Shown: positions 1 through 64,000 of the stretch, in pieces
Layout: every line of letters starts with the position of its first letter
How positions within the stretch are numbered: the stretch's first letter is position 1
NCBI RefSeq assembly: GCF_021028975.2
Contig: NC_059425.1
Location: 192,076,001-192,140,000, forward strand
Reading direction: 5' to 3'
DNA length: 64,000 nt
From: Sphaerodactylus townsendi
Taxonomy: Eukaryota
Notes under the pieces: model-generated
The model's database searches: none
Seen by the model: the letters and a program-made list of their open reading frames with translations, nothing else
Told to the model about the DNA's origin: nothing
Made by a program: the position numbers and the translations under genes

Positions 1-1477
1 TACCAGCCTATGAACTCCCAGCGTGAGATGACAAACATGTGGCAGCATCGGTGACAGAATGCAGAGGGAGAGCACAAGCCTGAAATCTGAGTAAAAACTA
101 CAGGGAGCATAAAAAGTCTGTAAAAAGATGCTGTTCCTCAATGCCAGCAATTAAATACAATGATGGAGGGTTTAAGAGAAATGCCTAACAGTCAGCCACA
201 TTCACATCTTTGTTTAATGTCACACCGTATTAATGTTACTAGAACATATCTGCTGACATCCAAAGACTTGGGGCTGTCCAGTAGAAACAAACAGTAGTTT
301 GTTTGGGCCTCCCTCCCCAATGTGGGGGAGGAACTTCAAATGAAGGGGAACCAGCCCCTCACTCCATGCAAGTGCATTCGCCGCCCGCCTGTGTTACCAT
401 ACCAACCTGGCATAGTTGGGGGAGGGCTTCTCAGGTACCCCTGCCCACTTGCAAGTCTAGGACAGGTGATGCTGGCATTGCAGAAATGGGAAGCCACTTT
501 CTGGCAATAGCCAGGTCAGCCTACAAGAATAGTTTTCCGGTTCTCATGCTCTCAGCCTGCTTGTCATGTCAGCACATTTTTAGCAGCCAAGGAAGAACAT
601 GTTCTCAATATGATACAGTAGCCCTGCTGAATGAATACTCATTTCAGCCACAAGAAAACGCCGGACGTCATGGCCTCCGCTGGTTATCTTAACACAGATA
701 CTCCCTTCTGTAACTAACTTCTTTTGACCACCTTACAATACATTCGATTGTTTCTCCAACAATCCACCTCGACCCCTCCCAGAGATTGTCCTGACATTCC
801 CCAAGGGTTGGTCTGACCCCCCCAGAGGTGGCCCTTCATCCTAGAAACCCCCCACCCTCCAAAAAAGCCCCTTGCCCAGTGCCACTGACACCTTTCAGTC
901 TTTGTCACTGTGCCCAACACGACGCACCCCCCTGGAACCAGATGCTGGTCATTTGGCTCTGAACCCTGGATCTTCTTCACTTCTTCACTACCCCAGACCC
1001 CTTTTCTATTCAAAATCTATTTCCCAACCCATCTATAACTTTGGAACTCTGTGTGTGCATGTTGCTGAATTGAAGTAAATGCTTGTGAACCCATTCCCCC
1101 CACGATAAAGACTCTGCATCATACTCCTCTGTGTGGAATTTCTTCTGAGAGTTGATCTCCATATATGCTGTTTTTACAGATCCCTTACCCCGGCCTCTTG
1201 CAATATCAACACAAGTCTGCTCTGAGCGAATATTCCCCACTATAACGAGAGGCTGCGTCTCCACCCTGAACGACACCTGCACAGGCCCCACAGGGTCCGT
1301 CTTCTGCCACCTGCAGAACAGAGCTAAGGAACCCCCATAATCTATTTATTATGCTACTGAAAACACGACTAACAAAACAGTATCATTCTGGCAATTTTCC
1401 GAACCTGCACTTATACTGCACTTATACAAACACACTAATAGGTGTGACAGTCTGTCAGATTTAAAATGCAAACTTAC

Positions 1478-1686
1478 TGACTGCCAGGCGAGGGATTCCA
1501 TGATCCGGTGTTCACAGCATTCCAAGTGTTTTATCATTTCTCGTGTGAGGCTTGGTTCTGCTTTAATAAAGCTCTCAATAACCTTGTATAAGTCGAAGGC
1601 CTTTAAGTCAAGTATATTGATAATCCATGGGAAAGACAAGTCTGTTTCCATCATCATGCGGTCATTTAGTAAACCATTCCTCAGGG
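1478..1686 (-). CDS. RB1: RB1 exon 17
   Basis: [69 protein letters not shown]; gtaag donor. Confidence 0.96.
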
Positions 1687-4600
1687 CTAGAGAAAAAAAC
1701 AACAGATTATTTTACCACTAATAGAGGATACGGCACATATTTCAACGCTGAGGTAGATGCCACTTTGCATAATATTCACTCAGACCTGGAAACCACCTGT
1801 GGCTCCCTGGGCACCCTTCCTCAGTGTGTGGCACCTGCCCCCTGTTCAGAGTGGGTAAAAAAGTCTGACTGGCCCCCCCACCCAGAAGAAAGAGCGAGCT
1901 GGCCACAGCAAGGTTGACATGTTGCTTTGTCCGCTACGGCCGGTGAATGCTGCTCCACGTGCCATGGCAATCTCACTCGCTTGCCCAGGAGAGAGTAGGA
2001 AGACTGATAGGGAAGGCTGCCCTCACCCCAGGAGTCAGGCGACTCTTTGGGGACATGGAAATTGCAAATGTCCCTCTTCACAAGCCACCAGGTAACCACC
2101 ACTGAGCCTCAAACTATTCCTACTGGGAAACATCCTTCTAAACAAGAAACAGGTTGTGTTCCAACCCTACACTTTATTATTTAAAGTACCTGTCTAAGTT
2201 CCAGTGGAGGTGGTACTGGAATGGAAGAAGACCATGTGTCACAGCAACAGAGTACCGTGCTCCCAACAGCTACTCCTCCCGCCTATTGACCCAAAAGTAT
2301 GCCATGACCAACAGCACTGAAAGCCACTAACATGTTCAAGAATGCCAAAGGGCATTCTTCTTCTTATCATCTGTGGGGCAGCTGAGGCGGCCTGCTTCCA
2401 GGTCTTAAGGCAGACTACGAAGGATCTGGATCATCAGGCTCAGGTAACAACAGCCTGGAACTGAGCCACCCCCATTCAGTTCAAGCACTTCGCTCAACAA
2501 GATTATTTGTGACTGACCTGCCTATAATTGCTCAGAGAGGTTTTAAGGCAGGTCTCGCATCCACACCCTTCAAGGAAGTCTGAATCTTCCTCTCTCCGTT
2601 CACCACTTCCTCTCTGAACCAGCCCTTGCGACCTCGTTGTCAGGAGCCCAGATGGGCAAGGGAGCTGGAACAGCACCCCCCCCCCCGGCCCCAAAATGTT
2701 CACATCCACAAGGGCACAAGGTCAACTTGCATTCATCCAAACAAGAGTAATGAGAATGTGCTCTGAAATCCTATAACTGGGCTACTAAAACTCTGGAGCC
2801 TAAGACAGTAGAGAAAAATGTGCAACTGTATCTACAAAAGGTCCTGTAAGCATGTAACAGGGACCAACCAAATTTCTCAAATGAAGAAGCTGCATTAGAA
2901 CTCAAAAATAACTCTGCTGGGCAACTATCCACCTCTGCCCTCTGAGGAACACAGGCCCACCCTCACAGCCACTCAGCAGACAAAAGGTGGACCTACTCAT
3001 TTTCAGCTTGATTCGCCCCAGGTTTTCACTTGGGCCCTTTCCGCAAGGGCCAATTAAACTGAGATAAACCCGGTAAAAAACCTGGGTTGGGGGAGAACTC
3101 TGCACGGATCCCGATCCTAATCCACTCCGCGTTCCCCCCCAACCCAGATTTTTTGACAATCGCGTTTTATGTGCGATTCTTTAGTTTTAATGCGACTTGC
3201 AGCCGGGGCAGAGCAAATGGAATTGCATATAACGTGATTCTCAATGACCCCTAACCCTGGCTCTCATCTGTGGAGCCATGCAGGGGAAACGGGCTGTCTC
3301 ATGGCCCCGGGGGGTGGGGGTGGGGGTCAGTCTNNNNNNNNNNNNNNNNNNNNNNNNNNNNNNNNNNNNNNNNNNNNNNNNNNNNNNNNNNNNNNNNNNN
3401 NNNNNNNNNNNNNNNNNNNNNNNNNNNNNNNNNNNNNNNNNNNNNNNNNNNNNNNNNNNNNNNNNNNNNNNNNNNNNNNNNNNNNNNNNNNNNNNNNNNN
3501 NNNNNNNNNNNNAGGTGTGTGCCCTGGTCAATGAGAAAGCCAGCTGTGCGAAGGGGCCGAGGCGAGGGCGGGTTCATGTAACCCACCTTCCCCCTGCTTT
3601 TATTGGTCCGTGCAGAAAGGGCCTTGCTGTGTCTGTCAGCCAACCAAGCACCCTCCTAGGTCAAAGCACTGAATGAGTTCTACAACAAGGAAGGGATTCA
3701 CAAGAGGGATTGAGTCAGCTGTCTAGGTTATTCCACACATTGTCCTGGACTACCCTCCATGCTAGCAGGAACACACACACACACACACACACACCCCTGA
3801 GCAAGATGTGAGGTCAGGCTCATTGTTTAACTGAATATGCTGGTATTTTCGCTTAACTTACTGCCATACGTCGCCAAAACAACTTCAAGAGCACAGGCCA
3901 GCAAAGAGACATGGAAGATGTTGTTGTTCAAAAGTTTGCTGCAAAAGAGTAAAAAAAGGAAGTCTCAGTAGTATGTTTAAACAGCAAAGAATCCTGAAGG
4001 TGTGTCTGACCAGCGTACCTGAAGTTGTGAATTGACAGTCGTTTTTCTTCCTGGAAAAGAGGCAGAGAATGAAGGTATATTTTAACATACTAAAAAAAAT
4101 TAACAACAACAAATGTATGAATTGTGTACTATGGTAGCCTACCGATTTTAAGATAGATTCCATCACTCTGTAGTATAATCGTACTCCAAGTCTGTACCTC
4201 TAAAAATAACGATGCAAAGAAACAGTGAGCTGAGTACTCAGCTTCTCATGCACACATCACGGGGTGGGTGGGTGGGGACGGGGGACTTACCTTGCCGGAA
4301 AAGCTAGAGCAATTAGCTACGTAAACTAGCTTGACTCTTTAAACTAGTCAAATCAAACTATGATTTTTTTTAAGCTCCAGAAGGCTGGGGCACTAAGCTA
4401 AAAGCAGAACAGAGTTTATAAAGGAAATGGACATTAAGTTTAGCAACACGCACGAGAGGGGCAATGAAAAAGTATCAACAGAATGGAAAAGGCTGGGAGC
4501 TGATGGCACTTTTGAAAGGGGGATGTTACAGGAGTTAGCGTTTTTGGCTTAGTAGTCAAGCATCAGAGGACTGCACGGATCAACAGAAATACGGAGCAGG

Positions 4601-7600
4601 TTCTAGGGTATTTCACTTGTCCTCAGATGTACAACACACACGTATGAGGTTAATTAAGTTGTTCGCTTGGGTAACTTCTCTGTAATGTCTGGTGTCACAA
4701 ATGTCACCTGGTCTCTACCCACTTGTCATACCATTCAACTCTTTCATACCATTTCTGAAGCTGCCTTTTTGAAACACAGAGAAAAGAGATTGTGTTCTTT
4801 TCTAGATTTGGACCACACATTAAGATGACATGTTTAAGACACTGGGGCTTGTTAAAGGCAAGATGTTTGCCAAAAAAATTTTTTTTAAACTGCCAAGCAA
4901 CTAACAAACAGGTACTTTTCAGCAACTGGAGAATTCTATTAATGCTGATTTTAACACGAACCCCCACCCCCACCCCCCCACACACTATAATCTGCTCATG
5001 ATTTCCAGAGTACCCTTTTTCCAGCACATCACAAATAGTTAACAATATATCAAATATCTCCTATTCCAGCATCACCTTCAACTCAAAGAACAAAGCAGTT
5101 TCAGGGACCTCCTTCCTTACCCTACATTTATACACAAAGAGAGATGAGAGTATTACCTGTGATCCAATTTCAATACATCCTTGGCCAATTGCTTCAGCAA
5201 ATTTCTGTTTGAAGACACAACTAAGATTTTCCACTCTTTCCAATACGTCTTGCGTAGGATTTGCTGTGCAGTTCTGTAATAAGTTAGGGAAAACTTTCTT
5301 TTAGACAGACTACTGTGAGATCCAAGAACAGTCTTCTCTTACCAAAACACAAGCTTCTACACACCACAGTTTGGCGGCAGAGCTTCAAGCTAGGAACCGG
5401 GAGGCCCAGGAGCAAATTCCCCGCTGCTATCTGAGTTCTCTGGGTGACCCTGAGCCCATCACTCTGTCTTGCTTAAATCCACCTACCTCACAGGAATGTT
5501 GTTATGAAGATTTAAGGAAGGAGGAGAGAACAATGTCGTAAACTACAGCAGTGTAAATCTTTTTTTTTAAGTATTAAGGAAAAATTAAAAAGGGAGGAAG
5601 CCTACAGTTTTTTAAAAGTCTAGAAAACAAAGATGCCTTTGGGTCTTATTTCAGCATTTAGGTCCTATTTTTTACTTAGAAACTGTCTATGCTGCCTGTC
5701 TGGAGACCTGGTCGAGGCAGCTCACAAAGCAAAACGTGACAAAATAATAAAAACATTAAAACACACACAAAGTCATGCACCATAAAATCAGAAAAGCATG
5801 CAATCACCGCCAAACCATGAAAAACAGACCTGAGCTCCTCCACAAACCCCAAACACAAAGTGAAGTAAGTAGCAACCCACGAAGTCAAGGGAGGGGCACA
5901 CAGTGGGGACGCTGGAAATATAGGCTGCAGAAAAGCATCTATGCCATAATCTAGCATGCCTTTCATGCTGTATTTTCTTTAACATTTCAAGTTATATATT
6001 AGTCACCCAGTTTTTGAATCATTTTGGGCCAGACAAGGGCCCCTTCCGCACATGCAGAATAATGCACTTTCAATCTACTTTCACAATTGTTTCCAAGTGG
6101 ATTTTGCACAGTAAAATTCAGCTACACAGTGAATTGAAAGTGGATTGAAAGTGCATTATTCTGCATGTGCGGAAGGGGCCAAGGTGATAAACAGATAGGA
6201 AGAAGAAATTTTTTTTAACCAGTGCAACCAGGAATCTTATTGTTTTTCCAGCAGGCTTTTGCTGGCAGCAATGCACCCATTTTGGTAAGGCCAGATATTT
6301 GTTGTGATGCCTTTGGCCAGAAATAATAGAACTGTGCCATCTCCATAAAAAGATAACTATGTAAACTTTGGTATTTTTTAAAATTGATAAGCGACTGTGA
6401 AAAATGCAATGAGGCCCTCCTCTTCTTTTAGTTAAAATATAACCACTTACATTAAAATAGGAGGCAAGGCTGTCTGACGGTCCATCACTTGCTGAGTTTA
6501 ACATCATCATTAACTGCTGAATAGTATTCATGGCAGCCCTGCAACAGGAGAACAGTTTTGTCACAATTTTCTGAAATGAGCAGAGTGCTTCCAAAATGAA
6601 AACAAACTCCTGGCCTGATCTCGTCAGTAGGTGAAGCTGGCCCTGGTTGCTGCTTGGATGGGAGAACGACCAAGGAAGCCCAGGGCTGCTGCACGGAGGC
6701 AGGCAATGGCCAACCACACCTTGGAACATCGCTTACCTTGAAAAACCTACGGGGTGACCAGAAGTCAGTCGGCTGCAAACGTAACAGTCCTTTAAACAGT
6801 CAAAAACACACACACGTGGCAGCCGCACCCTGACATTACTAATGTATCTGCCGACTTCCTCTAAATTAACATGATCACCCACCAGAGGTGTAGCAGGGCA
6901 AAATGCCCCCCCCCCCCCCGCGCCCCACTTGCCTGAGCCAGCGGTGGTCCCAAGCAGCCTGGCAGGGCCTGGCGGGGCTGAGGGATGCCCTGCAGTGGCC
7001 CTGCTAGGCCACTCCTTCAGCTGGCAGAACCTCCATTGGCAGAAGGAGAGGCCTGATGGGGCTGCAGCCGGCCGAGGGGGGAAGGGGAAGGTGTGGGGGG
7101 GGGGGGCAATTTCCCACCCCCATGTGACCGAATGGGGGCCCGCCTGGGGCATTTGTCCCCGCCCCACGGTAGCCACGCCACTGTTACCCACCCAAGTATT
7201 TCAACAAACTATGTTGTTATGAATTTATAGGATGTTGTGGCAGCCAGAGAGGGGTGAAGCAGCCCCCCTGGGCTCCACTCTCTTAGCTGACCAGATGTTA
7301 AGGAACAGGCTGCAAGAACTCTTTCTGCTGACCAAAGATGCCAGTGACAGAAGACTGAGCTTCCCAGTCCCATTTACAACAGCAGGCAGCAGCAGTTCAG
7401 CTGAAAATAGGATTTACATCATTACTATGGACCAGTGGGATTTTTCAGGTGGAAATCTTATAAGGCAGCATCATGTTTAAATGGTGGCTCAGAGCCGAAA
7501 GTTAAAAATCCTGCACAGGACTGAAATCCAGTTTCAGCTGCAAAGCGTAGAAATATCTGAAACTTTATACGCACTCAGAAATATTTTTCTAAGGCTTCAG

Positions 7601-10600
7601 ATAAAATTTAAAACTAGTAGAATTCAAATCATTCTTACCGGACAGGGGTCTGGGGAAGCGCACCCGGGGGATTTTCATCAGCATTGTTTTTTGTTGGTGT
7701 TCTCTCCAACTGCAAACTTCACAAGGGCAAAAAATGTACCTTCTATCAATGTTTTTTCAATACAAGACCTCACATTTATTTTCCAAACAAGATTTCTAAA
7801 CACCCTTCTTTCCTTTTCCATGTTCTCCTTCTGGCCAGGTTCCTTGTATGTCTTGGAAATGGAATTCCATTCTATTTCCACCTCCCTCTCATCTCAAGTT
7901 CTTTGAAGGTTTATTCTCTTAGTATGTACTGCTTGCTTGTGTGAATGCAGAACCAACCTTTTCCCCAAAAGCATCGTGACGTTCTGTGGTTATTTTTTTT
8001 ACATTATTTTAAAGAAGATGTTATAATTCACATGGTTCTGCTCACTGTCATCTTCTCTGACCTAGCTGAGATGTGACTCAGCAATGCAACAGGAAATCAC
8101 ACAACTAGAACGAATTGAACAATTGCATTCAGTAAAGGAAAACTTGCTCCAACAAACCTTCAGAATGTTAGTTATCAATGGAGTAATCAAATCTGATGGC
8201 CAGTTTACAAGATACTTTGGAGGAAGATGGAAGGCTCGAAGGATCTCCTTTAGACCCCATAATTCAGAACAGTAACAACTCATGGAAAATCTATTCATAG
8301 TAAAATTGTAACTTGATCTATTGTAAATAAGTGAACAATACAATTGAAGGGGCCCCTCTCCATCACCCTCCTGCCCACCACCCCTCTTGGTGCCCTCTTA
8401 GGTTACCCCGCTGCTTTTCGGGGGGGAGGAGGTGCTGTCCGTTTTGGGAACCACTGCATTAGTTTGATCAGGCATTGAGCAGGGGTTGGACTAGACCGCT
8501 TGTGCGGCCCCTTCCAACTTTGTGATTCTGTGAGAGATGCAGGAAGGATTCCTTCCCTTCTGTTCAGCCTTCTTCCAAATAAACAGCTCTTCATTTAGAG
8601 GAAAAGACATTAGAGGACCTTAGGCTGGTGGAAGGCTTCAAACCTGGCTGAATACAGGGGTAAGATACAGGTCAACTCTTGTTTTAAATCTGCAAATAAG
8701 ACCCAGGGCGAACGTTCACAGAAATGGTTGCTGCAACAGACATTCGGCTGCTTTCCCTTCCTCCCAGCTGTCTGCCGTTTGTCCTCCCTGAGGCTCTGCA
8801 GAGCCTTGCAAACAAAATGCTTTGGACAACACAAACAAATGTAACAAGATCTTTTTTTGTAAATATTATTATAGTGCAACGCTTTTCAAAGCATCTCATA
8901 ATTTTCATCTCATTGGCTGCTAGAACAGTTCTGGTTTTGGCTAAGGGATTATGATTCCCCGGTTCAACTCCCAGCAACTCCCATTAAAAGGATCAGGTGA
9001 TACGAAAGACATCCGTCTGAGACCGGGAGAGTCACTGTCTGGCAGAACAGATAAGTCTGGCCTCAACAGCCCAATAGTTTGAGGCAGCTTCGTGTGTTCA
9101 AAGGCCACCCATTTCCCCTTGTAGCACAGTTGGAGATGCCTGCAAAGTTAGGTACATATCACGCAAAACAAAAGATTACCATTCTGTGTGATCCTGTAGA
9201 GTTTCATCATTCTCCAGAAACAATCTGGCATCGATATCCTTGCTGCTCAGATACATTTCTTCATATTTGCTTGATATACTCTCAACCTTTGGTTTTCCAA
9301 AACAACAATAATTCTTTTTTAAAAAAACCCAATGCTGATGAAACCCTGAGATCTTTGCTGTTCTTCAAAGTGACTTCATTTAATATACTTCAGTTAGTTT
9401 AAAGAAAAAGCATTCATAAACTCAGAAATCCACCTGGCAGGAACTCTACCTGACACTGAGATTTGTTTATCTTCAGCTTTTTTAATAAGTTGTTACTAGT
9501 AGCTACTTGAAAACTTATCAAAACATCAGAAGTATGGAGAGCCTACAGCAGTGGTGGCGAACCTTTGGCACTCCAGATGTTATGGACTACAATTCCCATC
9601 AGTCCCTGCCAGCATGGCCAATTGGCCATGCTGGCAGGGGCTGATGGGAATTGTAGTCCATAACATCTGGAGTGCCAAAGGTTTGCCACCACTGGCCTAC
9701 ACAGTGACTAGAAGAAGAAATAGGGCTCACTGCAATTCTCTTTCAAGATAGTATATTATACTCGTATTACCTCTGAAAGTCCACTGGAAGCTGTGATGCC
9801 CACAGAATTCAGGAATGGAATAAAACTAGTGAAGTAAACATTTTTCACCTTAAAAAAAGCAAATCAGAAAAAGATCAGCACTATGGAAAGTTTCCTTTTA
9901 TTATTATAACTTCCATACACAATATATTGTAATGAATGAGATGTGCTAATATGTTTAGAAACTCTGCATTGCTGCCATTGGTACAAAAGGGCCTCTTGCA
10001 GTAACGTTTTGATACTCTGCACCGTTTGTGTACCCCATCCTGCGAAAGACCTTAAAAGAGAGCCAGCGTTGTGCAGTGGTTAAGACCAGGTGGACTCTAA
10101 TCAGGAGAACTGGTTTTGATTCCCCACTCCTCCACATGTGCAGCAGACTCATCTGGTGAATAAAATGTTTTTCCCCACTCCTACATTCCTTCTGGGTGGC
10201 CTTAATATAAGTGAATATAAAGAATGAGCCAGAAACAATATGGATATGAAGAAAAATTGCTCTGCCTGGCTCAAAAGAACAGAAATAAAACCACAAACTT
10301 TAATAGAAATGATTAAGAACATAACAACATAAAAACAAGCCTGCTGGATCAGACCAGAGTCCATCTAGTCCAGCACTCTGCTACTTGCAGTGGCCCACCA
10401 GGTGCCTTTGGGAGCTCACATGCAGGAGGTGAAAGCAATGACCTTCTGCTGCTGCTGCTCCCGAGCACCTGGTCTGCTAAGGCATTTGCAATCTCAGATC
10501 AAGGAGGATTAAGATTGGTAGCCATACATAGACTTCATAAATCTATCCAAGCCCCTTTGAAAGCTATCCAGGTTAGCAACCATTAACCACCTCCTGTGGC

Positions 10601-13600
10601 AGCATCTTCCAAACACCAATCACGCATTGCATGAAGAAACGTTTCCTATTATTAGTCCCAATTCTTCCCCCCAGCATTTTCAATGTATGCCCCCTGGTTT
10701 TAGTATTGTGAAAGAGAAAAATTCCTCTCAATCCTATCCCCCCTCAGATGTCTCCTCTCCAAACTAAAGAGTCCCAAACGCTGCAGCCTCTCCTCATAAG
10801 GAAGGTGCTCCAATCCTTCAATCATCCTCGTTGCCCTTCTCTGTACTTTTTCTATCTCTTCGATATCCTTTTTGAGATGTGGCGACCAGAACTGAACACA
10901 GTACTCCAAGTGCGGTCGCACCACTGCTTTATATAAGGGCATGACAATCTTTGCCGTTTTATTATCAATTCCTTTCCTAATCATCTCCAGCATAGAGTTT
11001 GCCTTTTTCACAGCTGCCATGCATTGAGTTGACATTCCCATGGAACTATCAACTAAGACGCCCAAATCCCTTTCCTGGTCTTTGACTGATAGCTCTGACC
11101 CCTGTAGCGTGTATATGAAGTTTGGATTTTTTGCCCCTATGTGCATCACTTTACATTTTGCTACATTGAACTGCATTTGCCATTTCTTAGCCCACTCACC
11201 TAACTTATAAAGCTCTTCGCTTGGAGCTCTTCACAATCCTTTGCGGTTCTCACCACTCTACATAATTTGGTATCATCCGCAAACTTGGCCACCAAGCTAC
11301 CCACCCCTACTTCCAGGTCATTTATGAACAGGTTAAAGATCACTACATCCAATAACCCAAATATCAACAACGGTGACAATAACGCAATACATGAACAACA
11401 CTAGCAGACAAAAAAGGGATCCCAAAATATGCACAAAAGATCATGAGTCTCTGTATAAATAATGTCCCTTCAGTGAAAACCTCGCAATTCAACTGTAAAG
11501 CATCAAACAGACCTCCAGTAATGGAATCCACTGAAATGAAATTAATGCTTGTCCTTCATCAAAACATTGAAATATCCAATTAGTCAGCTGCTTGTTGCTC
11601 TAATAATAGAAGCAAAGTACTCCCATTGCCAGATCTCACCTGGATGCCATCATTGGCATATAGTCAGATCACTTCCAGGCTGCAGCCTACCCCCTAGGGT
11701 TAGTTTTAGAAAAAAATTTGAATATTGTAATGTTTTGATGAAGGACAAACACTCTTTCCACTTCAGGGATTTGACTGCTGGAGGTCTGTTTGATTGGCCA
11801 TGCCAGCAAGGGCTGATGGGAATTGTAATCCATGATCATCTGAAGTGCCAGAGTTGGACACCCCTGATTTAAACCATTCCTCATGCTGTCAATCAAAGGG
11901 TTGCTATCAGCCATGCTGGCAGGGGTGGATGGGAATTATAGTCCATGAACGTCTGGGGCACTAGAGTTGGACACCCCTAAGCTAAGGAAAACAAAACACC
12001 GGGTCAAAAATTCAGTTGGCCTCACCTCATCCAAATTACAACCATGTTCTTTGCAAAGCTCCTCAATAACCTTCATATCTGTATCAGTTTGTTTTGATGC
12101 ACGTAAACTTCTGCTCTGACGTCTAGGAGTGCGCATTGAGCCATTAGCAGACAAAGCACTGATGGCAGATTCTAGAATAAAAAAGCAAGCACTGGGTCAA
12201 CAGATACCACCCTAATGGACTGTGTCCTATCATGCCAGGCAGCCAATAGCAATATATACTGTCGGCGGACGCAGCTTTGCACCACAGGCTAAGGACACAA
12301 CTCTCTGTTGCCCTCTCTTCTGTCAAATAGCTCACCAAAACCCACCCTTTGGATTAACCCAACAGCATATGTAGATATCCCGATTACCTTTCTTTTCTCA
12401 AACCACATCAAGAACCTCATTTTTTTAAAAACTGCAATTAAAAAAAAATCTCAACTCCCCCCTCCCCACATGCTTTCAGCAATCATTATGATCACTGCAG
12501 GTCTTTCAGAATAGCCTCCACGCAGAGAAAGCGGTTTTGTTTGTTTGGTGGAACAAGAGCAATTGGGAGATTGCAAAGTTCTCAAGAGACAACACCATCA
12601 GTTTCTGAGAAAGGGAACTCTGGCGTGCAAAAGCTCCCCCCCCCCCCACCCCCCAAAATCTTGGTGGTCCTGAAGGTGCTACCGGATTCAAATCTCGCCG
12701 TTTCACTGCAGACCAAGACAGCTACCCTCTGAAACACCAGCAATGCTGTGCAGGTACAGTAAGAATGCCACTCCTATAATATTCTCCACTTTCCTGGCAT
12801 GACTCGAGCTCAAAACGTTCAATTTTCCTCTGTTTTTTACATCAGCATAAGGGCAGAAGTGCCTTGCAGCCACATAAGTTCAGAATTGACTATAGGTCCG
12901 TGGTGGCGAACCTTTGGCACTCCAGATGTTATGGACTACAATTCTCATCAGCCCCTGCCAGCATGGCCAATTGGCCATGCTGGCAGGGGCTGATGGGAAT
13001 TGTAGTCCATAACATCTGGAGTGCCAAAGGTTCGCCACCACTGCTATAGGTGCAGAAGAAAAGGACAAACGATACTGTGGAGAAAACTTGGTTCCATTCA
13101 AACATCCTGTCAGTGTCTCTTAATATGGAATACAGTTATGAAGCATGCCAGACAAAACACAATGAATATCTTAAGTAGGCCACTTTTGATGTATGGACAC
13201 ACCAATTTCTATTCCTTTCCATTTTCTATTCCTTTCCAAAGACTATTCCTTTCCATTTTAAAAAGATTAAATCTTTACTGTATGGTTCCTTGAGTGCTGC
13301 AGGAGGCAACAGCTTGATAAAATAATCAAGAACACAAAGCAGCAGCTGGAAGGAAATAACCAGGTCGTCTTCCACCGGTAATACTTTCCCTGAAAATAGG
13401 AAGAGGACACTGTGTTAACCGGGCAAAAATATCTCATTGTACAATTATCAGAACATCTGTAATATTTCAAGTTTAGGAATATCACACCAGCACATTAGGT
13501 TGGAGTCAAAGAACAACAACAGCAACAACAACAAAAGCAGAACTCTGTTCATGGGCCGCTGCCGCTGCCTGTCCTCTGCTCCTTCCTGCCCCACTTGGAA

Positions 13601-16600
13601 AGTTGCTCCTGAGGGCCAAAGCAGCCTCAGCAAACAGAGAGGCACACAAGCCGCAGGCGGGGAGGGCGGAGGACTGAGATACAAGTCAGAGATCTGCACA
13701 AAGTTGCGGGACCCCATCCTTTGGAACTAACCCATAATGCTCAGGAATAGAGAAACCCTTCAGCCTTGCTGGGAAAGGGCTTTGGGTTGGAACTCGCTGA
13801 ATTGCTAATGCAACAATCTTGCAGAAAGAAGTTTTGCCATGCTCCTCTCCCCCCCACCCCCCACCTGCTCCATCCTGCCTCCAAGACGCCATCCCAGAAG
13901 GAACATTTGGGCATATGCAGTTGCAAAATTCAATAAAAAATGCTTCCCATCCTCTGCTTGCCAGAAGCCTCAGCCGTGGGGCTGCCCCGCCAGGGCCAAC
14001 CAGGAGGAGGACTCTGGTCTGTGACTCTGGTCTGTTCAACAGGATATAAACAGAAGGTAGAACAGGCTGTCCAGAGCAGACAACTGAATATTTCTGTTTC
14101 ATTTGTTTTAAGGTGAAACAAACATCTAATTGTAACTTGAATTTCCAGATTACAGAGCTCTTTATAGAACTATGGTTGCAATATTAAGCACATTTCACTG
14201 AGGAATAAATCAAGTTAATTTCACTGGGACGGCAGAGAATACGCATCTGCATCCTGCTGGAGACACCTCCCCAGACTCAAAACACATAATCCTGGTAAAA
14301 GGAACAAAAAAAGCCCCCAAACAAACAGAAAACCTCTGACAACAGCTGGTGGCCAGAGTGCCACTTAAATTGCCCTCTTCTAGCATGAAGCCAGCTTTAA
14401 ATTAATCTTGATCAGAATCAAACAACTTTTTAAAGCTGTATAACTCTGTGGTATTAACAGCACACTGCAACATTTATCTCAGAACTACAAAGACATCACT
14501 CTTAAAACTTCAGTTTTTTCCTCCCCTTCCCCAGCTGGACTTGTGACTGCTCATTTTTGCCTTGATCAAAAACCTATACTTAAAAAACGAAAAATGAACA
14601 GTAATGAACCAAAGTAGACTAAGAACAGCAAACACAAGTTGCATCAGCACAGTGTACAGACAATTATGAAACTATGTCATTTGGAGTTAAATTGATAAAT
14701 CCAAACATTTTACTGCTTACCTTTTGCCAATAGAAATGTGATCCAGCATAATTTCAGAACAGATGAAGAACTTAATTCGGAAGAATTTCTACAAACAGAT
14801 TCAAGAAAACAGTAATGAAAATTCCCTAGTTGCAGTTTCAGAACAATTGTCAGACACACGATCAAGAAAAATAATACTTGAAAATACCTGAACTAAAGAA
14901 GCTGCCGTGCTTTACAGCAAAAGGTTTTCTATGCAGGAAATCTCTAGCACTTAAAGCACTCCCAAGAAAGGAGAAAGCGTGACCAACAAACCTTCTGCCT
15001 CTTGAACTCTGATTGGTAGTAAGAACTTACAATATCTGATAGCAATTATTACTACTACCCTGTTTCCCCGAATATAAGACATCCCCTGAAAATAAGACGT
15101 AATAGAGGTTTTGCTGACGTGTGAAATATAAGGCATCCCCTGAAAGTAAGACGTAGCAAAGTTTTTGTTCGGAAGCATGCCCAACGAACAGAACACAGAA
15201 AAATAAGACATCCCCTGAAAACAAGACATAGCGCATCTTTGGGAGCAAAAATTAATATAAGATACTGTCTTATTTTCGGGGGAACACGGTACTACTACTC
15301 CATCAACTGATACAGGCATGTATGCAGCCTGTATTGGCTGCCGTACCAACTGGGCAAGGGGTTGCATACAGATATGACATAACCTTGGGAACCAGATCGC
15401 TCCCGGAAGGACTCCACACAACAAAGAATGTCCTGGAGACACACTCTCCCCTAATGCTGCCCTCTGTCCCCAGCCTTGGAGAGAGGAGACCACTGACAGA
15501 CTGTCCCACACAGCCCAAAACCAACAAGGCAGTGGGACAAAAGGATGTGACCAACTGTGTCAAACTATGCTGTCAGAGCGAATAAAAACAGCAGCACCGA
15601 CCTCTGGCCTCCATCTAAAGATCTGCCATTCTCCTTTAGTCCGGGTTTGTTGTATCGGCGAAGTTTCAAACAGGGTTTCAAACATGGAGCCTGCCGTCAC
15701 TCAGTGGTCCAGACACCTGTCCACGTGCTCATCAAGTGTTTTCTTAAAAGTGGGTGTGGCTATGTGGGGCTTTTGCTCAGCAAGGATTCTGATTGGCTCT
15801 GAAGATTGTTGTTAAAGCACTGCTTTGATATCAGCCGCCACTGCAGCCAAAGGATCTCTACGGCGTGACTGAAGGTAAGCTGTGGTAACCATTTGGTGAC
15901 CTTCTGCAGGGGCCGTCTTGAGACTGTGTCAGAATCCCACAGGTGCCTGCGCACTAAGAAAAGGCTGAGGACCTCTGATTGAAAACATGATGCTATTCAT
16001 TATTTCCTGGAGCTGGTGTCCACACCCCAAACATAATTGGATGCAAGTCTCATTCGTTTTAGTTGACAGTTGCACTGAATTTAGGATCATGGCCCAAGAT
16101 TTTCTGTTTATTAATGTCAGATCCCTGGATCAGGACCCAATAAACACTTGGTTGGTTCAAGGATTTTATTGGCAGACATCAGAGAACAATGAAGAAGATG
16201 AAACTGGCAAAAAGGCGCCAAGCGGTTGGTCATACGCCTCACTCCTCCCAACCCCCGTGTGAGAACACTGCAAAGTAGAGAAGCCCAGGCCTGAGGCCCC
16301 TCCCAGCAGCAGACTCCCCAGGTCAGGCTGGCACAGTCCAGCAGCGCCTGCAAAAGTGAAAGCAGCTCAGAAAACACCCCCCCCCTCCAAGCCAGCATGG
16401 ACAATTAATTCAAATGAAAGGACATTTCCACTGCAGTGCCACTGAGAAGCTCACATAGCAACTCTTACTCATTGAACAAAACAAACTTACTGATCACCAG
16501 GCTGGTCAACACAGATCTGTCCCCAAGTCCTAAAAACAAACAGAACCATGCATACCATCACTGGGAAATGTCTTTCCAAATCTGTAAGCGGTTTAAAAAA

Positions 16601-19600
16601 ATATTCAGTAAATACACACATGAATGCTTGAAAAGAAACCCCCCCCCCCCCCGGGAAAAAAAAATCAAGGTGACCAAAGGAAACACATGGAGGGCAGCGG
16701 TTCATTAGCAGGGCCCAAATCTGGGATAATACAGCACCAGCCTCCTTTATCACACCCACTAACCTCCCAGAATTAACACAAAAACCAAGCTGAATAGGAT
16801 GGTTTCAAGTTAGCATGTTCAGAAGCAAAAAAACAAAAGAATAGGATTGTTAAAAGTCTCATCTGCATATTATGCCAGGATTCGTCCACAGCACGCCGAA
16901 GTCTACGGAAGTTACTAGTCCACAAAAATGTAATAATCCATGCTGTTTACATCTTTGGTGGAGAATACAAGATGGTCAGGCCCTGAGCAGACTGTTATCA
17001 TACATGAATTGTGAACAGGCTTCCTTCCTAGAGACCTGCCACTCTTTGGGCACTGCCTTTTAGAACATTCATAAGGGATTTGACATTACAGCAGCAGGCA
17101 ATAGACTGGTATGGCATAGGGCAGTGGTGGCGAACCTTTGGCACTCCAGATGTTATGGACTACAATTCCCATCAGCCCCTACAATTGGCCATGCTGACAG
17201 GGGATAATGGGAACTGTAGTCCATAACATCTGGAGTGCCAAAGGTTCACCACTAGGGGTATAGGGATTGTGTAAGGTGTCACCAAGCACACAGTTACAAC
17301 TAAGTGTGTGCATCAGTTATTCCAACTGAATAACCTGACATTCAAGGAAGACATTAAGCTGCAGTTCTAAACGCTGGAACCCATAAACTTTGTAACTCTA
17401 TTCTGGACTGGTTGCTGGTGAACAAAGCAACCTTCTAATCTGCACTAGGAGAAGTTTTCCTTTAAACATAAATATTTTTAAAGGTTAGACTTCAGTTATT
17501 CAGTTGAACTTATCCTGGTGCTGATGGCAATACTCAAGATGCTGTTCTATAATTGTTATACTCCTCTTTACAAAACATTAATAAGGCCTGAATCCAGTTT
17601 TACAATGTCCTCTAGTTAAATCACCAAGTATAAAACTAGGTTGGAGATCACCTTATTTTATCATGTCATGATACTCTGATATTGTACAAGTATGTACAAG
17701 AATGAGTAATTTCTGTCTGATTTTGATAAGTTTATATCATTTGATAAGTTCATTCTTGGAGCCTGCCCCTGTAAGAAGTTAAGGGGGCCCTACACCTTCC
17801 TACCAAAACCATGATGTAGGTAACAAGTGCTTGACTAAGTAAATATCAAGACTTGTAAAATAAAGGGCATATTCTAATGACAAACAACACATGCTTTACC
17901 TTTCAAACTTCTGGTACAGGGCAAACAATATGTCATATTTCTTCTTTAAGCGTAACAGAATACTGTGTACTTTTGTGCTAATTGCATCCATGCTGTCCTC
18001 CATTCCTTCAACCAGAAGAACAAATTTACACATGCTGTAAAGGGAGAGACAAAAAGCAACAGCTTTCATTTTTAAACTGTTACTTTCAGATTTGCCCGAC
18101 CCTCGTTTGGATTCAGAGGCAACGTCTCACTGTGATGTAACTAAAAACCCATAAGGCTGGGCCAAACAGCAACAGCGTGAAATTGTATGTGACAGTGTGG
18201 TTCACCGAACTGCTATTAACATTCTTTGGCCAAAGCCGAGCTCGAACAGTGACTGTTCTGGAGCAAAATGACTGACAAACTCATTGACTATAATTCAAAC
18301 GACAAGCAATATTTTCATAGGCATAGACTGTCATCAAGTTACATACTGACAGAAGGCATTTCAACCACAGAAGAGGGAGATGGCAATTTGAGCCAATTAT
18401 CCCGTCACTGCAGACACTTGGTTGGATCCAGTCCCCTGAAGATGCCACAGAACAAGGGCCTTTCCTGTGTTCCCTGCTCCCAACCAACCTTTTGACTCTA
18501 GGAAAGTCTGCTCCTGGGGCTGGGGGGACCTGCACAGGCCTCTGTTGAAGGCAGCAGCAGCAGGAGGGAGCTGAACTGATGGAAGAGGCCGAAGGAGCAA
18601 CTGTATCCCTCTCCTCCTCCACTGCAGCTTCGTGTGTGTCAAGCGTCGTCAAGTCACAGCCAACTTATGGCGGCCCAGCAGGGTCTTCAGGAGGCAGTTT
18701 TCATTTCCTGCCTCTGCAAAGCAGCCCAGGACGTCTTTGGTGGCATCCCATCCAAGTAACAACTAGGGCTGACCCTGCTGAGCTTCTGAGATCTGATGAG
18801 ATCAGGTTGGCTGGAATGTGACTCTCCTGCAATCTTAATCATAAATTTCCTGGGGTTGGAAAGCACTGTCGAGAGAAGGGGACTGTGAGAAAGCTAATCT
18901 GGGGAACAGGGTTTGATTCCCCGCTCTGCCACTTGAGCTGTGGAGGCTTATCTGGTGAACCAGATTAGCTTGTGAACTCCCAACACATGCCAGCTGGGCT
19001 AGTCCCAGTTCTTCAGAGCTCTCTCAGCCCCACCCACCTCACAAGGTGTTTGTTGTTGTGGGGAGGAGGGCAAGGAGATGGTATGCCCCTTTGAGTCTCC
19101 TGCAGGAGAGAAAGGGGGGATATAGATCCAAACTCTTCTTCTTCTATGTAGCTGCCAATGCCTCCTGCTGATAGACCGGGGGATCCAATCTACTGAGCAC
19201 CCAGGGCACAACTTTAAGAGACATAGCAGGAGGCTGGAAAGTCTGCTTCAGCTGCTCCAGGATCTAGTGTTATTAAACAAATACTGTACATCTATTTAAC
19301 TGCATGACCGTAACCACCAGAAACCTACCTAATATCCAAACATTTCAGAAGTTCTGTAAAAGTGAACGTCATCTCATCCAAGTCGGCGGCTGTGCTGAAG
19401 ATACAGATCCCCCACAATTCTTTTTTAAGACGGCCTTCCTGAAAGAAAAAGTCTCCATGGGCACCGTGTAGCGGCTGACGTTGATCTGATGCATTACAAC
19501 ATAACTGCCTCTCTCCTGGGGCCCTTCTGTGTGCACGCTCAGTCAGCTGGTGGAATGACACCTGCAGGCATGGGACAGGCTACACCTGAATAAAAAAATC

Positions 19601-22551
19601 ACCCAGTGACAGAAGTCTCGGGCTTGCCTATGGGCAGAGGCTTTCACAGGATGCCTTTGCTTCTATGGGACATGGCAAGGTGGAAGGCAACACGCGGTAC
19701 CCTCTGACTCCCACAGGGATAATTAAGGGTTCTATCCTCTGAAATGGCAAGAAGAAGAAGAAGGAGGAGGAGGAGGAGGAGGAGGAGGAGGAAGAAAAGG
19801 AGGACGAGGTCTTGTCGAAGGCTTTCATGGCTGGAATCACTGGGGTGCTGTGGGGTTTCCGGGCTGTATGGTCGTGACCAGTAGCATTTTCTCCTGATGT
19901 TTCACCTACAGCTGTGGGGGGCATCTTCAGAGATCCTGAAGACTACAGATGTAGATGAAACATCAGGAGAAAATGCTACTGGACACGGCCACACAGCCCG
20001 GAAACCCCACAGCACCCCCCCCAAAAAAAAGAATGTGGATTTTTCCCATGTTCCTCTCCATCTTGCAGTCCCTTTTGATCTCCAGAAAGATTATTTCTGG
20101 AGACATGGAATGTCTGTGAGCAGAAAATAATGTGGGTTATGAGAAGGAAATATGTGAATTTGCAGAGCTGGGTTGACAAGAGTAGCAGAAGGTCTCAAAC
20201 TGGGATACTGAGGAGTTCTAGCTTGGATTTGGTCCTCTTCAACATTTTTATCAGTTTATTGTCGAAGGCTTTCACGGCCAGAATCACTGGGGTGCTGTGT
20301 GGTTTCCGGGCTGTCTGGCCGTGTTCTAGCAGCATTCTCTCCTGACGTTTCGCCTGCATCTGTGGCTGGCAGATCTTCTGAAGATGCCAGCCACAGACGC
20401 AGGCGAAACGTCAGGAGAGATTTTTATCAGTTACTTGGAGGAAAGGGTGACAAGAATTTTTATCAAATCTCTATGACACAAAACGAGAAGGAACAGAAAG
20501 CACCCCAAAACACAGAAATGCAGTTCAAAATGACCCTGATAGGCTGGAAAGTTGGGCTGAAAATGGCAAAATAAAATCCAACAGTTAACAACTGCAAAGT
20601 TTTCTACTTCAACAAAAAGAATCGAGGCACACAAGTAGGATGAGGGAGATTCGATTTGGCAACAGTCCATGAGAAAAGCATCCGGGATTGTGGTCAATTA
20701 CCGGCTGAAAGACGGGTGATGCAGCTCCACCAGAGGCCGAGGCAATTTTGAGCGGCAGCAGCAGAAGGAGGCCCCCTTTGCTCCCTCCTCAGGAGCCCCG
20801 TGTCCCATTCTGGGGCAGGGCACTTTGAGAACAAGGCACACACACTGGACAGGTTCAGAAGGAAAAAGGACAGGATGCCCGGAAAGAAGTCCTTGTGGTT
20901 TCTGGTCCACCTTGTGTGTCGGAAACACAGCCCTTAAGGCTGCAGGACTACTGTGGGGAGCCTGTGGCTCCTTTTTCTACCTGGTTTTAGAAGAGGCTGC
21001 AGGATGTCTGCACGTTTTGGGGGTGGTGCTGGTTGGTTGACATTTAAAAAATGTCTCGTGAAGGTTACTGTACATGCTTTACCTGCTAATTCTGTATTTC
21101 AAGAGACCCCTCCTTAAAGTTACCCAGGAAGCTTCCCTAGCAGAGCGGGGAGCTGAGCCGGGGTCTGCCAAACCCTCGTTCGCCCTGGTCCATCACTCTT
21201 ACAACAACATCACACCGGCTCAGATTGAATGAGGATTATCTTGAACACAAATGAACGCTGGGGTAAAACAGGCACAAAGACTTGCTTTTGATCGTATACT
21301 CTGAGAGGGCAAAGTGTTTTTTGTCTATCACATCAACTCTCCAGAATGGCTGTTATACCGTTTTCTTAAAAAGCGATGTACTCACCACAATTCCGCATGT
21401 GCATAGCACTTTTTCGTACAGCTGCCAAGCTGCGGCTCTGATGCTGTCCGTCACCCGTAAAGCACAGCACATGGCAACGAACTCTGGTTCAGCAGAAGGC
21501 ACCCTGAGAAAGGAAAAGAGACCTCCAGACATTGGGTATCAGGATGACTATATAGGCAATGTATATTTTTAGAATGTTGGGTCCCTTGGGCCTGATGTTC
21601 ATAATGTGAATTCAGCAAAGCACATAAACATTTTAGCACATAATCTGATTTGTCAGCTGCAGTGTTCCGTCCATACCGAACAAATATGAGTTACCCAAAC
21701 ACTGTACAGCGGGACTATACAAGCTCTTACGTGACACTGAAGGCATGCGTTCCAAGGATCCCAATCATTTCCTTCAACAGTACAACACAGCCCTCCAAAA
21801 ACATATATATACACACACATACCCCAGTAAGTACGTATTTCTAGAGATATGCTCCCTCCCACACATTAAACCTATCACTATGCAGTGAAAGTATGGCTTC
21901 AATGTTCATAACATTGCCAACAACACTAGGAACACAACCCTCCCACAGACCCCACCAAACATCCACATGCAAATGAGGGGGAGGGAGAACCAATCCTAAC
22001 AGGTCAGAACAGACATTACTGGGAAAGCGGCAGATCCTGGAAAGAGGAGTGCCCCATAACTGAAAGTCGCAAGGCTTCTGTATCCAGGCAGCACCAGCAC
22101 CACTGTGTCCCTGCCCACCAGCCTCAAACGACTGCGACGTGCAGATCGCCAGACACTCTGCTTCAGGCATCAGGTACTCCACAGCAGCTTCTCTCCGCAG
22201 GCAAGCCCCTGGCCTCGAAGAGGTCACCCTCCATTGGCTCCAACCTGACAGCACTTTACACACACACACACACGCACGCACGCACACACGCACAAGAGTT
22301 GCACTGTCCAATACATTTCACAAACTCATTTATTTATATTTACACCCCACCCTTCCCAACAGGGCTCAGGGTGGCGAACAGCAATAAAAGATTACAATAA
22401 AAAATTACCCCCTCCAGGGGTAGGGCGGTTTATCAAATTGAATAATAATAATAATAACAACAACAACAACAACTTGGGAAGTGTCCGATGTGTGATGTAA
22501 TACAAAATCCAGCATATTGATCTTGTTTGCTGTGTATAACTGTTTTGTATC

Positions 22552-22589
<38 letters not shown>

Positions 22590-23981
22590 AATAAAACATC
22601 AATCAAGCATTAAAAGATTAAAACAACTGACAGATGGCGCTAAAAAACCTACCACACAACTACAACCGTGGGTACATTATTAGGGATTTTGGTCTATACT
22701 ACTTCATATGGCTTGCTGAAACTAGGATTCTACCATATAATTTCTGCATCACTGAACGTGTCATGCTTTAGTTCTGTTTGTACACTTCTGGTTGGTTGCA
22801 CAACCCTAATTCCTGCTGTATTGTTCACTGCACGTTCCATCCTGTCAACTGTGTAATGCACCTTGAGTCCAAGTGAGAAAGGAGGACTATAAATAATGCA
22901 AGTACAGACCATGCCCCAGAAAAAGGGGACCTTGGAGCAGGAACCTGGGACGGGGGGGGGGGGGTAGGCATAAATGAGTTTTCACTGCTTTGTGCCACTA
23001 AGCTGCAAACTACCCCCCCTTGCTAACACAGAAGGAAGCCGACACTTGGAGGCCCTCGGAAAAGAGCAGCCCCAAAGGAAGTTGGGAACACTGGAAGGAG
23101 GGAAACCAATCCAAGAGGAGCCCCCCCCCGGTCCTGGGGCACGGCTGACCCCTCCTCCCCCTTCCGACCAGCTGCAGGCCCTCGCTGGTGCTCTCACGTG
23201 GCGGCCTTGGCCAGCCTCCCTCTGTGCGCGTGCGTGGGGGATGCTGTCAGGTGTCAGCCACCTGGGTCTTTCACGCCGTGTCATGTTTTATATCGACTGA
23301 GACACTTTTTTGAAAGGGGGCGTGGCCTCTGAGTGCAATATTCGAGCCCCCCCCCCCGCCCTCGAGGGAGACGCCGGGCTCTGCAGGGCGACAGCGCAGC
23401 CCCCCGCCTCAGCCCACGGGATGCAGCAGCGAATGTGGGCTGGAGCGGCTGCCCCGGCGACCCCCAACCGCCCTCCCTCCCTCGCCGGCGGCCTCGCCCC
23501 GTGGCCTCCCTCGCAGGGTCCGTCCAGGACCTCCAGCGGGGCGTCCGGCCCCTCTTCTCCCCGCCACCTCCCCCGCCCGCCCGCCCGCCCGCCCAGGGAC
23601 CCGAGTTCAGCCCCGGGGGCTGCCGGGGGGCGGTCCCGCCTTGGAGCGATCCGGAACCCACTAGGGAGGGGGGGTGTCTCTGGTGGCCCCCCCACGGACT
23701 CCGCCCAGCCGGGGGGGAGGGAGGGGCGGGCTGGGCGGGTGCTGCTGCTGTCCAGTCTGGCCTGACACCAACCCCCCCCCCCGCCCGGCCCAAGAGGCGA
23801 GACCGAGTTCCCTCCCGAGGCCCCCCAGCAGGTGCCCCCACCCCACCGGCGAGCGGTTGCCAACGTCCCTCCCTCCCTCCCTCGCGCCCCCGCCCCCCCG
23901 CCCCCCCTCGGAGGCTGACCTGTCCGGGCTGGCGGGGGGCGGGGCGGGGTCGGCTTTTTTCGGGGCGCGGGTGGCCGCCAT
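1478..23981 (-). CDS. RB1: Retinoblastoma protein gene, exons 1-17 (partial; continues beyond window start)
   Basis: 17 GT-AG exons in consistent phase encoding the RbN domain and pocket A; most exon sizes equal human RB1 (39, 68, 111, 78, 78, 88, 117, 57, 32, 77 nt). Confidence 0.98.
3033..3623. mobile_element. Non-autonomous PIF/Harbinger-like element (spans the gap)
   Basis: Imperfect TIRs GGCCCTTTCCGCA...TGCAGAAAGGGCC, 3-bp TSD TTG. Confidence 0.7.
3334..3512. other. Assembly gap (179 N)
   Basis: Run of N inside a MITE in RB1 intron 16. Confidence 1.
3862..3938 (-). CDS. RB1: RB1 exon 16
   Basis: 77 nt, [25 protein letters not shown]. Confidence 0.97.
4019..4050 (-). CDS. RB1: RB1 exon 15
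   Basis: 32 nt, [10 protein letters not shown]. Confidence 0.96.
4143..4199 (-). CDS. RB1: RB1 exon 14
   Basis: 57 nt, [19 protein letters not shown]. Confidence 0.97.
5157..5273 (-). CDS. RB1: RB1 exon 13
   Basis: 117 nt, [39 protein letters not shown]. Confidence 0.97.
6038..6180. mobile_element. Harbinger-like MITE
   Basis: About 38-bp TIRs GGCCCCTTCCGCACATGCAGAATAATGCACTTTCAATC, 3-bp TSD AAG. Confidence 0.8.
6451..6538 (-). CDS. RB1: RB1 exon 12
   Basis: 88 nt, [29 protein letters not shown]. Confidence 0.97.
7639..7716 (-). CDS. RB1: RB1 exon 11
   Basis: 78 nt, [25 protein letters not shown] (T356/T373-equivalent CDK sites). Confidence 0.95.
9180..9286 (-). CDS. RB1: RB1 exon 10
   Basis: [35 protein letters not shown]. 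Confidence 0.96.
9549..9694. mobile_element. Palindromic hAT MITE
   Basis: CAGTGGTGGCGAACC...CCACCACTG near-perfect palindrome, 8-bp TSD GCCTACAG/GCCTACAC. Confidence 0.88.
9771..9848 (-). CDS. RB1: RB1 exon 9
   Basis: 78 nt, [26 protein letters not shown]. Confidence 0.97.
10314..11344 (-). mobile_element. CR1 LINE 3' fragment
   Basis: RT C-terminal ORF ([12 protein letters not shown]...[13 protein letters not shown]), 3' UTR and short tandem tail. Confidence 0.95.
12026..12171 (-). CDS. RB1: RB1 exon 8
   Basis: [48 protein letters not shown]. Confidence 0.97.
12898..13043. mobile_element. Palindromic hAT MITE
   Basis: Same family, perfect 8-bp TSD CTATAGGT. Confidence 0.9.
13279..13389 (-). 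CDS. RB1: RB1 exon 7
   Basis: 111 nt, [36 protein letters not shown]. Confidence 0.97.
14721..14788 (-). CDS. RB1: RB1 exon 6
   Basis: 68 nt, [22 protein letters not shown]. Confidence 0.96.
15058..15289. mobile_element. Tc1/mariner (pogo/Tigger-like) MITE
   Basis: TIRs CCCTGTTTCCCCGAATATAAGAC...GTCTTATTTTCGGGGGAACACGG, TA flanks, internal AAAATAAGACATCCCCTG repeats. Confidence 0.78.
16491..16529 (-). CDS. RB1: RB1 exon 5
   Basis: 39-nt exon [12 protein letters not shown]; tttag/gtaag boundaries, correct phase. Confidence 0.88.
17122..17257. mobile_element. Palindromic hAT MITE
   Basis: Same family, TSD GCATAGGG/GTATAGGG. Confidence 0.82.
17900..18034 (-). CDS. RB1: RB1 exon 4
   Basis: [44 protein letters not shown]. 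Confidence 0.95.
18890..19146 (+). mobile_element. Squam3-like SINE, 5' truncated
   Basis: Aligns to 27671-27984, CTT tail. Confidence 0.8.
19329..19438 (-). CDS. RB1: RB1 exon 3
   Basis: [36 protein letters not shown]. Confidence 0.96.
19810..20020. mobile_element. Penelope-like element remnant (inverted arrangement)
   Basis: TTGTCGAAGGCTTTCA terminus, inverted repeat arms, degraded CTGAAGA..GAAAC. Confidence 0.7.
20258..20420. mobile_element. Penelope-like element remnant with hammerhead core
   Basis: ATTGTCGAAGGCTTTCACGGCC terminus; CTGAAGA-stem-GAAACGTC; flanked by duplicated ATTTTTATCAGTT. Confidence 0.75.
21386..21503 (-). CDS. RB1: RB1 exon 2
   Basis: [39 protein letters not shown]; ctcag acceptor, gtgag donor. 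Confidence 0.9.
22552..22590. repeat. (AAT)n microsatellite
   Basis: Directly visible; other microsatellites at 3771-3794 (CA) and 19749-19808 (GAA/GAG). Confidence 0.9.
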
Positions 23982-24480
23982 GACGGGCGCCGGGCAGGGG
24001 ACGCTGCGGGCGGGGTCCGACACGCCCATCGCCCCGCCCACACTCTCCCACGGCGGGAAAACGCCGCTCGCCCCGCCCCCGAGCTCTCGTCACTTCCTGT
24101 TTCTTTCCGGGAGGAAGGGGAGACACCGCGTCGGCCTCGCGGCTCACTTCCGCGTTCCCCCCCCCGAAGGCGTCTTCTCCCTCCAACTCCGGGGCGGGGG
24201 ATTCCGGGAGTTGTGAAGCGGGCGGAGCTTGTGGAGGAAAGGGGGAGGGGCGGACCACAGGCTCCACCTCCTTCTCGACAGCCATTTCTTCCAAGAAATA
24301 GGGAGGGAGGGACCGGGAGACCTGCAAGCCCTTCCTCCTCCCGGGGATTGGCAGCCTTTGGAGGGGCGCTTTGGAGACCCAGAAGGAGTTTTCCATGGGA
24401 ACGGCGGGGGGTTTGTGTGTGTCAGAGGTGCCCCCGACAGGGAGACTGAGTCGGTCCCGCCGGGAGGTTGGCACTGGCTG
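23100..24480 (-). promoter_or_regulatory. RB1 promoter CpG island with ETS/CRE composite, GC box and E2F site
   Basis: Very GC/CpG rich. Minus strand GGAAGTGACG (24088-24097), GGGGGCGGGG (24071-24080), TTTTCCCGCC (24052-24061), second GCGGAAGTG (24145-24153). Island boundaries approximate. Confidence 0.85.
23920..23981 (-). CDS. RB1: RB1 exon 1 coding part ([21 protein letters not shown])
   Basis: ATG in cgtcATGg context inside a CpG island, downstream of ETS/CRE/E2F motifs; donor AG|gtcagc in phase 2 matches exon 2; sequence is divergent; an in-frame upstream ATG exists at 24027-24029. Confidence 0.8.
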
Positions 24481-24987
24481 TAAGGAACCTGAAAGGACCA
24501 GACTTAAAGTAACTGTAACAGTTCTTTATTTCTTAAACTTCCACGATGCACAATACAGGAAATGCAGACTCTGACCTTTCCCCACCAGACCGCTGCTTTT
24601 ACGAGCTTCTCTGGCCCCCGCCCACAGCACAAAGTAAATTCCCCCAAAACTCCAACCTCCAATGTAGGTTCTCACGCGAACAGAAAGTAAGACTCCACAT
24701 GCATATAGTAAGCACAGATAGGCAGCAAGGTTAACGATAACAGCAATCCTGGGCACGCAGCCCAGTCCGAGGGATGTTACCAAGGCCAGGCTGGTGAACA
24801 GAAAACAGAAATCAATCCACAACCTTACAGGCACCTTTGCACCCTTGAGGTGAGGGGAAACGTCCGCCCGCCCTGGTTGCCCTCCGGGGATTCCAGCCGT
24901 CCTCTGCAGATCTCGCTTCCCATTTGATTGAGTTTGAAACTGGTTTGCAGGGGTGGTTTTTTCCTAATTAAAAGATATTAATCAAAA

Positions 24988-25300
24988 TCCTGGAGCACCT
25001 TCCCTATGAGGAGAGGCTGCAGCGTTTGGGACTCTTTAGTTTGGAGAGGAGACGGCTGAGGGGGGATAGGATTGAAGTCTATACAATTATGCATGGGGTA
25101 GAAAATGTTGACAGAGAGAAATTTTTCTCTCTTTTCTCACAATACTAGAACCAGGGGGCATTCATTGAAAATGCTGGGGGGAAGAATAAGGACAAATAAA
25201 AGGAAACACTTCTTCACACAGTGCGTGATTGGTGTTTGGAATATGCTGCCACAGGAGGTGGTGAGGGCCACTAACCTGGATAGCTTTCAAAGGGGCTTGG
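24988..25300 (+). mobile_element. CR1 LINE fragment
   Basis: [26 protein letters not shown]...TRGHSLK...FFTQ, near-identical to the other CR1 copies in the window. Confidence 0.92.
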
Positions 25301-25544
25301 CACTAAGATTGATCCATGGAAAGGGATTATCAAGGAAGAACTCAATGACCAAATGGCCGATTGGCTAGAAAAAATTGAGCGGGAGTCCCTGAAACCTCGC
25401 CAAAAAGTTGAGTTCATCAACAAATTTGTGATTCCACAGATATTGTATATCTTGGATCACTCAGAAACCGGAACAACCTACCTCCACAATATCGATGATC
25501 TCATAAGATCAAAAGTTAAAAAGTGGTTACACCTTCCCCAATCA
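25296..25544 (+). mobile_element. R2-type non-LTR retrotransposon RT/thumb fragment
   Basis: Open frame LGTKIDPWKGIIKEELNDQMADWLEKIERESLKPRQKVEFINKFVIPQILYILDHSETGTTYLHNIDDLIRSKVKKWLHLPQS; LG-x3-DPW, LKPxQK, DHSE and WLHLP motifs as recalled for vertebrate R2. Confidence 0.8.
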
Positions 25545-25553
25545 GTAAATATG

Positions 25554-25721
25554 TTCCTGCTGGGTGACCTTGGGCTAGTCAGAATTCTTTCAAGACTCTC
25601 TCAGCCCCACTTACCTCAACAGGTGTCTGTTGTGGGGAGAGGAAGAGAAAGGAGCTTGAAAGCCACCTTGTGTCTCCTTACAGGAGAGAAAGGTGGAGTA
25701 TAAATCCAAATTCTTCTTCTT
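25554..25721 (+). mobile_element. SINE 3' half
   Basis: GCTGGGTGACCTTGGGCTAGTC...CAGGAGAGAAAGG..(CTT)n. Confidence 0.75.
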
Positions 25722-25970
25722 CATTTTATTTATAATCCTTCCCAACCTATGGATTGACAGGACTGAAAATTGAATTTAAGAAGTATTATCACTACTTGTT
25801 AGCATTCTCTACTTGATAGCACTTCTTTCTGGTTATCTCCATATGATGCGATTTACTTGCATTAACCTTAATTGTCATATCATGGTAAATTCACAGAAAA
25901 GTTTTCCATGTACAGGAAGGTGTATTAAGAAAATGAAATGCAAAAATTTTAGACAAACAGATTTGTAATA

Positions 25971-25976
25971 TTTATT
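25971..25976 (-). terminator. Probable ITM2B polyadenylation signal
   Basis: AATAAA on the minus strand in an AT-rich stretch about 850 nt past the stop; another at 25725-25730. Confidence 0.45.
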
Positions 25977-26540
25977 TTCCACTGCACATAATAGCTTATA
26001 TACATGTTAGTAACCTTAAGTTACTGTGTAGTTTTGTTACAGCTAACACCTATTAATATACAGTACATGGCAAGAATCAAACTTAAGTAGGATTGCATTA
26101 AAACATACACAAATGCCAAGAAATTGCACTTTTTAAAATTCTTTTCCAATCTCTGTAAACCACCTGTCACTACTAATATGTTATTAGAACTCTCAAGTGT
26201 TGAAGTTAATTTGAATACATGTCTTGTTTTTAATTCAGAGGGATCAATCTGTCCAATTGTGCAGAAGAAGGGAGGTATTCCATACCTCCTGCTACTTTGT
26301 CAAGGTTCATTACATGAAATGCGATAACTACTGCCATTATACAATTGCGATTCAACATGTAAAACCACTCTTTAAAAATATGGAAATTATTTTAAAAATC
26401 AGGAGAAAAAAAAAGTTGCTTTTAGCTATGAAGGAAGGTCCACTACTTGCATAGCCCATATAAAATAAAAATCACAGCATATGAGAGGAAGGGCTGGCCA
26501 GAGAGGCTCTTTCAGTCTTCGGCTGCAAATGTCATCTCTT

Positions 26541-26814
26541 ACTGGTTCTGGTGGGTTTTCCGGGCTGTGTGGCCGTGGTCTGGTGGATTTTGTTCCTAAC
26601 GTTTCACCTGCCTCTGTGGCTGGCATCTTCAGACATGTATCACAGAGAAAAGTCTGTTACATGACTTCCCTCTGTGATACAGCTCTGAAGATGCCAGCCA
26701 CAGATGCAGGCGAAACGTTAGGAACAAAATCCACCAGACCACGGCCACACAGCCCGGAAAACCCACCAGAACCAGTTGAATCCGGCCGTGAAAGCCTTCG
26801 ACAATACATTGAAC
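26541..26814. mobile_element. Penelope-derived long inverted repeat in ITM2B 3' UTR
   Basis: About 107-bp arms (26541-26647 and 26670-26776), GTGAAAGCCTTCGACAATAC end, hammerhead cores, 14-bp flanking duplication. Confidence 0.82.
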
Positions 26815-26822
26815 GTCATCTC

Positions 26823-42986
<16,164 letters not shown>

Positions 42987-43854
42987 GGCCGGCGGCGGCG
43001 CTCGGGCTGCAGCTGCTCGGGCGGCGGGGGCGGGCGGCGGCGCTGCTGCTGCTGCTGCTGCTGCTGGGGCCTTCCGGGGACGGCGGCGGCGGCGGGAGGC
43101 GCTCTGAGGCTCCGCCCCGCCGCTTCCCTTCCCGGCGAGCCGCAGGGAGCCATTCAGACGTGCCCCGCCTGCTGCCAGTCCCGTGTCCGGCGGGCCGGCG
43201 GGCGAGGGTCCCGCCACGACCGTCGGTGGAGCGGGGGCGGATTCGAACCCGGGTCTCCCTGGCTGGGGTCCGGCAGTGACGGCGGGGCGTCTGCCTCAAG
43301 TCACCTGGCGGCGGAGCACCTGCGCTCGGCCGGATCTGCGTTCCCCGCTTCCCTTCTCCTCCTGCCACTCCAGCCCCATCGAGGACGACGCACAAAACCT
43401 CTTCCGTCTCTGTATTTGCAAGACTCCGTCCTGCGGGTGGCTTTCCTGTCGTCCCTGAACTCTGCTCCGGGCGGCTCCTTTTCACTCCAGGAGCTCCCCT
43501 AAGCAGCAGTCAGGAGAGGCTGGAGAAGTTCACCCGGGGCTGCGTTTCTGTGGGATATTCAAAGAGGTTCCTGAAGCAGCAGAAGTCAAAATTAGTCCTG
43601 CAGGGATGCTGAGGATTGCTTTTGTTTCCAATACACTTGACTTCGCTAGAAGGAGGGAAGGGTTACGTGGGGGCGAAACCAGAAATGCGAGACTAGCGAA
43701 GGCACAGTTCATACGACGTCTTGTCTAATTCTATGTGACCGGATGATCCCTCGCAATTCTGGTGGTGATCTGTCCTCCAATCCATCCTGCAGCCGGAACA
43801 TCCCAGAAATGTGCCCCAGAATCAGCCGGCCCTCATTAGAAAGTCCATTGCCTT

Positions 43855-43950
43855 TATACCGATCGCTATAGCGATCGCCATACCGATCGATATAACAATC
43901 GCTATACCGATCGCTATATCGATCATTATAACGATCGCTATACCGATGGC
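43855..43950. repeat. Self-complementary 12-bp tandem repeat (TATANCGATCGC) x8
   Basis: Directly visible; CpG-dense. Confidence 0.92.
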
Positions 43951-46679
43951 TACAGCTGTCAGGATGGCGGCAATGGCCATTCTACCCATAGCAGGTCCCG
44001 GGAGGGGTGCCTGGGGGGGCGGGGCAGGAAAGAGGGGTCGGCTCTCCCCGGCCACTGCGATCCCGCATCAGGAGGTGAGGGGAGGGGGGAGGCAGCCAGG
44101 GCAGGTGTGCGGAAGTTGGGGATGAAAAGCAGCGTGCTTCAGGGGGGGGATCTCTGTGGGGGTGGGGGGGTGCCGTCCCAGGGGTCCAGATCTCCCCAAG
44201 CAGCACCCCTGTTCTCCGGGGAAGGGGCTGCTGCCGGCGATGCCGTTCTGTAAAGGTGCGGAGGAAGGCCTCCCACGGAGGCAGGAGCTTGGCCTCCCAC
44301 CTGAAGCCAAAGGGGGGGAGGGAGGGGCCCTTGGGCGGGGAGGCTGCTGCTGCTGCTGCTGCTGCTGGAGGTTCGTGGTGGTCGCTGGGGGGGACTCTGG
44401 CCGTCCTCCCTCCCTCGCTCGCTGGCCCTGGTGGGCGGGGAGGGGCGGGCAGTGGAGGAGCGCTGGGCTGGTTGGTGCTGCGGGGCGGTGGGCCCGTCGC
44501 TTGCAGGGGGGCAGGAGGAGGGGGCAGCTGCTGGGGGGGCAGTTCTGGTCTCGGGAAAGGGAGGCGGGCAGGGGGCTGATCTGGTCCGCCCCTTGGCTCA
44601 TTCCGCAGCAGCAGCAGCAGCAGCAGGAGGAGGAGGAGGAGGGCGGGAGGAAGGCTGGCTGGCTGCTTCTACCTGGGATCCTGTGGGCTGAGTCCGTTGC
44701 CTTTTCCTTTCCAAGTGGTCACAATGATGTGCCTTTTGCGGACAGTGCCCTCCGCGACGCCCCGCACCCCTCCTCCCTGGGGCCACGGAAAAGAGCCTCT
44801 GACAGTGTTTTCCTCCCACTGTGTTCTGATCACCCCTCCCCCTCCCTCCCTGGGGCCACGGAAAAGAGCCTCTGTTGTGTCCTGCTGCAGGTTCAAAGAG
44901 ACGGTTTCTCCCGCCACAGACCCCGCCCCTTGTCCGGGGTGGCAGGAGGAGGGGACTGCTGAGGACAGCACTGCTAGGCATGGGCGGGGAGGGTCCTGGG
45001 ATCCTTTCTCGGGTCTGTTCCGCTTCCCGGGCAGCCAGACCTTGCAAAGGGCGCCCCTGGACTCTGCGGAGGGAGAAGAGCCGCCCTTGCCCGCATCTGT
45101 GTGTCCCGCTTCCCTCCTCCTCTCTCCTCCACAGGTGCCGCCTCCTTCCTTCCCCCCACCCCACCCGCGGAGGCGGCAGCCGGGCGGCCCTCAGCAGCGT
45201 CCAAAGCCACAAAGCTGGCCATGCCTCCCATTAAGTGTTGGGCGCCCCCTCCTGAAGGGCGGCTGTGCCAGGAGATCAGGGTGCCACTGACCCGGGCCCA
45301 GGGCACCCAGGAAGTGCTGCCAGGTGGAGCGCCGTCATCCACAACACCCGGCAGGCGCCCAGAAGAGGGGGGATGGGAAGGGTGAAACGGGCATTCAGAT
45401 CTAAGCAGCAGAAACATGCCGACGTGGGGTCACTGTAGCACCCACCCAACTCCGTCTTCTCTCCCAGTAGTGGTGAGGCTGAGATTCCTGAAGAAGTTGC
45501 AAAGCGTCTTCTACAGATATCTGCACGCTCTTCTTCAAAAGAGATCTAGCTGTGGGCCTTTCAATACCTATTTATACTTTTTAACATTGTGAAAATATGC
45601 TCTTACCCATTTTTAATGTATAATGTTTTATAGAAGATTTAACTTTTTTTTTCTTTGGATAACATCTTTACTTTTGTCGATTTACTGCCACCTCTGATTA
45701 GAGATTCCTGGTTATATCGTAAAAAACTTTTTAATTTATGCCTAATAAAAGTGATTGTATACAAACTGTTTACGAGCTGAAATCTCCCGTGGCGGGAGGG
45801 GGGTGGGCCTCAAGGGCTGCCCAGCAGGACTCCAGTGTGGGGATTTGAACCTGCGGCCTGCCCGCTTTCACTTGCGGAAGGGCTCCTGGTGCTGGCCTAG
45901 GAAAATAAATGGAATCATCTCCCGTTGAGCTAACAATGGGAAGTCACTCCAATTGGCCAGTGATCTTCCGGCCATGCAGAAGGTCCCAGTTCAATCCCCA
46001 CCCTCTCCAGCTACAAGAGCCAGGTGAGGTGAAAGAGCTGCTGCCAGTCTTGCTCAGCGGCAGCACCGGATCTCCTGGGATTACAAGTGATCTCCAGGCA
46101 ATACAGACCAGACTGCCAGGAGAAAATGGCAGCTTCCACTATGGTGTGATGCCACCTCCACCCCCAAGTCTCCAGGGATGTCTCCACTTGAGATGGATTG
46201 GGGAGACTTGGGGTGGAGGAGGTTTGGACAGCGAGGGTGGGGATGCTTGGGGCGGGGGAGGGGAGGGCTTTCGCAGGGCCTGTTGAGCAGAGGGTGCGAA
46301 GGCACCCACTGCTCCACCAGCTGGGATGGGCTGCTGGGGGAGGTGGGGGGGGACTGGGGGCCCCCAGCAGAGGGAGCCAGGCTTGTTCCTGGGAGGGGGA
46401 GATGGAATGTCACTCAGCAATTGGCAGAAGGTTTGACATTGCAACATTTCATCGCTTAGGCAATTATAGGTCAGGATTTTTATGCACTGCCTTATTATTG
46501 TGTGCACTATTGAGTGTGGTACTTTGATACAAGAGCTTTTATGCCAAAGTGTGTTTTCACTTTCAGACTTCCAAAGGGATGTGGGGAGCAGGGCGAGGTC
46601 GGCACTCGGACCCAGGTGGGGCTTTCTGCAACAAAGACAGTCCGGCATGCTTTGTTCTGCGGCAGAGGAATATATAATC

Positions 46680-47247
46680 TGCATTACCCCATACGCCCCT
46701 ACTTGCGGGACCGCATTACCCCATACGTCCCTACTTGGCCTCTGCGTTTAGCAGAGGCCAATCTGCTGGTGGTCCCCGGCCCCTCAATGATGCGGCTGGC
46801 CTCCACACAGGCCAGGACTTTCACAGCGCTGGCCCTGGCCTGGTGGAACACCCTTCCTCCAGCTGTCCGGGCCCTGCGGGACCTTGGTGAGTTCCGCAGG
46901 GCCTGTAAAACCGTGTTGTTCCACCAGGCCTTTGGAGTGCCCAGCCGCTGATATGGTGCCCCCCCCCCCACTGCTCTTTGCCCTAGCACTGGTACATCAG
47001 AGCCCCTCATATTGAGGGGCCTGCCGTCCCCCTTTTTGGGGTGGGTTGTAATTGAGGCTTGGACACCTTTTGTTTAAATGTTAATTGTTAGCCGCTGTTT
47101 TTATGTATTTTAAGATGTTTTATTGATGGAGCCTATGTATTGTGTTGTATTGGATTTGCTCCTGCTTAATGTTTTATACTATGTTGTTCACCGCCCGGAG
47201 CCCTTCGGGGATCGGGCGGTATAGAAATTGAAATAATAAATAAAATA
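46680..47247 (+). mobile_element. L2-clade LINE 3' end
   Basis: YLRDRITPYVP..LR...WWNTLPPAVR..FRRACKTVLF followed by a 3' UTR with stem-loop and AATAAAT tail. Confidence 0.8.
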
Positions 47248-50110
47248 ATGTTGATGTGGAAGAGTATAGCAAGGGAAGGGCCTAGTTGGGAGGCTCCTCT
47301 GGCACAGCTGATGTCTGCCCTTGGTGGCAGAGCAGGGAGAAGCAGCCCTGCAGTCAGGAGATCTAGGCCAGGTCCGTGGTTAATGTTCAGCCGTCTGTTT
47401 CATGTTTTATATCAGACCTAGGATGCCAGAATCCGCAGCAGGTCTAGCCCAGGTTGTACACATGCTGGGTAAGCTGGGCAGAGACCTGCTGCTGTGAGGG
47501 ACGGTGGGGGGAGGGGGGGTCAGCCCTTGTCCTGTTTCCTTTGTGTCTCCTGAATGTACTCTGTGCTGATCAGTATTTTCTACTGATGAAAAGAGACTTC
47601 CGGGGTCTCTGGATGACTCAAGAATGGTGCACCTGTCACATACCTCTTTCCCCAAAGTTGCCTGATGGGCACGGGACGGCAGCTGAGCCACACTGTGTAT
47701 TTTCTTATTTATTTATAGCTCACCTTTCTCAGTTAGAACAATAGAACATGACATCTAATAAGCAATGTAACAGGACTGGGATTACAGAAACCTAAAACAA
47801 AACATGGGGTGTTAGACACAATACACTAAACAAATGCAAAAAATGGTATTACATAAGTTGAAAATAATGCAATGGAAGCAGGATAATGCACACAGACACA
47901 TACATGCCATATAGACTGTGGTTTAGTCCACAATCTTGTTCCATTTATTGAAGCACCTTCTGGAACAATTCCATTATTACCTTTTAAAAAATGGCCTCCT
48001 GAACAGTTCTGCTGTGCAGTTTGTAGAATGCCAGGAGCGCGGGGGTCTCCCTGACCTCCCCAGGCCGGCTGTTCCACAAGGGAGAGGGTTTCAAGGCGTG
48101 CCCTGGAGGCTATGGGCTGTGCCCGTTTGCAAGGAGGCCCTGTGACAAGTGGAGCAATGCTTTGTCTGAAGTGCATCACATTTTCCACAGTGTGCGTCGC
48201 ACGTTCAGTGTACGGTTAATTATGTAGCCTGTATTGTTTTGGCTAATATGTCCATTGTGATAAGAAGCTATATTTTCAGTTTTTATTTAAGACGCTCACA
48301 GCCTGATATCAGCAGCCTTTGGAGCGGCAGGCTCAGTGTCGTGTAGTACAATTCTTGCCTATTTATGTTTATCTTGAATAATATCTCTTGATCAGATTAT
48401 ACTTCAACACTGCTCAACAGTAACCTCAAATACAAATCTGTACTTTCAACATATAACTGGGCTAACCTCAAACACAAAAATGAACTTTCAACATAGAACA
48501 CGTGTTTTCGGGCTGGAGATCTGTTCCCTTGGAGAAAACGGCCCCTTTGGACAGTGGGTCCCACGGCCCTGTACCCCACCGAGGTGCCTGTGTCCTCCCT
48601 GAGCTTGCCCTCAAATCTCCAGCAGTTTCCCAACCTGAATCTGGCAACCCTACACCTGCATCCCCTGTCGATGGTCAGGCAGGAATAGGCAGCCTTGAGA
48701 CAGAGGAAGCCAGAGAAAGTTACTCAGGACCACAAGAGCCAACCTGTTCCGGCCACTGGCTGCTTTGGAATCCGGCTGGGCCAACCCCCTCCCCCATTGC
48801 TTTCCAAGAGCTCGATCCAGTTCCTTTTACAATAACCTTTGAAAGAAGTTATCTGAGACTCAGCAGCCTTTTGCATCAATATTATACTCCATCAAAGACC
48901 CTCTCCACCCTAACCCGTGGCCCCCCCAGGCTCCACTCCAAAAATTTCCAGATTTCCCAACCCAGAGCTGAGAGCCACGCCCATTCCTTGTCAGTTCCTT
49001 GTCTTTGTGCCTTTCTGGTTGTGGCACCAGTTTTGGAGAGCATGGTTCTGATGCTGGGAAACAAAAGTCTCCAGACAAATTATTGGTCTATTGAAATCAA
49101 ACTTTATATTTGCAAACACAAGTTTGGGAAGCATGCACACACTGAATATTTATGTGCGTAGATGCCCCTCCCCTGAGTAAAACAAAGAAAGTTACTTTAT
49201 AATACTCCATAATGCCCCATCCTTCTGCATTATAACCGTGGTAGAATTTGACTGGCAGTTTATAATTTAGGCAAATACTAGACATTCTTTGTGAACCAAA
49301 GAGCAACAGTGCCCCCCTTATCTTCTCCTGGAACTTACCGTATGCTTGCTGTAACTCTTCTGTAACCCTGACCTATGCCTCAAATTCCTTTGACTTTTAA
49401 CACAGACGATTATATTACCTAGTTTTTACAAGTTAAATCAAACAAATGCTAATTTGTCTTCCAAAATAGCACAGACAATATTTCAGTAATTCAAAGATAC
49501 TCCTGACAGTCCCACACTCAGGTCCCGTCATCTTCGTCCCCCAGCCACCAGTACGGGATGGGGGCCAGGACTGCCAGATCGAGGCTGGAAAAATTCTGGA
49601 AATTTGTGGATGTAGGAGAGGGGCCTCCGTGGGGTCTAATGCCACAGAGTCCACCCCCAAAGCATCCATTTCCTCCAGGTGAACTGAAGGTGAGCTGTAA
49701 GTCCAGGGGATCCCACCAGGTCCCACCTTGAGGGCCGGCATCCCTACTGGGGGGTGACCAGTCACTCCCGAGCGACCTTCTACCCACCCCTGTATTAGAG
49801 GAGGTTTGGAGAAGAGCGCCTGTGCTAGCCTGTAATGGGCGAGGTTGTGCTTGGAGCCTTTCAGGGCTGGTTTCTAATGTTCCAGCAACGGCTGCTTAAA
49901 AGCTGAAACTTTTTCTCAATTTCCCATTTTAACTGTATCTAAATTGAGTCTGGAGGCTCCTTCGGGACCAATAAAAAGGATGAGAGGAAAACAATTTAAG
50001 TTGCTTTGGTGAGAAGGGGGGGCGGGGGGATATAAATGAAGTAAGCACAGGATTTTGTGGGACAGGATAATGCACATGAAGCTTTTTGAGTACCTAGGAA
50101 AATAACTGCA

Positions 50111-50174
50111 GAGGATTGCTAGCCACCCTGTCATGGATAGCCACCCTGTCATGGATTGCTAGCCACCCTGTCAT
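50111..50174. repeat. Short tandem repeat (GGATTGCTAGCCACCCTGTCAT) x3, middle copy shortened
   Basis: Directly visible, abutting a CR1 3' tail at about 50174-50235. Confidence 0.8.
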
Positions 50175-50849
50175 GCGAGTAGCAGAGAGCTGGACTAGAT
50201 GGACTCTGGTCTGATCCAGCTGGCTTGTTCTTATGATACTTGTGGGGAATCTTGGGCCAGGCACACACTCTTAGTCTAACCTGCCCCACACAGTTGTTTT
50301 GTGAGGATAACATGGAGGGAAGGAGAATAATTAAGTTGCTTTGAGTGCCCACTGGGGAGAAAGGCAGAACATAAATTAAGTAAATAAATAGATGAGTCAT
50401 GAATACGGGTGTGCCCTTGGTATATCAAATTGGTCTGCCAGACTGCTCAGAAGAAAATGAACAACAATTTTACCCAAGCTATTAATTTAAACTGATTATT
50501 CAAGCCACCTTTTCTGTTAGTCATATCCTGTTCCTTGTATTCCTTGGTAACACAGTATGTGGAACACTTCTGCATTCTAGGACTGCCACTCCAAAGCATG
50601 TGAAAGGTATTTCTTGTCCTAGAATAGCTTGTCCCCAATTTAAATGTGCATATCCTTACGAGCCAGGGCTGTGTTTTATTAAACAAGCTTGCAATCTCAC
50701 CTAAATTAACCCTTCTAACTGTCCCCAAGCACCTAATGCACAGGACTACTGGTTGTTTGGCAGCCCTATGCATATCCTGTTCATGTATACTTGGACCCCC
50801 AGGCTATTTTGGGTTAATCAACTCTACCAAACATGGGTCCGTCCTATGA

Positions 50850-51125
50850 GAAGAAGAGTGTGGATGTATACCCACTCTTCTCTCCTGTAAGGAGACTCAA
50901 GGGAACTTGCAAACTCCTTCCCCTTCCTCTCCCCACAACAGACACCTTGTGATGTTGAGAGAATTCTGAGAGAACTGTGACTAGCCCAAGGTCACCCAGC
51001 AGGAATGTAGAGAATGTAGGAGTGCGGAAACACATCTGGTTAACCAGATAAGCCTCCGCCACTAAGGTGGAGGAGTGAGGAATCAAACCTGGTTCTCCAG
51101 ATTAGAGTTCACCTGCTCTTAACCA
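50850..51125 (-). mobile_element. Squam3-like SINE
   Basis: Reverse-complement similarity to the same family. Confidence 0.75.
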
Positions 51126-52529
51126 TGATACCACATTGGTGTCAGGATTCCATTTCTACAGGGGGAGGGAAGCTGTGGGGATGAGCTGTGCTTTTTCCTT
51201 CACAGGTGCTTATCTGTTTCTTGGCCTTGGAGCTCTGTGGTTGGAAGTCTCAGGCCGGACTTTCTACTGTCGCTTTGGTTCACATGGGGGTGGATGGGGG
51301 GTGGGGGATTGCTGCAATAGATTACCAACTGTTTTGGAACCTTCTCTCCAGAACTGCCTTTTGCTGTTACTCTCAATGTCGTCAATTAAATCCTTGAACC
51401 CATCAAGTGAGTTATTGTCTGAACGTGGAGTTTCAGAGCTGGCTATTAGGTCACCACTACACATTTTCGGGAGGAGATACCTCCACTGCTTTACAATACA
51501 CATTAGTGTTTAGATTTTTACATGGATTCTATGTGAGCCTTTATGTATTAGATCAATATCAGTTATTTTCCATGTTAATTTCTGAGTGCCCAAGTTGGGT
51601 TACAGCTGTGGCAGGGATGGGGTGGGAGATAAATACAAGAAAATTATGAATCTCAACACAGTGACAAATATATTGGGGATGAAATGCTAGCTCCAAAGGC
51701 CAGCTGTGGTTATTGAGTGATCTCCGTATGTTGTGCCTTGGTGGTGGTGCTGGAAAGCACTGTCAGTTTGCAGCCGACTTGTGGTTTTCAAGGCAAGTGA
51801 GAAGAAGAGGTAGTTTGTCATTGCTGGCTTCTGCATAGTGGCTCTTGGCTTCCTTCTTGGTCTGCAGTCCAAATACAACTCAAATACTGCTTAGTTTCCG
51901 AGATCAGATGAGATCAGGCTAGTCTGGCCTTCCACAGTCATAATTCCAGAGAGGCCTGTTGTAGCAGAACTTAAAGGGCCATAAAATGCAGGCACCACCT
52001 ACAACAGGTCTCCTTAGCCAGGACAGGTGTTAGTTACCTTGGCAAAGCCAGGCAGTGTGCCAGTGACTGTTCCCGAGTCTGTTCTTGTCTTGATCCATTT
52101 GAATCCTACCTAATTAAATGTCATCCTCCAGTTCCTGCATTTCATTGCCCTTTAACTTCTGTGTATAATTTTGTTCATTACCTGGTATAATATTTAGCAC
52201 TTCATCCCCTTTACTCTCCTGATGATACCACCCAGGTTTGGTTCAGGGGGACCAAAGTTATGGACCCCATCCCCCGTTGTTTCCAATGGGAGCTAATATG
52301 AGATGGGGGCTGCACCTTTGAGAGTCCATCACTTTGGACCCCCTGAACCAAACCTCACTAAACCTGAGTGGTATCATCAGGATAGTCTCCTAAAGATACC
52401 CTGACATTTTGATGCTGCTAGCCTAAAAACTGCGCCCCCTGCAGGCCGAAAACTGAAAAAACACTAAAAAGTACAAAAGAAAAGAAAAGGAAATGGGGGC
52501 CAGCAAAGCTCAGATTCTGCACCGGGCTC

Positions 52530-53850
52530 CATTTCCCCCGCGACGCCTCTGCCGAAGGGCCGGGGGGGGGGGGTCTTCCCCCCTCTCTTCCCTGGAAGAA
52601 CCGAGTTGTTTTCTGAGGAGGTTTCTGGCTTCGTGGTTTCAGCGCTGGAGCCCCTGCCTGGGAAAGGCAGCCCTCGGCCAGAGAGGGCATCGCCCCGCCT
52701 GTCAGCAGCAGCCAGTCCGGGCGGCGGAGGCGCCGCCACCACCTGCCTCTGACGGAGAACGGGCGCGCGCCCACCTGCTCACAGCGCCGGCTGGCTCGCT
52801 CTCAGGCGACACACGTGGCCCAGCCAGGCGCGCCTCTGGCCCAGAGGGAAACCCCGCCGCTCACTGCGCAGGCGCCGGGAGCCCTTGGGAGGGCGGCATA
52901 TTAAAGCGCACGAAGGAGTACATAGATACAAATAAGCTACGCACAGACCGGCGCTATTTAAACCCGCCGCCGCCGCCCGTCACGTGCCCTTTCCCAAGGC
53001 TCTTCCGGACCCCTCGCGCCGCCGCCGCCTGTTTATGACCATCATCCGGGGACTCCGCAGCGCCCCGCCCCCCCCCTCCGCCGCAGCTCTCGCGGGAAAG
53101 AGCGCGCCCGACCCCGCTCACCGCCAGGGGGCGCCGCTGCCGCCGCGCGCCCACCTCCGCCCCCTCGTCTCGCTTTCCTCGGGGCTCGAGAGGGGAGCGA
53201 TGGCGGCGGCGACCTCAGGAGGCGGCGGCGGGGAGCGGAGCAGCACCCGGGACCGCCTTTTGGCCGCGCTGGAGGACCTGGAGCTGCTGGCCAGGTGGGC
53301 TCGCTCGCTCGCTCGCTCCTCCGGGCGCCCCGGCGGGCGGGCGGGCGGTTTCTGCGCACGCGCAACGCTGAGCTCTCGCCGGGGCTGGCGTGGCGAAGGC
53401 AGAAGCAGCCCGTGGGCGCTGCCGCCGCTCTTTCCGGGCCCGGGCGGGGGGGGGCACCCTGTGACCGAGCCCCCGCCCCCCGCCCGGCCGCCCTTCGTCC
53501 CCCCGAGAACGGAACTCTCTGGGCGTGTCGCGCTCCAGGCCCCGCCGGGAGGTTGGCAAGCCTGGCCCCCTCCGGGGGCTGGCCGCGGGACTGGAGGGGG
53601 GGGGGGCCGGCGCGGCCCGAGGGGGCGACGGCGAGGCTGCCTTGGCGCCGGGGCGGTTTTTGCTCCCGGGCGCTGAGCTGGGGGGAGCCGGGAGGGTCCC
53701 TCGCGGGGATTCCGCGCGGTCCAGTTGACGCTGCGCCCGGCCAGAGGTCAGCTAATGGCTGCAGCGCGGACAGAGGTTATCCTGCAGGTCTCCCCGCGCG
53801 CGCGCGCAGATGCAGTTGTACGCCCTGGGATCGCTAGAAGCAGCCCGCAG
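52530..53850 (+). promoter_or_regulatory. MED4 promoter CpG island
   Basis: CpG rich; NRF1-like TGCGCAGGCGC (52865-52875), GTCACGTG E-box (52979-52986), GC boxes. Confidence 0.75.
53200..53294 (+). CDS. MED4: MED4 exon 1
   Basis: [31 protein letters not shown]. Confidence 0.93.
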
Positions 53851-56800
53851 ACGTAGCTAGCCAGTTAGTACGTAATTTGTTGCTTTAATTCCAAGTTGTT
53901 GTTGTTGTTATTATTTATTAGTTTTGTATACCGCCTTCCCCTGGAGGGCTCTGGGCGGTGCACAACATATTGATACGTAGAAGTAGAGCACAGTTTAAAG
54001 CATAACAAAATACAACTATGAGATATTTCCACCCCCACAGTCACCCCCATCTTACACTTGTGTTCTTTTACTGTCTCTGGAAACTGAAACCATTGGGGGA
54101 GTTTGTCAGACCTTGTCAGCCATACAAGAGTATTCAGCCTCAGGAATGTGCAGCTCTCCCTTGTGTCTTGGATACTGTTAGGCAGAATTCCACTGGGTTG
54201 TGGAGCTTCTGTTTATTTCGGAGAACTGACCCCCTTTCCTGGTCCTGTACTTTGCTTCAGGGAGCTGATTGAAATACTGGCCATTTCAAGGAACCAGAAA
54301 CTTGCACAGTCTGGGGAAGAGGCCCAGGTAAGCAAACTGCTTAAAAATCTGAAAGGAGATATTATGTCTGTTCAGTCTGTAATCCTTCACTAGGCATGCG
54401 GACCAGATCTTAAAGTATCAGCAGCTGATTGATATCCCTATACAGCTTTCATAAGAACATAAGAACAAACCAGCTGGATCAGACCAGAGACCATCTAGTC
54501 CAGCTCTCTGCTACTCACAGTGGCCCACGAGGTGCCTTTGGGAGCTCACCTGCAGGAGGTGAAAGCAATGGCCTTCTGCTGCTGCTGCTCCTGAGCACCT
54601 GGTCTGTTAAGGTATTTGCAATCTCAGATCAAGGAGGATCAAGATTGGTAGCCATAGATCGACTTCTCCTCCATAAATCTGGCCAAGCCCTTTTTAAAGC
54701 TATCCATTTTGCTACATTGAATTGCATTTGCCATTTCTTAGCCCAATCACCTAATTTATTAAGGTCTGCTTGGAGCTCTTCGCAATCCTTTGTGGTTCTC
54801 ACCACCCTACATAATTTGGTATCATCCGCAAACTTGGCCACCACACTACCCACCCCTACTTCCAGGTCATTTATGAATAGGTTAAAGAGCACTGGTCCCA
54901 AAACGGATCCTTGGGGGACACCACTCCTTCTCTGTACTTTTTCTATCTCTTCGATATCCTTTTTGAGATGTGGCGACCAGAACTGAACACAGGACTCCAA
55001 GTGCGGTAGCACCACAGCTTTATATAAGGGCATGACAATCCTTGCAGTTTTATTATCAACTCTTTTCCTAATTATACCCAGCATAGAGTTTGCCTTTTTC
55101 ACAGCTGCCATGCATTGAGTTGACATTCCCCTGGAACTATCAACTAAGACACCCAAATCCTTTTCCTGGTCTGTGCCTGATAGCACTGATCCTTGTATGT
55201 GAAGTTTGGATTTTTTACCTCTATGTGCATCACTTTGCATTTTTCTACATTGAATTGCATTTGCCATTTCTTAGCCCAATCACCTAATTTATTAAGGTCC
55301 TCTTGGAGCTCTTCACAATCCTTTGTGGTTCTCACCACCCTACATAATTTGGTATCATCCGCAAACTTGGCCACCACACTACCCACCCCTACTTCCAGGT
55401 CATTTATGAATAGGTTAAAGATCACTGGTCCCAACACGGATCCTTGGGGGACACCACTCCCTACATCTCTCCATTGTGAGAACTTCCCATTTATACGCAC
55501 CCTTTGTTTCTGTTCCTCAACCACTTTTTAATCCATAGGAGGTCTTCCCCTCTTATGCCTTCATTGCTGAGTTTTCTCAACAGTCTCTGGTGAGGAACTT
55601 TGTCAAAAGCCTTTTGGAAATCCAAGTAGACAATGTCCACTGGTTCCCCCTCATCCACATGCCTGTTTACGCTCTCAAAGAACTCTAGTAAGTTTGTAAG
55701 ACAGGACTTGCCTCTGCAAAAGCCATGCTGGCTCTTCCTCAGCAGGTCTTGCTTTTCAGTTCCTGCTAATCTGTTAAAATGGCCAATGTGATCATTTGTT
55801 TTGGGGGCAGATCCTGGAGCTGCTGATTCAGAGAGATCAAGAGTTCCAGGAATTGATGAAACTGGGTCTGGAACAAGGGAAGATTCACCGGGAGATGCAG
55901 CTTTTGGAAGAAGTGGTGGGGAAGAGGGACAGCGACATCCAGCAGCTTCAGAAGCAACTGAAGGAAGCGGAGCACATATTGGTGAGTCCATCAGTGACGC
56001 TGCTACCATCCAGGGTGCTTGCAGACATTCACACTCCTGAGTCAGGCATGCTAAGGTGATAAACAGTCACTGGAGAGAAAGGCAGGCTTATAAATGCTTT
56101 AAATAGGTGCCTTAATATTCTGTGAGTTCCCTGTAAGGGAGTTCACATGTGTCCATTACAGTTGATTATGTCACAACTTGCCTTTGTAAAATGTTCACCC
56201 CAAATGAGTCTTTCCCTGGCATCTGGAGTTCTGTCTCAAACCTTTCTTTGAATCTCGTGAGAGATTTCTTCAAATTTTCAGTGCCTGCTCCCTTTCCCAA
56301 CTCCCTTTCTGCAGGTTACTGTTTAGTCCCATTTCTTCATGTCTTGTACCTGCACTGAGGGTTGGCTCCCATGCGCCTGCCTCCCGTGCGCCTGTGCTGA
56401 ACGAAAGTTTCCTTTACCTGGTCTTCTTATCCTTTAGATAGTGGGGTGAAGCTGGGGCAGAAGAATCGCTGAATAAATAGGTGCTATTACAGCAGCACCA
56501 TTTCATTGCTACTGTTAAATATTCCTCCAGCCCTGAGGCTAGAAATACTCTTTGTCAACAAGTGGATGATGACTTCTTAAAGCCCCAGTCCAATTTCTTG
56601 GCTTTTCAGGCAGAAGTTTTAATTCAGTTATGATGACCAGAAACCTGGAAATGTTCTCTGAATTGCAAATTGATTTTTAGAATCTAAATCTGTTTGTTTA
56701 CCAGAAATATTGTTTCATAATTAGGCCACAGCTGTTTATCAAGCAAAAGAAAAACTGAAGTCAATAGAAAAGGCAAGGAAGGGTGAGTATTTCTGTTTCA

Positions 56801-59800
56801 TGAATTTTCATGAAATGGGGGGGGGGTGCCTCCTGGGTGGAAGATTTGCTCTATAGATTAGCTAATTTTATTATTATTATTTATATCCCACCCTATTCCC
56901 GAATGGGATGATAAGAGAACTAATATTTAAATGGCCACCAGTGAGACAGGGACTTATTTCTTGATCAGTGCTTTTGACTATTTCTTGAACTGTCATATGA
57001 CTCAGTCATGAAGGAGCTGCTGCCGTCACAAGTCTTTCGGCTTCAGCCCAAACTCTAGAGAATATTTTCCCACTGGCTTTTTTTTAATTTACTGAAGTAA
57101 CTGCTAGAAGGCGAGGTAAAGTGTTTTCTTTTTCATCACATCTGAATGGTGTGGCTTAAGGGGAACAATATATTTTAGAAAGTGTATTTTCCTCTTCAGT
57201 TTCTCCACTTCTTTTATGTATTAGAAACATCTGAAGTCAACAGTCCATGCTTGCACAGGTTTTCTTAGAAGCAGGACCCTTTGGAGGGGGTGGGGGGTGG
57301 GGCTTACTTCCAAGTATGTGTGCCCAGGATTGCATGGCATCAGCCATAGTATTCTTCTTAAAAGATATTTTCAGACAGGTATGTATGAAACTCAACCGTT
57401 TGTAAAATGGGTGGGGTGTAGAATGCATCACTTCAGGGGGAATGTTCCTTCTTGGGGTCCAGCCAGTCTCGAACCTAGTTTCTTTCTTCCCTTCGGTTTA
57501 ATGGTCTTTGGATGGAATGAGAGCTTGCTCTGGATCCATGGTATACGCGTACCATACGCACACAGACACTTCCTTATTTTGGGTGGGGTTACTCTTTTGT
57601 GGGCCTGAGTTGAATTTTTCATCATGCTTGTCCCTGTGTCTTTTGGTGAACTCCTCCATTGCATTTTTCTACGTAGTTGTGTGTGCTGTTTACTTCTATT
57701 GAAAGTCAGTCATGCACAAGAGCTGCCCTGCTGGATTAGACCAGTATCCCAGCACATTCAGGGGCCAAGAAAGAGTGAACGGAGGCCAGTGCCTTCCGGA
57801 CGTTGCCTGCTAGCTCCAGCACTACTCTTTAGAAGTTTGCTGTCTGAATGGGTAGCTGCCAATAGACCCCTCTGTATCTCTTTTTTAAGCCATTTATGTG
57901 CATGGCTTCCCCAACATCCACTGGCACTGAATTCTACAGCTGAAATACTCATTCAGCAAAGAAGCACTTTAGTGTACCGTTTAAGGCTTCAGAGGATCAT
58001 CATGATGCCAGTCACAGATGCAGGCAAAATATCAGGAGAGAATGCTACTGGAACATGGCCATACAGCCCAGAAATCCCACAATACCCCAAAGAAGTACTT
58101 CCTTTGTCTGGCCTCAGTTTGTCTGGCCCATCAGCTTCGTTAGGTGCCTCTAAGGTCTGATGTTAGGCTTTCTCTACTGTATGCGTACTTTTTAATAAAC
58201 CTCTATTGTATACCTTCCCGTGGATGGCTTTCCCATGGAAGCCTTTCAGGCAACCTCCTGCCAGGAGGCCATTGCACTGAAAAATGTAGTGGTTCACAAA
58301 GACAGGCTTGCCAGAATGGTGGCTCACAGGATTAGGATGTTACGTTCAAGAATCGCTGCACAAGAGAGGAGGGGGAATCAGAGCAAAGCCCTGCGACATC
58401 TGTGCTCTTTCGTCACTCATCCCCTGAGACAGTGGTCTGCGCTGGAGCATGTGTGTGGCAAAGCTGGTACGTATAACAGTGTCATCTTTTTTCACCCCCA
58501 GGGTCTGTTTCCTCGGAAGAAATAATTAAATACGCTCACAGAATTAGTGCCAGTAATGCGGTCTGTGCTCCTCTGACGTGGGTGCCAGGTAAAGAATAAT
58601 TTTCACACATCAGTCTTATTTTCTCTGTAGATTGGATATGTAAATGTTTCTTAACTGTTACAGAAAGGTTGCCGCGTTACTGTCTTCAGGGCATGACTGC
58701 CATAGGTGAGGAGGGTTTCGATTGTGCTGTTGCAATGCAGGGTTGTTGTTTTTTCATATGTGACCATATATTTTTAAGGGGACCCGCGAAGGCCATACCC
58801 AACAGATTTGGAGATGAGAAGTGGTATCCTCGGTCAGATGAACAATCCATCAGCAAATGGAGTCAACGGTCACTTACCAGGGGACGCGCTTGCAGCGGGT
58901 AGATTACCAGGTAATGGGAAACCAGGGGAAACACCAGCTGCTCCAGTCCTTGATAGCTCTTGAAGAATGGAATGAGTGCTGCCCAAACCCTTGAAGAGCA
59001 GTTTGCAGAACAGGGGCATGTAGACCTTTGGTCTGTGTAGCACCTGGGGCCCACGCAAAGAGCCTGGAGCCGGTTTTCAGAGAGCCTCGTCTGCTGTCGC
59101 CTGGTCATTCCAGTCCAGGCATTGGCCCAGCAGGGAGATTGGCCCAAACTTCAAGCCACAGCGTGGCCATTGGGATGGCTTCTTAAGCTCTTGTGCTGTT
59201 GCAACCATTTGCATCTCCACGGGTGTTTTCCCTTCCTGGCATTCGGTACCAAATCATGGCGAGCAAATCAGTTTGGTTTGCCTTTGCCAGCCTCCCCGTC
59301 CCCCTGACCTTCCTTGGAGGTCTCCCAGACAAATACTTGCGTGGATCGAGGCTGAGCGTGGGCGACTGGCCTGATGTCACCCAGCCACGCTGGCCACGTT
59401 AGCAGAAACGTCAGGGCAATGTCATGCTGACCACAGCTACGTTCGAAACGGAGGGGGAAATATCTGCAAGAGTTGCAGGGGGGCAGTGTTCTTGGCAAGC
59501 CCCTGGCGTGGTGGTTAAGAGCAGGGGCACTCTAATCTGGAGAACTGGGTTTGATTCCCTGCTCTGCCACTTGAGCTGTGGAGGCTTTGATTAGCCTGTG
59601 CACTCCAACGCACGCCAGCTGGGTGACCTTGGGAGCTCTCTCAGCCCCACCCACCTCACAGGGTGTTTGTAGTGGGGGGGAGGGCAAGGAGATTGTAAGC
59701 CCCTTTGAGTCTCCTACAGGAGAGAAAGCGGGGGTTATAAATACAAACTCTTCTTCTCCCTCATGCTATCAGATAGTGGGTTTTGATTCTTGCTGTAAAT

Positions 59801-60273
59801 TGTTCAATAAAACGTCTCGTTTAGATTAAATATTCAGGATGTGATCCAGCATAAGCAAATCTGAGATAGTTCCCACTTACTGTAATGTGAAAGTTATGCA
59901 GAACTTTAACTCCCTTCCTTTGACATCAAAGGGACCTGGCTGTGCTGAGCTTTTGCCAGCTGGGGTCAGCGTGATTCTGAGGGTGCCTTGCTGGAGCCAA
60001 AGTCCCGTGTTACTCAGTGAAACGAAGCACGCCAAGAATTGCCCTGCAGGTCAGCCACGGGCCTGTCTGAAAGCCACCCTGTGCTCTCTTTCCCCCTCAG
60101 ATGTCCTGGCGCCTCAGTACCCCTGGCAGTCGACCGACATGTCCATGAATATGCTGCCTCCGAATCACAGCAATGACTTCATGCTGGAACCTCCAGGGCA
60201 TAATAAGGAGAATGAGGATGATGTGGAGGTGATGTCCACAGACTCCTCAAGCAGCAGCAGTGACTCCGATTAG
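53200..60273 (+). CDS. MED4: Mediator subunit 4, complete 7-exon CDS, 260 aa
   Basis: join of 53200-53294, 54261-54327, 55811-55981, 56725-56782, 58502-58588, 58779-58910, 60101-60273 = 783 nt, open, ending SSSSSDSD-stop. Confidence 0.98.
54261..54327 (+). CDS. MED4: MED4 exon 2
   Basis: [22 protein letters not shown]. Confidence 0.97.
54450..55757 (-). mobile_element. Rearranged CR1 LINE in MED4 intron 2
   Basis: RT motifs [32 protein letters not shown]; internal duplication; (TTCTTATG)n tail. Confidence 0.95.
55811..55981 (+). CDS. MED4: MED4 exon 3
   Basis: [17 protein letters not shown]...[16 protein letters not shown]. Confidence 0.97.
56725..56782 (+). CDS. MED4: MED4 exon 4
   Basis: [19 protein letters not shown]. 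Confidence 0.97.
58502..58588 (+). CDS. MED4: MED4 exon 5
   Basis: [28 protein letters not shown]. Confidence 0.97.
58779..58910 (+). CDS. MED4: MED4 exon 6
   Basis: [43 protein letters not shown]. Confidence 0.97.
59500..59757 (+). mobile_element. Squam3-like SINE
   Basis: Aligns to 27671-27984. Confidence 0.8.
60101..60273 (+). CDS. MED4: MED4 exon 7 coding part
   Basis: [56 protein letters not shown] then TAG. Confidence 0.97.
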
Positions 60274-60548
60274 GAATGTGGCGTCTGGTTTTTGGACTAG
60301 CAGAGCAGGTTGTGACTAGAGCCACAGGAGGTTGTTTGCTCTGCTGCTGACGGGGGCGGCACGAGCCAGAGAGAGGCAGCAAGAACAGTGATGGTTTCTC
60401 ATGGGTATTTCAACAAGTCCTCATGAAAGATGCCCTGATCACGGTTGGTGTTTTAGCAGCAGAGAGAACTGGGCACATTTATCTTGTTGTACATTTATAA
60501 AAGCGCTGGAAAATGAACTGTAAGGAGAATCAACTGGAAGCTACAGTG

Positions 60549-60554
60549 AATAAA
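60549..60554 (+). terminator. MED4 polyadenylation signal
   Basis: AATAAA about 275 nt after the stop; ATTAAA at 60587-60592. Confidence 0.6.
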
Positions 60555-60608
60555 TGACCATTAAGTTTTCTTTGATAACATGAAATATTAAAGTTGCTAA
60601 AGTTTGCT

Positions 60609-61057
60609 GTAAGAACATAAGAACAAGCCAGCTGGATCAGACCAGAGTCCATCTAGTCCAGCACTCTGCTACTCGCAGTGGCCCACCAGGTGCCTTTGGG
60701 AGCTCACATGTAGGATGTGAAAGCAATGGCCTTCTGCGGCTGTTGCTCCCGATCACCTGGTCTATTAAGGCATTTGCAATCTCAGATCAAAGAGGATCAA
60801 GATTGGTAGCCATAGATCGACTTCTCCTCCATCAATCTGTCCAAGCCCCTTTTAAAGCTATCCAGGTTAGTGGCCATCACCACCTCCTGTGGCAGCATAT
60901 TCCAAACACCAATCACACGTTGCGTGAAGAAGTGTTTCCTTTTATTAGGTCCTAATTCTTCCCCCCAGCATTTTCAATGAATGCCCCCTGGTTCTAGTAT
61001 TGTGAGAAAGAGAGAAAAATGTCTCTCTGTCAACATTTTCTACCCCGTGCATAATTT
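60609..61057 (-). mobile_element. CR1 LINE 3' end
   Basis: Matches the 3' UTR and ORF2 end of the other CR1 copies; TTCTTATG tail. Confidence 0.93.
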
Positions 61058-62399
61058 GTAATAGTTGCTGAGAATTAAGCGCTGGCCAGTTTGAGGGTGG
61101 TCATAGAGAAACGGCTTCCCTAACTTTTGCAGCCTGTAATGTCTGCATATCTGTAATGCTGGGAGAGGGTGTTGGGTGCAGCCACAAAAGAACTGCTGCA
61201 AAATAACTGCCACGGGAGGTGAATCCAGCTGCAAAATGGCAAAGAGTGAGGCTACACAGAACTCTGATAGTAGCGCTTCAGCATTTCAGGTAAAAGCTCT
61301 GTTTAACCGGATGTCTTTTGAAATGAACATATTGTTTAAAAATATTTTCTTGCATACACATAAAATAAGTATATGAGCACATATTGAGTTAGCTCAGAAG
61401 CCCGTATTTAGCATTACCCGTCTTCTTTTTACAGGAATTTAACACACTTATGGGAAGGGGGTGGGGGTGGGGGGGCTTTCCCTGACTTCTAATGAGCCAA
61501 ACCATTTTCATTCTGCATGGTTTCTTGTAGTCGATGCTGAAGGCCTGGGGAGAAGAGCTTGCTGCACATATGAGTTTTGAAAAATTACCAAAATTACATG
61601 TAGTTGTCTTGTCAACCTTCTCCTGAATTATTAGAAAGAAACCAAATTTGAAAGATCTGATGACTTAAGTAGAATTTGGTACATTAAGCAGTTTAGCCAT
61701 CCCGACTTATTGTATTGAGTTTCTTCAGACGGAACCCGTGAAGGCCCGCTGTTTTTAGAATATCACACAGCTACCTCCACAGGTCAAGTAATGAACATCA
61801 AGCAACTGTCAGCAGAGGCATACCGGGGGTACCCCAGGCTCTGCCCCCCCAACCACCCCAACTCGGCCCCCTGATGCCCCCAGGCTCTGCCCCCCCCCAC
61901 TGCCGGTGCCCTCGACCCTGCTCATGTCACCATGGACATGGGCAAGGTCTAGGGCAGGGGTCTGCAACCTGCGGCTCCGGAGCTGCACGCGGCTCTTTCG
62001 TCCTTGCACTGTGGCTCCGTGTGGCTTGGGTCCTCTCAGCCTCCTTTGGAAGAGCCCCGGTTCCTACAGAGGCACAGCCCGAGATGACTATCCCAAGCCA
62101 CTTCCGGCTTCCCTGTCTCAGCTGCCTGGTTGACTGATGCCAGTGATGCAGGGTGGGGGCGGAGCACCGTTGGTGGATACTCTTGAACAGGTGAGCGGCG
62201 AAGGGCAGGAAATGGGAGGGAGTTGCAGGTGCGCTTTCTGCCAGCCAACAAAGTAAAAACACTAACAATATCAAAAAAACACAAATGAACCCAAATTCTT
62301 CCGGGGGGGGGGCATGTGGGGGGGCATTTGTCCCCGGATGTCCCCACAAGGTAGCTCCGCCACCACAGGCCAGGTTGCCCGCTTGCCCACCCCCACCCC

Positions 62400-63320
62400 C
62401 TCCGATTTAGCAAGGACGCTCAGAGGACCGCCGAGCAATGCAGAAGTCGTTGTCGGAGGACCACGCCCGGGGTCGCCACTAGTCTGCTGCGGCTGGAGCG
62501 GGAAGCTCTCGGGGCATCGCCGCTCTGCCCTCTGTCATCTCTATGGTCGGCCAGAATCCAAAACAGACCACTCTAGGCCGCCCATGGGCCACAGAGAGAA
62601 GCGACAGGAGAGGATTTGAAGAGCACGTGACCGGTGCTCTTGCGTAAGGACGAACAGACACTTACTTGGTCTCTATGGTCGGCTCCAGGAAGGCGTCCCG
62701 CGCGGAAGCAGCCGGGAGAAGCGGGGCTCTGCCAAGCGCCGCTCCGGGCGCCTCCGTCTCGGTGGTGGCGCGAGCGTCGCGCAGGCGCGCCAGGTGCGGC
62801 CGGAGGAGGGGCTGTCAGCGGCCATGGCGGCGGCCTCCGTGATGTGGGGCCGGGCGGTGCTGGCAGCTGCCCGGCGGCTGAGGGACGGCGGGGGAGGCCG
62901 CCGCGGGGTCCTCGGAGCCGCCGCCCAGGTGAGGCCGCGGGGGGGTGGGGTGGGGGGTGCGGAGGAGGCCCGGCCTGGACCTTCCGGGCCCTCCAAGGGA
63001 CGGGGGTGGGGGCGGCCTATTTTTGGCAGCCGGAGCGGCGGGCGGTGATTGGCTGGCCTGGGGGAGGGGGCGAGGCCGGGATCCCCTCGGAGGGGGGAGG
63101 GGACGCGCCCTTGGCCGCCCGCGGGTCCCCGAGGCGGTCCTGAGTGCGGATCTTGCGAGTCCCTGCAGCGACCTCCGCGGGGTGGGTTCTCCGGAGGAGC
63201 TTGCCCTCACAACAGCCCTGCGGGGGAGGCCAGGCCGAGAGAGTGTGCCCGCCCGCCCGCCCAAGGTCACCCGGCCCCATCCCAGGACACCGGCGGCGGC
63301 AGGCCTTTGGATCTGGGCCC
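62400..63320 (+). promoter_or_regulatory. SUCLA2 promoter CpG island
   Basis: CpG rich; CACGTGAC (62624-62631), NRF1-like CGCGCAGGCGCG (62778-62789). Confidence 0.7.
62824..62928 (+). CDS. SUCLA2: Succinate-CoA ligase ADP-forming beta subunit, exon 1 (mitochondrial targeting peptide)
   Basis: gccATGg; MAAASVMWGRAVLAAARRLRDGGGGRRGVLGAAAQ|gtgagg resembles human exon 1 (MAASMFYGR...AAAQ); expected syntenic position and orientation. Confidence 0.85.
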
Positions 63321-64000
63321 TGGCAGGCTCCCTTCCCCAGTGCCCTGCATTGCACAGAGGAGAGACCCACGTTGGGCCACAGTTCCTGGGGAGCCCCGGT
63401 CCCAATCCCCACCCTGCCGTGGAAACTCGCTGGGTGACCTTGGGCCAGCCATGCCTCACTTACCTCCCAGAGTTGTTGGGGGGATCGAATGGAGGAGGAG
63501 GAGGAGACAAAGACAGTTTGGGGTCGAGAAAGGCCGAGTAGAAATGGAGTAAACTACTCGGTGGGGGACTGCTGCCTTAAAGGGTCTTGGGGGGGGGGGG
63601 GCACTGCTCTTTGTCCAGACCATCAGAGTTGGGGAGTTAGTTGCAGGAGTCTGCGTGTGTGTGTGTGTGTGAGAGAGAGAGAGACCAACACAGCAGTAAC
63701 ACTGCAACAAGGATTATTGCAGTAATATATCTTAAGCCGAAGGGCTGCAAGTGATCGTATTTGACAATAACTGTGTTTGGAGAATTCGAAACCAGAGCAA
63801 GGAACGTGGTTGCTGAAGTTTAATGTAATACAAAGGAGCCGCATGGCGTAGTGGTTAAGTGCTCTAAAATGTGAAGATTTTGCACCTCCAGTTCGACAGA
63901 TTTTGGAGAACAGGTTCGGAGGAAGACTGTCTCTGTCGTGTGTGAGCCTGAAGCGCTCCTGCCACCAGGAGGAAGAGATCCTGAGATCCCTGGTCTGTGT

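What the first reader, a model, noticed from the sequence alone, without database searches (positions are those of the whole stretch)
24988..25721. Stop-free R2 retrotransposon fragment outside rDNA, in a CR1-R2-SINE chimera upstream of RB1
Seen: an 83-codon uninterrupted frame (25296-25544) joined to a CR1 through a shared CTTGG and followed within about 10 bp by a SINE 3' half, all on the same strand. Its motifs (LG..IDPW, WLEKI, LKPRQK, IPQILY.LDHSE, IR..VKKWLHLP) match what I recall of the RT end and thumb of vertebrate R2. Established: R2 inserts site-specifically in 28S rDNA. Inference: this genome hosts, or recently hosted, an R2 whose RNA was captured by template switching during retrotransposition or break repair. 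rDNA arrays are often missing from assemblies, so this could point to an undescribed R2 lineage of interest for gene-insertion tools.
Basis: partly seen in the sequence, partly recalled or inferred. Interest (0 to 1): 0.7.

Follow-up and report, generated by a model that had tools for sequence, protein, structure and literature searches.

The report
Dead gecko R2 scrap between repeats
This is a real 253-base scrap of an R2 jumping gene, likely dead, lying beside a lizard's RB1 gene; related organisms carry a longer copy of it and show no sign of the two joins, so the three-part chimera was likely stitched together later by DNA deletion or repair rather than by one jump.

Summary
Observation confirmed. 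25296-25548 encodes the RT end and thumb of a vertebrate lineage-A R2 (E 2e-19 to solved turtle and finch R2; best identity 49%). It is fused to a CR1-type LINE through a 5-nt microhomology and to a SINE 3' half, about 1 kb upstream of RB1's putative start codon. A second organism (B) has the same fusion, so it is not a misassembly.

The one-step RNA template-switch reading is not supported. Organisms C and D show no fusion but hold a near-identical longer copy that continues as R2 on both sides. The SINE end is at this locus in B, C and D; the CR1 start is in C but not D. The parts arrived at different times and the joins came last. The fragment shares CpG-type decay with C's long copy, so it likely descends from a dead genomic copy, not an active RNA. 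Best explanation (about 0.6): deletions collapsed an older R2 relic in place; not shown directly.

R2 is already known from a gecko and many squamates. Remaining interest: a divergent gecko R2 lineage with several apparently fixed stray copies. No active or 28S-linked copy was seen.

The parts
24991..25300 (+). CR1-type LINE fragment (end of ORF2), 5'-truncated and lacking about 230 nt of its normal 3' end and tail
   Evidence: 93% and 78% matches to window copies at 60.8-61.1 kb and 10.5-10.8 kb; those copies run on about 230 nt past CTTGG to an 8-nt repeat tail; a sister copy at 54.6-56.0 kb encodes RT motifs. The name CR1 is recalled from those motifs; no call names it.
25296..25300 (+). 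5-nt microhomology CTTGG shared by the LINE and the R2 copy
   Evidence: table 7; chance about 0.005
25296..25548 (+). R2 lineage-A ORF fragment (RT end and thumb), 84 codons plus 1 nt, no indels; carries CpG-type decay changes
25549..25549 (+). one base assigned to neither side (untemplated, or a diverged SINE base)
   Evidence: R2 match ends at 25548; SINE similarity from about 25550 is inferred and from contig ends at 25579/25580
25550..25722 (+). 3' half of a SINE with a (CTT)n tail, lacking about 130 nt of its head; resembles Squam3B
   Evidence: 79-81% matches to four window copies; tail type from PMC7983390 passages; no consensus comparison made
3830..3964 (-). context: stop-to-stop frame holding an RB1 coding exon (pocket A); putative start codon of the gene at 23981-23979(-) is my inference
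   Evidence: start codon read

Best explanation
A 253-nt piece of a likely dead lineage-A R2 copy is fused between a LINE stump and a SINE stump, and the fusion likely arose when deletions removed the DNA on both sides of it from an older, longer R2 relic that would have sat at this locus. Order of events: (1) an R2 copy landed outside rDNA and began to decay, and a SINE was already near the RB1 promoter, before organism D split off; (2) a CR1-type LINE inserted at 24990 after D split; (3) after C split, a microhomology-mediated event (end joining, or replication template switching of the FoSTeS/MMBIR kind) joined LINE to R2 at CTTGG and R2 to the SINE almost bluntly, removing at least about 465 nt on the left (230 LINE + 235 upstream of the fragment) and about 610 nt on the right (479 + 130). 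Shown: identity, junctions, distribution of parts among runs. Inferred: that the long copy of C and D lies at this locus, the repair route, and that the fragment has no function.
For: Fusion in one contig in X1 (0 differences in 309 nt) and X2, organism B (1 in 310). Depth 0 on both joins in X3, X4 (C) and X5 (D); there a 967-nt contig matches 25296-25548 with 1 difference and runs on 235 nt and 479 nt (2 of 2 C runs), and D has a 96% copy. Loose ends read as R2 in frame: MVEPEKVEKY before LG and TNSLLYTRAR after V (read by hand), like ...GESEKY and TCNGFIYTKTRDGG in turtle R2. In B none of 6 of 6 laid contigs is a near-identical long copy and the fusion contig is unbroken: one form replaces the other. 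Depth relative to the 3' flank is alike for B's fusion (1.67) and C's long copy (1.71) (weak measure). SINE 3' end joined to the same flank in X1, X2, X3, X5; CR1 start joined to the 5' flank in X3; in X5 that flank continues 411 nt into other sequence (table 8). Of 5 identified differences from D's near copy (of 6), 4 are CpG-type transitions and 3 change the protein; 3 are shared by the window and C's long copy, turning a FAIPR-like motif into FVIPQ, where R is found in 85 of 142 relatives and Q in 8. No target-site duplication. Microhomologies of 1-5 bp and templated pieces mark replication-based rearrangements (PMC5120786, passages).
Against: No contig links the long R2 copy of C or D to the RB1 flanks; D's 411-nt continuation does not reach the fragment (no such record among the X5 records shown, 8 of 13). 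Contigs show presence, not absence, and a filter drops records. Several junction contigs fall short of the tool's 31-letter bridging rule (25-30 letters on the LINE side of the left join; 27 for C's CR1 start; 24-30 for the SINE end), although that is what a contig ending in a repeat would look like. All three parts share one strand, which is a 1-in-4 coincidence under this model and expected under an RNA chimera. Two nearby deletions within about 1% divergence are needed unless they were one event. X1 lacks all paralogous copies, so organism A's own state is untested.
Confidence: 0.6

Rival explanations
1. Patch from elsewhere: a deletion between the resident LINE and SINE was repaired by copying 253 nt from the long dead R2 copy at another locus (DNA template), and that donor was later lost in B or missed by assembly.
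For: Same junction signatures and same staged history. No contig places the long copy at this locus. Templated insertions of hundreds of bases from other loci are described (PMC5120786, passages).
Against: Needs an extra loss: B's fusion contig is unbroken and none of 6 laid contigs is the donor.
Confidence: 0.22
2. RNA capture during break repair: a cDNA or transcript of R2 was used to bridge a break between the resident LINE and SINE.
For: Same strand for all parts; open frame; R2 RT jumps templates using microhomology (PMC13586686, passage).
Against: The fragment carries three changes shared only with C's long copy, two of them CpG-type and protein-changing at conserved positions, so the template would have to be a transcript of a dead copy; the donor would again have to be lost in B.
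Confidence: 0.1
3. One retrotransposition event with two template switches (SINE RNA, then R2 RNA, then CR1 RNA) inserted the whole chimera at once.
For: Same strand; 3' end is a natural SINE tail; microhomology at one join.
Against: The SINE end is at the locus in C and D and the CR1 start in C, while neither shows the inner joins. No target-site duplication (weak: Squam3 rarely has one, PMC7983390 passage).
Confidence: 0.04
4. Assembly artefact.
For: Junction contigs reach only 25-32 letters into the repeats; X1 may be the window's own source sample.
Against: A run labelled as another organism (X2) holds the same two joins in one contig with 1 difference.
Confidence: 0.02
5. R2 inserted into this CR1 at a 28S-like site (as earlier scan notes suggest for sharks) and was trimmed afterwards.
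For: The LINE 3' part missing here holds a 9-nt word also found just downstream of the 28S R2 site.
Against: That word occurs 2 times in the window and 33 of 100 shuffles reach 2; D has a decayed near copy although it lacks this CR1.
Confidence: 0.02

Closest known systems
Vertebrate lineage-A R2: Platysternon R2 (PDB 9nl2), zebra finch R2Tg (9dou, 9nl3), zebrafish RT BAC82594.1
   Same: RT end and thumb align without gaps at 43-47% identity; flanking motifs continue in the longer copies.
   Different: Only 84 codons; no 28S flanks; at most 49% identical to any protein found (P0171, unnamed); unresolved long branch in an 84-column tree.
Squamate R2s: R2Em of leopard gecko (PMC5035012, passages) and lizard lineage-A R2s such as PBla (PMC13188248, sections 5, 8, 11 and Table S2 rows)
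   Same: Same host order; lineage A is reported in lizards and PBla is active in vitro.
   Different: Those are 28S-linked. Sequence comparison over this region was not possible (supplement cells cut at 400 characters; R2Em sequence not seen).
Non-site-specific R2NS families of flatworms (PMC5035012, passages)
   Same: R2-clade protein outside 28S.
   Different: R2NS has copies over 98% identical to consensus; here few copy types, 85-93% like the fragment, one with a frameshift.
Microhomology-mediated complex rearrangements (MMEJ, FoSTeS/MMBIR; PMC5120786, passages)
   Same: 5-nt microhomology at one join, near-blunt other join, island of retained or copied DNA.
   Different: Here inherited across organisms and inferred from contigs only.

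Membership tests
R2 (lineage A) | RT/thumb homology closest to R2 proteins | tested here: met
   E 2e-19 to solved lineage-A R2; 12 of 17 long library hits checked carry three N-terminal zinc-finger patterns, as do 13 of 23, several of the rest being partial proteins
R2 (lineage A) | insertion at the 28S rDNA target | tested here: not met
   This fragment is flanked by a LINE and a SINE; no Rfam match in the window. It is a derived fragment, not an intact insertion.
R2 (lineage A) | 28S flanks on the longer copies in the genome | not testable with these tools
   No genome held; only 30 letters of loose ends shown
R2 (lineage A) | three zinc fingers plus Myb domain, C-terminal restriction-like endonuclease, 5' ribozyme | not testable with these tools
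   Not within the fragment; no other R2 piece in the window by tblastn
Utopia / NeSL-type elements | closer similarity to Utopia than to R2; U2 snRNA target; no Myb | not tested
   No named Utopia protein was among the hits looked up; no direct comparison made
R2NS (non-site-specific R2) | many dispersed, near-identical copies with unrelated flanks | tested here: inconclusive
   29 contigs laid in 4 runs, at least three copy types at about 1-2.5 times flank depth; element ends not seen
Single-event retrotransposition chimera | all junctions of the same age | tested here: not met
   Outer junctions present in C (both) and D (SINE only), inner joins only in A and B
Squam3B SINE | (CTT)n tail | tested here: met
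   PMC7983390 passages
Squam3B SINE | tRNA head, CORE part, L2-like 3' end matching the consensus | not tested
   Consensus not in hand

The most novel reading that the evidence does not exclude
This gecko lineage carries a long-branch lineage-A R2 (at most 49% identical to any protein found over this region) that stayed active for a long time and repeatedly inserted outside rDNA, so that its surviving copies are fixed chromosomal strays: an amniote R2 with relaxed or lost 28S specificity. Copies differ mostly at third codon positions (20 of 29 visible differences, p about 1e-4), so they come from different coding-active masters; a frameshifted copy is shared by B and D; none stands out at rDNA-like depth.
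Probability: 0.15. Interest if true: 0.6.

Novelty: new member of a known kind. Interest (0 to 1): 0.3.

Why it matters
As it stands, little: a dead fragment with no sign of function. It does mark a divergent gecko R2 lineage that I did not find in the 2026 survey's table, and it shows that a neat same-strand LINE-R2-SINE chimera can be built in stages by DNA rearrangement, which is a caution for reading such chimeras as template switches. If the stray copies prove to be true off-target insertions, they would be a natural record of R2 specificity in a reptile, relevant to R2-based gene insertion.

Tried and rejected
No whole genome held. Pfam: no family for the R2 peptide. Word-based protein searches with the peptide alone found nothing, so they say nothing on absence; the alignment search found 26 relatives, none above 49%. 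Metagenome scan: 135 pattern matches, none confirmed. ESM Atlas: only unnamed clusters, below the recognition mark. Tree of 71 rows on 84 columns: no supported placement (short proteins outside the top 16 were left out). No RNA holder listed. 28S-like word in the LINE 3' end: not above chance. Target-site duplication: best shared word is 6 nt and lies inside the SINE. Earlier-finding look-ups by sequence, by relatives and by one word set gave nothing. PMC13343379 and PMC13580325 gave no useful passage. Domestication considered and set aside: open frame is expected at this divergence and conserved residues have decayed. X1, X2 show no cover at 24885-24941; a hole proves nothing.

Full report
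Observation. The window holds a stop-free frame at 25284-25703. Its part 25296-25544 matches solved R2 proteins of turtle and finch at E 2e-19 to 3e-19 without gaps and the silkworm-type R2 at only 0.026. A full library scan gave 258 proteins at E up to 0.001, the best full-length ones 43-47% identical; named ones are Platysternon R2 and fish RT proteins. An alignment search added 26 proteins, best 49%. Most long hits carry three zinc-finger patterns (12 of 17; 13 of 23), the usual lineage-A layout. A tree on 84 columns does not resolve the position. No other R2 piece lies in the window and no rDNA. RB1 is on the minus strand; the fusion starts about 1 kb upstream of its putative start codon (inferred). 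The host is a gecko-type lizard by SINE tail type and earlier scan notes (unchecked).

Anatomy. 24991-25300 is the end of a LINE ORF (CR1 by recalled motifs; RT motifs in a sister copy). Three sister copies continue about 230 nt past CTTGG to a repeat tail; this copy does not. The SINE part, about 25550-25722, is 79-81% like four window copies and lacks about 130 nt of head. The left join has exactly 5 nt of microhomology (chance about 0.005); the right join is near blunt. No target-site duplication.

Is it real? Seven runs from four coded organisms in two studies hold the R2 stretch; I laid five of them (X1-X5). X1 and X2 each have one contig across both joins (0 and 1 differences). X1 may be the window's own sample; X2 is labelled as another organism. 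The contigs reach 25-30 letters into the LINE, short of the tool's 31-letter rule, and 31-32 letters past the R2 end.

History. Divergence from the window over the pieces seen is 0.3% (B), 1.0% (C) and 2.7% (D) (gaps ignored). C (X3, X4) and D (X5) have no depth on either join. C has a 967-nt contig with the fragment in its middle (1 difference in 253), D has pieces at 96%, and the loose ends read as R2 in frame on both sides. B shows no such long copy among 6 of 6 contigs laid. The SINE end is joined to the same 3' flank in X1, X2, X3 and X5; the LINE start is joined to the 5' flank in X3; in X5 that flank runs 411 nt into other sequence (table 8, which is heavily cut). So the SINE is oldest, the LINE younger, the inner joins youngest. 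That contradicts a single retrotransposition event. These junction contigs also fall 1-7 letters short of the bridging rule, and contigs cannot prove absence.

The fragment is decayed. I decoded one search's table by depth sums. D's near copy differs at 25409, 25410, 25429, 25433, 25438 and one unseen place; four are CpG-type transitions and three change the protein. Three (25429, 25433, 25438) are shared by the window and C's long copy against D's near copy and the more distant copies. Two of them turn an A and an R, the commonest residues in 142 relatives (53 and 85), into V and Q (24 and 8). The fragment therefore likely descends from a dead genomic copy. An open frame is expected at this divergence.

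The family. At 80% likeness, 29 contigs were laid in four runs (24 shown), none with an indel inside the stretch. At least three copy types appear: the near copy; one about 87% alike at about twice flank depth with intact motifs; and one whose loose ends show a changed KYLG motif and a 2-nt frameshift (read by hand), shared by B and D. Differences to the second type are mostly at third positions (20 of 29 visible of 32); over the 40 rows shown of 58, 19 are silent against 20-28% expected (the rows shown are the best supported, which may bias this). So R2 masters diverged under selection in this lineage and left a few copies that persist across organisms. No contig stood at a depth suggesting many rDNA copies, but depth is a poor copy measure, and an rDNA R2 at 1-3 copies or under 80% likeness would be missed.

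Mechanism. Best: an older R2 relic at this locus was trimmed on both sides by microhomology-mediated deletion, in one replication-switch event or two steps (0.6). The one-for-one exchange of long copy for fusion supports this; the missing link is a contig tying the long copy to these flanks. Rivals: DNA-templated patch from elsewhere (0.22), RNA capture (0.1), one-step chimera (0.04), insertion into CR1 at a 28S mimic (0.02), artefact (0.02).

What is known. PMC5035012 (passages) reports R2 by PCR from leopard gecko and a snake, truncated and internally deleted avian copies, and two non-specific flatworm families. PMC13188248 (abstract, sections 5, 8, 11, passages, searches of supplementary file 7) reports full-length R2 in many snakes and lizards, both lineages. 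In file 7 the terms gecko, Gekko, Gekkonidae, Eublephar, Paroedura, Heteronotia, Lepidodactylus, Correlophus and Diplodactyl gave 0; Euleptes (24 of 24 places) and Sphaerodactyl (7 of 24 seen) stood only in a U2 BLAST table; I saw 16 of 34 Squamata rows. Cells are cut at 400 characters and the other 15 supplements were not read, so closeness to lizard R2s is open. My seven paper searches showed no description of this locus; that is limited coverage. PMC5120786, PMC7983390 and PMC13586686 were seen as passages only.

Verdict. A real, decayed fragment of a divergent gecko lineage-A R2 in a chimera built in stages. New member of a known kind; interest 0.3. The boldest open reading, an amniote R2 with relaxed 28S specificity, gets 0.15.

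Noticed in passing
window 24479-24829: A 351-nt repeat with 7-nt inverted ends (TG...CA), like a solo LTR, about 500 nt upstream of RB1's putative start. Multi-copy in all four runs; C and D flank contigs start laying at 24839 and 24830 and carry 968 and 709 other letters before, so it looks like a young insertion absent there. Only a 3-nt flank match.
   Followed up: partly
run X1 on window 24600-26300: Small run (104 million letters) with uneven depth (21 at 24600, 87 on the fusion, 252 on 25693-26300) and none of the paralogous R2 copies; it may not be whole-genome DNA. If RNA, a divergent RB1 transcript could run through the fusion. Kind is not on record.
   Followed up: no
window 24040-24105: On the minus strand, GGAAGTGACG and TTTTCCCGC words upstream of the putative RB1 start, like the ETS/ATF and E2F sites I recall from the human RB1 promoter (recalled, not tested).
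   Followed up: no
window 26541-26776, 9549-9694, 12900-13041: Near-perfect fold-back elements (arms 71-114 nt); earlier scan notes describe Penelope fold-back stubs in this genome.
   Followed up: no
window 54629-55527: The LINE copy here has an internal duplication of its RT segment and lacks part of ORF2 before the 3' end.
   Followed up: no
window 43843-43974: 12-nt tandem repeat in a GC-rich region, possibly a coding RS/RD-type repeat on the minus strand.
   Followed up: no

Follow-up and report, generated by a model that had tools for sequence, protein, structure and literature searches.

In the window, that is, the whole 64-kb stretch of DNA analysed here, a retroelement insertion most probably lies just 3' of the intact stop codon of ITM2B: a 5'-truncated, head-to-head palindrome of a Poseidon-type Penelope element, flanked by a 14-nt target-site duplication (TSD) that spans the stop codon. 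The palindrome likely gives the ITM2B mRNA a 114-bp hairpin, which is predicted to be edited and to be otherwise near-neutral. We consider the insertion likely to be an ordinary and tolerated one. Since the entire stop codon lies inside the duplicated stretch, the upstream duplicate keeps the protein intact, and the insertion could thus be tolerated. The features of the locus are collected in Table 1.

By its BRICHOS domain, its PDB match, and its RB_A neighbor, the host gene is ITM2B (ITM2A and ITM2C lay outside the direct comparison). Judged by its Poseidon element, the host organism is probably a squamate. The coding exons of the gene, which were chosen by known peptide motifs, begin near 42986 on the minus strand and finish with the TAA (26825-26823). 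Two of them matched BRICHOS, one above and one slightly below the Pfam cut-off, and the sole PDB match of exon 3 was human ITM2B (E 5e-14). An RB_A domain was found at 1349-1711 in the window, and RB1 and ITM2B are syntenic. To the right of ITM2B, the Pfam search confirmed no genes. On the mRNA strand, neither AATAAA nor ATTAAA occurs from the stop to 26234, and hence none precedes the insert; the next such motifs are at 26234 and 25976. The likely poly(A) signal is 847 nt from the stop with the insert and 563 nt without it.

The duplicated 14-mer has exactly two occurrences in the 64-kb window, one at each edge of a 270-nt insert (26545-26814). The probability of finding an exact 14-mer at both edges by chance is about 2e-7, even when 3 nt of slack are allowed per side. 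The stem consists of two arms of 114 nt each (26541-26654 and 26663-26776), which are 95% complementary and separated by an 8-nt loop. Six positions are mismatched at the DNA level, leaving 108 Watson-Crick pairs; all six fall within the inner 49 bp, and the outer 65 bp are perfect. Four letters of the downstream duplicate (26541-26544) take part in the stem by pairing with 26773-26776, a 4-nt microhomology with the element. The mRNA strand folded at -237.4 kcal/mol (z = -25), and none of 200 shuffled sequences was equally stable. These results agree with the preliminary description of the locus, which had placed the 14-mer on both sides of the insert and over the ITM2B stop, had noted that the reading frame survives, and had put the near-perfect stem at about 107 bp.

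Table 1 Features of the insertion and its host gene (positions in the window)
Feature	Position	Strand	Remarks
ITM2B gene, six coding exons	25950-42986	-	ends approximate
ITM2B exon 6, coding part	26826-26911	-	splice acceptor AG at 26913-26912; X2 contig end at 26913
Likely ITM2B poly(A) signal, AATAAA	25971-25976	-	X20 RNA depth fades near 26010
Upstream TSD copy	26815-26828	-	last codon CAG (26828-26826); TAA in use as stop (26825-26823); then 8 nt of 3' UTR
Downstream TSD copy	26531-26544	-	within 3' UTR
Direct arm, antisense to ITM2B: 5'-truncated Poseidon-type Penelope end (pLTR end, ORF start, tail)	26663-26814	+	aligns with Anolis PAc RNA
Inverted arm, ITM2B mRNA sense: same element end without tail	26545-26661	-	
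Penelope tail, 38 nt	26777-26814	+	between two reverse-transcription start zones; one arm only
Element ORF, first 41 codons	26691-26813	+	ATG starts at hammerhead position A9
Antisense minimal hammerhead	26685-26722	+	two pairs in helix I and an intact G10.1-C11.1; GUU triplet; cleavage predicted after 26719
mRNA-sense minimal hammerhead	26595-26632	-	single pair in helix I; wobble at G10.1-U11.1; GUU triplet; enclosed by the stem

Judged by its sequence layout, the insert is a truncated, non-autonomous, head-to-head copy of the end of a Poseidon-type Penelope. The closest described element is Poseidon_Ac (PAc) of Anolis carolinensis, with which it shares a hammerhead over the start codon, the cut site, the tail, and the 3'-end sequence. 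In PAc, the ORF has its start at stem II of the hammerhead, following C3 and G8, and the cut lies 26 nt past the start codon (PMC11167929, as far as its accessible text goes). In the insert, C3 is at 26685, G8 at 26690, and the ATG at 26691, and the predicted cut again falls 26 nt past the ATG. PAc copies have their 3' ends at internal reverse-transcription start zones, with an optional tail of 30-40 nt (PMC11167929); here, the +111 to +118 zone corresponds to 26801-26808, and the insert ends at ORF +124. The PAc RNA aligned with 26720-26814 without gaps, with 71 of 95 letters identical by eye, including 31 of the last 33. A target-site duplication and an inverted pLTR are likewise present. 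The Penelope origin put forward in the preliminary description is thus borne out by the layout, the tail, the 3' end, and the RNA alignment. The family's loose ends in the sequencing runs fall at 26663, 26683, 26777, and 26808-26814, and those from the run reads reveal family sequence upstream of 26663. The two arms are not equally long in element terms: the inverted arm extends 7 nt further 5' in the element and is without the last 38-42 nt, the tail.

Unlike PAc, the insert belongs to a different subfamily, holds 152 nt of the element end with no reverse transcriptase (RT) or endonuclease sequence, and is arranged head to head. An ORF with RT and GIY-YIG domains, as in an autonomous element, is not present in the insert, which has 41 codons only. 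A protein search with the 41-aa ORF start returned 10 candidates, none at E <= 0.01, a result of little weight, and an exact 32-nt search gave no match in the readable supplements of the PAc study (PMC11167929). As its hammerhead triplet the insert has GUU, in contrast to GUC or AUC in two of the window's other copies.

The arrangement also resembles Penelope insertions described in Adineta vaga, with inverted pLTRs, a one-sided tail, and a short TSD (PMC3846280), and the pairs of minimal hammerheads that lie on opposite strands, 100-700 bp apart (PMC4209133). All of these traits, namely the head-to-head inverted pLTR, the tail on one arm, the short TSD, and the opposite-strand minimal hammerheads, recur at ITM2B. 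Compared with the rotifer insertions in the accessible part of that report, the TSD is longer (14 nt here, 8-10 nt there), no ORF body lies between the arms, and the insertion is in the last exon of a host gene.

Three other copies of the family are found in the 64-kb window, and two of the three are palindromic, with 92 and 59 pairs. Folding back therefore appears to be a routine product of the Poseidon family here, with the palindromic share and the copy number resting on four loci in 64 kb. The two further palindromic inserts, at 19809-20010 and 20251-20416, are about 250 nt apart, and the one at 20251-20416 has a 12-nt repeat on its flanks; the third copy is a single-arm fragment at 58004-58080. 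The family is very abundant, and 58,926 records of run X5 matched the stretch compared. By a rough estimate, which assumes 20,000-100,000 copies, 20,000 genes, and a genome of 2 Gb, 2-12 insertions per genome are expected to have a duplication covering a stop codon, and the position over the ITM2B stop thus needs no special cause.

How the palindrome formed can be approached from its ends. PAc cleaves and extends both strands and was modelled as a dimer (PMC11167929, accessible portion). [quoted passage not shown] Both cDNAs would then have stopped early and joined head to head with one extra base. Consistent with two-ended priming by a Penelope dimer, each arm terminates at one of the two start zones known from PAc. 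Self-priming, the origin favored for such palindromes in the accessible part of PMC3846280, is a live alternative to two-ended priming. Twin priming on a single RNA was rejected, as both arms cover the same part of the element. The arms share a minority family variant at 26589/26728, and they may therefore derive from one source element or have undergone conversion. Many family copies break off at 26683 in all four runs, often with GATC before the break, and copies break off at 26663 in three runs; these two positions appear as hot spots of 5' truncation or inversion at hammerhead helix I.

To follow the insert in transcripts and relatives, four of 22 listed sequencing runs, none of which was recorded as RNA of organism A, were compared with the locus: X2 from organism A, which is RNA-like as judged by its depth pattern; X5 (DNA-like) and X20 (RNA, of which 6% was read) from organism B; and X8 from organism C. 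In X2, contig depth was 531.5 on the UTR (25750-26552) and 342.6 from 26913 to 26788, against 14.8 on the intron. The high-depth contigs pass both duplicates and enter the insert by 8 and 27 nt, lengths below the 31-letter bar for bridging. As exon 5 also ends in AG, the break of X2 at 26913 can be read as the point where spliced and unspliced sequences diverge. In X20, depth was about 8 both on exon 6 and on the UTR beyond the hairpin. X8 had zero depth on the flanks beside both junctions and is hence uninformative about the presence of the insert.

Taken with the fold, the X2 junction contigs place a long duplex in the mature mRNA, the RNA kind of this run being judged from depth and no single record spanning the duplex. 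The hairpin is thus likely carried in ITM2B mRNA, as the preliminary description had expected, with contigs crossing both junctions at high depth and no poly(A) signal before the insert. Its further claim of a long double-stranded RNA just past the stop holds for inclusion in the transcript and needs correcting as to the position, as the stem starts 46 nt downstream and not directly at the stop. It had also proposed a look for the insert in related species, and the insert was found in organism B: X5 had a flat depth of 47-50, and its contigs reach into the insert from both flanks, to 26576 and 26788 (32 and 27 nt). The flanks of X5 differ from the window at 17 positions in about 830 nt and at 16 in about 500 nt, and the downstream duplicate has a single change, at 26531. 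With the insert present in an organism diverged by about 2-3%, the insertion predates the split between A and B.

A contig of X2 passes straight from 26552 to 26787 and so lacks most of the hairpin; at a depth of 161.9, it reaches about 30% of the UTR value (531.5). The 27 letters on one of its sides tie it to the ITM2B locus. Splicing was rejected as the cause, as the mRNA strand has GC..CC at the two ends. The skip is bordered by an imperfect short match, the X5 contig continues past 26552, and template switching of reverse transcriptase over strong structure has been described (PMC10275267, accessible portion). We regard the skip as a probable artefact of reverse transcription, with a deletion allele in the X2 animal as the alternative. 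Skipping of this kind in cDNA can mimic a shorter isoform and calls for caution in annotation. A further joint, 26577-26775 (X2 depth 285.2; 19 reads in X20), was set aside as not assignable to ITM2B, its 19 reads being more than the depth of about 8 on the flanks. In intron 5 (26884-27300), X2 and the window disagree at 11 of 419 letters, and organism B shares most of the changes listed; in the UTR, 3 of 803 letters differ. The excess in the intron may reflect either a diverged haplotype of the intron or local assembly errors in the window.

Both arms contain the motif CTGAAGA...GAAAC, at 26685 (+) and 26632 (-), in keeping with the preliminary description, which had assigned one hammerhead core to the mRNA sense and called its stem I poor. 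In the mRNA-sense core, A9 is followed by an additional base and both boxes, CUGANGA and GAAA, are in place; in this respect it is a minimal hammerhead. A functional core would be expected to have several pairs in helix I and a G10.1-C11.1 pair; the mRNA-sense core has one pair and a G-U. Nor is it accessible or placed for dimer formation, as the core is paired and the second core lies on the other strand. Opening it would cost 52.6 kcal/mol relative to the hairpin by fold computation, and its mean unpaired probability was at most 0.0065 at all six growing transcript lengths. Rfam gave no matches at the gathering score in the window. When set against the family majority (40 of 97 rows), with 26648-26649 left aside, the sense arm carries departures at 26612, 26634, and 26635, and the antisense arm one, at 26682.

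Several other readings of the locus were weighed against that of a tolerated palindrome. It is very improbable that the palindrome reflects an assembly error or a rare polymorphic allele: both junctions were seen again, in a different organism A sample as well as in organism B, the arms differ from each other at 6 positions, and the 284-nt joint expected of an empty site was absent among the best-supported 15 of 293 joints in X2. What it has in its favor is that no listed record spans the whole hairpin and that the X2 contig skipping it could be a deletion allele. Cutting of ITM2B mRNA by the mRNA-sense hammerhead, alone or with a Poseidon protein, has a minimal chance of being correct. The core motifs do stand in the mRNA sense, and the Anolis ribozyme became active once its protein was added (PMC11167929). 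However, the core has no helix III and is about 99.9% paired, and the antisense arm, transcribed first, would be predicted to trap the sense hammerhead on its emergence. Furthermore, single minimal hammerheads were inactive in vitro (PMC4209133), and the PAc ribozyme cleaved only with its own protein, with no RNA-seq ends at its cut site (PMC11167929), as stated in the accessible parts of these papers; ribozymes of this type require either a dimer or the protein of the element. Neither a pile-up of ends nor a step in depth was seen at the locus, which counts for little as other copies swamp the hairpin reads. Given the weak helix I, the G-U pair, the paired core, its complement being made first, the inactivity of single hammerheads, and the protein dependence of PAc, we conclude that the self-cleavage raised in the preliminary description is very unlikely under our fold model.

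The same description had suggested altered termination, with a link to the amyloid peptides ABri and ADan, and neither suggestion is supported. ADan involves a short duplication, and the present event is similarly located at the ITM2B stop codon. Read-through, if it occurred, would by computation add 34 residues rich in aromatics, compared with 8 at the empty site. However, the insertion has altered neither the stop nor the 8 nt that follow, and a read-through product would begin with the same four residues in either state. The stem begins 46 nt beyond the stop, outside the footprint of a terminating ribosome (about 15 nt 3' of the stop), and UAA followed by G is a tight stop. ABri and ADan require a changed stop or frame (PMC12067230 and PMC3898387, accessible parts); here, neither a lost stop nor a shifted frame was found, the duplicate is in the UTR, and no extended peptide is encoded. 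The link is therefore positional only, since the coding sequence is untouched. Even though short extensions of human Bri2 can nucleate amyloid (PMC12067230, accessible part), an ABri/ADan-like extended, amyloid-prone peptide arising from altered termination is extremely improbable. A regulatory role is the least remote of these readings, though still unlikely: the hairpin would have been co-opted so that ADAR, Staufen, or Dicer alter ITM2B output, or as a source of small RNAs against Poseidon. Its 114-bp stem with a perfect run of 65 bp, its retention in two taxa 2-3% apart, and the lowering of translation by inverted repeats in human 3' UTRs (PMC3458544) are compatible with such a role. So are the places with A>G and T>C changes, which are more numerous in X20 (14 and 11) than in X5 (9 and 6) and were counted over all family copies, not at the ITM2B locus. 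In X20, depth reached about 3,000 on the hairpin, compared with about 8 on the flanks, with other copies in more than hundredfold excess on much of the hairpin, and the X20 changes were accordingly not taken as editing at ITM2B. Against a regulatory role, X20 depth is alike on both sides of the hairpin, persistence at 2-3% divergence requires no selection, and the human precedents described next show no effect near the stop.

For the tolerated insertion, the closest precedent is the inverted Alu pair of BPNT1 (PMC3458544). In both cases, a transposon-derived intramolecular duplex lies near the stop, at 15 nt in BPNT1 and 46 nt here. Unlike the Alu pairs, the ITM2B hairpin stems from one insertion event, is shorter (114 bp) and more perfect (95%), is in a reptile-type host, and has its editing predicted. 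According to the accessible part of PMC3458544, translation fell 2- to 5-fold with inverted Alus that were distant from the stop, whereas duplexes 15-65 nt from the stop, studied with Alu pairs in human cells, were edited with no lowering of reporter output, and editing left export and stability unaffected. As a long duplex, the ITM2B hairpin is a likely substrate of ADAR, as the preliminary description had suggested, much like an inverted Alu pair near a stop codon. The nearest human parallel speaks against any change in translation at 46 nt, and protein output would be little affected.

The perfect outer 65 bp and the persistence in two taxa are mild hints, and weak ones, of conversion or selection. 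At their most far-reaching, they would point to ITM2B as a housekeeping mRNA that carries a domesticated palindrome, with the outer 65 bp kept perfect, small RNAs silencing Poseidon, and changes in the sense hammerhead selected against cleavage of the host mRNA. The last part draws on the three departures from the family majority and the G10.1-U11.1 wobble in the sense copy, compared with one departure in the antisense copy. We consider this scenario a long shot. If it were true, minimal ribozymes could act in vivo; either anti-Poseidon small RNAs or a selectively disabled sense ribozyme would bear on hammerhead activity in vivo, a question left open in the accessible parts of PMC4209133 and PMC11167929.

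As a tolerated palindrome, the locus is a natural case in which a transcript of high coverage contains a near-perfect duplex of 114 bp, common to two taxa, and it could be used to study ADAR editing and tolerance of double-stranded RNA in reptiles. It may be unreported, though every part of it is of a known kind: a literature search on the ITM2B stop codon and transposable elements found no report, and one on squamate Penelope hairpins, judged by titles and the starts of abstracts, found no report of the ITM2B locus.

Other repeats surround the last exon of ITM2B. Related SINE-like repeats ending in TTC runs flank it in the same orientation, at 25556-25727 and 27816-27984. Between the first of these and a LINE-like tail lies a stretch of about 250 nt (25300-25553, plus strand) that encodes part of a retrotransposon protein of R2 type (E 3e-20 against R2 proteins of known structure). 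R2 elements usually reside in 28S rDNA; no rRNA match was found in the window. Two ordinary retroelement remnants were also observed, an integrase fragment in an ITM2B intron (32003-32491, plus strand) and, further to the right, a reverse-transcriptase fragment (55491-56066, minus strand).
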